Source: Eledone cirrhosa (taxonomy: Eukaryota). Taken from it: DNA of 64,000 bases. Positions within the stretch are counted from its first letter, which is position 1. The number at the start of each line of letters is the position of its first letter. The notes below the pieces were generated by a model. That model had not been told where the DNA came from. It ran no database searches and saw nothing but the letters and a program-made list of their open reading frames with translations. The stretch is taken from assembly GCA_964016885.1 (NCBI GenBank), contig OZ024747.1, positions 63,736,001 through 63,800,000 on the forward strand. Direction: 5' to 3'. A program made the translations under genes and the position numbers. Positions 1 through 64,000 of the stretch are shown here, in pieces.

Positions 1-466
1 TTTGTTGTGGAAATATAGACATAAATATGGTTGGATTTAAACTTTAAGCAATTTCAAGTGAGAGAATTTATTTCTCTACATCCTTCCAAACTTTTAATAC
101 TTTAAAAATTATATATATATTTTTTTTCAGCATCAGCATCATCATTTTAATTTTTGCTTTCCCTTGGGCATAGGTTAGATGGGTTGTCAAAGTTTAAGTC
201 AGTTCTTATTCATAGTTACTGTCCTCGTAGATGGGTCAGAGAATAACATCATGCTCACACATTCCAAATTGTGACATAGTTTCTAGTCTGATGATGTGAA
301 AACCTTTGTTAAGTTATTTTTGAAATACCAACTTTATAACGAGACAGCTATATTACTAAATCTCTATAAATTCTTGATTATTTTCAAAAGTATTTGAAAA
401 TCATAGAGACAGTGTATTTTATTAGAAATATGGTAACCAAAGAATTGGAGTTCCATCCTAATTTTA

Positions 467-691
467 GTAGCAATTTATTTGTGCCCTCAGCTGGGATTTT
501 TAATTTTAGGATGGTTAGAATTTTTAATTTAATACCTCTATGTATAACTTTTCAATTTCAATAACTTGCGCCAGGCCAACTTTGAGATGAAAAATTGGGG
601 AATTTGCTGGTTATTCTAATTTTTTTTTGTGCATGAGGAGCCCCCTAGACCTGAAGTACCCCAGGCTCCCCAAGGTCTAAATCCAACCCTG
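467..691 (-). mobile_element. Partial hAT-type MITE (same family)
   Basis: Reverse complement of the 32462 element's left part, ending ggtctaaatccaaccctg. Confidence 0.75.
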
Positions 692-973
692 ATCACATCA
701 TTGTATGCTTCCCTATCCCTCAGCCACACACAAAAGAAAATAATAATAAAGAAGTAACAAATAGCATCATTTAAACTATACAGAAAAAACACACAGATAG
801 TATAAAAATCATTACTGCTAATTGTGTTGGAAATTACTTTACTTAATACATGAAAGATCCCGAAAAGTAACAGCTTTGAAGTTATTACTGTTAATAAGTT
901 AATAACCTATATATATTTGAAATAGTAGGTAAGTGAATGGTAGTGTAATGCAAAAAAGCTTTTAGCCAATACC

Positions 974-1520
974 TACACACATGCACACAAACATATACAC
1001 ATACACACACTTACTAATACACACACTAACACATAGAAACACAAACACATACGCATGCACACACACACATACACATACAAACACACACATGCACACACAC
1101 TAAAACATACACACACTAACACATAGAAACACAAATACATACACATCCACACACATACAAACACACACACACATACACACACACACACACATGCACATGC
1201 ACAAATACACACACACACTAACACACACATATACACACACATTAAAACATACAAACACACACACACACACATACAAACACACACATGCACACACACACAC
1301 ATACACACACGCTAAAACATACACACACTAACACATAGAAACACAAACACATCCACATCCACACACATACAAACACACACACACACATGCACACACATGC
1401 ACATGCACACACACACATACACACACACACACTTACTAACACATACACACACACACTAACGCATACAAACACACCCACACATATACAAACACACACAAAC
1501 ACACATATACACACACACTC
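974..1520. repeat. Compound (CA)n microsatellite with higher-order units
   Basis: acacactaacacatagaaacacaaa recurs three times within the CA tract. Confidence 0.95.
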
Positions 1521-2051
1521 ACGCTTTACTTTCTGTGAACTTGTAAATACTAAATGCTTCTGTCAGTCATCTGAGCTTCTCATAAAATTCAGTCCATCAC
1601 TTCATCTACTTAAAAATATTTTACTAAAACATTTCGACTAAAGTAAATGGCTTTATTTCCTCATAAAATATAAACTTTTTCAACCCTAAACTTATTTTTA
1701 TTGGCTAAGTTTCTGGTGTTTAACTATTGACATAGATTTTTAAAAATAAACTTCATTAACACTCCTGCTTTTTGGGGTGGGGTTTGTTTTGTTTTTATTT
1801 TGTTCATTTTAATTAGCAGAGTTGTTTAGGGGGTGGTGGGGACAGATGTGCTTTCTGGTATTTGATATGATTCTCTGAGTTATGGAATCAAATTTTGCCA
1901 AATTCTTCCATTCATCATCTCAGGGTTGATAAATAAAGTGTAGAGGATTAAGCAGAATTGTTATAAGTGTTGGGTAGGTGGTCTTATGGTATTTGTGTTC
2001 TGATTTCATTCTCACCCTAGATTACATACACACACATATATATATATCTGA

Positions 2052-2105
<54 letters not shown>

Positions 2106-2107
2106 GT

Positions 2108-2149
2108 TGACCCTGTGAGAAGCAGGCGAAACTCCAGAGTAACAAGACT
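2108..2149 (+). ncRNA. 5'-truncated hammerhead motif (family B)
   Basis: UGA-C-CCUG..CAGG-C-GAAA-CUC-CA-GAG-UA^ACAAGACU directly after a (TA)n tract. Homologous to 22048-22110; lacks the 5' part of the core and the 5' strand of stem I. Confidence 0.65.
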
Positions 2150-2182
2150 CACTATTTAGCCTTAATAAAATGGACATATATT

Positions 2183-3045
2183 CATCATCATCATCATCAT
2201 CATCACCGTTTTACGTCCGTTCTTCCACGCTAGCATGGGTTAGACGGGTTGTCCTGTTGTGGGCAGTGTCTGGTCGGCTGACCATGCCTTGCTCATACAG
2301 GAACTGATCTGGCTTGATTTCTACAGCTGGATGCCCTTCCTAACACCAACCTCACTTACAGTGAGTGCTGGGTGCTTTTTCGTGGCGCCTACACGTCCAC
2401 TTTACAGTGTGGGCTGGGTGCTTTTTTGCCGTGGCACCTCCACGACCACCTTGCGGTGGGGGGGGGGGGGCATATTGTTTATATGCTTCAGCATGTACCC
2501 ATGGGAGGTCGGGTACCCTGTATTACTGCGTGACGCCAGAAGTCACGGTCGTGTGTCATTGACTTTGAGAGGTGTAGTTGGGTAAGGTCGGCTTTTATCA
2601 CCTCATCCCAAGTCATCTTGGGTCTCCCCACTCCGCGGTTTCCATCAACTTCTAGTGCTCTGCACCTTTTTATGCAGCTGTCATCCTTCATACGCATCAC
2701 ATGTCCATACCAGCGCAACCGCCTCTCCTGCACACAGCATTTGATTCCTCTTATGCTCAGTCACTCTCTCAATTCCTTTATGCTTTGTCGTTCACGTATA
2801 TTACTGTTACACATCCATCGGAGCATGCAGGCTTCGTTTCTCTCTAATCTACGTAAGTCTTCCACCTTCAGCGCCCAGGTCTCACTACCATGCAGCATCG
2901 CTGTTCGGATACACGCATCATACAGTCTGCCTTTCATTCTGAGGGAGAAGCCTTTTGCAGCTAGCAGTGGTAGTAGTTCCCTAAACTTCTTCCATCCCGT
3001 TCTTACCCTAGTTATTGTACTTTCTGAGCACCCACCTCCGTTGCT
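2183..3045 (-). mobile_element. RTE-clade LINE 3' fragment with 3' UTR and (GAT)n tail
   Basis: Minus frame reads ..RLYDACIRTAMLHGSETW..LERNEACMLRWM..RRLRWYGHVMRM..GVGRPKMTW, a typical RTE ORF C-terminus, with an internal stop. Confidence 0.9.
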
Positions 3046-3455
3046 AATTCGAAATATTAACCTGTACTAATAATAAATATTTGATCTATGGGTTTATATA
3101 TATTTTTATACATATATACGATCCTTATCGAGCTATCTCCAGATTTTGGTTTTTGTATTTATCATATATATATATGTATATATGAAGTATTGAAATTTGA
3201 AAATACATCAATCCCAAACACAGAAAATAACTAAAATAACAGTCTGTTATTATAAATAATAATTGAGAAAATTGGATTAAGTATTCTCAGAGATGGAAAA
3301 ATGTGAACAGAGGTATCTATGAGGAATCAAACCCTATATCTCTTGAATATCATGCAAGGGCATTACTATTTTTTAAACTTTTATCTAGAGTGATCAACTA
3401 TTATTACCATTATTTTCTGCATTTTTGACTCTCATATATATATATATATATATAG

Positions 3456-3645
3456 GTACGTTATTCCGGGTTGAATTGGAGGTAACCACAGTAAGTAAGG
3501 TACTCAATACATAGCAGAGTATAAAGGTTTTAATATAGATGAGATTCTACAGGACTAGAACTGTTTCATTCTTTAGAAATCATCAGGAATCAGATTCCTG
3601 ATGATTTCTAAAGAATGAAACAGTTCTAGTCCTGTAGAATCTCAT
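3456..3645 (-). mobile_element. Penelope-like pLTR-type non-autonomous element, family A (tail plus 107-bp palindrome)
   Basis: Flanked by (TA)n on both sides. Perfect 53-bp arms at 3539-3591 and 3593-3645 carry a hammerhead. Partial copies at about 28034-28082, 45712-45777 and 57331-57432. Confidence 0.65.
3592..3642 (+). ncRNA. Type I hammerhead ribozyme motif (mirrored on - strand by palindrome)
   Basis: AGAUUC-CUGAUGA-U-UUC-UAAA-GAA-U-GAAA-CAG-UUCUAGUC-CUG-U-A^GAAUCU. Stem I 6 bp, stem II 3 bp, stem III 4 bp, GUA site at 3634-3636. Confidence 0.8.
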
Positions 3646-3709
3646 ATATATATATATATATATCCTCTATATCCTCTAATTGGATTACTTATAACAATAT
3701 TTTGTTATC

Positions 3710-3743
<34 letters not shown>

Positions 3744-4831
3744 GATAACAAAATATCATTATAGCTAATCCAATTAGAGGTTGTGAATACTTCTTATTAT
3801 GGATAGTTTTAGCGTACGGCGTTGCTTGACTCAACAAGAGGTTTACGTAGATGACGAGTTTATGAAGATCTGATCGAGCTAACATCGTATTTAAAATTGA
3901 GTGGCACTGCTTTTAGTGTTCAGCAATTTTTAGACAACTTTATCAGTGAAACAATTGTTAGACTGGAAATAAATCCCCTTTTTTGTACTGTTGACCATGT
4001 TATTCTCCACTTTTTTCAATTTTATATATATAAGCAGGGAAAAGTGGATGTAAAATGATTACGATGATGTGTGTGTCTATATGTGTGTCTATATGTCTGT
4101 CTTTCTGCATGACATCATATAGACACCATTAAGCAAATGACACCATTTTTTTAATGTTCTGCAGATAAGTGGAATAAGGAACATGCTTAAAAGTATGGGT
4201 TGGCATTAGGAAGGACCATAGAATAATACAATAGTATCTCAACATATCTCAATGAAACCATGCTAGCATAGAAAAACCAATGTAAAAGCAATTATGATGG
4301 TGTATTCTTCCAAACAATCTAGCTAGTAATTGCCTGAGTTTGCTGACTCCATGCAACTAGTTAGCCAGTTCTTCAATTTTAATATGAACAAAACAACTCA
4401 CAAATATCCTATTGTACTTTTAATGACAACAAAATTAGGATATTCTTCAATTTAAATTGCACAAAATTTCTCCTACGTCTTCTATTGAACATATAACAAC
4501 CATAAAATTAATGTCAGCCTCATTTTAACATGCACATAATATCTGCCACATATACAATTGTACTTATAATGACAACAATGAAAACGTGAAAAATAGATAG
4601 AAATATCCATACTTGATTTATTTTTCTTTTCTTTCTTCAACATAAAGCTAAACTGTTTCAGTTTCATTGTTAATGGTAATAAATTTTCACTTACACATGA
4701 CAATAAACATGCATCATATTTCTTGGTTATTTTTCTGTCTATGTCTTGATGAAAATGGACGTTAAATGATGATGAGTACACTTGAGAATTATTCTAATAT
4801 AAAGAGGAAATGAATAAGGTCTGAACATAAT

Positions 4832-5007
4832 TGTTTCTACTTTAGGCACAAGGCCAGCAATTACCCATTGCATTACTGGTACTTTATTTTATCGACCCCG
4901 TAAGGCAAAGTCAACCTCGGCGGAATTTGAACTCAGATCGTAAAGGGACGTAACTATGCTGGAAAGCATGGCGTCCGACCCTCTACCGATACTGCCAATC
5001 CACCGCC
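4832..5007 (-). mobile_element. SINE family 2 with 19-bp TSD
   Basis: TSD aataaggtctgaacataat at 4813-4831 and 5008-5026; B-box-like gagttcaaattcc; ggggtcgataaaataaagtacc domain. Other copies at about 23563-23745, 26698-26862, 40746-40935, 53283-53458 and 55657-55836. Confidence 0.85.
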
Positions 5008-7486
5008 AATAAGGTCTGAACATAATGGAACCAAATTCCCACTGTCACTGCCTCTGTCTCTCTGGCTCTCCCTATCTTTCACTATTATGAGCAAATGGGA
5101 GCCCATGCACTGGCAGCCCCAGTAGATAGAATAGAGAAGGCGTTTCCCTGGAGGATGGGGAGGGAGAAGTGCTGGAAGATTATAATGGAAAAAGTGTTAA
5201 ACTATGCTTCATTTTAAATATTGAAATTATAATTGTCTTGTTGTAAACTGGAAAGGAAAAATGAGAAACAAATCTAATTTAACTTCCTCTAATTAAAAGA
5301 AGAATAACTGTTTTAAATGTGTAGCAAATTATTATAGCGAAAGGAAACCTAATGGTAGACATTCTTTTTTTATAATCAATTTTTAATTAAAAATTTCAAA
5401 TAAACTTTCAGTTTATTCCATCCAAGTTTCTACATCTAATTATATTTCATGGAATATACACATAACAAATAACTTTTTGGCATGCTTCACAATTTAGGAA
5501 GAAGAACTTAATGTATTAATTAGCAAATAATTAACTAATGATATATGTGGAAAAAATAACTGAATTGTCAAGAGGATAAGTTATTTTTTTTTATATAGTT
5601 ATATATTTTACAAATTAATAGCGAACTGTGAATTGCTTAATATTTCGTTTTGTAACAAATTAATTAACTAGAAATTGTTAGGTTGTTTCAAGAAAAATTA
5701 ATAATTAGTCAGACATTTTGCTTGTGAGTTAAATAACTCCACTTAACTAGTTTCCTGATATCTCAGGTCTAAAACAGCTGATATTCTCCTTTCCAAATGT
5801 AAAAATGTCTCTTCCTATATATGGTAGATCTTCTGTTGGTTTCTACAATGGGTGTTCCAGTTCTTTGTTCAAGTGATTAGTCAACTGTGAGATTAATATC
5901 TAAAGGTTTGAGTATTTCAGATATGTTTACCTTTTAATATAATTCCTCATGGTGTTGATAGTGATGATGATGATGATGTGGGCGGGGGTGGGGGTGATAT
6001 GATGACGATGATGGTGGTGGTGTTCATGATGATGGGGGGAGGTAATATGATGATGATGGTGATGATGGGGGGGATGATAGGATGACATTGATGATGATGA
6101 TGATGGGGTTGGTGATGTGATGGTGGTGGTGGTGGTGATGGGGATGATGATGATGATGATGTATATAAATTATTATCTCATTATTCTATTTGACATATAT
6201 ATATATTTTTTTTGTTTTATTCCAGTTTAGATTTTTTTATGTCCAGATTGTTTACACCAGCCTGGTGTTCATTTGTTGTGGAGCACTAGTTCCTTCACAG
6301 AGAGAAAGTGTTATAGTATTCTTCTAAACTACTACAAAGTGTTATAGTCTCTGTAATACTACATCCTTCACTAGTATTATAGAGTAATGGGTAAAGACCC
6401 ACTTTGGTCATGAATGACTATAGAATTTCCCCCTAGGAAGCTCTCCTCCGAGGAACAAGTCCAGGCAAGTTTATTTCGTGGAAGACCAACAGTTTCCCTG
6501 GCATACCAGTCTTCTTTGTTGTTGTCTAAGGGAAAAGCTAAGGCCAACACAGCTTGGCACCAGTGACGTTACAATATATACTATACGTACACTCTACACT
6601 CTATATATACATTACATAAACACTCTATATACATTTATATATGATGTTGTCCAAGGGAAAGGCGATGGCCAATACAGCTTGGTGAGATTGCAACTCACAC
6701 TATATACATATATATATATATATACACTCTATACTCTAAATATAAACTTTATATACATTATATGATGTTGTCCAAGGGAAAGGCAATGGCTGATACAGCT
6801 TGGAACTAGTGATGTTGCAATTCATTTCTACAGCTCAGTAAACTGAAACAATGTGAAATAAAGTTTCTTGCTCAAAGACACAACTCACCATCCGATCTGA
6901 GAATCAAACTCACAGCCTCATGATTGCAAGCCTAAAGCTCTAACCACTAAGCCATATACCTTCACTAGCGTTATATAGCCTGTATAATACTGGCTTAATA
7001 TGGTCATTAAAATACTCATACTGTAATCCACTAATGTGATGCTATACTAGTGATATGTTATTAAAATACCAACATACAAAGTACTTGCTCAAGTATCTTT
7101 TATTTGTTCACCTTTTCTAGACATTCCAACCATGACCATCCTGTGTTCATACACTGTGTACAACAGATTACATTATCCAAATGCAGGTAATGACAGATAT
7201 GTCCCTGCCTCCTGCACACATTATATATAAAAGTCTGAAGTCTGTCTTAAGCCAGAAGGCACATTTAGCTGGTGCTTATCCTAATTTCATGACGTGAAGT
7301 GACTGAGAGTACAAGACTTCCTCCTGGACAGAATGCCAATCTATCGCAGGGTTAAACCTCCAGCTATTGCTGGTACACATTTTCAGCTGAGTATACTTGA
7401 GCAATGTGAAATGTAGTGTTTTGCTCAAGAACACAAAAACGTTATGATTGTAAGTCCAACACCCTTACCACTAGGCCACGTGCCTC

Positions 7487-7526
<40 letters not shown>

Positions 7527-8556
7527 CATAAGGCACCATTGTATATTTCTTCCATAAATAATACACAAACGGGGCCCAATCAACGTTTCAGCCAATAGCG
7601 TCAAGCAAGCTTCATTCATTACTGTTTGTGTGTATAATTTGAAGAATGCATGTGAGATTTGACTGTTATTTCTACCAGATCAGGTGACCATATTTCAGTT
7701 CTTTATTCATTATAATCTACTATTTAGTGTTATAGTGTGTGTAATAGCAGTTTGGCATGATCACTGTTTGTGTATGTGTGTAGGATTTTGCTGCTATTTC
7801 TACCAGATCAGGTGACCATATTTCAGATTCATTATTCCTAATAGTCTACTATACAGTGTTATAGTGCGTGTAATAACAGTTTGGCATGGTCACTAATGTA
7901 CAGTAATTGACCTATGTGTTACTACAGCGGTAATATGTTATTAAAATACCGCCACACATGACCATTGACATGGAGTTTAAAGAAATTTGCTTCTCTCATA
8001 TCTGATGACCTTTTCTAAAGCTGACAAGAAGTACTGATGTATGAAGGTTGCTTCCAGTTCCAGGAATGGTAATCTTACTTCTTTCTCTCTGTAAATCTTT
8101 TCAACTACTTCAACCTGGAATTATCTTGTAAGTGTTGCATAGTAAATTATGGACTGTAGGGATAGAATAACATAGAGAGGGGAAGAAGGAGAGAGAGAAA
8201 GAGAAATAAAAAATGTAATGCAAGCATTATCTACTGCTCTCTAGAGCACATTTAATCATCATCATCACCATCGTTATCAGCAAAACCATCGTTCTCAAGA
8301 TCAGCAGTGTCCTCACCAGTATCATCAACAATGTCGTCATCATCATCCTCACCATTATCAGAATCATCACCATTATTATCACCAATAATAATAGAGTTTC
8401 ACTCTGTCTATATAGATTGAACATAATAGATATATTAGTTTTATATCCAATTTCATTACACCTGTGTTGTGTTTATTTTGTCTGAACACTAGTTGTTTTA
8501 CAGTAAAGATGATGTCATAGCCTGTGTAAGAACAACGCTGTATCTTTTATTATCAT

Positions 8557-10410
8557 AGTATTACAATAATATCTGTAATAACAACACTACATCCTTCTCT
8601 AGTATTACAATAATCTATGTAATAACAACACTACATCCTTCACTAATATTACAATAATTACTGTAATAATAACACTATATCCTTCAATAGTATTACAATA
8701 ATATCTGTAATAACAACACTATATACTTCTCTAATATTACAATAATCTCTGTAATAACAACACTATATCCTTCTCTAGTATTACAATACTATCTGTAATA
8801 ATAACACTATATCCTTCAATAGTATTACAATAATCTATGTAATAACAACACTATGTCCTTCAATAGTATTACAATAATCTATGTAATAACAACACTATGT
8901 CCTTCAATAGTATTACAATAATATCTGTAATAACAACACTATATCCTTCACTAATATTACAATAATTACTGTAATAGCAACACTATATCCTTCATTAGTA
9001 TTACAATAATCTATGTAATAACAACACTATATCCTTCAATAGTATTACAATAATATCTGTAATAACAACACTATATCCTTCACTAATATTACAATAATTA
9101 CTGTAATAGCAACACTATATCCTTCATTAGTATTACAATAATCTCTGTAATAACAACACTATATCCTTCTCATGTATTACAATAATATCTGTAATAATAA
9201 CACTATATCCTTCTCTAGTATTACAATAATCTCTGTAATAACAACACTATATCCTTCTCTTGTATTACAATAATCTCTGTAATAACAACACTATATCCTT
9301 CTCTAGTATTACAATAATCTCTGTAATAACAACACCATATCCTTCTCTTGTATTACAATAATCTATGTAATAACAACACTATATCCTTCTCTAGTATTAC
9401 AATAATCTCTGTAATAACAACACTATATCCTTCTCTATATTACAATAATCTCTGTAATAACAACACTATATCCTTCTCTTGTATTACAATAATATATGTA
9501 ATAACAAACACTATATCCTTCACTAGTATTACAATAATCTCTGTAATAACAACACTATATGCTTCTCTAGTATTACAATAATTTCTGTAATAACAACACT
9601 ATATCCTTCACTAGTATTACAATAATTTCTGTAATAACAACACTATATCCTTCACTAGTATTACAATAATTTCTGTAATAACAACACTATATCCTTCACT
9701 AGTATTACAATAATCTCTGTAATAACAACACTATATCCTTCACTAGTATTACAATAATTTCTGTAATAACAACACTATATCCTTCACTAGTATTACAATA
9801 ATATATGTAATAACAACACTATATCCTTCACTAGTATTACAATAATATATGTAATAACAACACTATATCCTTCAATAGTATTACAATAATCTATGTAATA
9901 ACAACACTATATCCTTCACTAGTATTACAATAATATATGTAATAACAACACTATATCCTTCAATAGTATTACAATAATATATGTAATAACAACACTATAT
10001 CCTTCACTAGTATTACAATAATATATGTAATAACAACACTATATCCTTCAATAGTATTACAATAATATATGTAATAACAACACTATATCCTTCTCTTGTA
10101 TTACAATAATATATGTAATAACAAACACTATATCCTTCACTAGTATTACAATAATCTCTGTAATAACAACACTATATCCTTCTCTAGTATTACAATAATT
10201 TCTGTAATAACAACACTATATCCTTCACTAGTATTACAATAATTTCTGTAATAACAACACTATATCCTTCTCTTGTATTACAATAATCTCTGTAATAACA
10301 ACACTATATCCTTCTCTTGTATTACAATAATGTATGTAATAACAACACTATATCCTTCACTAGTATTACAATAATCTCTGTAATAACAATATAACAAACA
10401 CTATATCCTG
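8557..10410. repeat. 44-bp minisatellite, about 42 copies
   Basis: Unit tagtattacaataatctctgtaataacaacactatatccttcac; period verified at 8691 and 8735. Confidence 0.97.
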
Positions 10411-12602
10411 TCAGTTTTAACAAGTGTTTTAATTTTTGATTAGCTTAGGAAATTTGTGTACAAGTAGCTGAGCATTCTACATACACATGTATTATCAGCA
10501 TACTTCTCAGGGAGAGTCGATATCACCCAGTGTGTAACAAGGCTGGCTTACCTTTAAATTACAAGTGTGTAGACATTTTTCCAGCTGAGTGAATTGGACC
10601 AATGTGAAATAAAGTGTCTTTCTCAAGGACATAATATGGCCCCTTGGGAATCACAACCACAACCTTAACCATTAAGCCATGGATTCCCTGGTAGATATAT
10701 AATGAACACATAAATGACTTTAAAACAGTATTTATCTCATCTACATTCACTTGATTGTTTATCAAAGTCTTATTTCTTATTTTCCCCTACAACTGTCTTG
10801 CTCCCTCTTCTCTCTCTTTCTCTCTCTGTCTCTCTCTCTATATATACCTATCTATTTCTCTCTCTCTCTCTAACTATCTATCTATCTCTTCTCTATTAGC
10901 TATATTTCATTAAAGTTCTTAAAACGTTTATGGAATTCCTGATAAGACATTGCCAAAGGCAATTGCTAGCTATTGGTGTTCTTATTTGATAGAATCAGTA
11001 AGAGAGAATTGGGTGAAAATGTGAAAGTTGAAATGAAGTTAAAAAACTTCATTTGAAACTTGGTAAAACTTGTGGAAAATTATACTGAAATTATACTGAA
11101 ATTATACTGAAAATGAATGAAATACAAATGATTCTTGGTTCATATCTAAGAGGCTGATGTCTATATTGACATATATTTTGAACAGTTTCCATCTAGTAAA
11201 TTCACTCCCAAGGCATTGCTCAGCCTGAGGTTAAAGAAGACACTTGCCTAAGATACTACACAGTGGAGTTGACGTTAAACCCCAAACTATATGATTGTGA
11301 AACAAACTGCTTAACCAAACAGCGATGTCTGAAATTATGATGGGAAGAATAAAGTAAATTCATTTTAAAATATCCATTATTCAGGAGTTTAGCTGTATGA
11401 TCTTTATTAATGTCCCTTTCTGTAACTTCCTATCATTTTCCTAATATAACACTTTAACCCTTTCGTTACTATATTTCTATCAAAAGACATTGGCTATGAT
11501 TTTCAATTAATTCTAAGAATAATAGAGAATTTGGAGGGATTTTGTAATATAACTTTCTCATTATTAAGCTGGTATTTAGAACAGTACTTAAGAGAAGGTT
11601 ACATAATATTATGATGGTTGGTTTAAATTTATAACACTTTAAAACACATGCTTTTCTTATCATATAATCAGGGACAGTTTCAGATGGGTTGGTGTCAAAA
11701 ATGTTAAGTATTTTTATACAAATCTGTCTGAAACTATTCCTCATTCTATGATACAAAACTGTCCATTTTACTATGTTCAAACCTTTCATCATAATTTCAT
11801 ATCAGAACTTTTTTGTGAAGTAATGTTTCCAACAACAACTTGATAATGAAAAAGCTTTTTTATTAAATTTCTCTAATTTTTTATATAATTTTCAAAATTA
11901 ATTGAAACACTTTAACAGTGTGTTCCTTCAACCCTTTCACATTTACATTACTTTATATTTAGTATTATATTTTCACTGTGAAGGCTTTAACTTACATGCT
12001 TTCGAATCTATGAGAGTTTTATATGATTTATTTTAAGAACAATAACTTAGCATAAATATGATCAGCTGGTTACAGCCAGTTTGAACAGAAAGAGGTGAGA
12101 GAATTCTAGATGGATATGGCTGGTTTAAATGCTAAAGGGTTAAAAAATATAGTAACAAAAGAGTTATTATGGCACTTTATATCTTAACCTCCTTTTCTGA
12201 ATATTGGACGTTTTAATGATCTGCTAAATTAATGCCACAAAGGTGCGTAGTCAAGTGGTTAAGGTGTTGGACTCATGATCATAAAATTATTGGTTCAATG
12301 CACAGATTAAGCAGCATGTTGTGTCCTTCAGTGGGACTTTCTAGTTTATGATGTTCCAGTTGACTTACCTGGTACAAATAAATTCTCTATCTGTAATTCA
12401 AAACGCTGGCTGTGTCACGTACTATGTGATACTGAATCTCCCTGAGAACTATGTGAAGTGTACATGTATCTGTGGAATGAAAAGACATTTGCATATTACT
12501 TCCATGAGCAGGCTGGCCCCTTGAACAAATAACTGGAAACTTTTCATCAAAAACAACGGAGGTTCTACCCACACATGCAGACACACCCATACACACATAC
12601 AC

Positions 12603-13660
12603 TTCTTCTTCTTCTTCTATTTATACCTGAGAGGGTGGTGGAGGAAGAGTTCTCAAACTCTCCCTCCAGCAGGTCCTGTCTGAAGCAACCATCTCCAACT
12701 GATCCAGCTGGATCCCCAAGTTCATGGATGTTATCCAACCATCTTGCTCAGGGGTCTCCTGCCAGTTAGTTTTGCCCATAAAATCTGTCCAGCGATTATT
12801 TCCAAAGACATTCTAAACACATGCCCATAGTATCGAAGCTGTGATCTCTAAATTTGGAGAAGTAGTGGCTTTACCTGGAGTGACTCTCTGATTTCTGAGC
12901 TACACATTCTATCGAGTAACGTTACTCCAAAGATCCTTCGGAGGAATTCCATATCGGCCACTAGTTTTTGCGAAAGTATTCTTTGTCATATCCAAGTATT
13001 CAGGACCATAGGTAAGGGTTGGCCTGAAAACCGAATTGAAGATAGCAAGTTTGGCTTTTATGCCTACCTCCCTTCTTCTGATTACTGAATGCTGGAACTG
13101 GTGCATTACTGCACTAGCTTCTGCGATTCTTGCACTTAATTCATTCTTATTTCCATCACTCATGAACATGGCCCCGAGATACTTGAACTTCTCTACCTGT
13201 TTCACTGGAACTTCATTCACATGTGGAGTGCACTGAGCAGGCTTCCTTAAGAGGAAGAGTGTCTCAGTTTTTGCAGTGCTGATTTTCATTCCAGCCATGC
13301 AACACTTGGCATCAAACCTAACAAGTGCAAGTCGAAGATCATCTTCTGTCAAGATAAATAACATTGTGTTGTCTGCAAATTTCAGGTGACTGATTTCACA
13401 TGCAGCAGTCATGATACCACATCCAATCCAGCTGCATATGTCAATCCTGTTCATGTAAATAATGAACAGGAGAGGTGAGAGTACACACGCTTGGCGAAGT
13501 CTGACCTCCACATTGAATGGTTTCGATTTAGCACCATTTAACTGAACAGAAATACTTGGGCATTCCTATAGAGACATCAGGGTAGTCAGAAGCTGACCAT
13601 CAATCCCATACTCCTGCACAGCTTTCCACAGCAGGTCCCAAGGAACGCCGTCATATGCCT
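12603..13660 (-). mobile_element. RTE-clade LINE reverse transcriptase fragment with (GAA)n tail
   Basis: ORF 12909-13511: LRQACVLSPLLF, FADN, VEKFKYLG, RPTLTYG. Frameshifted. Related pieces at about 28965-29128 (-) and 62630-63045 (+). Confidence 0.9.
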
Positions 13661-13730
13661 TTACCAGGCCCACAAAACAGAGAATGTTTGAGCAAACTGA
13701 GGCACATATACACACATATATTTATACACG

Positions 13731-13782
<52 letters not shown>

Positions 13783-13997
13783 CACACTCCCACACATATA
13801 TATGCATATATATATATATACACACACACATGCTGCTAATACTTCCCATGTATTTATGAACAAATATGTTTAATCTAAAGTGAAAACATATTAAATTAAA
13901 CAACACAAATAAAATTATCTAAATATGATTAGATATTAGTAAAGTGGCAATTTTCATTATCTGTTGAAATAATTAATAATATAGCAAAAGACTTTAA

Positions 13998-14052
13998 ATG
14001 TTTATATACATATATATATGTATGTATATATATACGTATATATATATGTATG

Positions 14053-14105
<53 letters not shown>

Positions 14106-14128
14106 GTGGTGGTGTGTATATATATATA

Positions 14129-14159
<31 letters not shown>

Positions 14160-14206
14160 GGGTGTGTATATATATATATATGTGTGTGTGTATATATATG
14201 TGTGTG

Positions 14207-14239
<33 letters not shown>

Positions 14240-14440
14240 ATATATATATATATATGTGTGTGTGTATATATATGTGTGTGTATATATATATATATATGTG
14301 TGTGTGTGTAAATATATGTACGTATGTATATATATGTGTGTATATATATATACCTATGTATATATATATGTGTGTTTATATGTATGTGTATATATATATA
14401 TGTATATTTATATATGTGTATATATATTTATATGCATATA
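13998..14440. repeat. Compound (TA)n/(TG)n microsatellite
   Basis: Direct inspection; similar tracts at 45780-46095 and 57430-57815. Confidence 0.95.
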
Positions 14441-15043
14441 CCAATGTAGAAATTTGTTTACCTTTTGTTTTATGAGGAAGTTAGCAATTTTGAAAATTGC
14501 ATTGTTCTATCAGCTAAAATAAATGTTTCCCTTATTGAAAGAAGCAGCAGCAGGTGTAGTGGTGGTGGTAGTAGTAGTCATAGTATCAGTAGTAATAGTA
14601 GTAGTAGTAGTAGTAGTAGTAGTAGCAGCAGCAGCAGCCGTAGTGGTGGTGGTGGTAGTAAGGGGAATGGACAGTGGTGATGGTAATAATAGTGATAGGG
14701 AAGTGGGGTGGTGGTGGTGGTAGTAGGGAGAGTGGAAGAGGTGGTGGTGGTGGTGGCAGCAGTAATAGAAATAATGAACGTTGGTGTAGTAGTAGTAGTA
14801 GCGATAAATGTGCTAGACTAGATATTTTCCAGAAGTTATGTCATATACAATAGGCAAGTGAAAGATTAAGTTAAAAGCCATAAAATGAGAAATATTCCAA
14901 TAGGAAAATGAAATCAATAAAATTTCTCTGATGAAATAACACACATAATAATTGTATTCTGGAATATGTTATTTTAGTCTTTTAGATTATTATTTTATTG
15001 ATTTTAGTCATTTGACAGTGACCATGCCTGGGCAGATTCGTGT

Positions 15044-15094
<51 letters not shown>

Positions 15095-15186
15095 CACATA
15101 TACACACTCAAGGGTGCATGTTTCACTGAACAATGAAACACGTGTCCTCGAGTATGGTTTGCTAACTTGTTGTGGAACTAACTCTC

Positions 15187-15279
<93 letters not shown>

Positions 15280-15287
15280 GTAGAGAG

Positions 15288-15323
<36 letters not shown>

Positions 15324-15325
<2 letters not shown>

Positions 15326-15660
15326 AGGCACGTGGCTTAGTGGTTAGAACATTGACCTTGCAATCGAAAGGTTGTGAGTTCAATTCTCAGGCCAGGTGAT
15401 GTGTTGTTTCCTTGAGCAAGACACTTTATTTCACATTGCTCCAGTTTACTGAGCTGTAGAAATGAGATGATAGGGGCTGGGGTCCCTATCATTCCACTGT
15501 AAAGTGGTTGTGGAGGTGCCATGGCATAAAAGCACCCAGTACTCACTGTAAATGAGGTTGGTGTTAGGAAGGGCATCCAGCTGTAGAAATCAAGCCAGAA
15601 TCAGTTCCCGTCCCACCCTTGCAAGCAGGGAAAAGTGGACTTAAAATGAAATGAAATGAA
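15324..15660 (+). mobile_element. tRNA-derived SINE family 1, full length
   Basis: A box tggcttagtgg, B box gagttcaattc, central ccttgagcaagacacttta, and a 3' part shared with the RTE 3' UTR. Many partial copies (about 6780-6965, 7230-7488, 12240-12560, 16215-16566, 17380-17700, 47915-48160, 56270-56596, 62228-62340). Confidence 0.85.
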
Positions 15661-16959
15661 TGAAAAATATATATTTACTTTCTACTTATCTTCTATTTCT
15701 AACTCTATCTTTTGATGAAGGACTATTATCCGAAATGTTAAGCTGAAATTTCAACTATTGAACTAATATATTTCTTCCATCTACTCTGCCATCTGTTTTG
15801 TTATTTTTATTATTTCTGTTTACTTTTTATATATATCCATATGTGATTGACGACTGAGAGAAAAGGATACCCAATACAGAAATAAAGTTTTAATATTCAT
15901 TTTATTAAGGCTAAATAGTGTGTCTTGTTACACTGAAGTTTATAAACATACTTGTTTATACACATACATCTATAAATTCATTTAGTCTTTTTCTTTTACT
16001 GGTTTCAGTCACTGGATTGATTGAAGCCATGATGGGGCACCACCTTGAGCATTTGTTGGTGCGGAGGACAAGTATACCTCAGTACTTCTTTCTCTTTATT
16101 TACTTCTTAAAGTCTGGTACATATTTGATCATTTTTTTAATTGTCAAGCTGCAAATTTAGACGTCTCTATGTCTTTGTGTTGTCAATCGAAATAGACACA
16201 TGCAAACACACATCATCATCATCATCATCACTGTTTTACATCCGTTCTTCCACGCTAGCATGGATTAGATGGATTGTCCTGTTGTGGGCAGTGTCCGGTC
16301 GGCTGACCTTGTCTTGCTCATATGGGAACTGATTCTGGCTTGATTTCTATATCAACCTCATTTACAGTGAATGTTGGCTGCTTTTTTTCTGTGGCGCCTC
16401 CACGTCCAATTTACAGTGAGTGCTGGGTGCTTTTTTGCCATGGCACCTCCACGACCACTTTGCAGTGGAATGATATGGACCCCAGTCCTATCATCTCATT
16501 TCTACAGCTGAGTAAACTGGAGCAATGTGAAATAAAGTGTCTTGCTCAAGGAAACAACACATCACCCAATATATATATATATCATCTTCGTTAGTACGTC
16601 TAATTTTCCATGCTTTCATATATATGTATCTATGTGTGTGTGATTGGCTTCTGCACAGTTTCTAGCAGCCAAATTTCACTCACAAAGCATTAGTCAGCCT
16701 GAGATTCTAGAAGAAGACAGTTTCTCATGAAGGAGAAAGACAATGAAAGTTATATGCTGGTTGATGGTAGGAAGTTTAATATAAATTTAATTAAAAATAA
16801 ATTATTATAAAAAAAATGATCAGACCATGTTATGTCAACTTATATAAATTTATACTCGCAAAAGTAATAATAAAAATATTGACCATGTCATCATGAATTC
16901 AAGTGTTGATGCTAACTCATTTCTAGGCATACAACAACATTAACAACAAGCTTTTTCAT

Positions 16960-17330
16960 GCCATTTCTCCTTGTTGAAGAAGGCTTAGACTTGCAGGCTC
17001 CATGACAAGCTTTTGCATTCTTCTTTTTCCCCTGTCATGTTTTTCTTGGTCCTCCCCTTTTTCTACTTCTTTCCAAATTCATTTCTATCACTTCTCTCAC
17101 CCAGTCACTTTCATCTTTCCTCAACACATGACCCAACCATCTCACTCCATTTCTCATCACAACATTCATCACTGGCTTTATTATTATTATTATCATCCTC
17201 TGCTATTCATTGTTTGTCATTTTCTCTCTGAGCATTACTCCACTCATCCACCAAACCATTCTCATTTCCATTATTTGCAGTCTTTTCAGCTGCTCCATGT
17301 TTAACCTGGCCCCCATACATTGCTACATGT
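16960..17330 (-). mobile_element. Decayed RTE-like LINE 3' fragment
   Basis: Minus frame VRWLGHVLRKDESDWVREV..RKRGGPRKT*. Confidence 0.65.
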
Positions 17331-19077
17331 TAAACACATTCAATTCTATTTCATACTACAGACATTAACACCTTCTTTAGTGGCACTCTGTTGGTTACGA
17401 TGACAAGTGTTCCAATTGATACCAAACAGCTTGATCATGAAATTAACATGCAAGTGGCTGAGCATTCCTCAAACATATGTATCCATAATGTAGTTCTCAG
17501 GGAGATTCAGCATGACACAGAATGTGACAAGGCTGATCCTTCGAATTACAGGTACAAATCATTTTTGCCAGCTGAGTGGACTGGAGCAACATGAAATAAA
17601 GTGTCTTGTTCAAGGACACAGCGCACCACAGGTAATCTAACCTACAACCTTACAACCATGAGCCGAGTACCCCAATCACAAAGCGATGTGCCTTCTTACT
17701 ACATAAAGAACTCATTTACAATAAGTGAATATCGCATTACTGCTGAAAAACCTTCCTATATATTTATTGGGTTACCTTTGGTTTCATCAATGTTTATTCT
17801 AGGTGTTCAATCAATGGATAAGCCTGCTCATGAAATTAACATGCATGTGGCTGAGTATTCCACAGACATATGTACCCTTAATGTAATTCTCAGGGAGATT
17901 CAGTATAACACAATGTACGATAAAGATGTCCCTTTTAATTAGAGTTATAGCTCATTTTTTCTATCAGATTGGGACAATAGCAAAATGAAGTAAAGTGTCT
18001 TGCTGAAGGACACAATGCACTACCATCTATATATAAATTTGAGTGACTTCCATCCATCATACAATGTGTGTGTGTGTGTGTTTGTGTAAATGTATCTGTG
18101 TGTAAAAGGATGGTAGGTGGGGGGGAGGGGTTGTGTGAAAAAACTATAGCAAAATAGCGGCTGGCATTCTATTTGCTACACGTTGTGTGTGTGTGTGTAT
18201 GCATGTGTTTGTGTAAATGTATGTGTGTTTGTGTGAATGTATGTGTATTTATGTGACTGTATGTCCGTGAGTGTGTATTTTTGTCTGTCTGTGTTTGCGC
18301 ACTTATATTTATATACTCATACATATAAATGTATGCATATGCACATACACACACACATATACATACACATATGTGTCAGAATGTTGAAAAAAATCCTAGC
18401 ACTTTAAAGTTACAGTCTTATAATCCTGAGCTGAACATTCTGACCATTATACCACACACCTTCACTTTTATATATACTTGTGTAGAAAATAGACTTAGAA
18501 TAATATTATAATGATAAAACCAATTTTTTTTCCTAATGCTTGTCTAACAAAATAGTTATTGAAAAGCACATACAGCTGAGGAGATAATGGATTTAAAATA
18601 GTAAAATAAATAGTTTTAGATATTTCTGTATTGAAGTAAAATTTGTATATTTTTGTGAATCTGAATAAATGTTTGTATAATTGTGTTTAAGTTTATTGTT
18701 TTAATAGTTTCAAGTTGTGAAAATATCTAAATACTTTTTATAGAGCAGTAATGTCTCTTGGTGGTTTTTCTCTCAATTTATTCAAATGTATTTCCATCAA
18801 ACTTGAATGAAGCAATATTTATATTTTCATTTGAAACTGTTTCTAGTTTGGAATAAATTTAGCAACTCCATATTGGTGTATTTGTTTGTTGCACTAAAAT
18901 TATTATTATCATCACTTGTCCATTTTTCATTCTGGTATGGGTTGGATGAGTTGGCACAGTCTGAGATTTGACAGATCTGAGTAACACATTTAGCTCATAC
19001 ATTCCCTATTTTAATATTTCTATAACTGGATGTCCTTCCTAACACCAGGTTAAAAGGAAGACCTCTCCATTCCAAGC

Positions 19078-19455
19078 AGTCACCTACCCAACTATATGTG
19101 TGCATGTGTTGCAATGATGTATCCAACTGGATATGTGCATGTGTTCAGTCACCTAACCAACTCCAAGTGTGCATGTATTGCAGTTGTCTAATGAACTGCA
19201 AGTGTGCATGTGTTGAAGTCACTTAACCAAATGCAATTGTGCATGTGTTGAAGTCACCTCCAGATGCAAATATGCATGTGTTCAGTCACCTAACTAACTC
19301 CAAGTGTGCATATGTTGAAGTCACCTAACCAGATGAAAATATGCATGTGTTGAAGTCACCTAACCAGATGCAAATGTGCATGTGTTGAAGTCACCTATGC
19401 AAGTATGTATGCATATGTTGAAGACATTTAACCAACTGCAAGTGTGCATGTCCAT
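19078..19455. repeat. 35-bp minisatellite, about 10 copies
   Basis: Unit gtcacctaaccagatgcaaatgtgcatgtgttgaa. Confidence 0.9.
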
Positions 19456-21066
19456 GCTCACACCAATAGAGTTACCATTTTCAACAGATTTAAAGGACAC
19501 ACTAGATAATATGATCATAGGTACACTATCATCATAATTCCATCTGATTTACATGCTTGCCATGTTGGAGGGGTTGTCAGAGTCAGTTGATATTTAGAAT
19601 TACTACCTCTCCTAGATAGGTTGGAGGTCTACATCTCATTTATATGTTATAGATACTGCAAAACATACTAACCAACTGTCTGACAATTCTACCACCTTAG
19701 ACTGATATATATTTACCAAACATAAAAAGATTAAAAGCACGATTGGCAATGGCTGGATTTGAATTCATATCACAGCGAGCTGAAACAAATTTAAAGTCTG
19801 TCAGAAGCCTCGAGGCTCATTATGCTGGCTTTTATCCAGGTCTCATTAACGTTAAGTAAATGAAAATACACCACACTATCTCCTCATGGAGGAGACACCA
19901 GTCCATCACAGGTTTAACTCCCAACTACTGCAAGTACTCTTGTTCAGTTGAATTCAATGGAGAAACCTGAAATGAAGCATTTTGGTCAAGAACACAATGT
20001 ACCAACCATTCTGAGAAACAAATTCATGAACTTACATTTAGGAACTAAACATACTAACAATTAAGCTGTTGAAATATTGGCCACTTCCCAATAGGATCGT
20101 CATTGAACCTGTAATAGTGGAGATTTCCAACATTCTTGGTTCCCAATACTAACTACTATTGGGGTGAAGTTGGCCACTTGCAGGAGCGAGCGCTGTGAGT
20201 TCTAATGACTAATCCAATGCTTCTCTTTCACCATCTTTTCCATTCTGTGCACTAAGACCATGAGGTGGCTGCCCATGGGCTCCCACACACCAGAGAACCC
20301 CCCTCCCCCAGCACACCACCCAGGCCCATGTTATTGGAGTAGGTAGCGATGTTGTGATACCACTAATTCTTTTTTTCTCATATTTTCTCTCCTTTTAAAT
20401 GTTCAACAGAGTTAGAACTATAAGATTTTAAGAACCTAATATTCACCCACAACATGTACCACATAACATTTTAATCCAACATTCTCATGACTGCCAATTT
20501 ACTGTCTTTTTATTCAGAGACATGCCCTTATTTGATCCTAACATTAAGTTTAAAATGAGGATGAAACCAACAGTGATTAAATTATAGAAGTATTTCTAAG
20601 GAAATATCTTTGTTTATGCTTCAACAATAATTAGATCCAGTTTTGTTTAACGATATATTTTGTTTGTCAATCTTTCTATTTGTTACTGTATTCAACTAAC
20701 GTTTCTTGTGTCACTTTGAAGATAATTGACTTCCCCCACAAAAAAACAGTGCTGCTAGCTAACAATATCCAATCATAATTGATGTTAAAAGTGAAAAACA
20801 TGTTTTTTGATCCGGTTGCAATCAGTTTAAACATAGACAATATGAAAACAACAACAACAAAAACAGAATCAAAACTGGAACGGATAATGTTTAAGAAAAC
20901 ACAAATTAAACAAACAACTCAATTCCAAAATTTATTTTACATTGAAACAATACAAGTTATATGGAATAAAAAAGCATGTTTGTACTACGCACACACACAC
21001 GTTGATGATTATGTTGATGATGATCATCATCATTGTTTTATATCTACTCTCTATGTTGACATGGGT

Positions 21067-21103
<37 letters not shown>

Positions 21104-21650
21104 GTGTCTGTGTGTATATATATATCATCATCATCATCATACGTCTGCTTTTCCCTGCTTGCATATATATATATATATGTGTGTGTGTATATATTTTTAT
21201 GTATATGTATGTATGAATGAATATGTGTGTGTGTTGTATTCAAATCAACATTTCACTAATATTGAGAGTCCTTTATACACATTTTTGTCTACATTATTAT
21301 TTCCTGAAATGAGTTCCACAAAAAAAGTCTGGGGTTTCATGAAATAAAGGGTTTTAAATGAAATAAATAAACATTTTTGTTTGTTTGTTTGTTTCATGTA
21401 GTTTTGCAATGAATGATTACTCCTTCTAAAAACTTTTTATCTCATGTAATATCTTATTAAACGTTGGAAGGTAGGAATTGTATATAAATATAGGCATGGG
21501 TTTTGTGATTTGTTTTTATTCCTTGGCTAAATAGGTTTGAGAACATTAGGTTTCTAATCATCATTGTTTTACATCTGCTTTACTCTGGAAGCAGGTTGTT
21601 TTTGCAACAACAATAATGTCCTTTCATCCTCTTGTTTGGTAGGATGGTTA

Positions 21651-21845
21651 TATGCCCTTCCCATTGTTAACCAAGATTAATAGAAGTGTTCTCCTAAACC
21701 TTTGTCACATTTTCTATGCCCTTCCCATTGTTAACCAAGATTAATAAAGAGTTCTCCCAAATCTTTGTCATATTTTATATCTCCTTCCTATTTTTAACCA
21801 AGATTAATTGAAGAGTTCTTTCAAACCTTCGTCAGATTTTCTATG
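21651..21845. repeat. About 64-bp tandem repeat, 3 copies
   Basis: tatgcccttcccattgttaaccaagattaa...ctttgtca.attttc repeated. Confidence 0.85.
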
Positions 21846-22034
21846 GTTGAATGCTTTTTCTATCACAACTTTATATACCATGGGAGGAGTTGGCTACAAA
21901 CAAGGAAATTTCAGAGGTTGCATGTGTGCATGAAGAGGGGAAGGTGCGGGACATGGAAAATGGGGAAGGTGGAGAGATTTGACTGGAGGTGGCATAAGAG
22001 ATTGAAGATCATCCTCAGTCTATCACAAGCTCAT

Positions 22035-22089
22035 AGTTCTTGTCTGATGACCCTGTGATAGACAGGCAAAACTCCAGAGTAACACGACT
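22035..22089 (+). ncRNA. Mutated type I hammerhead motif (family B)
   Basis: UGU-CUGAUGA-C-CCUGU-GAUAG-ACAGG-C-AAAA-CUC-CA-GAG-U-A^ACA. GAAA is mutated to AAAA; the sister copy at 2108-2149 retains GAAA. Confidence 0.72.
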
Positions 22090-22178
22090 AACTTTTTAGC
22101 CTTCATAATATTGAATATATATATATATATATATCATCATCATCATCGTTTAACGTCCATCTATATATATATATATAT

Positions 22179-22817
22179 TAGTTTTGCGAGGTTTTTTATA
22201 TTAAATCGTGTGTCGAAACAAATATTGTTAAACTTGGGGAGGGTCATATTTGTGTAATATTGCCAGAATTAATAACAGAACACACTCACTGTTTGGTTGG
22301 TTTTCGCTTTTCGCTTCTGCGTCCTTTATATCGGTAATCTAATTTACTCGGTCCTCAATGTTGCCATTGACTGACCAACGGTAAAAAATAATACAGATAC
22401 AATATAGACACAAACACATATATATACTTTATCATAAATCTTTTGTTGCACATCTGCAACATCGTCAGTAGTGCTATTGTTTCCTCCCGTTGCATTGTAT
22501 GTCTACGCCATTTTTATTTAGTTAAAAATGGCGTAGACATACAATGCAACGAGAGGAAACAATAGCACCACTGACGATGTTGCAGATGTGCAACGAAAGA
22601 TTTATGATAAACTATATATATGTGTTTGTGTCTATATTGTATCTGTATTATTTTTGACCGTTGGTCAGTCAATGGCAACATTGAGGACCGAGTAAATTAG
22701 ATTACCGATATAAAGGACACAGAAGCGAAAAGCGAAAACCAACCAAACAGTGAGTGTGTTCTGTTATTAATTCTGGCAATATTACACAAATATGACCCTC
22801 CCCAAGTATAACAATAT
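22179..22817. mobile_element. Fold-back element, family D, 295-bp inverted arms
   Basis: Arms 22222-22516 and 22523-22817, no indels and few mismatches, 6-nt loop. (TA)n flanks; contains a hammerhead-like motif. Confidence 0.85.
22567..22608 (+). ncRNA. Degenerate minimal hammerhead motif (family D) inside long palindrome
   Basis: ACCA-CUGACGA-U-GUUGCA-GAUG-UGCAAC-GAAA-GAUU-UA-UGAU. Core and 6-bp stem II are clear; stems I and III are weak. Confidence 0.6.
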
Positions 22818-22969
22818 ATATATATATATACACACCCACACACTCAACAATGTGTACAACATATGTTTTGTTTATATAGTTATTTGATTAATTATTATTT
22901 CATTGTTTGTTTTGTTGTTGGTGTCTGTAATTGTTTGGTTTGAAAATTGAATCACTTTGTGTTTTGTAG

Positions 22970-23043
22970 GAAGGAAATTCTGGGAAGACCTCTTCTGTCT
23001 GATCCTCATTACTTGGATTCTTCTTGTCATAAAAATAGCACAG
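22970..23043 (+). CDS. MPP7: MAGUK p55 subfamily (MPP7/Metro-like) internal exon A, post-SH3 linker
   Basis: Acceptor gttttgtag|G, donor CAG|gtcagt. 74 nt, phase 2 to 1. Translates (R)KEILGRPLLSDPHYLDSSCHKNST(G) and is in frame with the next exon. Low sequence conservation, so support is mainly from splice signals and phase. Confidence 0.72.
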
Positions 23044-24874
23044 GTCAGTGACTTATTTTACAGTTTTTCCCTTTCTTTTGTATTTGATACTTTTATTGAT
23101 TAATTAAGAAAACTATTCATTAAATTAATTAAAAATGTCTAAACAAAAGAATCTAGAATCTTTTGTTAATTGTTTTTATTTTGTTTTTTCCTAATATCTA
23201 CCTGCACCAATACATTATTTTCATGTTTGTCTGACCCTTTTGACACAAAACCACCAAAACCAACCCCACTGCAGAGACTATGATATAAGGCAATTTGTTT
23301 TAAATTGTTTATACTTATTTAAGAACCATCCATCATAATTATATACATATACACCAGGTCCAGAACCAAACTCCCACTGTCACTGCTTCCGCCTCTCCTA
23401 CTCTCCCCATCCCTCACTATAATAAGCAAATGGGGATCCACGTGCTGCCTCCCATCCCAGAACCTGGTGGATAGAATAGAGGAGGCGTTTTGCCAGAGGA
23501 TGGAGACATGCTGCAAGAGACATTACATCATAATTGTAAGAACATTTGCTAAATAATAAATAGTTGTTTCTACTTTTGGCACAAGGCCAGCAATTATCCA
23601 GTGTATTACTGGTACTTTATTTTATCGACCCCGTAAGGATGAAAGGCAAAGTTAACCTCAGTGGGATTTGAACTCAAATCATAAAGGAGGTAACTCTATG
23701 CTGCAAAGCATAGCGTCCGACCCTCTACCGATACTGCCAATCCACCAATAAATAGTAACACTATCTTAACTTCTTCATACAAACCTAACTGCGACCTAAA
23801 CCTCTAATTCTATAATATGAAGTTATTTGTTTTAAAGTTTTATATTTATCTAAAAACCTCCCATCATAATTTCATATAAAAACCTTTAAGTTGTTCCAAA
23901 CACTATTCTAATCCATAAACCAACTAAATCAACCATATTTTCCCCTGGTTGTAAGTTACAAAACTATTTGTTTTAAAGACCTTCCGTCATAATTTCAGCC
24001 TGCCAGGGTTGTGGGGCAGTCAGAGCATGGGCTCCCATTTCCTCATAATGGAGAGAGAGATGGAGGCAGTGACAGTGGGAGTTGGATTCCTTTGTGTTTG
24101 GGCCTGGTGTATATGTATATGTTTCACAGATTTCAGGGAAGAGTCTTTATGTGCCAAATACCAGTTTAGTAATTATAAAATTAGTTATTTAGTTATTATT
24201 TTCAAACATATGTGAGAATTATAATCAATGACTTTCATTAGAAATATAATAATGAAATGTTTAAATGTTTATCTTTCATTCAACATGAAAAGTCAAGTGT
24301 AGAATTGTAAATATTTCAGAATTGTTGTTTGAAAAAATACAAATATATGTAAGCAGCTATTGATGCTGAATTAATATGCATCTTCAGGTTTTTTTCATGT
24401 ATTGAAATTTCTGAATTGAAGTATTTGCATATGAATAGTTTAAACAAAACTGAATTATATAAATAAATTTGAAAACCAGACTTAGAAGTTGGGCAGATTT
24501 GTAGTAGATGATAGAAGGTTCTAGAGAGCAGATGACCAAGTGTGGTTTGGAGAGGATGCTCCATAGCAATTCATCAGCTCCAAGATTGAATTTGAACTCA
24601 ATATAGCTGGAAGAAATGCAGAAAGATATTTCATCAAATATTTTAACAATTATGAAAATCCACCACCCTGGACTGGTGTTTTATTTTATTGATCTTGGGA
24701 GGATGAAAAGCAAAATAGATCTTTGAGTGCAGAGAACAGCTGAAACAATTACTACAAGGCATTTTGTCCTAGATTTAAACATCTCTACCAATTTGTCACC
24801 TGTAAGAGTAAAGAAGAGAGGACTGGTGGTGTTGTTTTACCTGCAACTTAGTAAATGGTTTCCCCATCCTCAAG

Positions 24875-25189
24875 CAGGGCTTGATTTAGACCTTGGGGGC
24901 TCAGGGCACTTCAGGTTTTTTTTTGGTTTCTTTTGCGGGGGTGGGGGGTCTCATACACAAATACTTAGAATACACAGTAAGCCCAACCCTATTTTACATA
25001 TCAAAGTAAGCTTGGTGCAAGTAATTAGAATTGAAAAGTTATACATACAGGTATAAAATTAACAACATTCTAACCATCCTAAAACTAAAAAAGCCCAGTT
25101 AAGGTAAGCCCATTGCTTGTGCACCCCACCCCCTCTACAGGGGGCTCAGGGCAATTGCCACATTTGCACCCCAATTAAAATCAGCCCTG
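24875..25189 (+). mobile_element. hAT-type MITE (cagggYtggattta family)
   Basis: TIRs cagggcttgattta / taaaatcagccctg; degenerate 8-bp TSD tcctcaag / tcctcaca; interior shared with three other copies. Confidence 0.75.
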
Positions 25190-25218
25190 TCCTCACATGA
25201 AAATCTTGTTCATACTAT

Positions 25219-26140
25219 ACTAGACATGAAAAATGCGCAAGCTCAAAAGTGCCACAGAATGTTATAATAAACCTTCAAAAGTGTGGGACTAGAGTTGTTG
25301 CTAAAAAATATTGTAATCATTATATATCGTACATTCTGTGGCATCCTTTATAAAAATAGCTTAAACCAACGAAGCCTTTATTTTTACGCTATTTCACTTA
25401 GTTAAACTATAAAATAAATTAATTAATATAATAACAGAGCTGCGGAGCTGAAATTTAGGAAATAATAGAGTATCGGATCCTGAGTTGGAGCCAGTCAATT
25501 TTTAGCCGACTCCGCAGCCCTGTATAATACATTTCATATTAAAGTTATTAATAAACCTATTTTACACTGCATGCAAATTACCATGAGATATTGATATTAG
25601 ATATAAGATACAGCGCAATATCTACAGCTGTAAAAGTACGAAAGCGAAGTAATAATAAGTGGCTTAAGGTAATTCCAATATGAAAGTTTGTAGTGATAAA
25701 AATTTGATAATGCAATACGATTGTTAATATTATAGTTCTATGAAAATGTAACAATAGATAACTAAATTATTTTACTATTAGTATATTTAAGAAATTATCA
25801 TTATAGATTTGATCGTTCATATAAGCATCATATTAATTTTCAACACAATTATTTTGTTACTATGAGTATATGATAATAATATTACGTAATTATTTATAGT
25901 TGTTATTACATTAAACATAGATGTATTTATTTTTATATGTTACACTCTAAGAATTAACTAAGTGAAATAGCGTAAAAATAAAGGCTTCGTTGGTTTAAGC
26001 TATTTTTATAAAGGATGCCACAGAATGTACGATATATAATGATTACAATATTTTTTAGCAACAACTCTAGTCCCACACTTTTGAAGGTTTATTATAACAT
26101 TCTGTGGCACTTTTGAGCTTGCGCATTTTTCATGTCTAGT
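25219..26140. mobile_element. MITE/foldback DNA element with 187-bp TIRs
   Basis: Arms 25219-25405 and 25954-26140 are apparently perfect reverse complements; AT-rich non-coding interior. Confidence 0.85.
25435..25522. mobile_element. Nested 88-bp hAT-type MITE
   Basis: TIRs cagagctgcggag / ctccgcagccctg; 8-bp TSD tataataa / tataatac. Confidence 0.75.
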
Positions 26141-27363
26141 TTAATATTTTTTTAAGGCAACGCTTGTAATAACTCTAGTTAAACAGGATATATATTAATA
26201 ATAAATTATCGTTGTAATGTAATTAGATTATGTAATTGTTATTATAAATTATCTTATAAATATTAGTGTAAGATGTATAAAAATATTTTCAGACTTTTAA
26301 TATAAACAACTACAAAAAACAATCAATATTAAATCAATATATTATACATAATAGAAGACATAAAATAAACAATACAAATACAAAATATTTACATACAATT
26401 GCAATTATCAGTGTATATACATTTTCTTTATATTCCCTGAGCAAATTAATAAGATTTGTTTTTATTGTACATAATTTGATGACTTGTTGGTGTGTATTAA
26501 AAGATAGCAACAATTTGTGATTAAATTGTTATCTTAAGCAACTCACTTTTTAATAGTTGTTGGCTGAGCGAAATTGTGAAAGCCTATGAGCAAATATAAA
26601 AAAAAATACACAAACAACATTTCCTTGTGTTATTACAACATTAGATAAAATAATTGAGCAATGTCGTTATATTTTGCTCTTATTGCACATTAATAGTGTT
26701 TCTATTTTTCGGCACAAATCCATTACGGCAGTCCATTACTGGTACTTTATTTTATCGAATTAGTAAGTATGAAAGTCGAAGTTAACCTCGGCAGGATTTG
26801 AACTTAGAATGCAAAGGACCATAACAATACTGCAAAGCATGGTGTCTGACGCTCTACCAATACTTGTGTTGAGCTGGTCATTAATTTATGGTGGTCGTGC
26901 GTGGAGTAGAGCAATCGCTAGTTGAAATATTATGAACAAAACATTTTTATTTGCCGAAGAACATATTTTCAATACTGTTTGTGAATGTGACGAAGGAAAT
27001 ACATTCTGATATGGAACGGTGTACAAAGTGTGTCTGTGAATAACATAATGTTACCTCATGTTGTTGTCAAGACATAATGGATTTCGTTTATCCAGTTAGA
27101 AGATGAAACCTAGCCATCTCGGATTAGTTATATTTCATGCCATGTGTAAACGTGTTTGAGGATAGCAAAATATGCGTGTTTCTTGTCTGGAAACTTTCTG
27201 CTAAACAAATTTGTTTCAGTATATATTTAATATAATATTAATATATTTTGTAATATTATTAACTAATTATTATAATTAGCGCTTCAGGCTTTGTCTATAT
27301 ACTGAAACAAATTTGTAAGTCATTACCTAATTAAACTCTTTGCTTGAAATTTTATCATTCTTC

Positions 27364-27412
<49 letters not shown>

Positions 27413-29196
27413 TTTATCTAGTCCTTCGCTCAAGATTAATCTACAAGTTTAGATGTCTGCCTTCGTTTAAGTAAATATTACAGTAAGATTTTTAATATAA
27501 ACAACTACAAAAAACAATTAATATTAAAACGAAAAAATTATCAATGATAAAAGAAGCGGATGCAATTTTTTTTTTTATAAAGTTATATTCCTGTTTCTTT
27601 AAAGAACATTTCATTTTTATTCTATTGTAGGCGAAATAATGCAATGGTTTAATAGGGAAGATATAACTTACCAATTATGTCTCTAACCGTGTAACGCTTT
27701 TTAAGTAGATAACTACAATTGAAAATACTAAAGAAATGGAACCAACAATTCAATTTGAAAGTCGTCTACTTATAGTGACAGTGTATTACTGGTACTTTAT
27801 TTTATCGACCCCGTAACGATGAAAGGCAAAAATGCAAATGCTTAAAATTTAAATTGCCTTAATTCTATCGTCTGCTGTTTCATTAAAGGGAGATTCTCGT
27901 CTGTATTTAATTCTATCGTCTACTGTTCCACTAAACAGATATACCTCCACTATCGTCTCTATTTATACATTTTAACTTATAACTTATACACATTTGATTT
28001 GAAATATTTTATCTAGTCCCCCGTCTCAATATTATGATGATTTCTTTCGAATGAAACAGTTCTAGTCCTGTAGAAGCCATTTATATATATAATTGAACTG
28101 AGTTAAAAATTCACAATATTTATAATTAAATAAGCTCATATATATATGTGTGTATTTATCTGTTTATTGTATTATATATAATGTGTGTATATACAGGATG
28201 TCCCCCAAAAATATATACACACTTCAACAGCATTCTAATAACTATTGCCTGTACAGGTAATCAAAGTGTCAATCGAATGTTAGTTTCGTGTTTTAACAGT
28301 ACAAATTTACAATACACACATAAAACCAGTGTATATACATACATGAGTGTGTATACACATACATGAATGTGTATATACAATATATATGTATATATATATA
28401 TAGACACATATATTCACGGTGCAACGGAACATTAAAATATAGATGCGGGAGGCGGGGTGTATATATAGGGGCGCTGGGGATAAAGAAGTGTAAAGCGTGT
28501 GTAATTGATATATTGAAGGAGAGGAGCGTGCAGCGATAGAGTAACAAATATATAGAGAGGGGGAGAGATGGTATTGAAGGGGAGGAGTGCAAAGCGAAAG
28601 AGTAAGAGAGATATATATAGAGACGGAACAGATAGAGAGGAACAGATAGAGAGAAACAGGCGTAAGTAACAGTGGAAGAGATATAGAGAGAGGGGGAAAT
28701 GTGTTATTGAAGGGGAGGAGTGTAAAGCGAAAGCGTAAGATATATATAGAGAGAGGGGCAATAGTATATATATATATATATATATATATATCAACACTTA
28801 CTCTGATTGGTTGAAAATTAGCCAATGACATACGATCACCACCACCACGGCTATCCCCGAAAAATTTATGAAGAAGCTAGGCATATATGTTAGAACACGA
28901 AAAGTGAACATTCTGTTGTTTCACACTTTTCGTGTTCTAACAGATACAAGGTTATGACATGTCTATTCTTCTTCTTCTTCTTCTTTTTCTTCTTCTTCTT
29001 CTTCACCCACTAATTTGTGTGAGGGTCGTGGGTGCCGAGTCCTCAAACACTCCTCCTTCCAGCGTGTCCTGACAGAAGCAACCATCTCCAACTGATCCAG
29101 CTAGATCCTCAAACGTCACCAGCCACACGTAAACTCTATCTAATAAATCAATACCCTTCACATTTGTAAATATGTCTTCATTTTCTCTTGTTACAG

Positions 29197-29283
29197 GTCA
29201 CCTTAGCCCCTGTAGAATTAGTCCCAGAATACCTAAATCAAAGAAACTAAAAAAGACTATGTACCATGTAACACAGAATCAAG
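29197..29283 (+). CDS. MPP7: MPP7-like exon B, HOOK region
   Basis: Acceptor ttttctcttgttacag|G, donor AAG|gtaaaa. 87 nt, phase 1-1. Translates (G)HLSPCRISPRIPKSKKLKKTMYHVTQNQ. A basic KKxKKxMY motif is typical of p55-MAGUK HOOK regions. Confidence 0.88.
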
Positions 29284-29429
29284 GTAAAACCAATTTCTAA
29301 AATAAATCACTTTAATTGCATGTTTTCCAATAGATTTGTAATCATATATATATATATATATATATGTATGTGTATATGTGTAAAAATGTATGTTTTCCAT
29401 GGATTAGATGTGAAGTATATATATATATA

Positions 29430-29470
<41 letters not shown>

Positions 29471-29487
29471 CAACTATTTCCTATTAA

Positions 29488-29649
29488 AGTTGCAACTATT
29501 TCCTGTAGAAGAGAGAACCTAAAACATGCTCAGAAAAATTTTAAACTTGAAATTTATAAATTAAAACAATGAAAAATTAAAATCTCAAATAGTATCCTAG
29601 ATATAATATTTTACAATCAGGGAAAGATTTTATGCTCAGTCTGTATAAG

Positions 29650-29737
<88 letters not shown>

Positions 29738-29919
29738 TATGTATATATATATACATACTTATACAGACTGAGCATAAAATATTTCCCTGATAGTAAAATA
29801 CTATATCTAGGATACTATTTGAGATTTTAATTTTTCATTGTTTTAATTTATAAATTTCAAGTTTAAAATTTTTCTGAGCATGTTTTAGGTTCTCTCTTCT
29901 ACAGGAAATAGTTGTAACT
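29488..29919. repeat. Long inverted repeat centred on (TA)n
   Basis: About 170-bp nearly identical arms (agttgcaactatttcctgtag...tataagtatg and its reverse complement) around a TA tract. Confidence 0.85.
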
Positions 29920-30120
29920 CTCAGTAACAAAATGGCATCTATGAAACAAAAAGCTCAGTGTATTTTGTGGTTTCAAAGACTTTATGGTCACCCTGTATAT
30001 ATATAAATATATATATGTATGTATATATGTATAGATGTGCAGATATATATATGTATATATATGTACGTATGTGTGCATGTGTAAAAATAGATGTATTCTA
30101 TGGATTAGGTATAAAGTCTG

Positions 30121-30157
<37 letters not shown>

Positions 30158-32461
30158 GTATATATATATGTGTGTGTGTAAAAATGCATGTTTTGGAGAA
30201 TTACTATGTATACTCATGTATAAATTGTAGCAACATAAGCTATATTTCAATTTTGCATGACATTTACAATGTACTATATATTTTGAATTGAGGTTTTGTA
30301 TGACCAATAACTAAATCACACTAATTTACAAACATCTTATACAATGTACCATATACTTTGCATTGAGGTATTGTTAGTCCAGTAGATCAGCCATGTGTTG
30401 GTGTTTGTCATTATGTTTTTGTAGAAAATGGCGTGATTTATATATGAGTATATACAGTGTATTTTATATTTTTTCTTCCTTTTTCACTTGCTCTATTTAC
30501 TATCATTGGAAGTGTTATTGTGATAAATTTTAATACAAGCCATCAATCATCATCATTGTTTCTAGGTCCATTTTCTCATGCTGGCATTGGGTAGATGCAG
30601 CAGTTTTTTTCTACAAGTGAATGCCCTTATGCCATTCTTGACTCTAGCACATACTTACTATTGGTGTTTTGTTAAATAAAGTAATGGGAAGGAGGATAAG
30701 CATGATTTGTGTATATATATATATATGTACATATATGTGTGTGTATTTGTGTATGTGTAGAAATCAGTAGATGATTGATCAAGGAAAACAGTACTTAATC
30801 TGTTGCAAGAGAGATTATTTAGTATAAACAAAGTTTCATACGGTTAACATGTATGTTAAGTATTTCCATTGAAAAGTTAAAGGAAAGAAGAGTGTTCTAT
30901 GTACTGTAGAGAGCTGTTTAATTAAATGTAAATAAATAAATATACATATATTTATATAGAATAGAATTAAAATTTAGCTTCGAGCATAGCTGTATGCAGA
31001 TATGTAATGGAATTTCGTATTTCTAAAGAAATATGATATGTTTATAAATAAACATTTAGAAAGCTGTAGCAATGCAAAAACACTGGCAGCTATCGCCACC
31101 TGTTGGTGCCAACAGAAGCAAGCGGGGAAAATATATTTATATTTATATGTATGTATGTATATACTAAACTTTATGGCTATCTCCACAAGCAGCCATTTTC
31201 TTTTTATAACAGGCTGAATGAATTGGGGTGTATAACCCAACGAACTTAAGTACTTGTATATCTCACTGTTGTAACTATATTTATATTTATGTTTATATAT
31301 ATATATGAAAAGTATAGAAATTATTATGAGCAAGAAGCACACAGTATTTCATAATATATAATATATATATAATTTATAAGTGACTATAGCGTCAAAATGG
31401 GAAAATAGTTAACGTAAGATGTGAGAAAAATAATTCAAACTCAATTCAAAAAGAATCAGGATATAGATTCATCCAACAGAATTTAGTGAAATTCAGGGAA
31501 AAATCAATAGAGCCTTAACTCATGATAAAATAAAGTTTAAAATACTCATCCTTCAATTTGGAAAGACTACAAATGCTCTGTATAGATGTGTGTGTGTGTG
31601 TATAAACTACTTTATACAAATAAATAATAGATATTTGTTAACTTTTATTCAGGTAAAAAGAAGAGAGTTTATTTTTGTGTGTGATGTTAAATAATTTATT
31701 ATTTTGAAATAATTTCAAATGAGATGTAATAATTCTATAGAAATTGGTTTACCATTCAAAAACAGCTGAATGATCAGTTGTTCTTAGAAATATAACACAA
31801 TGCTAATGAAATTCCTATCATGTATTATAATTCTATCTTTATTTGAACATTATTTCTTAGAATATAACATTTTTAGATGATGTTTGGAGATTAGGAAAAT
31901 AATAACATTTTACAGTAGATTTTTTTTTTTTTTTATTTATTAATTGTATTATTCATCATATTTAAATATTCTCTGTCAACAAAATTCAATAAATTTTAAA
32001 TTTCATTAAAGTTGTGTTACCATATACAAACATTAATTAATTTTTTTTGTTATAATTGACTATAAAAAAAGGACAAAATACGCTCTGTTATTTTTTCATT
32101 TATATGTTTTCATTCAAGCAAATAATGTTTGAAAGTTTTGGAAACTTTACTCATTCGGCTTAACTGTAACGTACATATGCCCCAGCATGGCCATATTTAT
32201 TTGGTTAGAACCTGTCAGAGAATAAATGATATCTCTATTAAGAGAGAGAGAGGGAGTTGTAATACCCCCCCCCCCCCCATTCAATGCATACATGTCTAAA
32301 AAGAAAATTTGTAAGTTATTTACTTTTAAAATAAACTTTAAGTTTGCTGAGATAATTTATTCTTATAAATTCTCTCAACAATAGAAAGTAGTTATCTCCG
32401 TATGCTGGATTGAATGACATCATCAGAAGGAACCTTTATGTTGCTAGTTTCCCATCACAAC

Positions 32462-32764
32462 CAGAGTTGAATTTAGACCTTAGGGGTCTCGGGGCACTTC
32501 AGGTTTGTGGGAGAGCCCTCATACACAAAAAATTAGAATACACAGCAAACCCTCCAATTTTACATATCAAAGTTAGCTTGGTGCAAGTAATTGGAATTGA
32601 AAAGTTATACATACTAGTATAAAATTAAAAAATTCTAACCATCCTAAAGCTAAAAAACCCAGCTGAGGGCACAAATAAATTGCTACGGCTGTCGCTGGTG
32701 GGGCCTCCCCACTGCAGGGGCCCAGGGCAATTGCTCCCTTTGCCCATCATTAAATCCAGCTCTG
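32462..32764 (+). mobile_element. hAT-type MITE (same family)
   Basis: TIRs cagagttgaattta / taaatccagctctg; TSD atcacaac / atcacgac. Confidence 0.85.
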
Positions 32765-33604
32765 ATCACGACTGAACATTGCTGGCCTCAACTGTGATGA
32801 TAGCAAGCACACACAAGAGATAACCATTTTCTAATTCAATGTGAGTAAATCTCTAATCAGTGGCGTCACATGCTGCAATACATTTTCTGTCTCCAACCTT
32901 GAAACTTCAGCCACAAGCCTGACCATTACTTCCCATAAAATGAAGTAGAAGATAGCAAAATATCATGATTTAGTCAACAATTTCCATCAAGGCCTATCGC
33001 TTTCCTCTGCGAAATTTCTAGGAGTGCATCCCACCTGGGGACTGAGCCTTGTAAAGTGAAGTAGCTGATGCAATGGGTATTGCTGATTGTTCTTTGTCTG
33101 TGGGGCATAGATGCGATATCCTACCTAGTCTAAGGTGTAGAATCTGCTGCTCCTTCCTTCTTCCCCGTACTTTTATTGTTTATAAGAAGATATATAACCT
33201 TTTCCCTACCATGTTTCTAATGAATGACACTGTCTCCTATTATTTTCAATTAATTTTGACAATAATTAAGACTTTGGTATGTTTTAGTAATATAACTATT
33301 TTTTTTCATTATTAAGCTGGTGTTTGGAACATATGTTCTTGCATAAAATTATATTGGAAGGCTCTTAAATAAATAAAATCATTTTAAAATAATGTTTTGT
33401 ATTATAGAACCAGGAGTGGTTTCAGGTAGCTTAATATTAAAAGGGTTAACAGACAAGTGCAGCCATGACTGTGTGGTCATTTCAAGTTCGCTACTTACTG
33501 CATTGCACATTGGGCAAAATCTCTTCTACTACAGCCACAGGTGTTACTTTAATAATAAAATAGCTTATTGTAAATAAGTAAATAAGTGTTGATGTTCTCT
33601 CTCT

Positions 33605-33845
33605 TTCACTCACTGCCTCTGTCTCTCTTGCTCTTCCCATCTCTCACTATTATAAGCAAATGGGGGCCCAGGCACTGGTCACTCCATGGCCCCAGCGGAC
33701 AGATCAGAGAAGGCATTTCCCCGGAGGATGATGAGGGAGATGTGTTGGAAGAGCCTTTCTTGCTTGCGAAGCTCACACCTGCTGTAACCAACTCCGTGCT
33801 AATGGTGGTGAGTAGGGCGGTGATCCTAGGGCCAAAGACACCATA
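33605..33845 (+). repeat. Unclassified interspersed repeat
   Basis: cactgcctctgtctctc..ccatc.ctcactattataagcaaatggg motif also at about 5030-5180 and 23360-23515, and reversed at about 24000-24110. Confidence 0.65.
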
Positions 33846-36279
33846 GGTCTCCACAGATTGACTTGAGATGATGAAGGAATGTAAGAAATGAAGAGAGGCT
33901 GTGCTGGAAAAGACACACACAATCCATGCAAGTATGGGAAAAGTAGGTGTCAAAAGGATGATGATGAAGAGGATTTGATGAAATAAATACTGGCATCAAC
34001 ATTATCAACAAAATCCCTACCAGTTAGTGCTCCAGTATGGCCTTAGCCTATTGACTGAAACTAATAGAATAAGAGAATAAAAGAATATTAGAAGCTTCAC
34101 AATATTTTGATCCCTTAGTATCAAATATGCAATTTGTAAGTGATCAATCGGACAGTAACATAATTGAAACTGTATCTATGAAATAGAACCTTGATAAATA
34201 TGCATATGATATCTTTAGTTGTGGAAAGAGAAACAAATTGGCGTTCATGAAATAACTAAACGGAAAGGCTTCTGTGGTGTTTTATAATTAGACTAGACAT
34301 GCTGTCTCCGCAATGTTACTTTTAAATATTCAAATATGTGTATCATGTCTTGCCAATATAGATAATAACAGTTGTTAGGGTAATGGTAGAATATGATAAC
34401 AGATCAACTTGAATAATTACAGACTTTTAGAAGAGAGACTGTTTTGTTTTGTTTTTAAATCTATTACTTTAACCATTTTAATACCAACTTCTCCAAAACT
34501 GCCTCTTATTCTATGAAATAAAACCACCCATTTTAACCTTTTCATGATCATATTTCTAATGAAATACATTTTATTTTAATTTATTAATGAATTCACTAAT
34601 ATTATCAACTATTTTACTACTAAGATAGTAACTTAATATAAGGTTCTTTTATAAAATGACATTGGAAATTTTTAATTTAAATTGAAAACCTTTAAAAGTG
34701 GTGACTTTATTTCATAGAACCAGAGTTAATTTTGGCATTGTTGGTAACTAAAGAGTGAAAGGATACTACATAGATTAAGATCTCCCAACTTAATTTCATA
34801 TAAGAACATTTGTTTCTGTTACAAATATCATCTTAATGAAATTTAAATTTTATTAAATACTATTCAAATTCTATATTAATTATTAAATATTTCATTAGAA
34901 ATATGGTAAGAAAAGTTTAAAGCAGTAAATTGTAGAGATATTAAAGCATCAGATTAAATGCTTTATGGTATTTGTTCCAGCTTTCTGTTCAGATCCCTCT
35001 CAGGACAACTTTGTCTTTCATCTTTCATGGAGTTGATAAAATAAAATACAAGTTCAGGGGTGATGGATTAGGAAAATTGTTAGAGCATCAAACAAAATTC
35101 CTTGTGTTATTATCTGTTCCAGCTGTGTGCTTTCTGAGCATTCATGTCCTACCTAGGGATTCAACTCCCATCAATGACCAGGGTTAATTACATGATATTG
35201 AACCACAACTAATTATGGAACCAGTAATGGGTGAAGAAGAAATGCAGCCATCTGATACTGTAGTCAAATGATACTGCTGATGATGATGGTTTCTGATTTG
35301 GGCATGAGGCAAACAATTTGGGGGAAGGAAGGGAAAGTTGATTTAATCGACCCCAGTGTGTTATTGGTTGAAAGGCAAAGCTAACCTCAGCAGGATTTGA
35401 ACTCACAATGTAAAGGGCTGTAACTATAACCTCCAAAGGTTATATGGTCTGATGGTCTACCAATTCTGCCAATCCACAATGACAATGATAATGATAAGTT
35501 TATAAAACAGACAACTGAAATAAAGCCACTGTGTTTTATCTTGGGTAGATATTTTCTACTGTCGTCTCAAGTTGATCCAGAATTGAGAGTTGTGAAGAAA
35601 ATGCAATGTTATTCTAAATAATAAAAATCTTGCTTGGTCTATTTCTGTGGTAGGCTTAATCCATTGTTTGGATTATAACACCACCACCTGGCATTTGAGT
35701 ATCTTTAGCAGAGTCTAATCTGTTGCGAGTATTCAGTGCAAGTTTCTAGTTTGAGAACACTTTCCTCCTTACTTTCCTCTCAACATCCATGCTGGTCCAA
35801 CCCCCCCCCCCCCCCCCATACACACACACATACTTAATCAAATAATAAAAAGAAAATTCTGAAATTGGAAGTTGTGTGTAAAAGAAATTATGTTTACATT
35901 GTTGTTAGAAGACAAAAACAACACCACCAAGAAGTTTTTTATTGTCATTTTCCCTACTCAAACAGAGGCTAATTTTGTCAGCTCCATGGCAAGCTCTATA
36001 CCATGGAGTTATTTTGAAGCAATGATTTATGGTTGGATAACTTTTCTGACACCAACATTTTTAGAAACCTCTTATGACACACAAGAATGCAGCTCACAGT
36101 ATATATGTATGCATGTATATATAAAACTAATGTTTTTAAGGCCATTTTCCCTGCAAAAGCAGAGGTTAGCCTTGCAGGTCTTCTGAGTGACTTCAAACTC
36201 ATCCTTGACTTCTTTTTTAAACAATGTTGTATGGCCAGATGCCCTTCCTGTTGCCAACCCTTTTTGTCACTTCTTAAAA

Positions 36280-36760
36280 CATGCAGGATATGATGTATCT
36301 ATTTTAAACCAGACACATGGATATGGTTTACCTATTCTAAACCAGAAACATACAGGGATACAGTGTACCTATTCTGAAACAAATACACATAGGAATGTAC
36401 TGTACTTGTTGTAAACTAGATAGATTCAGAGATATGATGTGCCTATTTAAACCAGATACATGTATGGAGGAATATAGGGTACCTATTGTATACTAGTTAC
36501 ACATAGGAATATGATGTACCTATTTTAAACCAGATACACGTAAGGTGAGGTATTGGGTACCTGTTGTAAACTGGATACACACAGGGATATGATGTGCCTA
36601 TGTTAAACCAGATACACGCAAGGTGGGGTATAGGGTACCTATTGTAAACTAGATACACACAGGGATATGGTGTGCTTATTTTAAACCAGATACACGCAGG
36701 GTGGGGTATAGGGTACCTATTGTAAACTAGAAACACACAGGGATATAATGTATCTAGTGT
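36280..36760. repeat. 78-bp higher-order tandem repeat built from two related subunits
   Basis: aaaccagatacacg recurs at 36527, 36605 and 36683, alternating with aaactRgatacacacaggg. Confidence 0.85.
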
Positions 36761-37026
36761 AAAGTGTATACACGCATCATATTATTGGTAAAATGGGATA
36801 ATAATTCCCCATGATGCTGTGAAGAAGAGGAGGAGGAACTAAAACAGTAAAGAGGAGAAAAACCGAGAAATGTATATAGACATGAAAGAGAAGAGAAGTG
36901 AAAATCAAATAAGTTGTGTTGTTATATTTCCCGCTTCTCAAAGGAATGATAGTATGTTACATCAGAGAACGGCAGAAACTGGTGTAGAAATGTCGAGATG
37001 AAAGAAAATGTAGTAGTTTAGACATG

Positions 37027-37395
37027 TGTGGTGGTGGTGTTGGTTGTTTTTGTTGGTGGCAGTGGTGGTGATGGTGGTGGTGGTGTTGGTTGTTTTTGTT
37101 GGTGGTGGTGGTGGTGGTGGTGGTGGTGTTGTTGTTGTTAGTGATGGTAGTGGTGGTGATGGTAGTTGGTGCTGGTGTTGTTGTTAGTGATGGTAGTGGT
37201 GGTGGTGATGATGATAGTGGTGTTAGTGATGGTAGTGGTTGTGGTAGTGGTGGAGGAGGTGGTATTGGTTGGTGACAGTGGTGATAATGATGGTAGTGGT
37301 AGTGACACTATTATTTTTTCTAGTGATGGTAGTGGTGGTGGTGATAGTGGTATTGGTAGTGGCAATGGTGTTGGTAGTGATAGTTGTAGTGGTGT
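37027..37395. repeat. (GGT/GAT/GTT)n trinucleotide low-complexity tract
   Basis: Direct inspection; similar tracts at 5950-6160 and 14545-14800. Confidence 0.9.
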
Positions 37396-37790
37396 CTAGC
37401 TCAGATTGACATGAGAACAATACTACAGACTTCATACAACACATCATTCGATTATATATTATACTGTAGACACAAAACAAATATAAAGTTCTTAACAAGA
37501 CTGGTATAAATTCAGCCAGTCTCCTGTCTTCGATGGGTCTTTTATTTTACTGACCCTTAAAGGATAAAAGACAGAGTTGATTTTGGTAGAGCTTGAACTT
37601 TATGAATCTTGGAACTTTTTCCCTGGAAATTTTAGATGGAATAAATTTTATTTTTCTATAAATATCTTTTAATGGTTTCTAGTTTAGGCACAAGGCCAGC
37701 AATTTTTGGGGAGGGGAAGTCAATTTTATTAAACTTACTACTTGACTGATACTTTGGAATGATGATAAGAAAATTTAACCTAGGCAAGAT

Positions 37791-38051
37791 CAGGGTTGGA
37801 TTTAGACCTTGTGGGGCTCATACACAAAAAATTAGAATACACAGCAAACCCCCAATTTTACATATCAAAGTTAGCTAGGCACAAGTAACTGGAATTGAAA
37901 AGTTATACATACAGGTATTAAATTAAAAAATAATAACCATCCTAAAACTAATAATCCAGCTGTGGACACAAATAAATTACTACAGCCATTGCTGGTGGGA
38001 CCCCCACTGCAGAGGGCCCAGGGCAATTGCTCCCTATTAAATCCGATCCGG
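37791..38051 (+). mobile_element. hAT-type MITE inserted into a SINE remnant
   Basis: TSD ggcaagat / ggcaggat; the flanks rejoin into the SINE-2 motif aacct.ggcaggatttgaact. Confidence 0.8.
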
Positions 38052-38179
38052 GGCAGGATTTGAACTTAGAACATAGAGGCAGATCAAACACTGTTAAACA
38101 TTTGTCTGATATTCGAGTGATTCTACCAATTTGTCACCCTTACAATATCCTATAATAAAAAAACCTTACCTGTAAGAAA

Positions 38180-39800
38180 TATACAAACTAAATATTATGT
38201 ATAGTATCTATGCGCACTGAGTTATCTATGTGGTGTGTATACACACAAAATGATGTATATGGTATGTATACACATAAGATTATGTATATAGTAATGAAGT
38301 ATACATACTAAATTATCTATGTAGTATCTAAACACAATAAATTATATATGTAGTGTGTATATTCACTAAATTATTTATGTAGTATGTATATTCACTAAAT
38401 TATCTATGTAGTATGTATATTCACTAAATTATCTATGTAGTATGTATATTCACTAAATTATCTATGTATAATGATAATAATAAATAATGAAATTATTGTG
38501 TACAGTGCTCAGGTGCATTACAACTCATCAAAGGTGCGTGTATAGTACATAGAATAATGTACAAATGTCAGGAAAATGAACAGTATACGAGTCATGAAAT
38601 ACATGTGTGTGTGTGTATGGAGGAGGATATCAGGTGTAGCATTGGCGAATCTTAGGAAGCATGGAGGTTTTAAAGGATGCAGTGTCTCGACAAGCTAACA
38701 ACTGATGCAAGTAGTTTGTTCCATGCTTCAGCAACTCTGAACGTGAAAAAATGTTTCTGAAAGTCATGGGAGCTGTGCTGTTTTCTGATTTTGATGCCCA
38801 CATGGAAATCAAAAAGGTGCTCAGGGTTTTTGTTGGCAAGATGGTTAATCATTTTGTGGGTGTTTACCAAGTCAGTTGCCAGATGTTGGAGCTTCAATGT
38901 ATCCATGCCCAGGTAAGCAAGGCGTTCAGCATATGGTAGATGCCTGATGGGGGTTATTCGCTTGGTTCCATGTCTCTGAACAGTTTCCAGACGGTCAATG
39001 TCTGAGCAAGATAGGGGTTCCAGACTGGTGATGCAAATTCTAAGTGTGGCCACACCATAGCTATATACAGCTTTAAATAGATAGCTGGAGAGCAGCTGAC
39101 AAATGTCTTGCTGAGTGATGCTAAGACACCCTCGGCCTTCTTGACAATTTTAGAGATGTGCTTCATCCAACGCAAATCGTTGCTGACAGTAATGCCCAGG
39201 TCACGTTCACAAGAAGACTTCTTGATATTAGTGTTGTGGAGGGAGTATGCGGATGCTGGGTTTTTACTCCCAAAATGCATGGTGGTATACTTGTCCACAG
39301 CTAACTTGAGTTGCCAGTCCATGATCCATTGTTGCATTGTGTCCAGGTCAGATTGCAGGCAAGATCTATAGTGTTCAGGATCTGTCCTTTTTATCTCAAG
39401 GTACAGCTTGATGTCATCTGCGTATTTCAGTACTGTGGCATTCGTTAAGTTGGCATCTATGTCATTAACATATATGCCACAAACAAAAGGGGGCCTAGAA
39501 CAGATCCCTGTGGTACACCAGATGACATCTCATACATGTAGTATGTATATACACTGAATTATCTATGTAGTATGTATAAAAAGGGAATTATCTATGTAGT
39601 ATGTATAAATACTAAATTATATATGTAGTATGTATATATACTAAATTATATATGTAGTATGTATACGCAATGAATTACCTATGTAGTATGTATATAAAGT
39701 GAATTATCTATGTAGTATGTATATATATACACTAGATTATATATGTAGTGTATATACACACTAGATTATCTATATAATATTACGCACTAAATTATATACA
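38180..39800. repeat. 29-bp minisatellite split by the CR1 insertion
   Basis: Unit tagtatgtatattcactaaattatctatg at about 38180-38470 and 39538-39800. Confidence 0.85.
38470..39535 (-). mobile_element. CR1-clade LINE 3' fragment
   Basis: GVPQGSVLGP, YADDIKL, LQSDLD, ERDLGI, PHLEFASPVWNP, FRVAEAWNKL. Frameshifted, with a short (TTA)-type tail; sits inside a 29-bp minisatellite. Confidence 0.92.
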
Positions 39801-41237
39801 TAGTACGTATAAGCTGAAACAAAGCACAAAATTAATTTCCTCATGTAAGGCAATATAAGGTAACAACAAAAGATATCATACATCAACATTACAATAGATA
39901 TTTTATGATGTATGTATTGTACAATATTATAATATTACAATACATATATTTGTTTATGTTTGTGTTCCAGGAAAATGATGATATTAATAATTAAGGAGAA
40001 TGAATATGTTTTTCTTTTTAAACTTATTACTTTGAAATTTCTCACTACACTTCCTAAATGAAAATATATTAAAGAATTTATTTGGTATCATGTTGTTGTT
40101 GATGTTGTTGTCATTACTGTTATTGTTGTCATCAGTAGTGTTGTTGCTCTTATTTTTGTGTTCTACTTGAACATGTTTGTATTGGAAATATTTTCATTAA
40201 AGTTGCAAGTTTAGTTCATCTATTGTGTTTCAAATATATTTTCTCATTATTTTCTTTATATTTTGCTATATTTTGTTTCGTTTCTAGATATGTTTGTTTT
40301 TAGATATGTGTGTCTTTATCTATTGTCAAAAACAGCATGGCAGAGAATTTACATTAAAAAAAAAAAATAATGAAAAAAGAATTGCATGATGTCTGTTCTT
40401 AAAAATATGCAATGTTTTAAAGTTAAAGATTCTCTCAGCATTGATATAAATGTGAAATAATTCCTTGAGGAATATATCTCTCATCAGGTAAGTTTACAAA
40501 TATAAAAAGACTATAATATATCTCTAACTTGATTTATTCTTACTCTGATATTCCTTGTTTAAGATATGTGATAATAATAACTTTGGCACAAGGCCAGCAA
40601 TTTGGGCAAAGTGGAAGTTGGTTATATCAACTCCAGTACATAATAACAATTGTTTCTGATGTTCTACTGATACTGCCAATCCAGTGTTCTGTATATATCC
40701 ATTTTTTGTAAATATAATTTTTTGAGTGCCAAAGCATTATTTGTATGGTGGTGGATTGGCAGTATCAGTAAAACGTCAGACACCATGATTTTCAGCACAC
40801 AGATATGGCCCTTTACGTTCTGAGTTCAAATCCTGCCAAGGTTAACTTTGCCTTTCATCCTTAAGGGGTTAATAAAATAAAGTACCAGTAATACACTGAG
40901 GTAATTACTGGCCTTGTGCCAAAAGTAGAAACATTTATTGTATGTTTTCTTGTTTGTTTATTTGTATTTAACGCCCCTGGTTAGGATATGTGAATTTAAG
41001 CATTTTTCAAAAAGATTCTAAAAAAAAAAAAAACTTTTAAAAAGTAAAATAGATGTTTTGATCAATTTACCTATTTTTAATTTTGTCTGGATCTATGTTT
41101 AACGTTTTTGAGTAGCATCAATAATCTGGTATCCAAAGAATTGAAGTAAATGGATAATAACAATAAAAAATACTCTCAGGTCTTGAATAACAGACCCCCC
41201 CCCCCATGTTTATCAATTTTTCAGATTTGTTCCTATA

Positions 41238-41940
41238 TATATATGACAAACGTATGAGTAAATATGAGAAAAAGTGTTAATATATATGACAAAAGTATTA
41301 ATATATATACGACAAAAGTATGAGTACATATATGACAAAACTATCAATATATATATATATAACAACATTATGAGTACATATAAAAAAAGTATGAATTTAT
41401 ATGACAAAAGTATGAGCATATATGTTACAAAAGTATGAGTGTATATATGACAAAAGTATGAGTATATATATGACAAAAGTATGAATATATATATATATAA
41501 CAAAATTATGAATATATATGACAAAAGTATGAGTGTATATATGACAAAAAGTATGAGTATGTATATGACAAAAATATGAGTGTATATATGACATAGGTAT
41601 GAGTGTATATATAACAAAATGTATGAATATATATGACGAAAGTATGAATATATATGACAAAAATATGAGTATATATATGACAAAAGTATGAATGTATATA
41701 ACAAAAGTATTAGTATATATGACAAAATATATGAGTACATTTATGACAAAAAGTATGAATATATATACAGGGTGTTCCCAAAAAATGTATACACACTTTG
41801 ATTACCTGTACAGGCAATATTTATTAAAATGGTGTATATTTTGGGTGGAGACACCCTATATATATATATGACAAAAGTATGAATATTTATATGACAAAAG
41901 TATTAATATATATGACAAAATGTATGAGTATGACAAGCAA
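41238..41940. repeat. About 23-bp minisatellite
   Basis: Unit tgacaaaagtatgagtatatata with variable TA count. Confidence 0.9.
41768..41858. mobile_element. Tc1/mariner-type mini-MITE inside minisatellite
   Basis: ta|cagggtgttcccaaaa...ttttgggtggagacaccct; related copy at about 28192-28280. Confidence 0.6.
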
Positions 41941-42328
41941 CTAATAAAATAGAATTGACTATCGTCTATGTATCTCATAGTTGTTCTCAAAGCTGTTTTA
42001 CTTAAAGGAAATCTATAAAAACATTTAATACATAATTCATGAGACTCTTCTAATATTAATGAATATAAGAATTACTATTTGGCAATTTCTAAATGGTTTT
42101 CTTCCTGTTACTTTATCAGAATATTAATATATATATATATAAATTAATAAAAACAATGAAATAAAAACAAAGAACAAGTTTCTTATATTAAAAAATTCAT
42201 CATTTTACGATCGTTTCTAGGATGTATATGTGTGTTGGTATGTATATCATGTAGATCTATGTAAAAATATTACAAACTATCAGAGGAAATATACATACCT
42301 TCACATATACATGCTGTCTTCAGAAATG

Positions 42329-42361
<33 letters not shown>

Positions 42362-42366
<5 letters not shown>

Positions 42367-42553
42367 AACGAGTGGGACCCCGACGGCTGAGCTCAGGTCG
42401 TTTCGACAGCTAATTAGTCCAGAATTAGCCGTCGAAACGACTTGAGCTCAGTCGTCGGGGTCCCACTCGTTCCTATTACCCACTCTACTACCCTAAGTAT
42501 TGAGTACTTTCGTGCTTATGGTCCATCTGGTTCCTTACCACTTTTCCTTCGTT
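42362..42553 (+). mobile_element. Hairpin-plus-tail element, family C
   Basis: GC-rich palindrome 42362-42476 followed by the tail tacccactctactaccctaagtattgagtacttt...ccttcgtta; (TA)n flanks. Confidence 0.8.
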
Positions 42554-42603
42554 ATATATATCATCATCATTATCATTTCATTTTACGTCCGCTTTTTCCC
42601 TGA

Positions 42604-42675
<72 letters not shown>

Positions 42676-42701
42676 CATATATATGTATGTATATATATAT
42701 A

Positions 42702-43282
42702 TCGTTTCTGAATTTGTTTAGCAAGATTCTTCATCTGAAAACGTGTGTTGAAACCGATATTGTTATACTTTGGGAGGGTCATGTTGCCTAATAAGAAACA
42801 CACGCACCAGTTGCTTTCACTCCAATTTATTATAAATAAATTTAAGAATTTATACATTTCCGGTTGGTTGGTTGGTTCCACAACCAGACGGTTGTTCATA
42901 TATTGTCAAAGTTTTTTCGTCACACATTCTGTGACCTCTTCAGTAACTGGGGATTCTTCTCTTTGTTTTGTGCCTCTCCTTTGTTCTGTCCTACGCCATC
43001 TTGTTTTTGTGTGTGTTGTGTGCTTAGTTTGCGCATGTGTTACATCCGGGTGTCTGTGTGTGTTTTTATTTGTTTATTTACATGTTACTGGTTGGTTGTT
43101 TGTTGTATGTGTGTGTGTTTTCATTTTGTCCTTAATTGTAAGTTATGATGTTGCTGTTCCATTCATGTTGTGCAACCAACCGGAAATTTATAAATTCTTA
43201 AATTTATTTATAATAAATAGGAATGAAAGCAACTGGTGCGTGTGTTTCTTATTGGCAACATGACCCTCCCAAAATATAACAA

Positions 43283-43285
<3 letters not shown>
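42702..43285. mobile_element. Fold-back element, family D variant
   Basis: Arms about 42757-42870 and 43173-43285. Shares the terminus cgtgtgtYgaaac..atattgtta.acttKgggagggtcat with the 22179 element; (TA)n flanks. Confidence 0.75.
42905..42947 (-). ncRNA. Degenerate minimal hammerhead motif (family D variant)
   Basis: Minus strand reads GUUA-CUGAAGA-G-GUCACA-GAAUG-UGUGAC-GAAA-AAAC-UU-UGAC. Core, 6-bp stem II and 4-bp stem I are present; stem III has decayed. Confidence 0.6.
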
Positions 43286-43327
<42 letters not shown>

Positions 43328-43359
43328 TTATATGTATTTATATATCTATATATATATCT

Positions 43360-43550
43360 GAAAAAATTCAGGTACCCTGGTGGCCGAGCTCCGGGTGTGT
43401 CAAAAGCTAAATCTGAAATCAGATGTGAGTTCAGATCTAGCTTATGAAATGCCAGGGCTCTGCTGTTGGGGTCCTGAATTTGTTCATATTACCCACTTTC
43501 GAGTACTCTGGTGAGTAATGGTCTAACTGGTTTTTACCGCCTCCATTCTG
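43360..43550 (+). mobile_element. Diverged family C-like hairpin-plus-tail element
   Basis: Imperfect palindrome 43360-43485 ending ggggtcc, then a tail (ttacccact..gagtact.tggtg..atggtc..ctggtt..tacc) colinear with family C. Confidence 0.6.
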
Positions 43551-43660
43551 ATATATATATATAGCTCTGATTTATCTGAATTATTGAGCCCTCTGCCACT
43601 CATGTCGGGTTTGTTTATCGTAAACTCGTGAGCTGATTTTCCGATACTCGACTATTCTAT

Positions 43661-43691
<31 letters not shown>

Positions 43692-44247
43692 GTATCAATA
43701 TCATTTTCTACATCTGTCTTTTCAAATTGGCATGGGGTGAACAGGCTGCCATGGTTTCTATCACTGAATTCCCTTTTTCAATGCCAACCACCTTACAGAT
43801 AACACTGGGTGCATTATAATGTCACTTGCATTACAAAGGCTATTACATGCTCATCGATACCAAAGGCTCTTCTCAACCCCCTTTTATCTCTGCTCAATCA
43901 CCAATACTGCAGCCACAAATTATTCACTACATCCACTTTTTGAAGGGTGGGTATTATGTATTATGTCATATTGTACTTGAGCTCGAACCTTTGTCATCTT
44001 TTTCATGGGGTTCATTTTTTTGAAGACATTCTTCACATTCTTTACGCAATGTCTTTCTCGGTGTCTCTCTTCCATAGGCTCCATCCACGTCAAACACTGG
44101 GCGTGTTTTAATACAACTCTCACTCCCTTAACCCATGTACATACAACTTCAATCATCTCTCTTGATGCTAATATATTAAATTCCACACACACACAAACAC
44201 ACGCACACACACACACACGCACACGCGCACATATATATGTATATACA

Positions 44248-44465
44248 CAGGGTGGGCCAGAATTCATGACTCGCTCGTTAGTTATATTTTTTAACATTCT
44301 TATTTTTATTGCGCATTAATTAAATGTGTAAATTTGTGTGCTTACCGTATCTTGATCATGATCTTATGCCTGTATATGGTATTATATTCCTTAACTAGTT
44401 TTATAGCATTTTGTCTTAATAGATCTATAGATTATCGAGTGAGTCATTAATTCTGGCCCACCCTG
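44248..44465. mobile_element. Tc1/mariner-type MITE
   Basis: TIRs cagggtgggccagaattcatgactcgctcg / cgagtgagtcattaattctggcccaccctg followed by TA. Confidence 0.75.
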
Positions 44466-44501
<36 letters not shown>

Positions 44502-44517
44502 TGCTGAATAAGACCCG

Positions 44518-44563
<46 letters not shown>

Positions 44564-44636
44564 CTGAATAAGACCCGTCCCACCCTTGCAAGCAGGGAAA
44601 AGCGGACGTAGAATGATGATGATGATGATGATGATG

Positions 44637-44670
<34 letters not shown>

Positions 44671-44813
44671 ATATATTGGTTTATTTTATATATTGATTTG
44701 TGTGTGATTGCAACCATTTCTGTTGCTATGTGTGTGTGTGTGAGTATTGTAAGGCCCCAAAAAGGTCAATAGGCAACAGTCAGAGACGAAGCACTGCATG
44801 GTGTATATACACA

Positions 44814-44874
<61 letters not shown>

Positions 44875-45402
44875 TGTGTGTGTAGCTTTATGTAAGGTTT
44901 CTGCAATAATGCATTAACTATACATTGTCACTATTAATAAAAGTGAGAGGGAAAGAGAATGAAAGAGAGACAAAGGTATCTTTATATAAACCACAGTAAG
45001 TCATCAGGTGAATTATTTCAATAAACCTCTCCTACTGTTGTGTATTCAGTGTGAATCTTAGTCAATTTCCTGATGATACACAACAGGTTGATATATTATA
45101 ACTATGGAGACACATACAGGACAAAAATATTAGTCAATTTCCTCATGATAGACACAAGTGAAATGAAGTATTAACATATTGCTGTGGATGCATGATGAAA
45201 TATTTCATTTATATTTAATATATATTTTTCACTCTCAATATGTTATCGTGAGACTGAAGAGAAAACACTGCTAAAATATTTATCATCATCTTTTTTTATG
45301 TCTGTTTTGCAATGCTTGCTTGAAATGGATGTTTTCTTCTTCTGACAAGATTGTCTATAGTTCAGTGCTCTTCTTAATGCCAACCAATACTTTATTTTAA
45401 GC

Positions 45403-45471
<69 letters not shown>

Positions 45472-45475
<4 letters not shown>

Positions 45476-45673
45476 GAAGGAAAAGTGGTAAGGAACCAGA
45501 TGGCCCATAATGCACCAAAGTACTCAATACTTAGGGTAGTAGAGTGGGTAATAGGAACGAGTAGGACCCCGACGGCTGAGCTCAAGTCGTTTCAATGGCT
45601 AATTAATTCTGGACTCCAGAATTAGCCGTCGAAACAGCTTGAGCTCAGCCGTCGGGGTCCTACTGGTTCCTAT
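45472..45673 (-). mobile_element. Hairpin-plus-tail element, family C
   Basis: Reverse-oriented near-identical copy of 42362-42553; palindrome 45551-45673; (TA)n flanks. Confidence 0.8.
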
Positions 45674-45683
45674 ATATATATAA

Positions 45684-45714
<31 letters not shown>

Positions 45715-45774
45715 CTCTGCTATGTATTGAGTACCTTACTTACTGTGGTTACCTCCGATTCAACCCGGAATAAC

Positions 45775-45821
<47 letters not shown>

Positions 45822-45863
45822 CTTGCCTGCAAGGGTGGGACGGGTCCTATATATATATATATA

Positions 45864-45906
<43 letters not shown>

Positions 45907-46044
45907 ATATATATATATATATATGTGTGTATATATATATATATATGTAGATATATATATATATATATATGCATATATATATATATATATATACATTTAT
46001 GTACATATTCATATATATGTATGCACACATATATATATATATAT

Positions 46045-46093
<49 letters not shown>

Positions 46094-46612
46094 TATTCTA
46101 TGTTAGGTTTAGTAGATTGGAATTTCAGAACTCTTGGGGTTCCACACAGTTAGTATTGGGTTCTGTGAACTGTTTATAATTTCAAGTACTTTTTTAATAA
46201 CATAAAAACCAACGTATTACTGGGCATCCATTCTTCTCTGAATATAAAAACTTCTCTCTATTGATAGTTATTCTCATTGTATAACCATTTGGCAGGGGAG
46301 TAGTTAGAGTGAGGAGAGGGGGTTCCATGGAAAAATGTATAACTATTGGAAAGTCAAATGTATTCAGTGTCTTTATTGCCATGCTTGGGGTGAGCAAAAA
46401 CAAACAAATTAACAAAATATACTAATTACATTATATATATAACAGTTATTTGCTCTATAAAAGTTATTTTCTATATAACATTTATTTTCTATAACTTTGA
46501 TAGGTTTCGGCCACATATAGCAACATATAACAGTTATTTTCTATATAACAGTTATTTTCTACATAAGTTATTTTCTATATTACAGTTAGTCGTATTCTCT
46601 TATGTGTTACAG

Positions 46613-46699
46613 TTTATGATTCGGAAGAAATTATCACCTATGAAGAAGTTCAATTATATCATCCAAAGCCAGAATTCCCACGACCAGTTGTTTTAGTAG
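46613..46699 (+). CDS. MPP7: MPP7-like exon C, end of HOOK and start of GK-like domain
   Basis: Acceptor gtgttacag|, donor TAG|gtaagt. 87 nt. Translates (V)YDSEEIITYEEVQLYHPKPEFPRPVVLV(G), containing the MAGUK TYEEV and RPVVLxG motifs. Confidence 0.96.
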
Positions 46700-49600
46700 G
46701 TAAGTACTTTTAATCCTTTAAGGTGAGCTGTGGCCAGCCAGACATTCACGTCCCGAGGCCCTTAGCTATATGACATTTAAAGCCCTTATTTCTGATGATT
46801 TAATGTTAAAGAATAAAAACTAAGGATAAAATAAAACATTGTTAAAAATGAGCCCCCCCCCCCCCCCCCCTCCCCCCGAGGGTATGTGGCCCTAATCTAT
46901 AGCTTATAGGTATGTCCAGCACAAAAGGTGGGCAATTCATGTTTTTATTTGTTTGGTTTGTGTTTACTGCATGCACTCACAAAATGTCATAAATATTTTT
47001 GTTGTTTTTCTTTATTTTCTTCTCTCTCTCGCTCTTTCTCTCTCTGCCTCATCTACTTTACTGTTTTTCATTTTCTTCAGGTGTCTCAGTTATGATAGAG
47101 TAGACCTATTATCATAGGCAATCTAGCCATGACTCACCTGTATTTTCAGACATAATTCATCTCAGATTACTTTATCTAATACACCCTACCTATTTTACTT
47201 AATAAAACTATAGTAAGGTGTAATTTGGGAAACATTCAGCTGCTATTTCTAACAATTTGAGTGTCCATGCAAAAGTTCTTTTGAAGAAGTATGAAGGGAA
47301 AGTAGGGAATCAGCTGCAGTGTTTGGTCAATTACAAAATAAGTCCTAACCCTCAGTGTATCAGGTTTAGTATAGATACAACACAACCTTACTTGTAAGGG
47401 ATTATTAAAAGAGCTGGCAGTAAGAAAGGCATCCAGCTGTAAAACATTGCCTCACAACGATTCCATGATAAATATGATCTAGGTGGGGACCACAAAGCTT
47501 ACTCCTGTTTTAGCGTATAAAATGGCCTCAAAAGATTTGTTGTATAATAGGTACCAACCCTACTGTGTCTGCTTTCTGTAGCATGTCACATTTATTTGTT
47601 TCAATCATTCTAGTTCCAGAGCCTCTGTAATTCTCATAAAACCATGGAGCTGCATCTGGATTAGGTTTTTTTTTTGTAGAAAACCAGTAGTCATTCATGC
47701 ATGTCAATCTCCCCCTTATCTTGTTACCAATGTTTCCCAAAGGAAAGTCAAGGGCAAATAAATCTTGTTGTCAGTCACATTGCAGGAAAACTTAGATTGT
47801 AAATGACTGAAACAAATACCACAAGGCATCATATCTGACTTTCTAACAATTCTACCAATCCATTAATCTGGGTTGGTATTTTATATATTAACCTTTGCAG
47901 TATGAAAGGTGTGGATGGACATGGCCTAGTCGTAAGGATGTTGGACTTATGATCTTAATGCTATGAGTCTCATTCCTGGGCTGGGTTGCATGTTCTTGAA
48001 CAAAACACTTCCTTTCATGTTGCTCCAGTATATTCAGCTGAAAATGAGTACCAGCAATAGCTGGAGGTTTGGTGGGGGAGTCTTGTACTCTCTGTCACTT
48101 CATGCAAACAAAAAAATCAATGACGCTTCTGGTATTGCCAACTTAGGATGACCCCAACCTCATCGAGCAAGAAGAAGAAGTATGAAAGGTAGAGTTGATC
48201 TAAGCAGGATTTGAACTCAGAGTGCAGAGAACCAGAACAAATATAGCTAATCATTTTGTCCTATATTCTAATAACTCCACAAAATCACCACTAAGCCAGA
48301 CAAGATTAGTTTGAATTAAGTACAAAGAATCTCTAAGTCATTTTATCAGGGTGGAGTCTTGGTAGATTTTGAACTCAACACACAAAGAACTATAATGTAT
48401 ACTGCAAGGCATTTTATTCAATGCTGTAAAGAATCTACCAATTGTCTGTCTTTATTGGAGCTAGAAAACGGGTTACTTCATCACATTAATTGTTGGCTGT
48501 GTTCTAGGAAATGGTGTTAGTAAAGGCATATATTGTTATAGACATCAACTTCCAATTGAAGCCAAATATGACAGCTTTTGGCAAGGTATTCCACTCAACT
48601 GACTAAACTTTATAAAAACTTTCTCTTCTCAGTAGATGTTTACTGCTGTCTGAAGTTACGTTTCAGTAACTATGTACAGAAGAGAAGGGATGTTATTGTG
48701 TTTGTTGTTGCAAATGTTCCCATATTTCATTGTATTTAAAGTCAATTTGATAGTAAACCAATTTAAAGGTTCTTTGTACTCTTGATTTAATCTAATTTTG
48801 CCTAACCAGGCAGTGAATCTTCAGAGTTGTTAGTGCATAGGACAAAATACTTTGTGGTATTTGTTCTGGTTCTCTACACTATCAGTGGGGCTATTAAGTC
48901 AGACATGGCCTGGTCCAATACTGGCCAAACCTATTAAAGTTATCAAAATTAAGTTATCATTTCAAATTCTACCATGCTTGATTTCACTTTTCATCTTTTC
49001 ACTGTTGATAAAATAAAGTACCAGTCCAGAATGGTGAACAGGTGGAATTCTTAAAGCTTTGGATGAGATTCCTTCTGGTATTCGTTTTGGGTCTTTGTGT
49101 TCTGAGTTCACATCCAACTATGGCCTATTTGGGTGGTAGATGTAATATGTTGCCTAGTTTAACACAACAACCTGACCCCGCCTTTTTTAAGGGGGGCTTT
49201 AGCAGAATCCATTCTATTGCAAGCATTCAAAGCAAGTCTCTGGTTTGAATATACCACCCTCCCTCCTTCCCATCAATCTTTAATGCCCTCGAAAAGGTTA
49301 TGGACATTATCCTATCCTCTTCTCTCAATTACAATAAATGTTTTAAGGCAATTTCTTCTACTTAGGTAGGGGTTAGTTTTGCATAACCCATGACAGGTTT
49401 CGTAATCAACATAGAACCATTTTTGAGGCAATGTTTTGTAGTGAAAATCTCTTCTTAGTGTCAACTCTTTTAGTCACCTCATACAACTTGCAGTGATACA
49501 GTGTACCTACTCAAAACTGGATAATGACTAAACAATAAAAAAAATAGTATTAAGTACATATATTATCAACCATAACATAAACAATTTTTGTTTTCTTAAA

Positions 49601-49747
49601 TGAAACTGTATAATTATCATTTTTACTCATCATCATCGTTTTAATGTCCACTTTCCTTGCTAGCAAGGATTGGACAGGTCTAATATTCCTTATTTAACAA
49701 AGATTTACTCCAACATCTGTTTATTTGTTTTGTTACTGATTTCACAG

Positions 49748-49828
49748 GTCCTCATGGCGTTGGGAGAAATGAACTGAAGAGACGTTTGATGGCGAGTAAT
49801 ACGGAGCGATTCCAAGAAGTTGTTCCAT
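49748..49828 (+). CDS. MPP7: MPP7-like exon D, degenerate P-loop of GK-like domain
   Basis: Acceptor tttcacag|G, donor CAT|gtaagg. 81 nt. Translates (G)PHGVGRNELKRRLMASNTERFQEVVP(Y). Confidence 0.96.
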
Positions 49829-50535
49829 GTAAGGAGCTGTAATGATTTTATAATAACTAATTTGTTTGTCAAGATAATCTCCAGTCTTTCGTCATGTATA
49901 CTCCAGAGATGATTTATTATGAAATAATTCATACCACTATCATTTATTACTTTCTACGCTGAGTGCTAAGTTTGGCTTACACTTAAATTAATTATTTCCT
50001 ATGTTACAAATAACTCCCACCTGGATTAATGAGCTCTTTAAATGAGTCATATAGTATATAATATTAGCCAATCAACAAGATCCCAGATCTCATTCACTTA
50101 ACGAGTGGGTTGGAGCTCATCAAATCGGACCAAGGAAACAATATTACCATTGGTCTTTCCAATTGTTTATACTATCTACGGGTCACAAATCCAAGCAGAA
50201 GGAGCAATGTGAAATAAAGTGCCTTGATCAAGGACATAAACATATCACCCAGTCCGGGATTGGAACTCACAACCTCCCGATTGTGAATCCACTTCTTTAA
50301 CCTTCCAGCCATCCGCATCAAAACACACACACACACACACACACTTATATAATTAGCACATTACAAATATACACTTGGTTAGCACTCTGAGGCAAGTTTT
50401 ACTCAATACAATTTCAAACCATATCTCATTGTGTGAGTAATTGTGAGCAAACAGGATTACAATGAATATTCCCCATAACCTTGTTCTTGTTATATATATA
50501 CATGATGATGATGATGATATATATATATATATATA

Positions 50536-50625
<90 letters not shown>

Positions 50626-50897
50626 CAATATATTAACAAATGGAAACTATATTTATAACACCATATTTATTTCATTATACATATTTCAAGGGCCACCAAG
50701 GCAGATTATGGTGCGCTTTCATCAGATAAAATATAATACAGATTAGTTTTATAAATAAATATTGACATACCCTGAAAAAATGCAACCTTACCGGTTGGAG
50801 CTTCCTGGATAGTGCTTTATATCAGTTATAAAAATATTTTACCTTGTTGTATCCCAACAAATTAAATATAACCTCTACATATATATATATATATATA

Positions 50898-51091
50898 TAA
50901 CGAAGGAAATGTGGTAAGGAACCAGATGGACCATAATGCACCAAAGTACTCAATACTTAGGGTAGTAGAATCGGTAATAGGAATGAGTAGGACCCCGACG
51001 GCTGAGCTGAAGCCATTTCGGCGGCTAATTCTGGACTCAGAATTAGCCGTCGAAACGGCTTGAGCTCAGCCATCGGGGTCCTACTCGTTCC

Positions 51092-51094
<3 letters not shown>
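50898..51094 (-). mobile_element. Hairpin-plus-tail element, family C
   Basis: Third copy; palindrome 50977-51094; (TA)n and (TATG)n flanks. Confidence 0.8.
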
Positions 51095-51123
<29 letters not shown>

Positions 51124-54077
51124 TGTATGTATGTATGTATGTATGTATGCATGCATGTTTTTAGTCCTGCAGGATGTCCAAAGTCACCCTCCTCACCAAG
51201 AAACCTTGGTGGGGTTGCCAGTTTAGTCGCCAACGACCCGACCATGAGACAGGTTGTACTGGGATACAAAACCTGTCAAAGGGCAAAGGAGCTCTTAAGA
51301 GTCAATGGCCATCCAAAATCACCGGGAGAGATGACCCCTTAGCCTTTGTCAAGGCAGAATTCTAGGAGAAGGAAAACTCTGATATAACACCTGCAACCCT
51401 GATGGTATCCATTGATGTTGACTTGTTCTTCTTTTTGGTAAATATCATCTTGGTTAAGAGAGTGGGACTGGCTTTGTGCAGTGCCTTTGCTTACTATAAA
51501 AGCTTCACAGCACAGGCATTGCTTTATATCTGGAGATCTCTCTGCACTTGTCCTCACATGGTACCATGGGCCCAGCACTATGTGTCAATAATTGTCACCA
51601 GTGTAGTGTTTGTACCAGAGTTTTCAAGTCGCTGGCTGGACTGGAGGGTCACACTCGTTCAGCACATCGGTAGGGGTTCTCCTACATGGATATAAAGTAG
51701 TGGCCATACTCGAAAACGAGTTGGCAGCCACCATGTATGTATGTATGTATGTATGTATGTAGATAAATAGATAGATAGATAGATAGCAGGCAGTGAATTG
51801 GCAGAGTCGTTAGAATGTTGGATAGAATGCTTTATGATATTTCTTCCGACTCTCTGCTCTCAGAGTCCAAATCCTGCTAAGGTTGAAAAAAACATACCAG
51901 TCTAGTACTGGGGTCAATTCTTCCTCTTTCTCATTCCCTCTCTCTCACTTTATATCTTTCCCTGGAAGAAATCTGCTGTACTCAGGCCTGGAGAGGGATG
52001 GGCTCCACCAGGCTTAAAATGGCCAAGAAACAGCGTATGTCAATACAGCTCCCCTATGACTCTAACGGGAGTTATGGGACCATACATGCATACATATATA
52101 AACTCCAAAAACGGTTGTTGTAAATTCACTAAGCTATATTTGCCATAAGGAGTGAACACTTCTGATGATTTAGTCACACTTCACTTACATCTTCACATAC
52201 ATACATTCCTGAACATATATTTACCTTGAGTGTGTAAACCTATCAATATTTATTCACTGAAATTTCATGACATGAAGTTAAATACTAAACATTGTTGGTT
52301 ATTTAAACAAATATCGTTTCCTCTTCCTAAACAAAGATTAATTTGTTGAAAGATCACGGTTAAGAGGTGTCTATAATGAATTGTGTTATAAGTGGTAATT
52401 TATCTTATTTACAGGAATTTAATATTCTTAGAACTAACTGGCTGTCTAGTCTTTATTTCTCTAAAGGCCATATAATTAGCTAGAGGTCATACATACTATT
52501 ACCATTCTACTATATCTAGCTTAAAATTTTAATCATATTTTTCTGTGAGTTTGTTGTTTTTTGTTGGTGATTTTTTTTTGTCATAATATATTTAAAGGTT
52601 TATTCACAATTGTATTAATAACATTACAAATTATTCATAATTTTTACAGAATGAAAATAAACACAAATAATATATACAATACTTAACAAATATATAAGAT
52701 TAAACTAAACGACCATGAATTGACCACCTAGTGTAACAATTGACTGCATTTCATAAGGGACAACGGAACAATTTGAAGCAAGCCAACATGCTCGCAACAT
52801 TACCATGGGTGATGGTGAATTTAAGGCGCTGTTGTTATATTCTATAGCTGACTGCTGTTTCACGGTGACAACCAAGAAATACTGTTACAATCTTGGGGTT
52901 GTTTTAAAAATAATTTTTTTTTTTTAAATTATATTCCCTATTGATTTTTATGCTAAGTTACTTTAGTTCGACTGGTTTTATTGAGAATAAAGCCCTGTGA
53001 ACATGTAAATATGTAGTAGTGATAATATTGCTAACTAATTAAAAAGGTGAAATCATAAGTGTTATAAAATATAGAATTGTATAGTGAAGAAATAGAAAAT
53101 ATGGTCATTATAAATCTGTGTAATTTATCAATTTGACTGTAATTAATTTAGTTTAACCTTAATTCTTCACATACTGTAAAGATTTAGCAGAGACTGTATA
53201 AAAGCAGCTTCGTAAATTCAAATGTTTCTAGTATTTTTTCTAGTTGAAAGATTATTGTGAAACTTTAGAGTAATACAGTCATAATTGTTTCTATTTTAGG
53301 CACAAGGCCAGCAATTACCCAGTACATTACTGGTACTTTATTTTATCGACCCCGTAAGAATGAAAGGCAAAGTTAACCTCGGCCGGATTTGAACTCAGAT
53401 CGTAAAGGGACGTAACTATGCTGGAAAGCATGTCCGACCCTCTACCGATACTGCCAATTCAAATGCTGTTATATACTTTACAACAATGCTTTGCTAATGC
53501 GGTTTCATGTGGTACAGGATGTTAAAAGTTAATATGTTAATCACATGCATACAAATATGTATCCTTGTGGTTGTATGTAATTTTCTAGACTTAGACAATC
53601 CATTTGATATGGTTAGTTCAGTATGGCTTTTTAATAGGCAAGTCACTTGGTAAAACAAAATGGTTCACTTAGTACAATATATATCTCCAACAATTTTAGG
53701 TATATTCTGTACCACCAGATGTATAACCAGGACTTCAGCTTACTTTCATAATGTTTGAGTTGAGTTACATTTGAAGATGTATATAAAATATGTTAGTAAG
53801 TGATATGGAGAGTCCAACAGTCTACTGAAGAATATTTTCACTGATGCCACCATAAAAATCACTCTGTAAAATGTTAGTACTGAAATCATGATAAAATGCT
53901 CCCAGTACATGCTGTAAAATGATTGGTATTAAGAAGTGCACCCAGCTAAAGAATCTGCTAAAATGGAGTATAAGAGCAAAAGGTGGTTACCTCATTAGTC
54001 TAGCATCAAATGTGACAATCAGTCTAACCTACACAAGCATAGAAAATAGATAGCAAACAGTGGTGATGATGATGGTG

Positions 54078-54110
<33 letters not shown>

Positions 54111-54112
<2 letters not shown>

Positions 54113-54527
54113 TAGATATTGGTGCAATTCAATTCAAGCACTCAACGTCATGTTACTTCTTCAAAATAAGAATGACGAAGTATAATTAGAATGAGAAAAA
54201 TGTGAAGTTGTAGATGTTAAGGAGCCCATTATTAATAAAACTGTTGTACATATTTCAATGATGATCATGGTCACTTGATTATTTAACCATTATTGTGATT
54301 TCAGTAGCCAGCAAAATTGAGTAAAAGGTTACATTTCTGAGATAATCTTGGGTGTTTTTGCTGGGGCTGCCCACTACCTTGCACCCAAGATTTTCTCAGA
54401 AACATAATCTTTTACTTAATTTTGCTGTCTGATGAAATCACAATACTGTGATTGTCATTGAGATATGTATCACATCCTTATTAATAAAGAACTCTTTAAC
54501 ATCTACAACTTCACATTTTCCTCATTC
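54111..54527. mobile_element. Old fold-back element with decayed hammerhead-like motif
   Basis: Diverged arms about 54189-54354 and 54382-54527, tail 54111-54188, (TA)n both sides. CTGATGA at 54429 is followed by an AATCACA/TGTGATT stem. Confidence 0.6.
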
Positions 54528-54624
54528 GATATATATATATAATATATATAAAATATATATTTATATATATAATATATGTATATACACATATGTATGCATC
54601 ATGCTTATATATATGTAGATATAT

Positions 54625-54946
54625 GGAGGCACATGGCTTAGTGGTTAGAGCATTGGCTTTGCAATCGAAAGGTTGTGAGTTCAATTCTCAAACCGAGTGA
54701 TGTGTTGTTTCCTTGAGCAAGACACTTTATTTCACGTTGCTCCAGTTTACTCAACTATAGAAATGAGATTATAGGGACTGGGATCCCTATCATTCGTGGA
54801 GGTGCCACGGCAAAAAAGCACCCAGCACTCACTGTAAATGAGGTTGGTGTTAGGAAGGGCATCCAGCTGTAGAAATCAAGCCAGAATCAGTTCCCGTCCC
54901 ACCCTTGCAAGCAGGGAAAAGTGGACGTAAAATGAAATGATGATGA
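54625..54946 (+). mobile_element. tRNA-derived SINE family 1, full length
   Basis: Near-identical to 15324-15660; (TGA)n tail. Confidence 0.85.
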
Positions 54947-56943
54947 TATATATATGTGTGTATGTAAAATATGTTTGCTCAAACCATCAAAAGCTGCAGT
55001 CAAAGGTTATGAATTATTAAAGAGAATGTTGATAACTAGTGATATATTTAGTTTTCTTAAAGCATTTCTAATCATGATTAATCTTTTTGAATTTATAATA
55101 TCATTAAGTCTCTCTGCAACTTTAAGTTTATTGACAATTTAACCCTCCCTATATCAACCCCATCAAGACCACTATTGTCTATGATTAAAAAAAAAATCCA
55201 CTTCAAAGTCTTCATATTTAAATTCAAACTTTCTATCATAATTGTAACTAAGAACGTTTTGTTAATTTTCCTTCCAAACAACAGTTAATAATAAATGTGT
55301 TAATTATTTGATTAGAGAAGAAAAGAGGCTGTTTATCAGATCAGAACAAGGAAACTTTATCTCTATTGGTTTTTCCATAGCTGACATTATCTGTTGTTTA
55401 CTGAAGTGTCACAGTTTTTTTGCTGATAGGAGATGAGATTTGTACTGAGAGAGCTGGAAACAATTGATATGAAAGGCAAAGTTGACCTTTGTGGTATTTG
55501 AATTCAGAGTACAGACAGCCATAACAAATACCAAAACATATTAAATATGGTGCTCTAATATAGAGGTTCTCAAAGTGGGTGTTACCATCCCCTGGAGGCG
55601 TTCAGAAGGTCCAGGGGGCAGTAGAGATGATATAATAGTATATTAAATATTAAATTGATTGGCAGTATCGCTAGAGCGTCAGACAGCATGTTTTGCAGCA
55701 TAGTTATGGCCCTTTGCGTTCTGAGTTCAAATCCCGCTGAGGTTAACTTTGCCTCTCATCCTTACAGGGTTGATAAAATAAAGTACCAGTAATGCACTGG
55801 GTACTTACTGGCTTTGTGCCAAAAGTAGAAACAATTATATATAGATATAGTAAAATAAAAAATATATATTAAATCATATATAGTATATATTATATTATTT
55901 ATTATATATAAATTAACAATTTTATTTATTATATATTATTTACAATTTGCGTGTAGGCAGTTATCTCTGGAAATAGTGGTGGTGGGTGATGAGGGTATTA
56001 CGTGGCTGTGAGATGTTGAAAGCTCTGCTTTAATGACAGTCAATTTTGCTGCCTTAATCACTCAAAATTCTTGACATTTAAAAAAAAATAATTGGAAAAC
56101 ACATAGGTAGTGAATTCAATTCAAAACATGAGCATAAACATGGAGAGGAGATGGACTTCATCAGATTTAAAATGCCCATGACACACCATATATTACAACA
56201 GCGGCCCTATAACTTCAACAGGAGATACAGGTACATATATATATATATATATATACATAGTATATGAGGCACTCCATCAGTTATGACGGCGAGTGTTCCA
56301 GTTGATCTGATCAATGGAACAGCCTGCTTGTGAAATTAATGTGTAAATGGCTGAGCATTTCACAGACACATGTATCCTTATCCTTAATGTAGTTCTCAGG
56401 GAGTTCTCAGTATGACATAGAATGTGAAAAGGCTGGCCCTTCGATTTACAGGTTCAACTCACTTTTGCCAGCTGAGTGGACTGGAGCAACGTGAAATAAA
56501 GTGTCCTGCTGAAGGACACAACGGGCCACTGGGAATTGAACTCAAAACCTTACGATTGTAAGCTGAATACCCTAACCACTAAGCCATGTGCCTTCATATA
56601 ATGCATATATGGTCATAAAAGGATTGATCTAGACATACACTAGGCAGGTATTGTTATTTATTCTTCCTTTAACCCTTTACATTACTCTATATTTACTATT
56701 GTATTTTTGTGATAAAGGCTTTATCTCACATAATATCGAATTTATGAGAATTTGATATTATATATTTTGAGAACAATACCTTAACATCAGTGTGAGCCAC
56801 CGATTACAGTCAGGTTGAAAAGAAAAAGCTGATAGAATTCTGGCTGGATGCACCCTGTTTAAATGCTAAAGGGTTAAAAGTGAAACTATAATCAGTGTTT
56901 GTTAAAGATATAACATTTGTCAGTTTAGTATTCTATCTTTCAG

Positions 56944-57037
56944 ACACAACAAGACTAAAAAAACCTCATGAGGTTGATGGAAGGGATTACCATTTTGTAT
57001 CAAGAGATGAAATGGAGAAAGGTATTTTACTAAACAG
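56944..57037 (+). CDS. MPP7: MPP7-like exon E, GK-like GMP-binding subdomain
   Basis: Acceptor tatctttcag|, donor CAG|gtatga. 94 nt. Translates (Y)TTRLKKPHEVDGRDYHFVSRDEMEKGILLN(R), with the guanylate-kinase signature TTR..E.DG.DY.F. Confidence 0.97.
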
Positions 57038-57428
57038 GTATGAATATAATATACAAATATATTGATACACAAATACATACATACACACACATAAACACAC
57101 ATGCACACTCGCATAAACACATATACAAGCACATACATATATGGCACATGTGTGTTTAGGGTCCATTAAAGAGGATTCAACCAGTATTCAAACATTTGCA
57201 AGATTATTAGTTTGGTACATTACTACTTCTATGATTCTTCCTTTTTCCTCAACTGATCCACAAATATATATAACATGTGTATGTAAATATAATATCTATA
57301 TATATATATAAATATGTGTGTGTGTGTGTGTCCGGGTTCAATCAAGGGTAACCACAGTAAGTAAGGTACTCAATACATAATTTCCTTTGAATGAAAAAGT
57401 TCTAGTCTTGTAGAAGCCATTTCTATAT

Positions 57429-57462
<34 letters not shown>

Positions 57463-58994
57463 TGTGTGTGTGCGCACATGTAAATATTTATATGTATATA
57501 TATATATATATTTATATATATATACACATATATGTGTGTGTGTGTGTGTGTGCGTGCACGTGTAAATATTTATATGTATATATATATATATATGTATATA
57601 TATATGTATATATATATACACATATATATGTGTGTCTGTGTGTGTGTGTGTGTGCATGCACGTGTAAATATTTATATGTAAATATATATATAATATAAAT
57701 ATAATATATATATAATATAAATATAATATATATATAATATAAATATAATATATATATAATATACAATACACACACACACATATATAAATGTGTGTGTGTG
57801 TATATAAATATATATAGAGAGAAAGGGGCTAGGGAGATAGTGAATACCTAGTGAAGTAGTGAATATGAATTGTTCTAGACTTCAATGGCAAACCAAAGAG
57901 TTTTGCATGGAAACCAACTCTAATCAGTATTTGATCAAATTTATTCCATCCTTTCACTATTGAACGAAAATACTACCTTATTTACATATTTAAATAAAGA
58001 GAAAAAATTATTTAAATAACTTAAATGTCTTGCGGAGATTAAAAATGAATTTCTTGCTAAAAAAATTGTTTATATAATATAGGCTGAACAATGCCTGTTG
58101 CTATGAAGGTTTTTTTAAAAAATATTTCTATTCTTTTATTTGTTTCATTTAATAAAGTGTGGCCATACTGGAGCATCACTTCATGTTGATCATTTCAACT
58201 CCTCTATATATTTCATTGATCTCTATTTTTTGTCAAAACATTAAGTTACTGGATGTTAACAATAATATGCCTACACCCACATATACCTACACGTGCATAT
58301 GCCTACACAAACATATCTACACAGACATATACCTACTCAGACATATGCCTAGATGTACATATACCTACACAGATATGTCTACACGCACACATGTCTAAAC
58401 ACACACGTCTACACATACATATGTCTACACAAACATATGCCTACATACACATACGCCTATACGCACATAAGCCTACACATGTGTATGCCTGCACACATAT
58501 ATGCCTACTCACACACAGGGCCTATGAGAGGGGTCGTCCAGTCAGTACTTTGTTCTGGGGGCCAAAACCTAAGAAGACCCCACAGCAATCATGCAACATC
58601 ATTTTGAGAAAAATCTTTGCCTGCTTTGGGCCCCATATGGCTGCAAAGTAGATTCCTTAACCACACAGTTTTGGTTAAAAAGCAAACAAACAAAAAAAAA
58701 ATCGTTATCAATAAGATCTAGTAGATTAGGGTTATTATTTTTTGTTTATTGAAAGAAGTATTATTGTACAAAGAAAAGTAATTATAGCCACCACAATTCT
58801 AATAAAGAAACGTAAATTTATTCCAATATTTCAGATTTTGACCTTTTTAATTTCACAGTCAGAGATTATTAAAGTTCAAAATACTGAATATATTTATTCT
58901 TCCCTTTATAGAGTATTGTGTGGGATTTTCATATCTTTTTTCTTATAATTAATTCATATTTATATTAAAATTAGTTGTGACGATACCATAAGCA

Positions 58995-59135
58995 ATGGTG
59001 TATATACTATTATTGATAGTGTATATATTAAAATTATTTGTGTACATATTATAATTAATAGTGTATATATTAAAATTATTTGTGTACATATTATAATTAA
59101 TAGTGTATATATTAAAATTATTTGTGTATATATTA
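58995..59135. repeat. 42-bp tandem repeat, about 3 copies
   Basis: Unit atagtgtatatattaaaattatttgtgtacatattataatta. Confidence 0.85.
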
Positions 59136-59280
59136 TCATAGAATAACAATGAATGTTTCAACCTAACTATGGGTTTTCTCTCCTTCCCTCTCTCTCTCTC
59201 TTCTGGGGGAAGACAGTATTTCTTCCTCTTTCCCTTATCCACATCCCCCCTCTCTCTCTATATATACATATATATAAATA

Positions 59281-59332
<52 letters not shown>

Positions 59333-59360
59333 TCTCTTTCTCTCTCTATATATATATAAA

Positions 59361-59404
<44 letters not shown>

Positions 59405-59407
<3 letters not shown>

Positions 59408-59794
59408 TTCATCATCATTTCATTTTACGTCCACTTTTCCCTGCTTGCAAGGGTGGGACAGGAACTGATTCTGGCTTGATTTCTACAGCTGGATGCCCTT
59501 CCTAACACCAACCTCATTTACAGTGAGTGCTGGGTGCTTTTTTTCCGTGGCGCCTACACGTCCACTTTACAGAGTGGGCTGGGTGCTTTTTTGCCGTGGT
59601 ACCTCCACGACCACTTTACAGTGGAATGATAGGGACCCCAGTCCCTAGCATCTTATTTCTACAGCTGAGTAAACTGGAGCAATGTGAAATAAAGTGTCTT
59701 GCTCAAGGAAACAACACATCACCCGGTCTGAGAATTGAACTCACAACCTTTCGATTGCAAGGCCAATGCTCTAACCACTTAGCCATGTACCTCC
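59405..59794 (-). mobile_element. tRNA-derived SINE family 1, full length
   Basis: Reverse copy with a duplicated aagcacccag...ctgtaaa internal unit. Confidence 0.85.
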
Positions 59795-60074
59795 ACATAT
59801 ATATATACATATGGAAAAGAATGAAACAAAATTTCATTTCTCACTCTTAATACGGCTGATGCCTAAATATAAGTATTTATGCATACATACATATATGTGT
59901 ACAGACGTACAGTAGTATGTATATATATACATACATGCACACATATATATATGTATGTATGGGTTTACCAAACATTTATTATAATGTTCGGTTTGTTTGT
60001 AAACAAACAGCCCGAATTACGCCGTACAGTGCTCAGCAATGACCGTCGCCCTTTTGTTCAACACTGACACAGGA

Positions 60075-60117
60075 ACGATGTACTAGTTTCAAGCTTATTA
60101 GCTATCATCAGCATCGT
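60075..60117 (-). ncRNA. Intact minimal type I hammerhead ribozyme
   Basis: Minus strand reads ACGAUG-CUGAUGA-U-AGCU-AAUA-AGCU-U-GAAA-CUAG-U-A^CAUCGU. Perfect 6-bp stem I, full core, 4-bp stem II, palindromic stem III (ACUAGU), GUA cleavage triplet. Confidence 0.88.
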
Positions 60118-60378
60118 ATACCTTTCTGTCAGATGATTGAACGTGTGAAAGTATATACTTTCCTTATGCATATTAACAGCTGAGCAGCCTAATTTGCATA
60201 TCGAGTGAGTTAGTAGGCCGGGCAATATATATATATTTATATATATATCTTCCATTCTTTATCTATCATTCACCCACTCTATATCCATCTCTTTCTCTAT
60301 TATATATATATGTGTATGTATATAAATTCCCCTGACTAACTTTATATATATTTGTCTTATATATTTCTATTTCCTAAG

Positions 60379-60487
60379 ATTTGTTGAGTATGGCGAGTAT
60401 AAAGGGAATTTGTATGGCTCAAGCATTGATTCCATAAAATGTGTGATCAACTCAGGAAAAGTGTGTGTCTTAACTCCACATACACAG
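60379..60487 (+). CDS. MPP7: MPP7-like exon F, GK-like domain
   Basis: Acceptor tttcctaag|, donor CAG|gtaaaa. 109 nt. Translates (R)FVEYGEYKGNLYGSSIDSIKCVINSGKVCVLTPHTQ. Confidence 0.96.
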
Positions 60488-61130
60488 GTAAAACATTTTA
60501 TTATTATTTCTTTTATTACATCCTCTGTTTTTTTTGGTTTTTTTACACGCAGAAATGCCCATTTGTACTGTCCTGTATTGTCCTGTACTGTCCTTAATGT
60601 CTACTTTGTGTAAACCCTTGTGGTTAATAAAGAAAGAAAGCATTATTATTATGATTATTATCTGTCTGGTGGCCATGGCGAAAGAGATAGTTTGGTGGAC
60701 ATGTTTGAATGGGCTGAAGACGAGTACTTACCTCTTCGGTGATGCCCTGATTAACTTTTTCAAATTTCATTTGTAAAGGAAAATCAGGGTAGAGAGGGAA
60801 GTGCTCTCTTCCCAGCATTTTGTTGAAAGATGGGTGAGAAAGGCAAGAATGGCCCGAGTGATTGGGCCTACTCTGAGTATGTGTCTGTAAATTAAAGGTG
60901 GAAAACTGGGAGAGGGCACTTGCCCTGGTGGTCAGGGTCACTGTGGCCTTTTAATGGGCTTTCTCCACGAATGTCCCTCGGAAGTCTGCCCCCTATTGGG
61001 GAATTTTTTCATTGTTCTATTATTACATCCTCTGTTTTTTGTATTTTTACACGCAGAAATGCCCTTTTGTACCGTCCTGTATTGTCCTTAATGTCTACTT
61101 TGTGTAAACCCTTGTGGTTAATAAAGAAAG

Positions 61131-61169
<39 letters not shown>

Positions 61170-62629
61170 TTGTGGGCTTTCTCCACGTGAAACCCTCAAA
61201 AATTTTCTTTTGTTTTATTTTTTTGTTACATCTTTTGTTTTTGTTTTATACTCATTTTTACACACAGAAACCCACATTGTGCTGTCTTTAATGTATTTTT
61301 TATGTAGATGTAAAGTCTGTGGTCAATGAGGAAAATATTATTATTATTCTTTGAAACTCTTTATTACATACTAATTAGTTAAAAACGTGTGCTTCAGACA
61401 AAAATTTAGCAACAGACTGTTGCTATTTTCTCTCTTAAATTTGTGTTTAATTTAACTATTTTATTACCATATTGCCATATTTCTAATTAAAAACAAAATT
61501 ACTGTCAATGATTTGCAAATCATTTTGAAAATAATTAAGTATTTGGAGGTATTTAATATAATAATAATAATCATCATTTTTCCGAACTACCATGGGTTAG
61601 ATGGGTTGTCCTATTTGAAGTAAATCAGGGTCAGATGATCAAGTCTTTCTCATTGTCATCTTAATAATATAACTCCCTTCTCATTACTAAGTTGGTGTTT
61701 GGGATATAAAAGTTCTTACATAGAATTATAATGGAAGGTTTTAAACTAAATATACATGCTTTAAAAAAACAGCATTGTATCATGGAACTGGAGGTAATTT
61801 CAGTGGGTTGAAAACAAGATTAAATATATAATAATAAATGTATGTTTGTATGTATGTCCCCAATTGTAGGTCACTGTTCTGCACCTGAACAGCAGAAATT
61901 TGCATGGAGATGCAACTTTTCAAGGCGAATCTCATTGTCTATTTGACTTTTTCTGAATTGTTTAAAATTCTAGATAGGAAAACTAAAACTCTTGTATACC
62001 CCCAAGCACTACAATAGATATTGAAAAGTTACTGATTAGAAAATAATCAATTTACAGTAATTAGCAAATTAGTTTAGCATTTTAAAGAAAAAAGTATCTT
62101 TCCCAAGAAAATGTTTTGAAATACAGTTTTAGAGATGGGGACGGTTATGTATGTATTGATGGCTGCTAGGATTGATATTTACCTTTCATTTGGGTTCTAT
62201 AAAAAGACTGTATCTGTATGTGTATAGAAGGTGCATGGCTCAGTGGTTACAGAGTTGTATTCACAATCATGAGGTTGCGAGTTCTCAGACCGGGTGATGC
62301 GTTGTGTCCTTGAGCAAGAAAGACACTTTATTTCACATTGATAGTCTGATTTCCTTAGTCTGATTTGACATGGTCCACCCCACTCAGCAAACTAATGAGG
62401 TCTGGGATCTTGTCGATCAAGCAGAGTGAGAGTGATATGTGTATAATACACACTCATGTATAATGTGCACTCCTAATTATGAACGATGAAATGCTAGAAA
62501 CAAAATATCTGGTGTATAAACCATACTGACTTTAGCTTTACAAGATAAGGTAAAAAAAAAGCAGATTTATTATAATTGCTGTGTAATTTTATTCATCTGA
62601 AATGAAACAAAAACTAATTTTGAAAGTAA

Positions 62630-63045
62630 CCATTAGCCATGAATCTTGGACAATGACCAAAAGAATACAATCGCGAATATAAGTGGCTGAAATGGGATTC
62701 CTCTGAAGGGTCTTTGGAGTAATGTTACTTGATAAACTGTGTAACTCAAAGATCAAAGAATCACTCCAGATAGAGTTGTTATTTCTCCAATATTATGGGC
62801 ATTTGATTAGAATGTCTTAGGAAAGAATTGTTTCTTCAGATTTTACAGGCAAAACCAACCAGCAGGAGACCCAGGGGTAGACCGCAAGCAAGGTGGTTGG
62901 ATAACATCCATGAGCCTTGGCTGGTCATGCTTGGGGATCCAACCAGATCAGTTGGAAACTGTTGCTTCTGACAGGACCTGCTAGAAGGAGTGTTTGAGGA
63001 CTCTTCCCTCATGACCATCTCAGGAATAAGTAGGCAAAGAAGGAG
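62630..63045 (+). mobile_element. Decayed RTE-like LINE 3' fragment
   Basis: Colinear with the reverse complement of 12620-13030. Confidence 0.7.
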
Positions 63046-63336
63046 GTGTAGGCAATAAAAGTGAACCTGTTGGAAATCATAAACAATTTGAATTTGATAT
63101 TGGAATACTTAAATATATATTTTCAGTTTACTATTTAGTTCATACAATAGTATATTGTCATATCACAAGAGAAAAAATACATAAGATTTAAAAATAGATT
63201 TTTTATAAAACCTGTCTGACTTTATTTTTTTTCTTATATATATATATGATTCTGGCTAACCCATGCATGCATGGAAAATAGATGTTAAATGGTAATGTTG
63301 AGCATGATAATGATATATTTTCACTTTTACTTTCAG

Positions 63337-63474
63337 GCTCTTAAATTTTTACGAACAGCAGACATCAAACCATATGTGATATTTGTAGCACCACCATCTT
63401 TTGAAATACTAAAAGCCACGAGGTTTGATAAGAATGCTAGACATACAGTAAATGATCTCCCTCAACCATTTTCA
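63337..63474 (+). CDS. MPP7: MPP7-like exon G, GK-like domain (gene continues past window)
   Basis: Acceptor ttttactttcag|G, donor TCA|gtaaga. 138 nt. Translates ALKFLRTADIKPYVIFVAPPSFEILKATRFDKNARHTVNDLPQPFS. GVGRNEL, PHxQA and ILKATR resemble Metro/MPP7 as I recall them; MPP5/PALS1 is the alternative assignment. Confidence 0.95.
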
Positions 63475-63599
63475 GTAAGAACTCCCTTTTATTATTTTCA
63501 ATGTTTTATACAAATATACAGCACTAGTGAAAGAAGTGTGTGGACCCAAAGAGAGACTATGTTGATAAATAAAGCAAGATAATATTTGTATATGCTACT

Positions 63600-64000
63600 A
63601 TAATAATAATGAAATTATTGTGTATACTGCTCAGGTGCACTACAATTCATCAAAGATGCATGTATATAGAATAATGTACAAGTGAACAGTGTATGAGTCA
63701 TGATATACATGTGTGCATCTGTATGGAGGGGGAATGCCAGGTTTTGTGTTGAAAAATTTCAGAAAGCATGGAGGTTTTAAAGGATGCAGTGTCTCGGCAG
63801 CTAACAATTGATGCAGGTAGTTTGTTCCATGCTTCAGCAACTCTGAGCATGAACAAATGTTTCTGAAAGTCATGGGAGCTGTGCTGTTTTCTGACTTTGT
63901 AGGCATGCCCATAGGTGTTAGATACATGGAATTCAAAAAAGGTGCTCATGGTTGTTGTTGGCAAGATGGTTAATAATTTTGTGGGTGTCTACCAAGTGTG
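63600..64000 (-). mobile_element. CR1-clade LINE 3' end (second copy, runs off window)
   Basis: Highly similar to 38480-38870; GHAYKV..RVAEAWNKLP. Confidence 0.88.

What the first reader, a model, noticed from the sequence alone, without database searches (positions are those of the whole stretch)
42362..42553. Family C: palindrome appears to pivot on hammerhead stem II, leaving two 3' half-ribozymes
Seen: each arm reads ..AATTAGCCGTC-GAAA-CGGCT-TGAGCTC-AGCCG-TC-GGGGTCC. That is GAAA, a stem III with a palindromic GAGCTC loop, and a GUC site, but no CUGANGA. The right arm here has GACT/AGTC where other copies have GGCT/AGCC, a possible compensatory pair. The hairpin centre (gacggctaatt...aattagccgtc) sits where stem II would be. 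Inference: snap-back at stem II during cDNA synthesis replaced the 5' half of the ribozyme with an inverted copy. An alternative is a non-canonical core variant. Three copies with slightly different centres suggest a recurrent mechanism.
Basis: partly seen in the sequence, partly recalled or inferred. Interest (0 to 1): 0.7.

Follow-up and report, generated by a model that had tools for sequence, protein, structure and literature searches.

The report
Mini-Penelope palindrome lacking ribozyme core
This is a very abundant 190-base mirror-image repeat sitting in TA microsatellites of an animal genome, likely a tiny passenger of Penelope-type retrotransposons that keeps only the downstream half of a hammerhead ribozyme, which would mean it spread without being able to cut its own RNA.

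Summary
The palindrome is real (54-bp arms, 76-nt one-sided tail). It has four copies in the window, and over 10,000 contigs per run align to it. Each arm, read outward, has GAAA, a 5-6 bp helix III with a GAGCTC loop, and GUC; no copy holds CUGANGA.

The snap-back-at-stem-II reading is not supported. The proposed stems I and II are only the mirror. The 'compensatory' pair sits in 1 of 6 arms and is mismatched in the opposite arm. All tail-side arms, and seemingly single-arm copies in the reads, start at one fixed point (42416).

That point matches the pivot of family B in this window (3456-3646). B has an intact type I hammerhead pattern, a similar unit length (136 versus 137-138 nt) and the same tail motif, and it pivots just upstream of helix I.

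Best reading: a non-autonomous Penelope-type template that lost its ribozyme core once, in the founder, and is inverted at its 5' end during insertion. Inverted repeats with a one-sided tail are known Penelope traits. No parent, RNA or partner protein was seen. Verdict: new variant of a known kind, moderate interest.

The parts
42363..42415 (-). Tail-less arm of copy 1; reads GAAA-helix III-GUC outward on the minus strand; starts 7 nt inside the tail-side unit
42416..42422 (+). Palindrome centre = first 7 nt of the tail-side unit (fixed 5' end; inferred 5' strand of helix I; fits initiator A+1KTY)
   Evidence: loose ends
42423..42433 (+). Stretch before GAAA ending in C (possible 3' strand of helix II, no partner inside the unit; can also pair with 42437-42442 as a CGAA hairpin in copies with the majority G at 42440)
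42434..42456 (+). Hammerhead-like 3' half: GAAA, helix III with palindromic GAGCTC loop, GUC
42457..42475 (+). Rest of the arm; 42465-42468 can pair with the unit's 5' end (4 bp in copy 3), as helix I does in family B; the arm ends at a fixed point in copies 1-3
42476..42551 (+). One-sided 76-nt tail, with the 11-nt motif at 42497-42507 shared with family B at the same distance (44-45 nt) from the 3' end
42336..42362 (.). (TA)n run on the left flank; a shorter run follows the tail; inferred target site
45475..45672 (-). Copy 2 of family C (3-nt centre loop, 4-nt duplication in the tail-side arm)
50901..51093 (-). Copy 3 of family C (4-nt centre loop)
43359..43550 (+). Copy 4, diverged sister subfamily, palindrome plus tail with a 14-nt deletion
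   Evidence: E 4e-30 with a profile that includes it; copy 3 vs copy 4: 0 of 1000 shuffles reach the score
3456..3646 (-). Family B palindrome plus tail: comparator with a complete type I hammerhead pattern (helix I 5 bp, CUGAUGA, weak helix II, GAAA, helix III 4 bp, GUA) in each arm

Best explanation
Family C is a high-copy repeat made of a roughly 136-nt non-coding unit plus an inverted partial copy of its first 60 nt, and it is likely a non-autonomous passenger of Penelope-like retroelements that descends from a hammerhead-bearing unit like family B and lost the CUGANGA half once, in its founder. Inferred working: the RNA has a fixed 5' end at 42416, the 5' strand of helix I and possibly a Pol II initiator. 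A Penelope RT-endonuclease supplied in trans nicks (TA)n DNA and starts cDNA at two sites, the tail end and the arm end. Both copies run to, or within 3-7 nt of, the RNA 5' end and are joined head to head, either as two separately primed cDNAs or by fold-back of the first cDNA. The palindrome therefore pivots on the template's 5' end, not on stem II, and the unit would not self-cleave. Shown: anatomy, fixed start, TA flanks, abundance, missing core, likeness to family B. Inferred: Penelope partner, RNA intermediate, ancestry of the half-ribozyme, cause of the fixed 5' end.
For: Head-to-head inverted repeat with a tail on one side in 4 of 4 copies, the arrangement described for Penelope elements (passages of PMC3846280; PMC8557442). 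7 of 8 copy ends lie next to a (TA)>=4 run, against 6.5% of the window. Same start of the tail-side unit in copies 1-3 and a homologous start in copy 4. Loose ends in X1-X3 (204-230 contigs behind 42412; 29-32 contigs before 42414 in X2 and X3) turn AT-rich within about 2 nt of that start, and 2,224 X5 reads with a median 80-nt loose part do not return to the other arm. Family B versus C: unit 136 vs 137-138 nt; pivot to shared motif 81 vs 82 nt; motif to 3' end 44 vs 44-45 nt; 7 of the first 9 bases identical for copy 3 (P 0.0013, 0.007 over 5 registers), 6 of 9 for copies 1 and 4; global alignment reached by 1 and 5 of 2,000 shuffles, the 5' part without the motif by 11 and 57 of 2,000. Helix III ACAG/CUGU (B) vs ACGG/CCGU (C) and end pairing GAUUC/GAAUC (B) vs GAGU/ACUC (C) both keep pairing. 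Both arms of copy 1 share two variants, each held by 3% or less of depth, so they come from one source template or were homogenised. In vitro, an anole Penelope inserts with a dead ribozyme and with RNA truncated to +20, past the CUGANG core, and starts RT at two sites that define the tail (PMC11167929).
Against: No RT or GIY-YIG gene is linked to any copy; the two RT fragments found lie elsewhere in the window. The B-C likeness is modest and rests on one full B copy; the 5'-part test is weak (57 of 2,000 for copy 1). The tail (76 nt) is longer than the 30-40 nt in the papers read. Helix III is longer than any in the metazoan Penelope hammerhead alignment rows read. In copy 3's tail-less arm the helix III 5' strand pairs with the upstream repeat instead (0.95 vs 0.05; that arm has a mutation in the downstream strand). 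The B-C alignments do not put the two GAAA motifs in register, so which GUC matches B's site is unsettled. Family A palindromes in the window pivot at different distances from their cores, so a fixed pivot is not general. Read evidence is consensus of loose ends (agreement 0.47-0.72), unphased, from at most 2 samples, 24 of 627 rows shown. A fixed RNA 5' end was not observed.
Confidence: 0.6

Rival explanations
1. One reading: an intact hammerhead parent exists, and each cDNA snaps back at stem II, replacing the 5' half of the ribozyme with an inverted copy; the centre of copy 1 would be the native stem II with a 7-nt loop.
For: The 3' half motif is unlikely in shuffles (16-70 of 20,000). The stretch before GAAA ends in C like helix II 3' strands in published Penelope hammerheads. 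All three centres can be drawn as hairpins with 3-7 nt loops.
Against: The 5' strand of the proposed stem II is only the mirror arm. The loose ends shown have no stem II strand or CUGANGA upstream of the centre (24 of 627 rows). A loose window scan gave many partial hits, none continuing into family C sequence apart from the centre of copy 1 itself. Copy 4 mirrors through the whole centre plus 2 more bases. The pivot matches B's, which is upstream of an intact core. The compensatory pair fails.
Confidence: 0.12
2. The arm motif is not hammerhead-derived. The unit is a SINE-like Penelope passenger whose first 35 nt are an internal Pol II promoter (initiator plus MTE/Bridge and DPE-like sites), and GAAA-stem-GUC is a by-product of a short internal repeat.
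For: Taking 42416 as +1, copies 1 and 3 match AKTY 4 of 4, Bridge part I 3 of 4 and DPE 5 of 6 (consensus from PMC4581360); chance 43 of 200,000 at a fixed position, 18 of 127,920 window positions; MTE 8 of 12 in copy 1 (P 0.015) and 6 of 12 in copy 3. D. virilis Penelope has an internal promoter with a DPE (PMC2377424). The alternative CGAA hairpin competes with helix III. This is partly compatible with the best explanation, as the cause of the fixed 5' end.
Against: Thresholds were set after seeing the match; copies 2 and 4 fall below them; the consensus is from flies and mammals. It does not explain why 42451-42462 varies little between subfamilies or the pair-preserving differences from family B.
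Confidence: 0.18
3. The arm is a complete but non-canonical ribozyme: helix I closes the unit's 5' end onto 42465-42468, and the bases after it replace CUGANGA.
For: The 5' end can pair with the arm end. Subfamily variation spares GAAA, helix III and GUC (<=2% in contig runs at the right-arm rows shown, against 27-38% at neighbouring sites, 40 of 181 rows shown). One core variant (U3-A8) is published.
Against: No CUGANGA or UUGANAA in any copy. The stretch between the 5' end and GAAA does not fold; forcing the G-C closing pair costs +4.9 kcal/mol, against -6.2 and -6.4 for family A helix II (family B's helix II also fails, +5.7). The candidate core positions differ between subfamilies.
Confidence: 0.05
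4. A MITE or fold-back DNA transposon with TA target sites; the inverted repeat is its terminal repeat pair.
For: The arms begin and end with TA and the copies sit in TA runs; copy number is very high.
Against: A conserved 76-nt tail lies outside the inverted repeat on one side in 4 of 4 copies; centres vary; single-arm copies appear in reads; related family B carries a hammerhead pattern.
Confidence: 0.05

Closest known systems
Penelope-like element insertions with inverted pLTR and one-sided tail (Adineta vaga Penelope, PMC3846280; Naiad, PMC8557442; passages read)
   Same: Head-to-head inverted repeat, palindromic junction, tail on one end only, preference for AT-rich or (TA)n targets; self-priming already proposed for the palindromes.
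   Different: No ORF; unit only about 136 nt; tail 76 nt rather than 30-40; 5' end fixed rather than variably truncated.
Type I hammerheads in Penelope pLTRs (PMC4209133; parts 1-2 of 4 and supplement parts 1-2 of 3 read)
   Same: C-GAAA-N, palindromic helix III loop, NUH; pairs of motifs on opposite strands are reported 100-700 bp apart.
   Different: CUGANGA and the helix II 5' strand are absent; helix III is 5-6 bp with a 7-nt loop, longer than in the metazoan examples read.
Anole Poseidon (PAc) in vitro system (PMC11167929; parts 1-2 of 4 read)
   Same: AT-rich nicking of both strands, two RT start sites that define the tail, ribozyme cleavage not needed, RNA truncated past the core still inserts.
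   Different: That is an autonomous element tested in vitro; family C would be a natural minimal template, and its partner protein is not identified.
Non-LTR retrozymes (bioRxiv 10.64898/2026.07.22.740005; part 1 of 5 and passages read; supplements not seen)
   Same: Short non-autonomous elements related to Penelope pLTRs.
   Different: Retrozymes are head-to-tail tandems with complete hammerheads; family C is dispersed, head-to-head and core-less.

Membership tests
Hammerhead ribozyme, type I | CUGANGA (or U3-A8 variant) core | tested here: not met
   0 of 4 copies on either strand
Hammerhead ribozyme, type I | GAAA followed by helix III and NUH | tested here: met
   6 bp in the tail-side arms of copies 1 and 3, 3 bp in copies 2 and 4; 16-70 of 20,000 shuffles
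Hammerhead ribozyme, type I | Helix II between core and GAAA | tested here: not met
   No fold inside the unit, +4.9 kcal/mol when forced; the apparent stem is the mirror arm
Hammerhead ribozyme, type I | Helix I flanking the cleavage site | tested here: inconclusive
   4 bp between the 5' end and 42465-42468 in copy 3, but 8 nt downstream of GUC; GGGG after GUC has no partner in the unit
Hammerhead ribozyme, type I | Covariation in helix III across copies | tested here: inconclusive
   Claimed pair fails; one pair-preserving difference against family B; read variants unphased
Hammerhead ribozyme, type I | Self-cleavage | not testable with these tools
   Needs an assay
Penelope-like element derivative | Head-to-head inverted repeat with one-sided tail | tested here: met
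   4 of 4 copies
Penelope-like element derivative | AT-rich or (TA)n insertion sites | tested here: met
   7 of 8 ends next to (TA)>=4, window background 6.5%
Penelope-like element derivative | Homology to the pLTR of an element encoding RT and GIY-YIG | not testable with these tools
   No genome held; of 7 ORFs scanned (37 listed) 2 hit RVT_1, none GIY-YIG, none adjacent to a copy
Penelope-like element derivative | Relation to a hammerhead-bearing pLTR-type family | tested here: inconclusive
   Family B likeness reached by 1-5 of 2,000 shuffles, one full B copy only
Non-LTR retrozyme | Head-to-tail tandem units each with a complete type I hammerhead | tested here: not met
   Copies dispersed, inverted and core-less
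MITE | Inverted repeats at both termini of the mobile unit | tested here: not met
   Conserved tail lies outside the repeat on one side

The most novel reading that the evidence does not exclude
Families B and C are standard-length (about 136 nt) mini-Penelope templates with a defined 5' end at helix I. Family C expanded massively after losing the catalytic core while keeping helix I and helix III, showing in a natural genome that the Penelope enzyme needs the ribozyme scaffold rather than cleavage. Its palindromes record two cDNAs primed at the two RT start sites and joined at the RNA 5' end.
Probability: 0.3. Interest if true: 0.6.

Novelty: new variant of a known kind. Interest (0 to 1): 0.38.

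Why it matters
The role of the hammerhead in Penelope elements and the origin of their inverted ends are open questions in the papers read. A very high-copy family with a fixed unit, with and without the ribozyme core in one genome, makes both countable. Thousands of junctions could separate fold-back from two-primer synthesis, and B versus C would show whether cleavage matters for spread in vivo, extending the in vitro result for the anole element. If the hammerhead likeness is coincidence, it is an ordinary unannotated short repeat.

Tried and rejected
No whole genome is held, so the parent search could not be run directly.

Rfam: 0 hits at gathering level in the window; no hammerhead at E<=10 for 42200-43400 or the single arm. 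The same search also missed family A's hammerhead-like motif, so the blank is uninformative; miRNA hits reflect the hairpin only.

Exact-pattern scans: 0 matches in metagenome contigs, 0 in viral contigs, 1 in genome contigs (L001) whose flanks are unrelated, treated as chance. No RNA holder listed. Earlier findings of the scan: nothing. ARAGORN 0 genes; bacterial promoter and terminator scan 0 (not suited to this host).

Reads ending at 42415 and 42423 in X5 coincide with AATT sites in a RAD library and are treated as a likely restriction artefact. Summed depth was not used as copy number. One reading frame is open through copies 2 and 3 but not 1 and 4; not pursued. HDV-like, twister and pistol folds and a type II hammerhead were considered by eye from recalled consensus only and did not fit. 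The pair count on alignment A1 failed on a length slip and was not repeated, since three rows add nothing.

Paper searches listed no description of this family; most subscription journals, Repbase and Dfam were not searchable, so this is not proof it is unpublished.

Full report
Observation. The element at 42363-42551 is an inverted repeat of 54-bp arms with a 7-nt centre, followed on the right by a 76-nt tail. It folds as one hairpin of -103.2 kcal/mol; 0 of 200 shuffles fold as well. Two close copies lie at 45475-45672 and 50901-51093 on the minus strand (about 90% identity), and a diverged fourth at 43359-43550. Seven of the 8 ends lie next to a (TA)>=4 run, against 6.5% of the window. The family is very abundant: 10,643-11,680 contigs per run aligned in three runs of one sample and 23,550 reads in a RAD run of another, at 80% likeness. 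The host appears to be an animal, from its microsatellite-rich composition (my judgement); no genome is held.

The half-hammerhead. Read outward from the centre, each arm has C-GAAA, a helix closed by A42437-T42455 around a GAGCTC palindrome, and GUC. That pattern arose in 70 (>=4 bp) or 16 (>=5 bp) of 20,000 shuffles, a post hoc test. No CUGANGA or UUGANAA is present in any of the 4 copies. The 'compensatory' pair fails: GAC is in 3 of 6 arms, AGTC in 1 of 6, and the opposite arm of the same copy is mismatched; both letters are minority variants in the reads (about 3% and 6% of X1 depth). A competing hairpin with the upstream repeat dominates in copy 3's tail-less arm (0.95). In favour of some constraint, subfamily variation of 27-38% falls at 42395/42396, 42425, 42450, 42463 and 42468, whereas the rows shown inside the GAAA-helix-GUC block stay at or below 2% in contig runs (7% at one mirrored CpG; 13-20% at some C positions in one mate direction of the RAD run). 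Only 40 of 181 rows were shown.

Where the palindrome pivots. In copies 1-3 the tail-side strand begins at the same base, 42416, and the tail-less arm starts 7, 3 and 4 nt inside it; copy 4 has the homologous start and mirrors 2 bases further. Loose ends agree. Behind 42412, 204-230 contigs per run carry the sister subfamily's start and then AT-rich consensus. Before 42414, 29-32 contigs in X2 and X3 carry AT-rich consensus. In X5, 2,224 reads have a loose part of median 80 nt that does not return to the other arm. I read these as single-arm copies with a fixed 5' end. The predicted parent is not among the 24 rows shown, but 603 were hidden, agreement is 0.47-0.72, and contigs collapse identical copies.

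Family B as comparator. The palindrome at 3456-3646 has a complete type I pattern in each arm: helix I of 5 bp starting at the pivot, CUGAUGA, a weak helix II, GAAA, helix III of 4 bp and GUA (its helix II does not fold alone). B and C share an 11-nt tail motif 44-45 nt from the 3' end and 81-82 nt from the pivot, and the units are 136 and 137-138 nt. Copy 3 matches 7 of B's first 9 bases. Global alignments were reached by 1 and 5 of 2,000 shuffles, and the 5' part alone by 11 and 57 of 2,000 (local alignments 4 and 0 of 1,000). Helix III and the end pairing each differ by a pair-preserving change. So C's pivot likely corresponds to the 5' end of helix I, upstream of where the core should be, and the core was lost inside the unit by deletion or decay. 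The likeness is modest, rests on one full B copy, and the alignments do not register the two GAAA motifs. In one search the slice for copy 2 was one base off, so its 2 of 9 score is not used.

Mechanism (inferred). Inverted repeats with a one-sided tail and AT-rich targets are Penelope traits, and self-priming was proposed for them in 2013 (PMC3846280, passages; PMC8557442, passages). The anole element nicks both strands, starts RT at two sites that define the tail, and inserts with a dead ribozyme or an RNA cut back to +20, past the CUGANG core (PMC11167929, parts 1-2 of 4). Family C fits a natural minimal template of this kind. Both arms of copy 1 share two rare variants, which fits fold-back, two RNAs from one source locus, or later conversion. 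A B derivative at 57333-57428 joins a tail head-to-head to a non-overlapping arm, which fits two primed cDNAs or a later deletion. The fixed start fits an initiator, with partial Bridge, MTE and DPE matches at the required spacing in copies 1 and 3 but not 2 and 4; D. virilis Penelope has such an internal promoter (PMC2377424, passages and Discussion). No RNA start was observed.

Comparison and novelty. It is not a hammerhead ribozyme (core and helix II missing), not a retrozyme (no tandem, no core; bioRxiv 10.64898/2026.07.22.740005, part 1 of 5 and passages; its supplements were not seen) and not a MITE. It works like a Penelope-type insertion, but membership lacks a linked RT-endonuclease: 7 of 37 listed ORFs were scanned, and 2 gave RVT_1 fragments away from the copies. 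Helix III is longer than in the metazoan Penelope hammerheads listed in PMC4209133 (parts 1-2 of 4 and supplement parts 1-2 of 3). Nine paper searches listed no account of this family; repeat databases were not searchable.

Verdict. A core-less, fixed-length Penelope-type passenger beside an intact sister family is a new variant of a known kind; interest 0.38.

Noticed in passing
window 3456-3646 (-): Family B: palindrome plus tail with a complete type I hammerhead pattern in each arm; predicted cut after GUA rather than after the nearer GUC; helix II weak in this copy.
   Followed up: partly
window 22180-22817 and 42705-43286: Family A: larger palindrome-plus-tail elements with CUGANGA, a 6-bp helix II and GAAA reading towards the tail; pivots lie at different distances from the core. 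Rfam does not detect them.
   Followed up: partly
window 45715-45778 (+): Lone family B tail in a TA run about 40 bp from copy 2 of family C.
   Followed up: no
window 57333-57428: Family B tail joined head-to-head to a non-overlapping tail-less arm, ending in a (GT)n run on the tail side.
   Followed up: partly
window 42363-43550: Three Penelope-type palindromes (C copy 1, family A, C copy 4) packed within 1.2 kb, each separated by TA runs.
   Followed up: no
window 42492-42508 (+): Tail motif shared by B and C; in C it forms a small AAGUA/UACUU hairpin, a candidate RT recognition signal.
   Followed up: no
window 42418-42422 with 42527-42531 (+): In single-unit folds of copies 1-3 the 5' end pairs with a stretch near the end of the tail, closing most of the unit.
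   Followed up: no
window 25212-25405 and 25954-26147: 194-bp inverted repeat, 99% complementary, 548 nt apart; not related to family C.
   Followed up: no
window 12909-13565 (-) and 38670-39529 (-): Reverse transcriptase fragments (Pfam RVT_1, E 4e-11 and 1e-7), probably LINE remnants.
   Followed up: partly
window 8424-10200: Tandem array of a 44-bp unit, about 40 copies.
   Followed up: no
window 15306-15552, 54607-54795, 59566-59812: Dispersed repeat of about 250 bp in three copies, 91-92% alike.
   Followed up: no

What the first reader, a model, noticed from the sequence alone, without database searches (positions are those of the whole stretch)
59960..60225. Fully intact minimal hammerhead ribozyme antisense to the gene, about 260 nt upstream of exon F
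Seen: minus-strand ACGAUG CUGAUGA U AGCU AAUA AGCU U GAAA CUAG UA^CAUCGU, with every core nucleotide and a perfect 6-bp stem I. An AATAAA lies about 100 nt downstream on the same strand. Established: loopless palindromic stem III motifs of PLE-type hammerheads cleave as dimers. Inference: this motif is catalytically competent as a dimer, cutting between 60081 and 60080. Stem II is also self-complementary (AGCU/AGCU).
Basis: partly seen in the sequence, partly recalled or inferred. Interest (0 to 1): 0.85.

Follow-up and report, generated by a model that had tools for sequence, protein, structure and literature searches.

The report
Hammerhead in an abundant retrozyme repeat
The self-cutting-RNA motif is real, but it is one lone, ageing copy of a roughly 430-base jumping repeat with about 15,000 copies in this animal genome; it likely cuts only in pairs, likely travels with Penelope-type retrotransposons, and lies on the wrong strand to cut the host gene's RNA, so it is an ordinary member of a known kind.

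Summary
The motif is there as described (minus strand 60117-60075), 262 nt upstream of a guanylate-kinase-domain exon and antisense to it. It belongs to a ~430-bp non-coding repeat (60224-59811). A 44-nt pattern has 14,635 exact matches, and an intact core is the norm (26 of 30 copies). Copies form head-to-tail tandems and back-to-back arms, end in (TA)n, and usually carry a ~60-nt tail on one arm only (23 of 39 two-armed loci): the Penelope-like footprint. A homologous 466-469-bp sister family shows compensatory changes in stems I and II. Two corrections. The ribozyme is not 'minimal': it has the extended type I layout of animal retrozymes. It is not 'fully intact': pair 10.1-11.1 is U·U, G-C in the sister family, with a precedent in axolotl HHR_Amex2. 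The window copy has no partner in cis, so dimer cleavage here is unlikely. Cleavage, expression and circles are untested, and no autonomous parent was found. The scan has reported sister families in this genome before. New member of a known kind.

The parts
59811..60224 (-). Single copy (414 of ~429-430 nt) of a non-coding retrozyme / non-autonomous Penelope-like repeat; lacks the ~16-nt unit junction
   Evidence: BLAST against 29 relatives; 95.1% over 412 nt to a natural tandem unit, and the only copy in the window
60064..60132 (-). Extended type I hammerhead: outer 6-bp and 3-bp helices, UAU/U internal loop, 6-bp stem I, core, U·U plus 4-bp stem II, palindromic stem III
60082..60087 (-). Palindrome ACUAGU (A15.1 to U16.1), predicted to form stem III only between two ribozymes
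   Evidence: invariant in 11 of 11 lineage representatives; monomer pairing probability 0.0
60080..60081 (-). Predicted cleavage site after G-U-A17
   Evidence: position in the core; not tested
60192..60199 (-). Octamer-like ATGCAAAT, likely part of an internal promoter (motif name recalled)
   Evidence: invariant in 8 of 8 aligned units including the sister family
60152..60157 (-). TATA-like TATATA upstream of the ribozyme (role inferred)
59968..59991 (-). Conserved hairpin whose loop and 3' arm hold the AATAAA (59980-59975); the hexamer itself varies (AATAAG in L091, AGTAAA in the sister family)
59811..59870 (-). 60-nt 'tail' between the family's two preferred 3' ends; this copy ends at the long end
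60225..60248 (.). TA-rich run at the 5' junction (target microsatellite, inferred)
59797..59810 (.). TA-rich run at the 3' junction (target microsatellite, inferred)
56944..57037 (+). Host-gene exon (guanylate kinase domain, profile 32-64), upstream of the intron 57038-60378
60379..60487 (+). Host-gene exon 'F' (guanylate kinase domain, profile 67-101); joins the upstream exon in phase

Best explanation
This is one solitary copy of an abundant ~430-bp non-coding repeat with a type I hammerhead, likely a non-LTR retrozyme that is copied into (TA)n runs by a Penelope-like (Neptune/Nematis-type) reverse transcriptase-endonuclease. In tandem source copies the unit would be transcribed from its own octamer/TATA-like promoter, neighbouring ribozymes would pair through the ACUAGU palindrome and cut at a modest rate (weakened by U·U at 10.1-11.1), and unit or multimer RNA, possibly circular, would be reverse-transcribed from two fixed priming sites about 60 nt apart. 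The copy in this window has no partner in cis, is decaying (10 differences in 265 columns from its closest relatives, four of them CpG-type), lies antisense in an intron, and most likely does nothing for the gene. Shown: sequence, copy number, architecture, covariation. Inferred: promoter, cleavage, circles, identity of the helper.
For: Copy number 9,994 and 14,635. Tandem periods 420-430 and one of 526; 12 of 12 inverted clusters are back to back. Of 39 two-armed loci, 23 pair a short with a tailed end, 4 short-short, 0 tail-tail, 12 have an unclassed end; 3' ends run into (TA)n. These match the inverted 5'-truncated copy, one-sided tail and (TA)n bias described for PLEs (PMC8557442, passages). 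The sister family (10,379 pattern matches, 98 of the first 100 listed) is homologous along the unit with core and palindrome invariant and 9 of 22 pairs changed on both sides; 95% of cells paired, 34-46% when slid. One of 8 GIY-YIG families carries a hammerhead with the same U·U base and a loopless palindrome downstream of its ORF (8 of 10 loci), with an AATAAA about 100 nt on and two 3' ends about 45 nt apart. Precedent for U·U and dimer action: axolotl HHR_Amex2 (PMC7229834 section 15). Double-hammerhead dimer -40.4 kcal/mol vs 2 x -18.6. A young subfamily (0.3-0.7% from its nearest copies) keeps U·U.
Against: No autonomous element with a homologous terminal repeat among 70 of 150 scored GIY-YIG loci. 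5' ends of copies show no peak at the cut (9 of 175 within -8 to +11; the middle of the output was cut). The within-array variant test for a single circular template was inconclusive: one array of 14 shows a private variant in both arms, while 7 of 14 have units less like each other than like outside copies. Most loci show one ribozyme (54 of 71 clusters, an over-count since the pattern is exact). A competing dimer with swapped stem II folds as well (-40.6). Only 1 of 9 predicted Xenopus retrozyme dimers cleaved in vitro (10.64898/2026.07.22.740005). The covariation rests on two families and a few subfamilies, and the structure was drawn from these sequences.
Confidence: 0.8

Rival explanations
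1. The unit is the solo or tandem pseudo-LTR of an autonomous Penelope-like element not yet found, and the hammerhead is a PLE pLTR ribozyme rather than a retrozyme's.
For: Same layout as the terminal repeat of an autonomous family here: TATA-like box, U·U hammerhead with loopless palindrome, AATAAA, two ends. Li et al. 2026 derive retrozymes from pLTRs.
Against: Tandem units join directly with no ORF; masked flanks of 60 loci showed no shared block at a fixed place upstream in the rows printed; no homologous pLTR in 70 GIY-YIG loci.
Confidence: 0.1
2. The ribozyme of this family is catalytically near-dead (U·U or C·A at 10.1-11.1) and is kept as a folded signal for the helper protein; copies arise from uncut read-through RNA.
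For: Most copies span the site uncut and 5' ends do not peak at it; G10.1-C11.1 is called highly conserved in PMC4209133; 8 of 9 tested dimers were inactive; the G-C sister family shows much longer arrays in the listings.
Against: Core and palindrome are invariant across two families while stems turn over; the U·U axolotl ribozyme cleaves (22% as monomer in one hour, more as dimer).
Confidence: 0.25
3. One reading: this particular copy is an active, gene-relevant ribozyme that processes an antisense transcript ending at the AATAAA.
For: Core, stems, octamer, TATA-like box and AATAAA are all intact in this copy.
Against: No partner in the window; an intact core is shared by 26 of 30 copies, and core decay (3/319) is not distinguishable from non-core decay (33/1740; p = 0.35); CpG-type decay in this copy; about 44% of Xenopus retrozyme copies lie in introns anyway.
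Confidence: 0.03

Closest known systems
Metazoan non-LTR retrozymes, especially axolotl Rtz353 / HHR_Amex2 (Cervera and de la Pena 2020, PMC7229834; passages and sections 14, 15, 17 read)
   Same: Non-coding low-GC (37%) unit in tandem, one type I hammerhead per unit with extended helix I, U·U at the base of helix II, weak helix III, strongly self-paired fold (z -9.9 as a circle against 40 shuffles, partly from microsatellite), thousands of copies.
   Different: Helix III has a 2-nt rather than a 4-nt loop; the unit is slightly longer than their ~170-400 nt; inverted arms are not mentioned in that text ('inverted' 0 occurrences); circular RNA and cleavage are not shown here.
Retrozymes as non-autonomous Penelope-like derivatives (Li, Clavereau, Pollet 2026, 10.64898/2026.07.22.740005; parts 1-3 of 5 read, supplements closed)
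   Same: Co-occurs with PLEs; monomers, dimers and multimers; intronic monomers are common; unit length within their 51-972 bp.
   Different: They show sequence homology to pLTRs in Xenopus; here no homologous pLTR was found, and the link rests on the integration footprint. Their sample is mostly vertebrate.
min-HHRs of Penelope-like elements (Cervera and de la Pena 2014, PMC4209133; parts 1-2 of 4 read)
   Same: Type I core with palindromic 15.2-16.2, dimer requirement, scattered single copies and opposite-strand pairs 100-700 bp apart.
   Different: min-HHRs have helix II of 7-8 bp, helix I of 4-5 bp, a single extra nucleotide after A9 and G10.1-C11.1; none of these holds here.
Canonical EN+ Penelope-like elements, Neptune/Nematis type (Craig et al. 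2021, PMC8557442; passages read)
   Same: Partial tandems, inverted 5'-truncated copy, tail at one end only, (TA)n target.
   Different: No ORF; the tail is about 60 nt rather than 30-40.

Membership tests
Type I hammerhead ribozyme | Core CUGANGA / GAAA / UH with three helices | tested here: met
   helix III only as a dimer
Type I hammerhead ribozyme | G10.1-C11.1 pair | tested here: not met
   U·U here, C·A in a subfamily, G-C in the sister family; U·U has a cleaving precedent
Type I hammerhead ribozyme | Rfam gathering score | tested here: not met
   HH9 21.2 bits vs 52; sister family 37.7 bits
Type I hammerhead ribozyme | Mg2+-dependent self-cleavage after H17 | not testable with these tools
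   needs an in vitro assay
PLE minimal hammerhead (min-HHR) | Palindromic 15.2-16.2 with no stable helix III | tested here: met
PLE minimal hammerhead (min-HHR) | Long helix II (7-8 bp), short helix I (4-5 bp) with poorly defined loop 1 | tested here: not met
   helix II 4 bp, helix I 6 bp with a covarying extension (definitions)
Non-LTR retrozyme | Non-coding tandem unit with one type I hammerhead each, many dispersed copies | tested here: met
Non-LTR retrozyme | [quoted passage not shown] | tested here: not met
   not met by the window copy; met by other family loci, 8 of 71 clusters
Non-LTR retrozyme | Expressed as linear and circular unit RNA | not testable with these tools
   no RNA holder listed
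Non-autonomous Penelope-like element | Partial tandem plus inverted 5' copy, one-sided tail, microsatellite target | tested here: met
Non-autonomous Penelope-like element | Sequence homology to an autonomous PLE end | tested here: inconclusive
   none in 70 of 150 scored GIY-YIG loci, of 10,597 candidates

The most novel reading that the evidence does not exclude
The 430-bp family and its 466-469-bp sister are circular-RNA retrozymes written into the genome by Neptune-type Penelope machinery from two fixed priming sites, and together they form a natural G-C to U·U to C·A series at hammerhead pair 10.1-11.1 that tunes cleavage and thereby array length. That would give direct genomic evidence for the proposed but unshown PLE-driven rolling reverse transcription of animal retrozymes.
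Probability: 0.25. Interest if true: 0.55.

Novelty: new member of a known kind. Interest (0 to 1): 0.25.

Why it matters
The locus itself matters little: it is one of about 15,000 passengers. The family is a usable test set. Its insertions carry the Penelope integration footprint although the ribozyme is of the retrozyme type, which supports the helper hypothesis of PMC7229834 and of Li et al. 2026 in an invertebrate. The G-C, U·U and C·A variants in one homologous scaffold allow a clean measurement of how pair 10.1-11.1 sets dimer cleavage. My paper searches found no description of such a family in octopus, but the organism label is not established here and most subscription papers are not held.

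Tried and rejected
Rfam at gathering score: nothing. RNA runs: no RNA holder listed; three runs of unknown kind from one sample, held as contigs, cover the repeat and say nothing on ends or expression. Search for the autonomous parent: masked flanks of 60 loci (first 121 rows printed), 20 wider regions and 70 GIY-YIG loci gave no ORF joined to the unit; copies near L085, L210 and L227 look like independent insertions. 5' ends at the cut site: no peak (one search crashed and was fixed). Circle test by shared private variants: inconclusive. Selection on the core after insertion: not detectable (p = 0.35; one of 30 copies with an indel dropped from the per-site count). A>G excess among rare variants of the 29 closest copies: 12 A>G vs 4 T>C, too few to call editing. 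One search had a pattern bug and was redone. A flank-anchored pattern gave only 502 matches because it selects the window's subfamily. Lunse et al. on dimer cleavage of small PLE hammerheads could not be read; I rely on the review PMC6765202 (passages). A paper search for 10.1/11.1 mismatches with Penelope gave 0. Rejected: chance motif; a role for the AGCU palindrome; AATAAA as a fixed family signal (it varies, and copies end 110-170 nt beyond it without poly(A)).

Full report
Observation. The minus strand carries the motif exactly as written: stem I arms 60117-60112 and 60080-60075, CUGAUGA 60111-60105, stem II 60103-60092, GAAA 60090-60087, CUAG-U-A to 60081, and AATAAA at 59980-59975. Three plus-strand exons match successive parts of the guanylate kinase domain (Pfam PF00625: profile 32-64, 68-101 and, weakly, 102-143, which scanned 138 of 597 plus-strand frames). 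The first two, 56944-57037 and 60379-60487, join in phase, so the motif is antisense in intron 57038-60378, 262 nt from the exon. That the gene is a MAGUK is recalled, not tested.

It is a repeat. A 201-nt query found 3,666 candidates, the best 39 others at 95-97%. An exact 33-mer has 9,994 matches, reversed control 0; a 44-nt pattern with free stem II has 14,635. Alignment to 29 relatives bounds the window copy at 60224-59811, between TA-rich runs. The natural unit is 420-430 bp, 526 in a microsatellite-expanded form, with no ORF. The window holds one copy only.

Architecture of the copies. Among the first 100 places listed there are 71 clusters: 54 single, 8 with tandems, 12 with inverted pairs, all 12 back to back; exact matching over-counts singles. 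In 92 loci (10 overlapping or foreign loci left out), 3' ends pile up at two sites about 60 nt apart, both running into (TA)n, and 5' ends are scattered with no peak at the cut (part of the output was cut). Of 39 two-armed loci, 23 pair a short with a tailed end, 4 are short-short, none tail-tail, and 12 have an unclassed end. Craig et al. 2021 (PMC8557442, passages) describe partial tandems, an inverted 5'-truncated copy, a 30-40-bp tail at one end and (TA)n bias for Penelope-like elements.

The ribozyme. Stem I continues through a UAU/U loop into 3-bp and 6-bp helices, and the region aligns full length to Rfam HH9 below cut-off (21.2 bits). A sister family of 466-469 bp (10,379 matches to a joint pattern, 98 of the first 100 listed) aligns along the unit, including the octamer-like box, and scores 37.7 bits. 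Across 11 representatives that I chose by subfamily, core and ACUAGU are invariant, 95% of cells pair, 9 of 22 pairs change on both sides, 0 of 500 shuffles reach the covariation score, 64 of 500 reach the pair count, and slid controls pair 34-46%. The sequences are related, so this is support and not a probability. The stretch between A9 and G12 is 14 nt in both families, which fixes the register: the flanking U's are 10.1 and 11.1, G-C in the sister and C·A in a further subfamily. By the definitions in PMC4209133 (parts 1-2) this is the canonical metazoan layout and not a min-HHR. Axolotl HHR_Amex2 has the same U·U, cleaves 22% in an hour as a monomer and better as a dimer (PMC7229834 section 15). 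In folding, stem III has probability 0.0 in the monomer; the double hammerhead is -40.4 kcal/mol against 2 x -18.6, and a rival stem-II-swapped dimer is -40.6. A cis dimer is plausible, a trans dimer marginal.

This copy is not special. Of 30 copies picked by flanks only, 26 have an intact core; core and non-core decay do not differ (3/319 vs 33/1740, p = 0.35). The window copy differs from the column majority of its 29 closest relatives at 10 of 265 columns, four of them C-to-T at CpG, including position 7. A much younger subfamily exists and keeps U·U (L247, L249: 0.3-0.7% from the nearest outside copy).

Helper. GIY-YIG has 10,597 candidates, 150 scored. [quoted passage not shown] Of 70 such loci in 8 families none has an end homologous to the unit. 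One family has, 635-706 nt past the endonuclease start, a hammerhead with U·U and a loopless palindrome in 8 of 10 loci, with TATA-like box, AATAAA about 100 nt on, and two 3' ends about 45 nt apart (2 short, 3 long of 5 printed). This shows the same design in an autonomous element but does not name the helper.

Against and open. No RNA evidence could be had. The test for one circular template was inconclusive. Li et al. 2026 (parts 1-3 of 5; supplements closed, and they may list comparable families) already argue that animal retrozymes are non-autonomous PLE derivatives, find about 44% of Xenopus copies in introns, and saw cleavage in only 1 of 9 dimers. So catalytic competence is likely for the family's design but far from certain, and unlikely to operate at this lone copy.

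Comparison and verdict. It works like a non-LTR retrozyme moved by Penelope-type machinery. The family meets the sequence and architecture criteria; the window copy fails the two-unit criterion; circles and cleavage are untested. Earlier notes of this scan describe 310-, 467-, 478- and 561-bp families of the same kind in this genome; a look-up by sequence and by place found nothing for this 430-bp family. Paper searches for octopus with hammerhead or Penelope found no description; the organism is not established here. New member of a known kind; interest 0.25.

Noticed in passing
window 22571-22598 (+) and 42943-42915 (-): Hammerhead cores with 6-bp stem II and G10.1-C11.1 but no palindrome after GAAA; both recur in other loci. 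They may be the scrambled-order families of earlier scan notes.
   Followed up: no
window 3564-3620: Fold-back pair of a hammerhead-like motif with U·U at the base of stem II, ending in (TA)n; the same family occurs in L097, L100 and L215.
   Followed up: partly
window 50725-50684 (-): Hammerhead-like core of another repeat family with a TA-rich stem III region; relatives in L044, L046, L108.
   Followed up: no
window 59791-59724 (-): tRNA-like head (Rfam tRNA 25.2 bits, below cut-off) of a high-copy SINE-like repeat that abuts the 3' end of the element.
   Followed up: no
L172:1433-1511 and places listed: Subfamily of the 430-bp repeat with C·A at 10.1-11.1, U7 and a GUU site.
   Followed up: partly
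L150-L170 (G000:C1:5738326-5752444): Sister-family array of 31 units on one arm and one ribozyme on the opposite arm.
   Followed up: no
L092:3309-6122, L094:1775-5062: Long open Penelope-like frames (938 and 1096 codons stop to stop) with RT and C-terminal GIY-YIG; no standard hammerhead core near them in the fetched DNA.
   Followed up: partly
window 8556-10389: Tandem array of a 44-bp unit, 41.7 copies, 93% matches.
   Followed up: no
window 51500-51670 (+): Isolated C2H2 zinc-finger match (PF13912, E 1.1e-05), upstream of the guanylate kinase exons.
   Followed up: no
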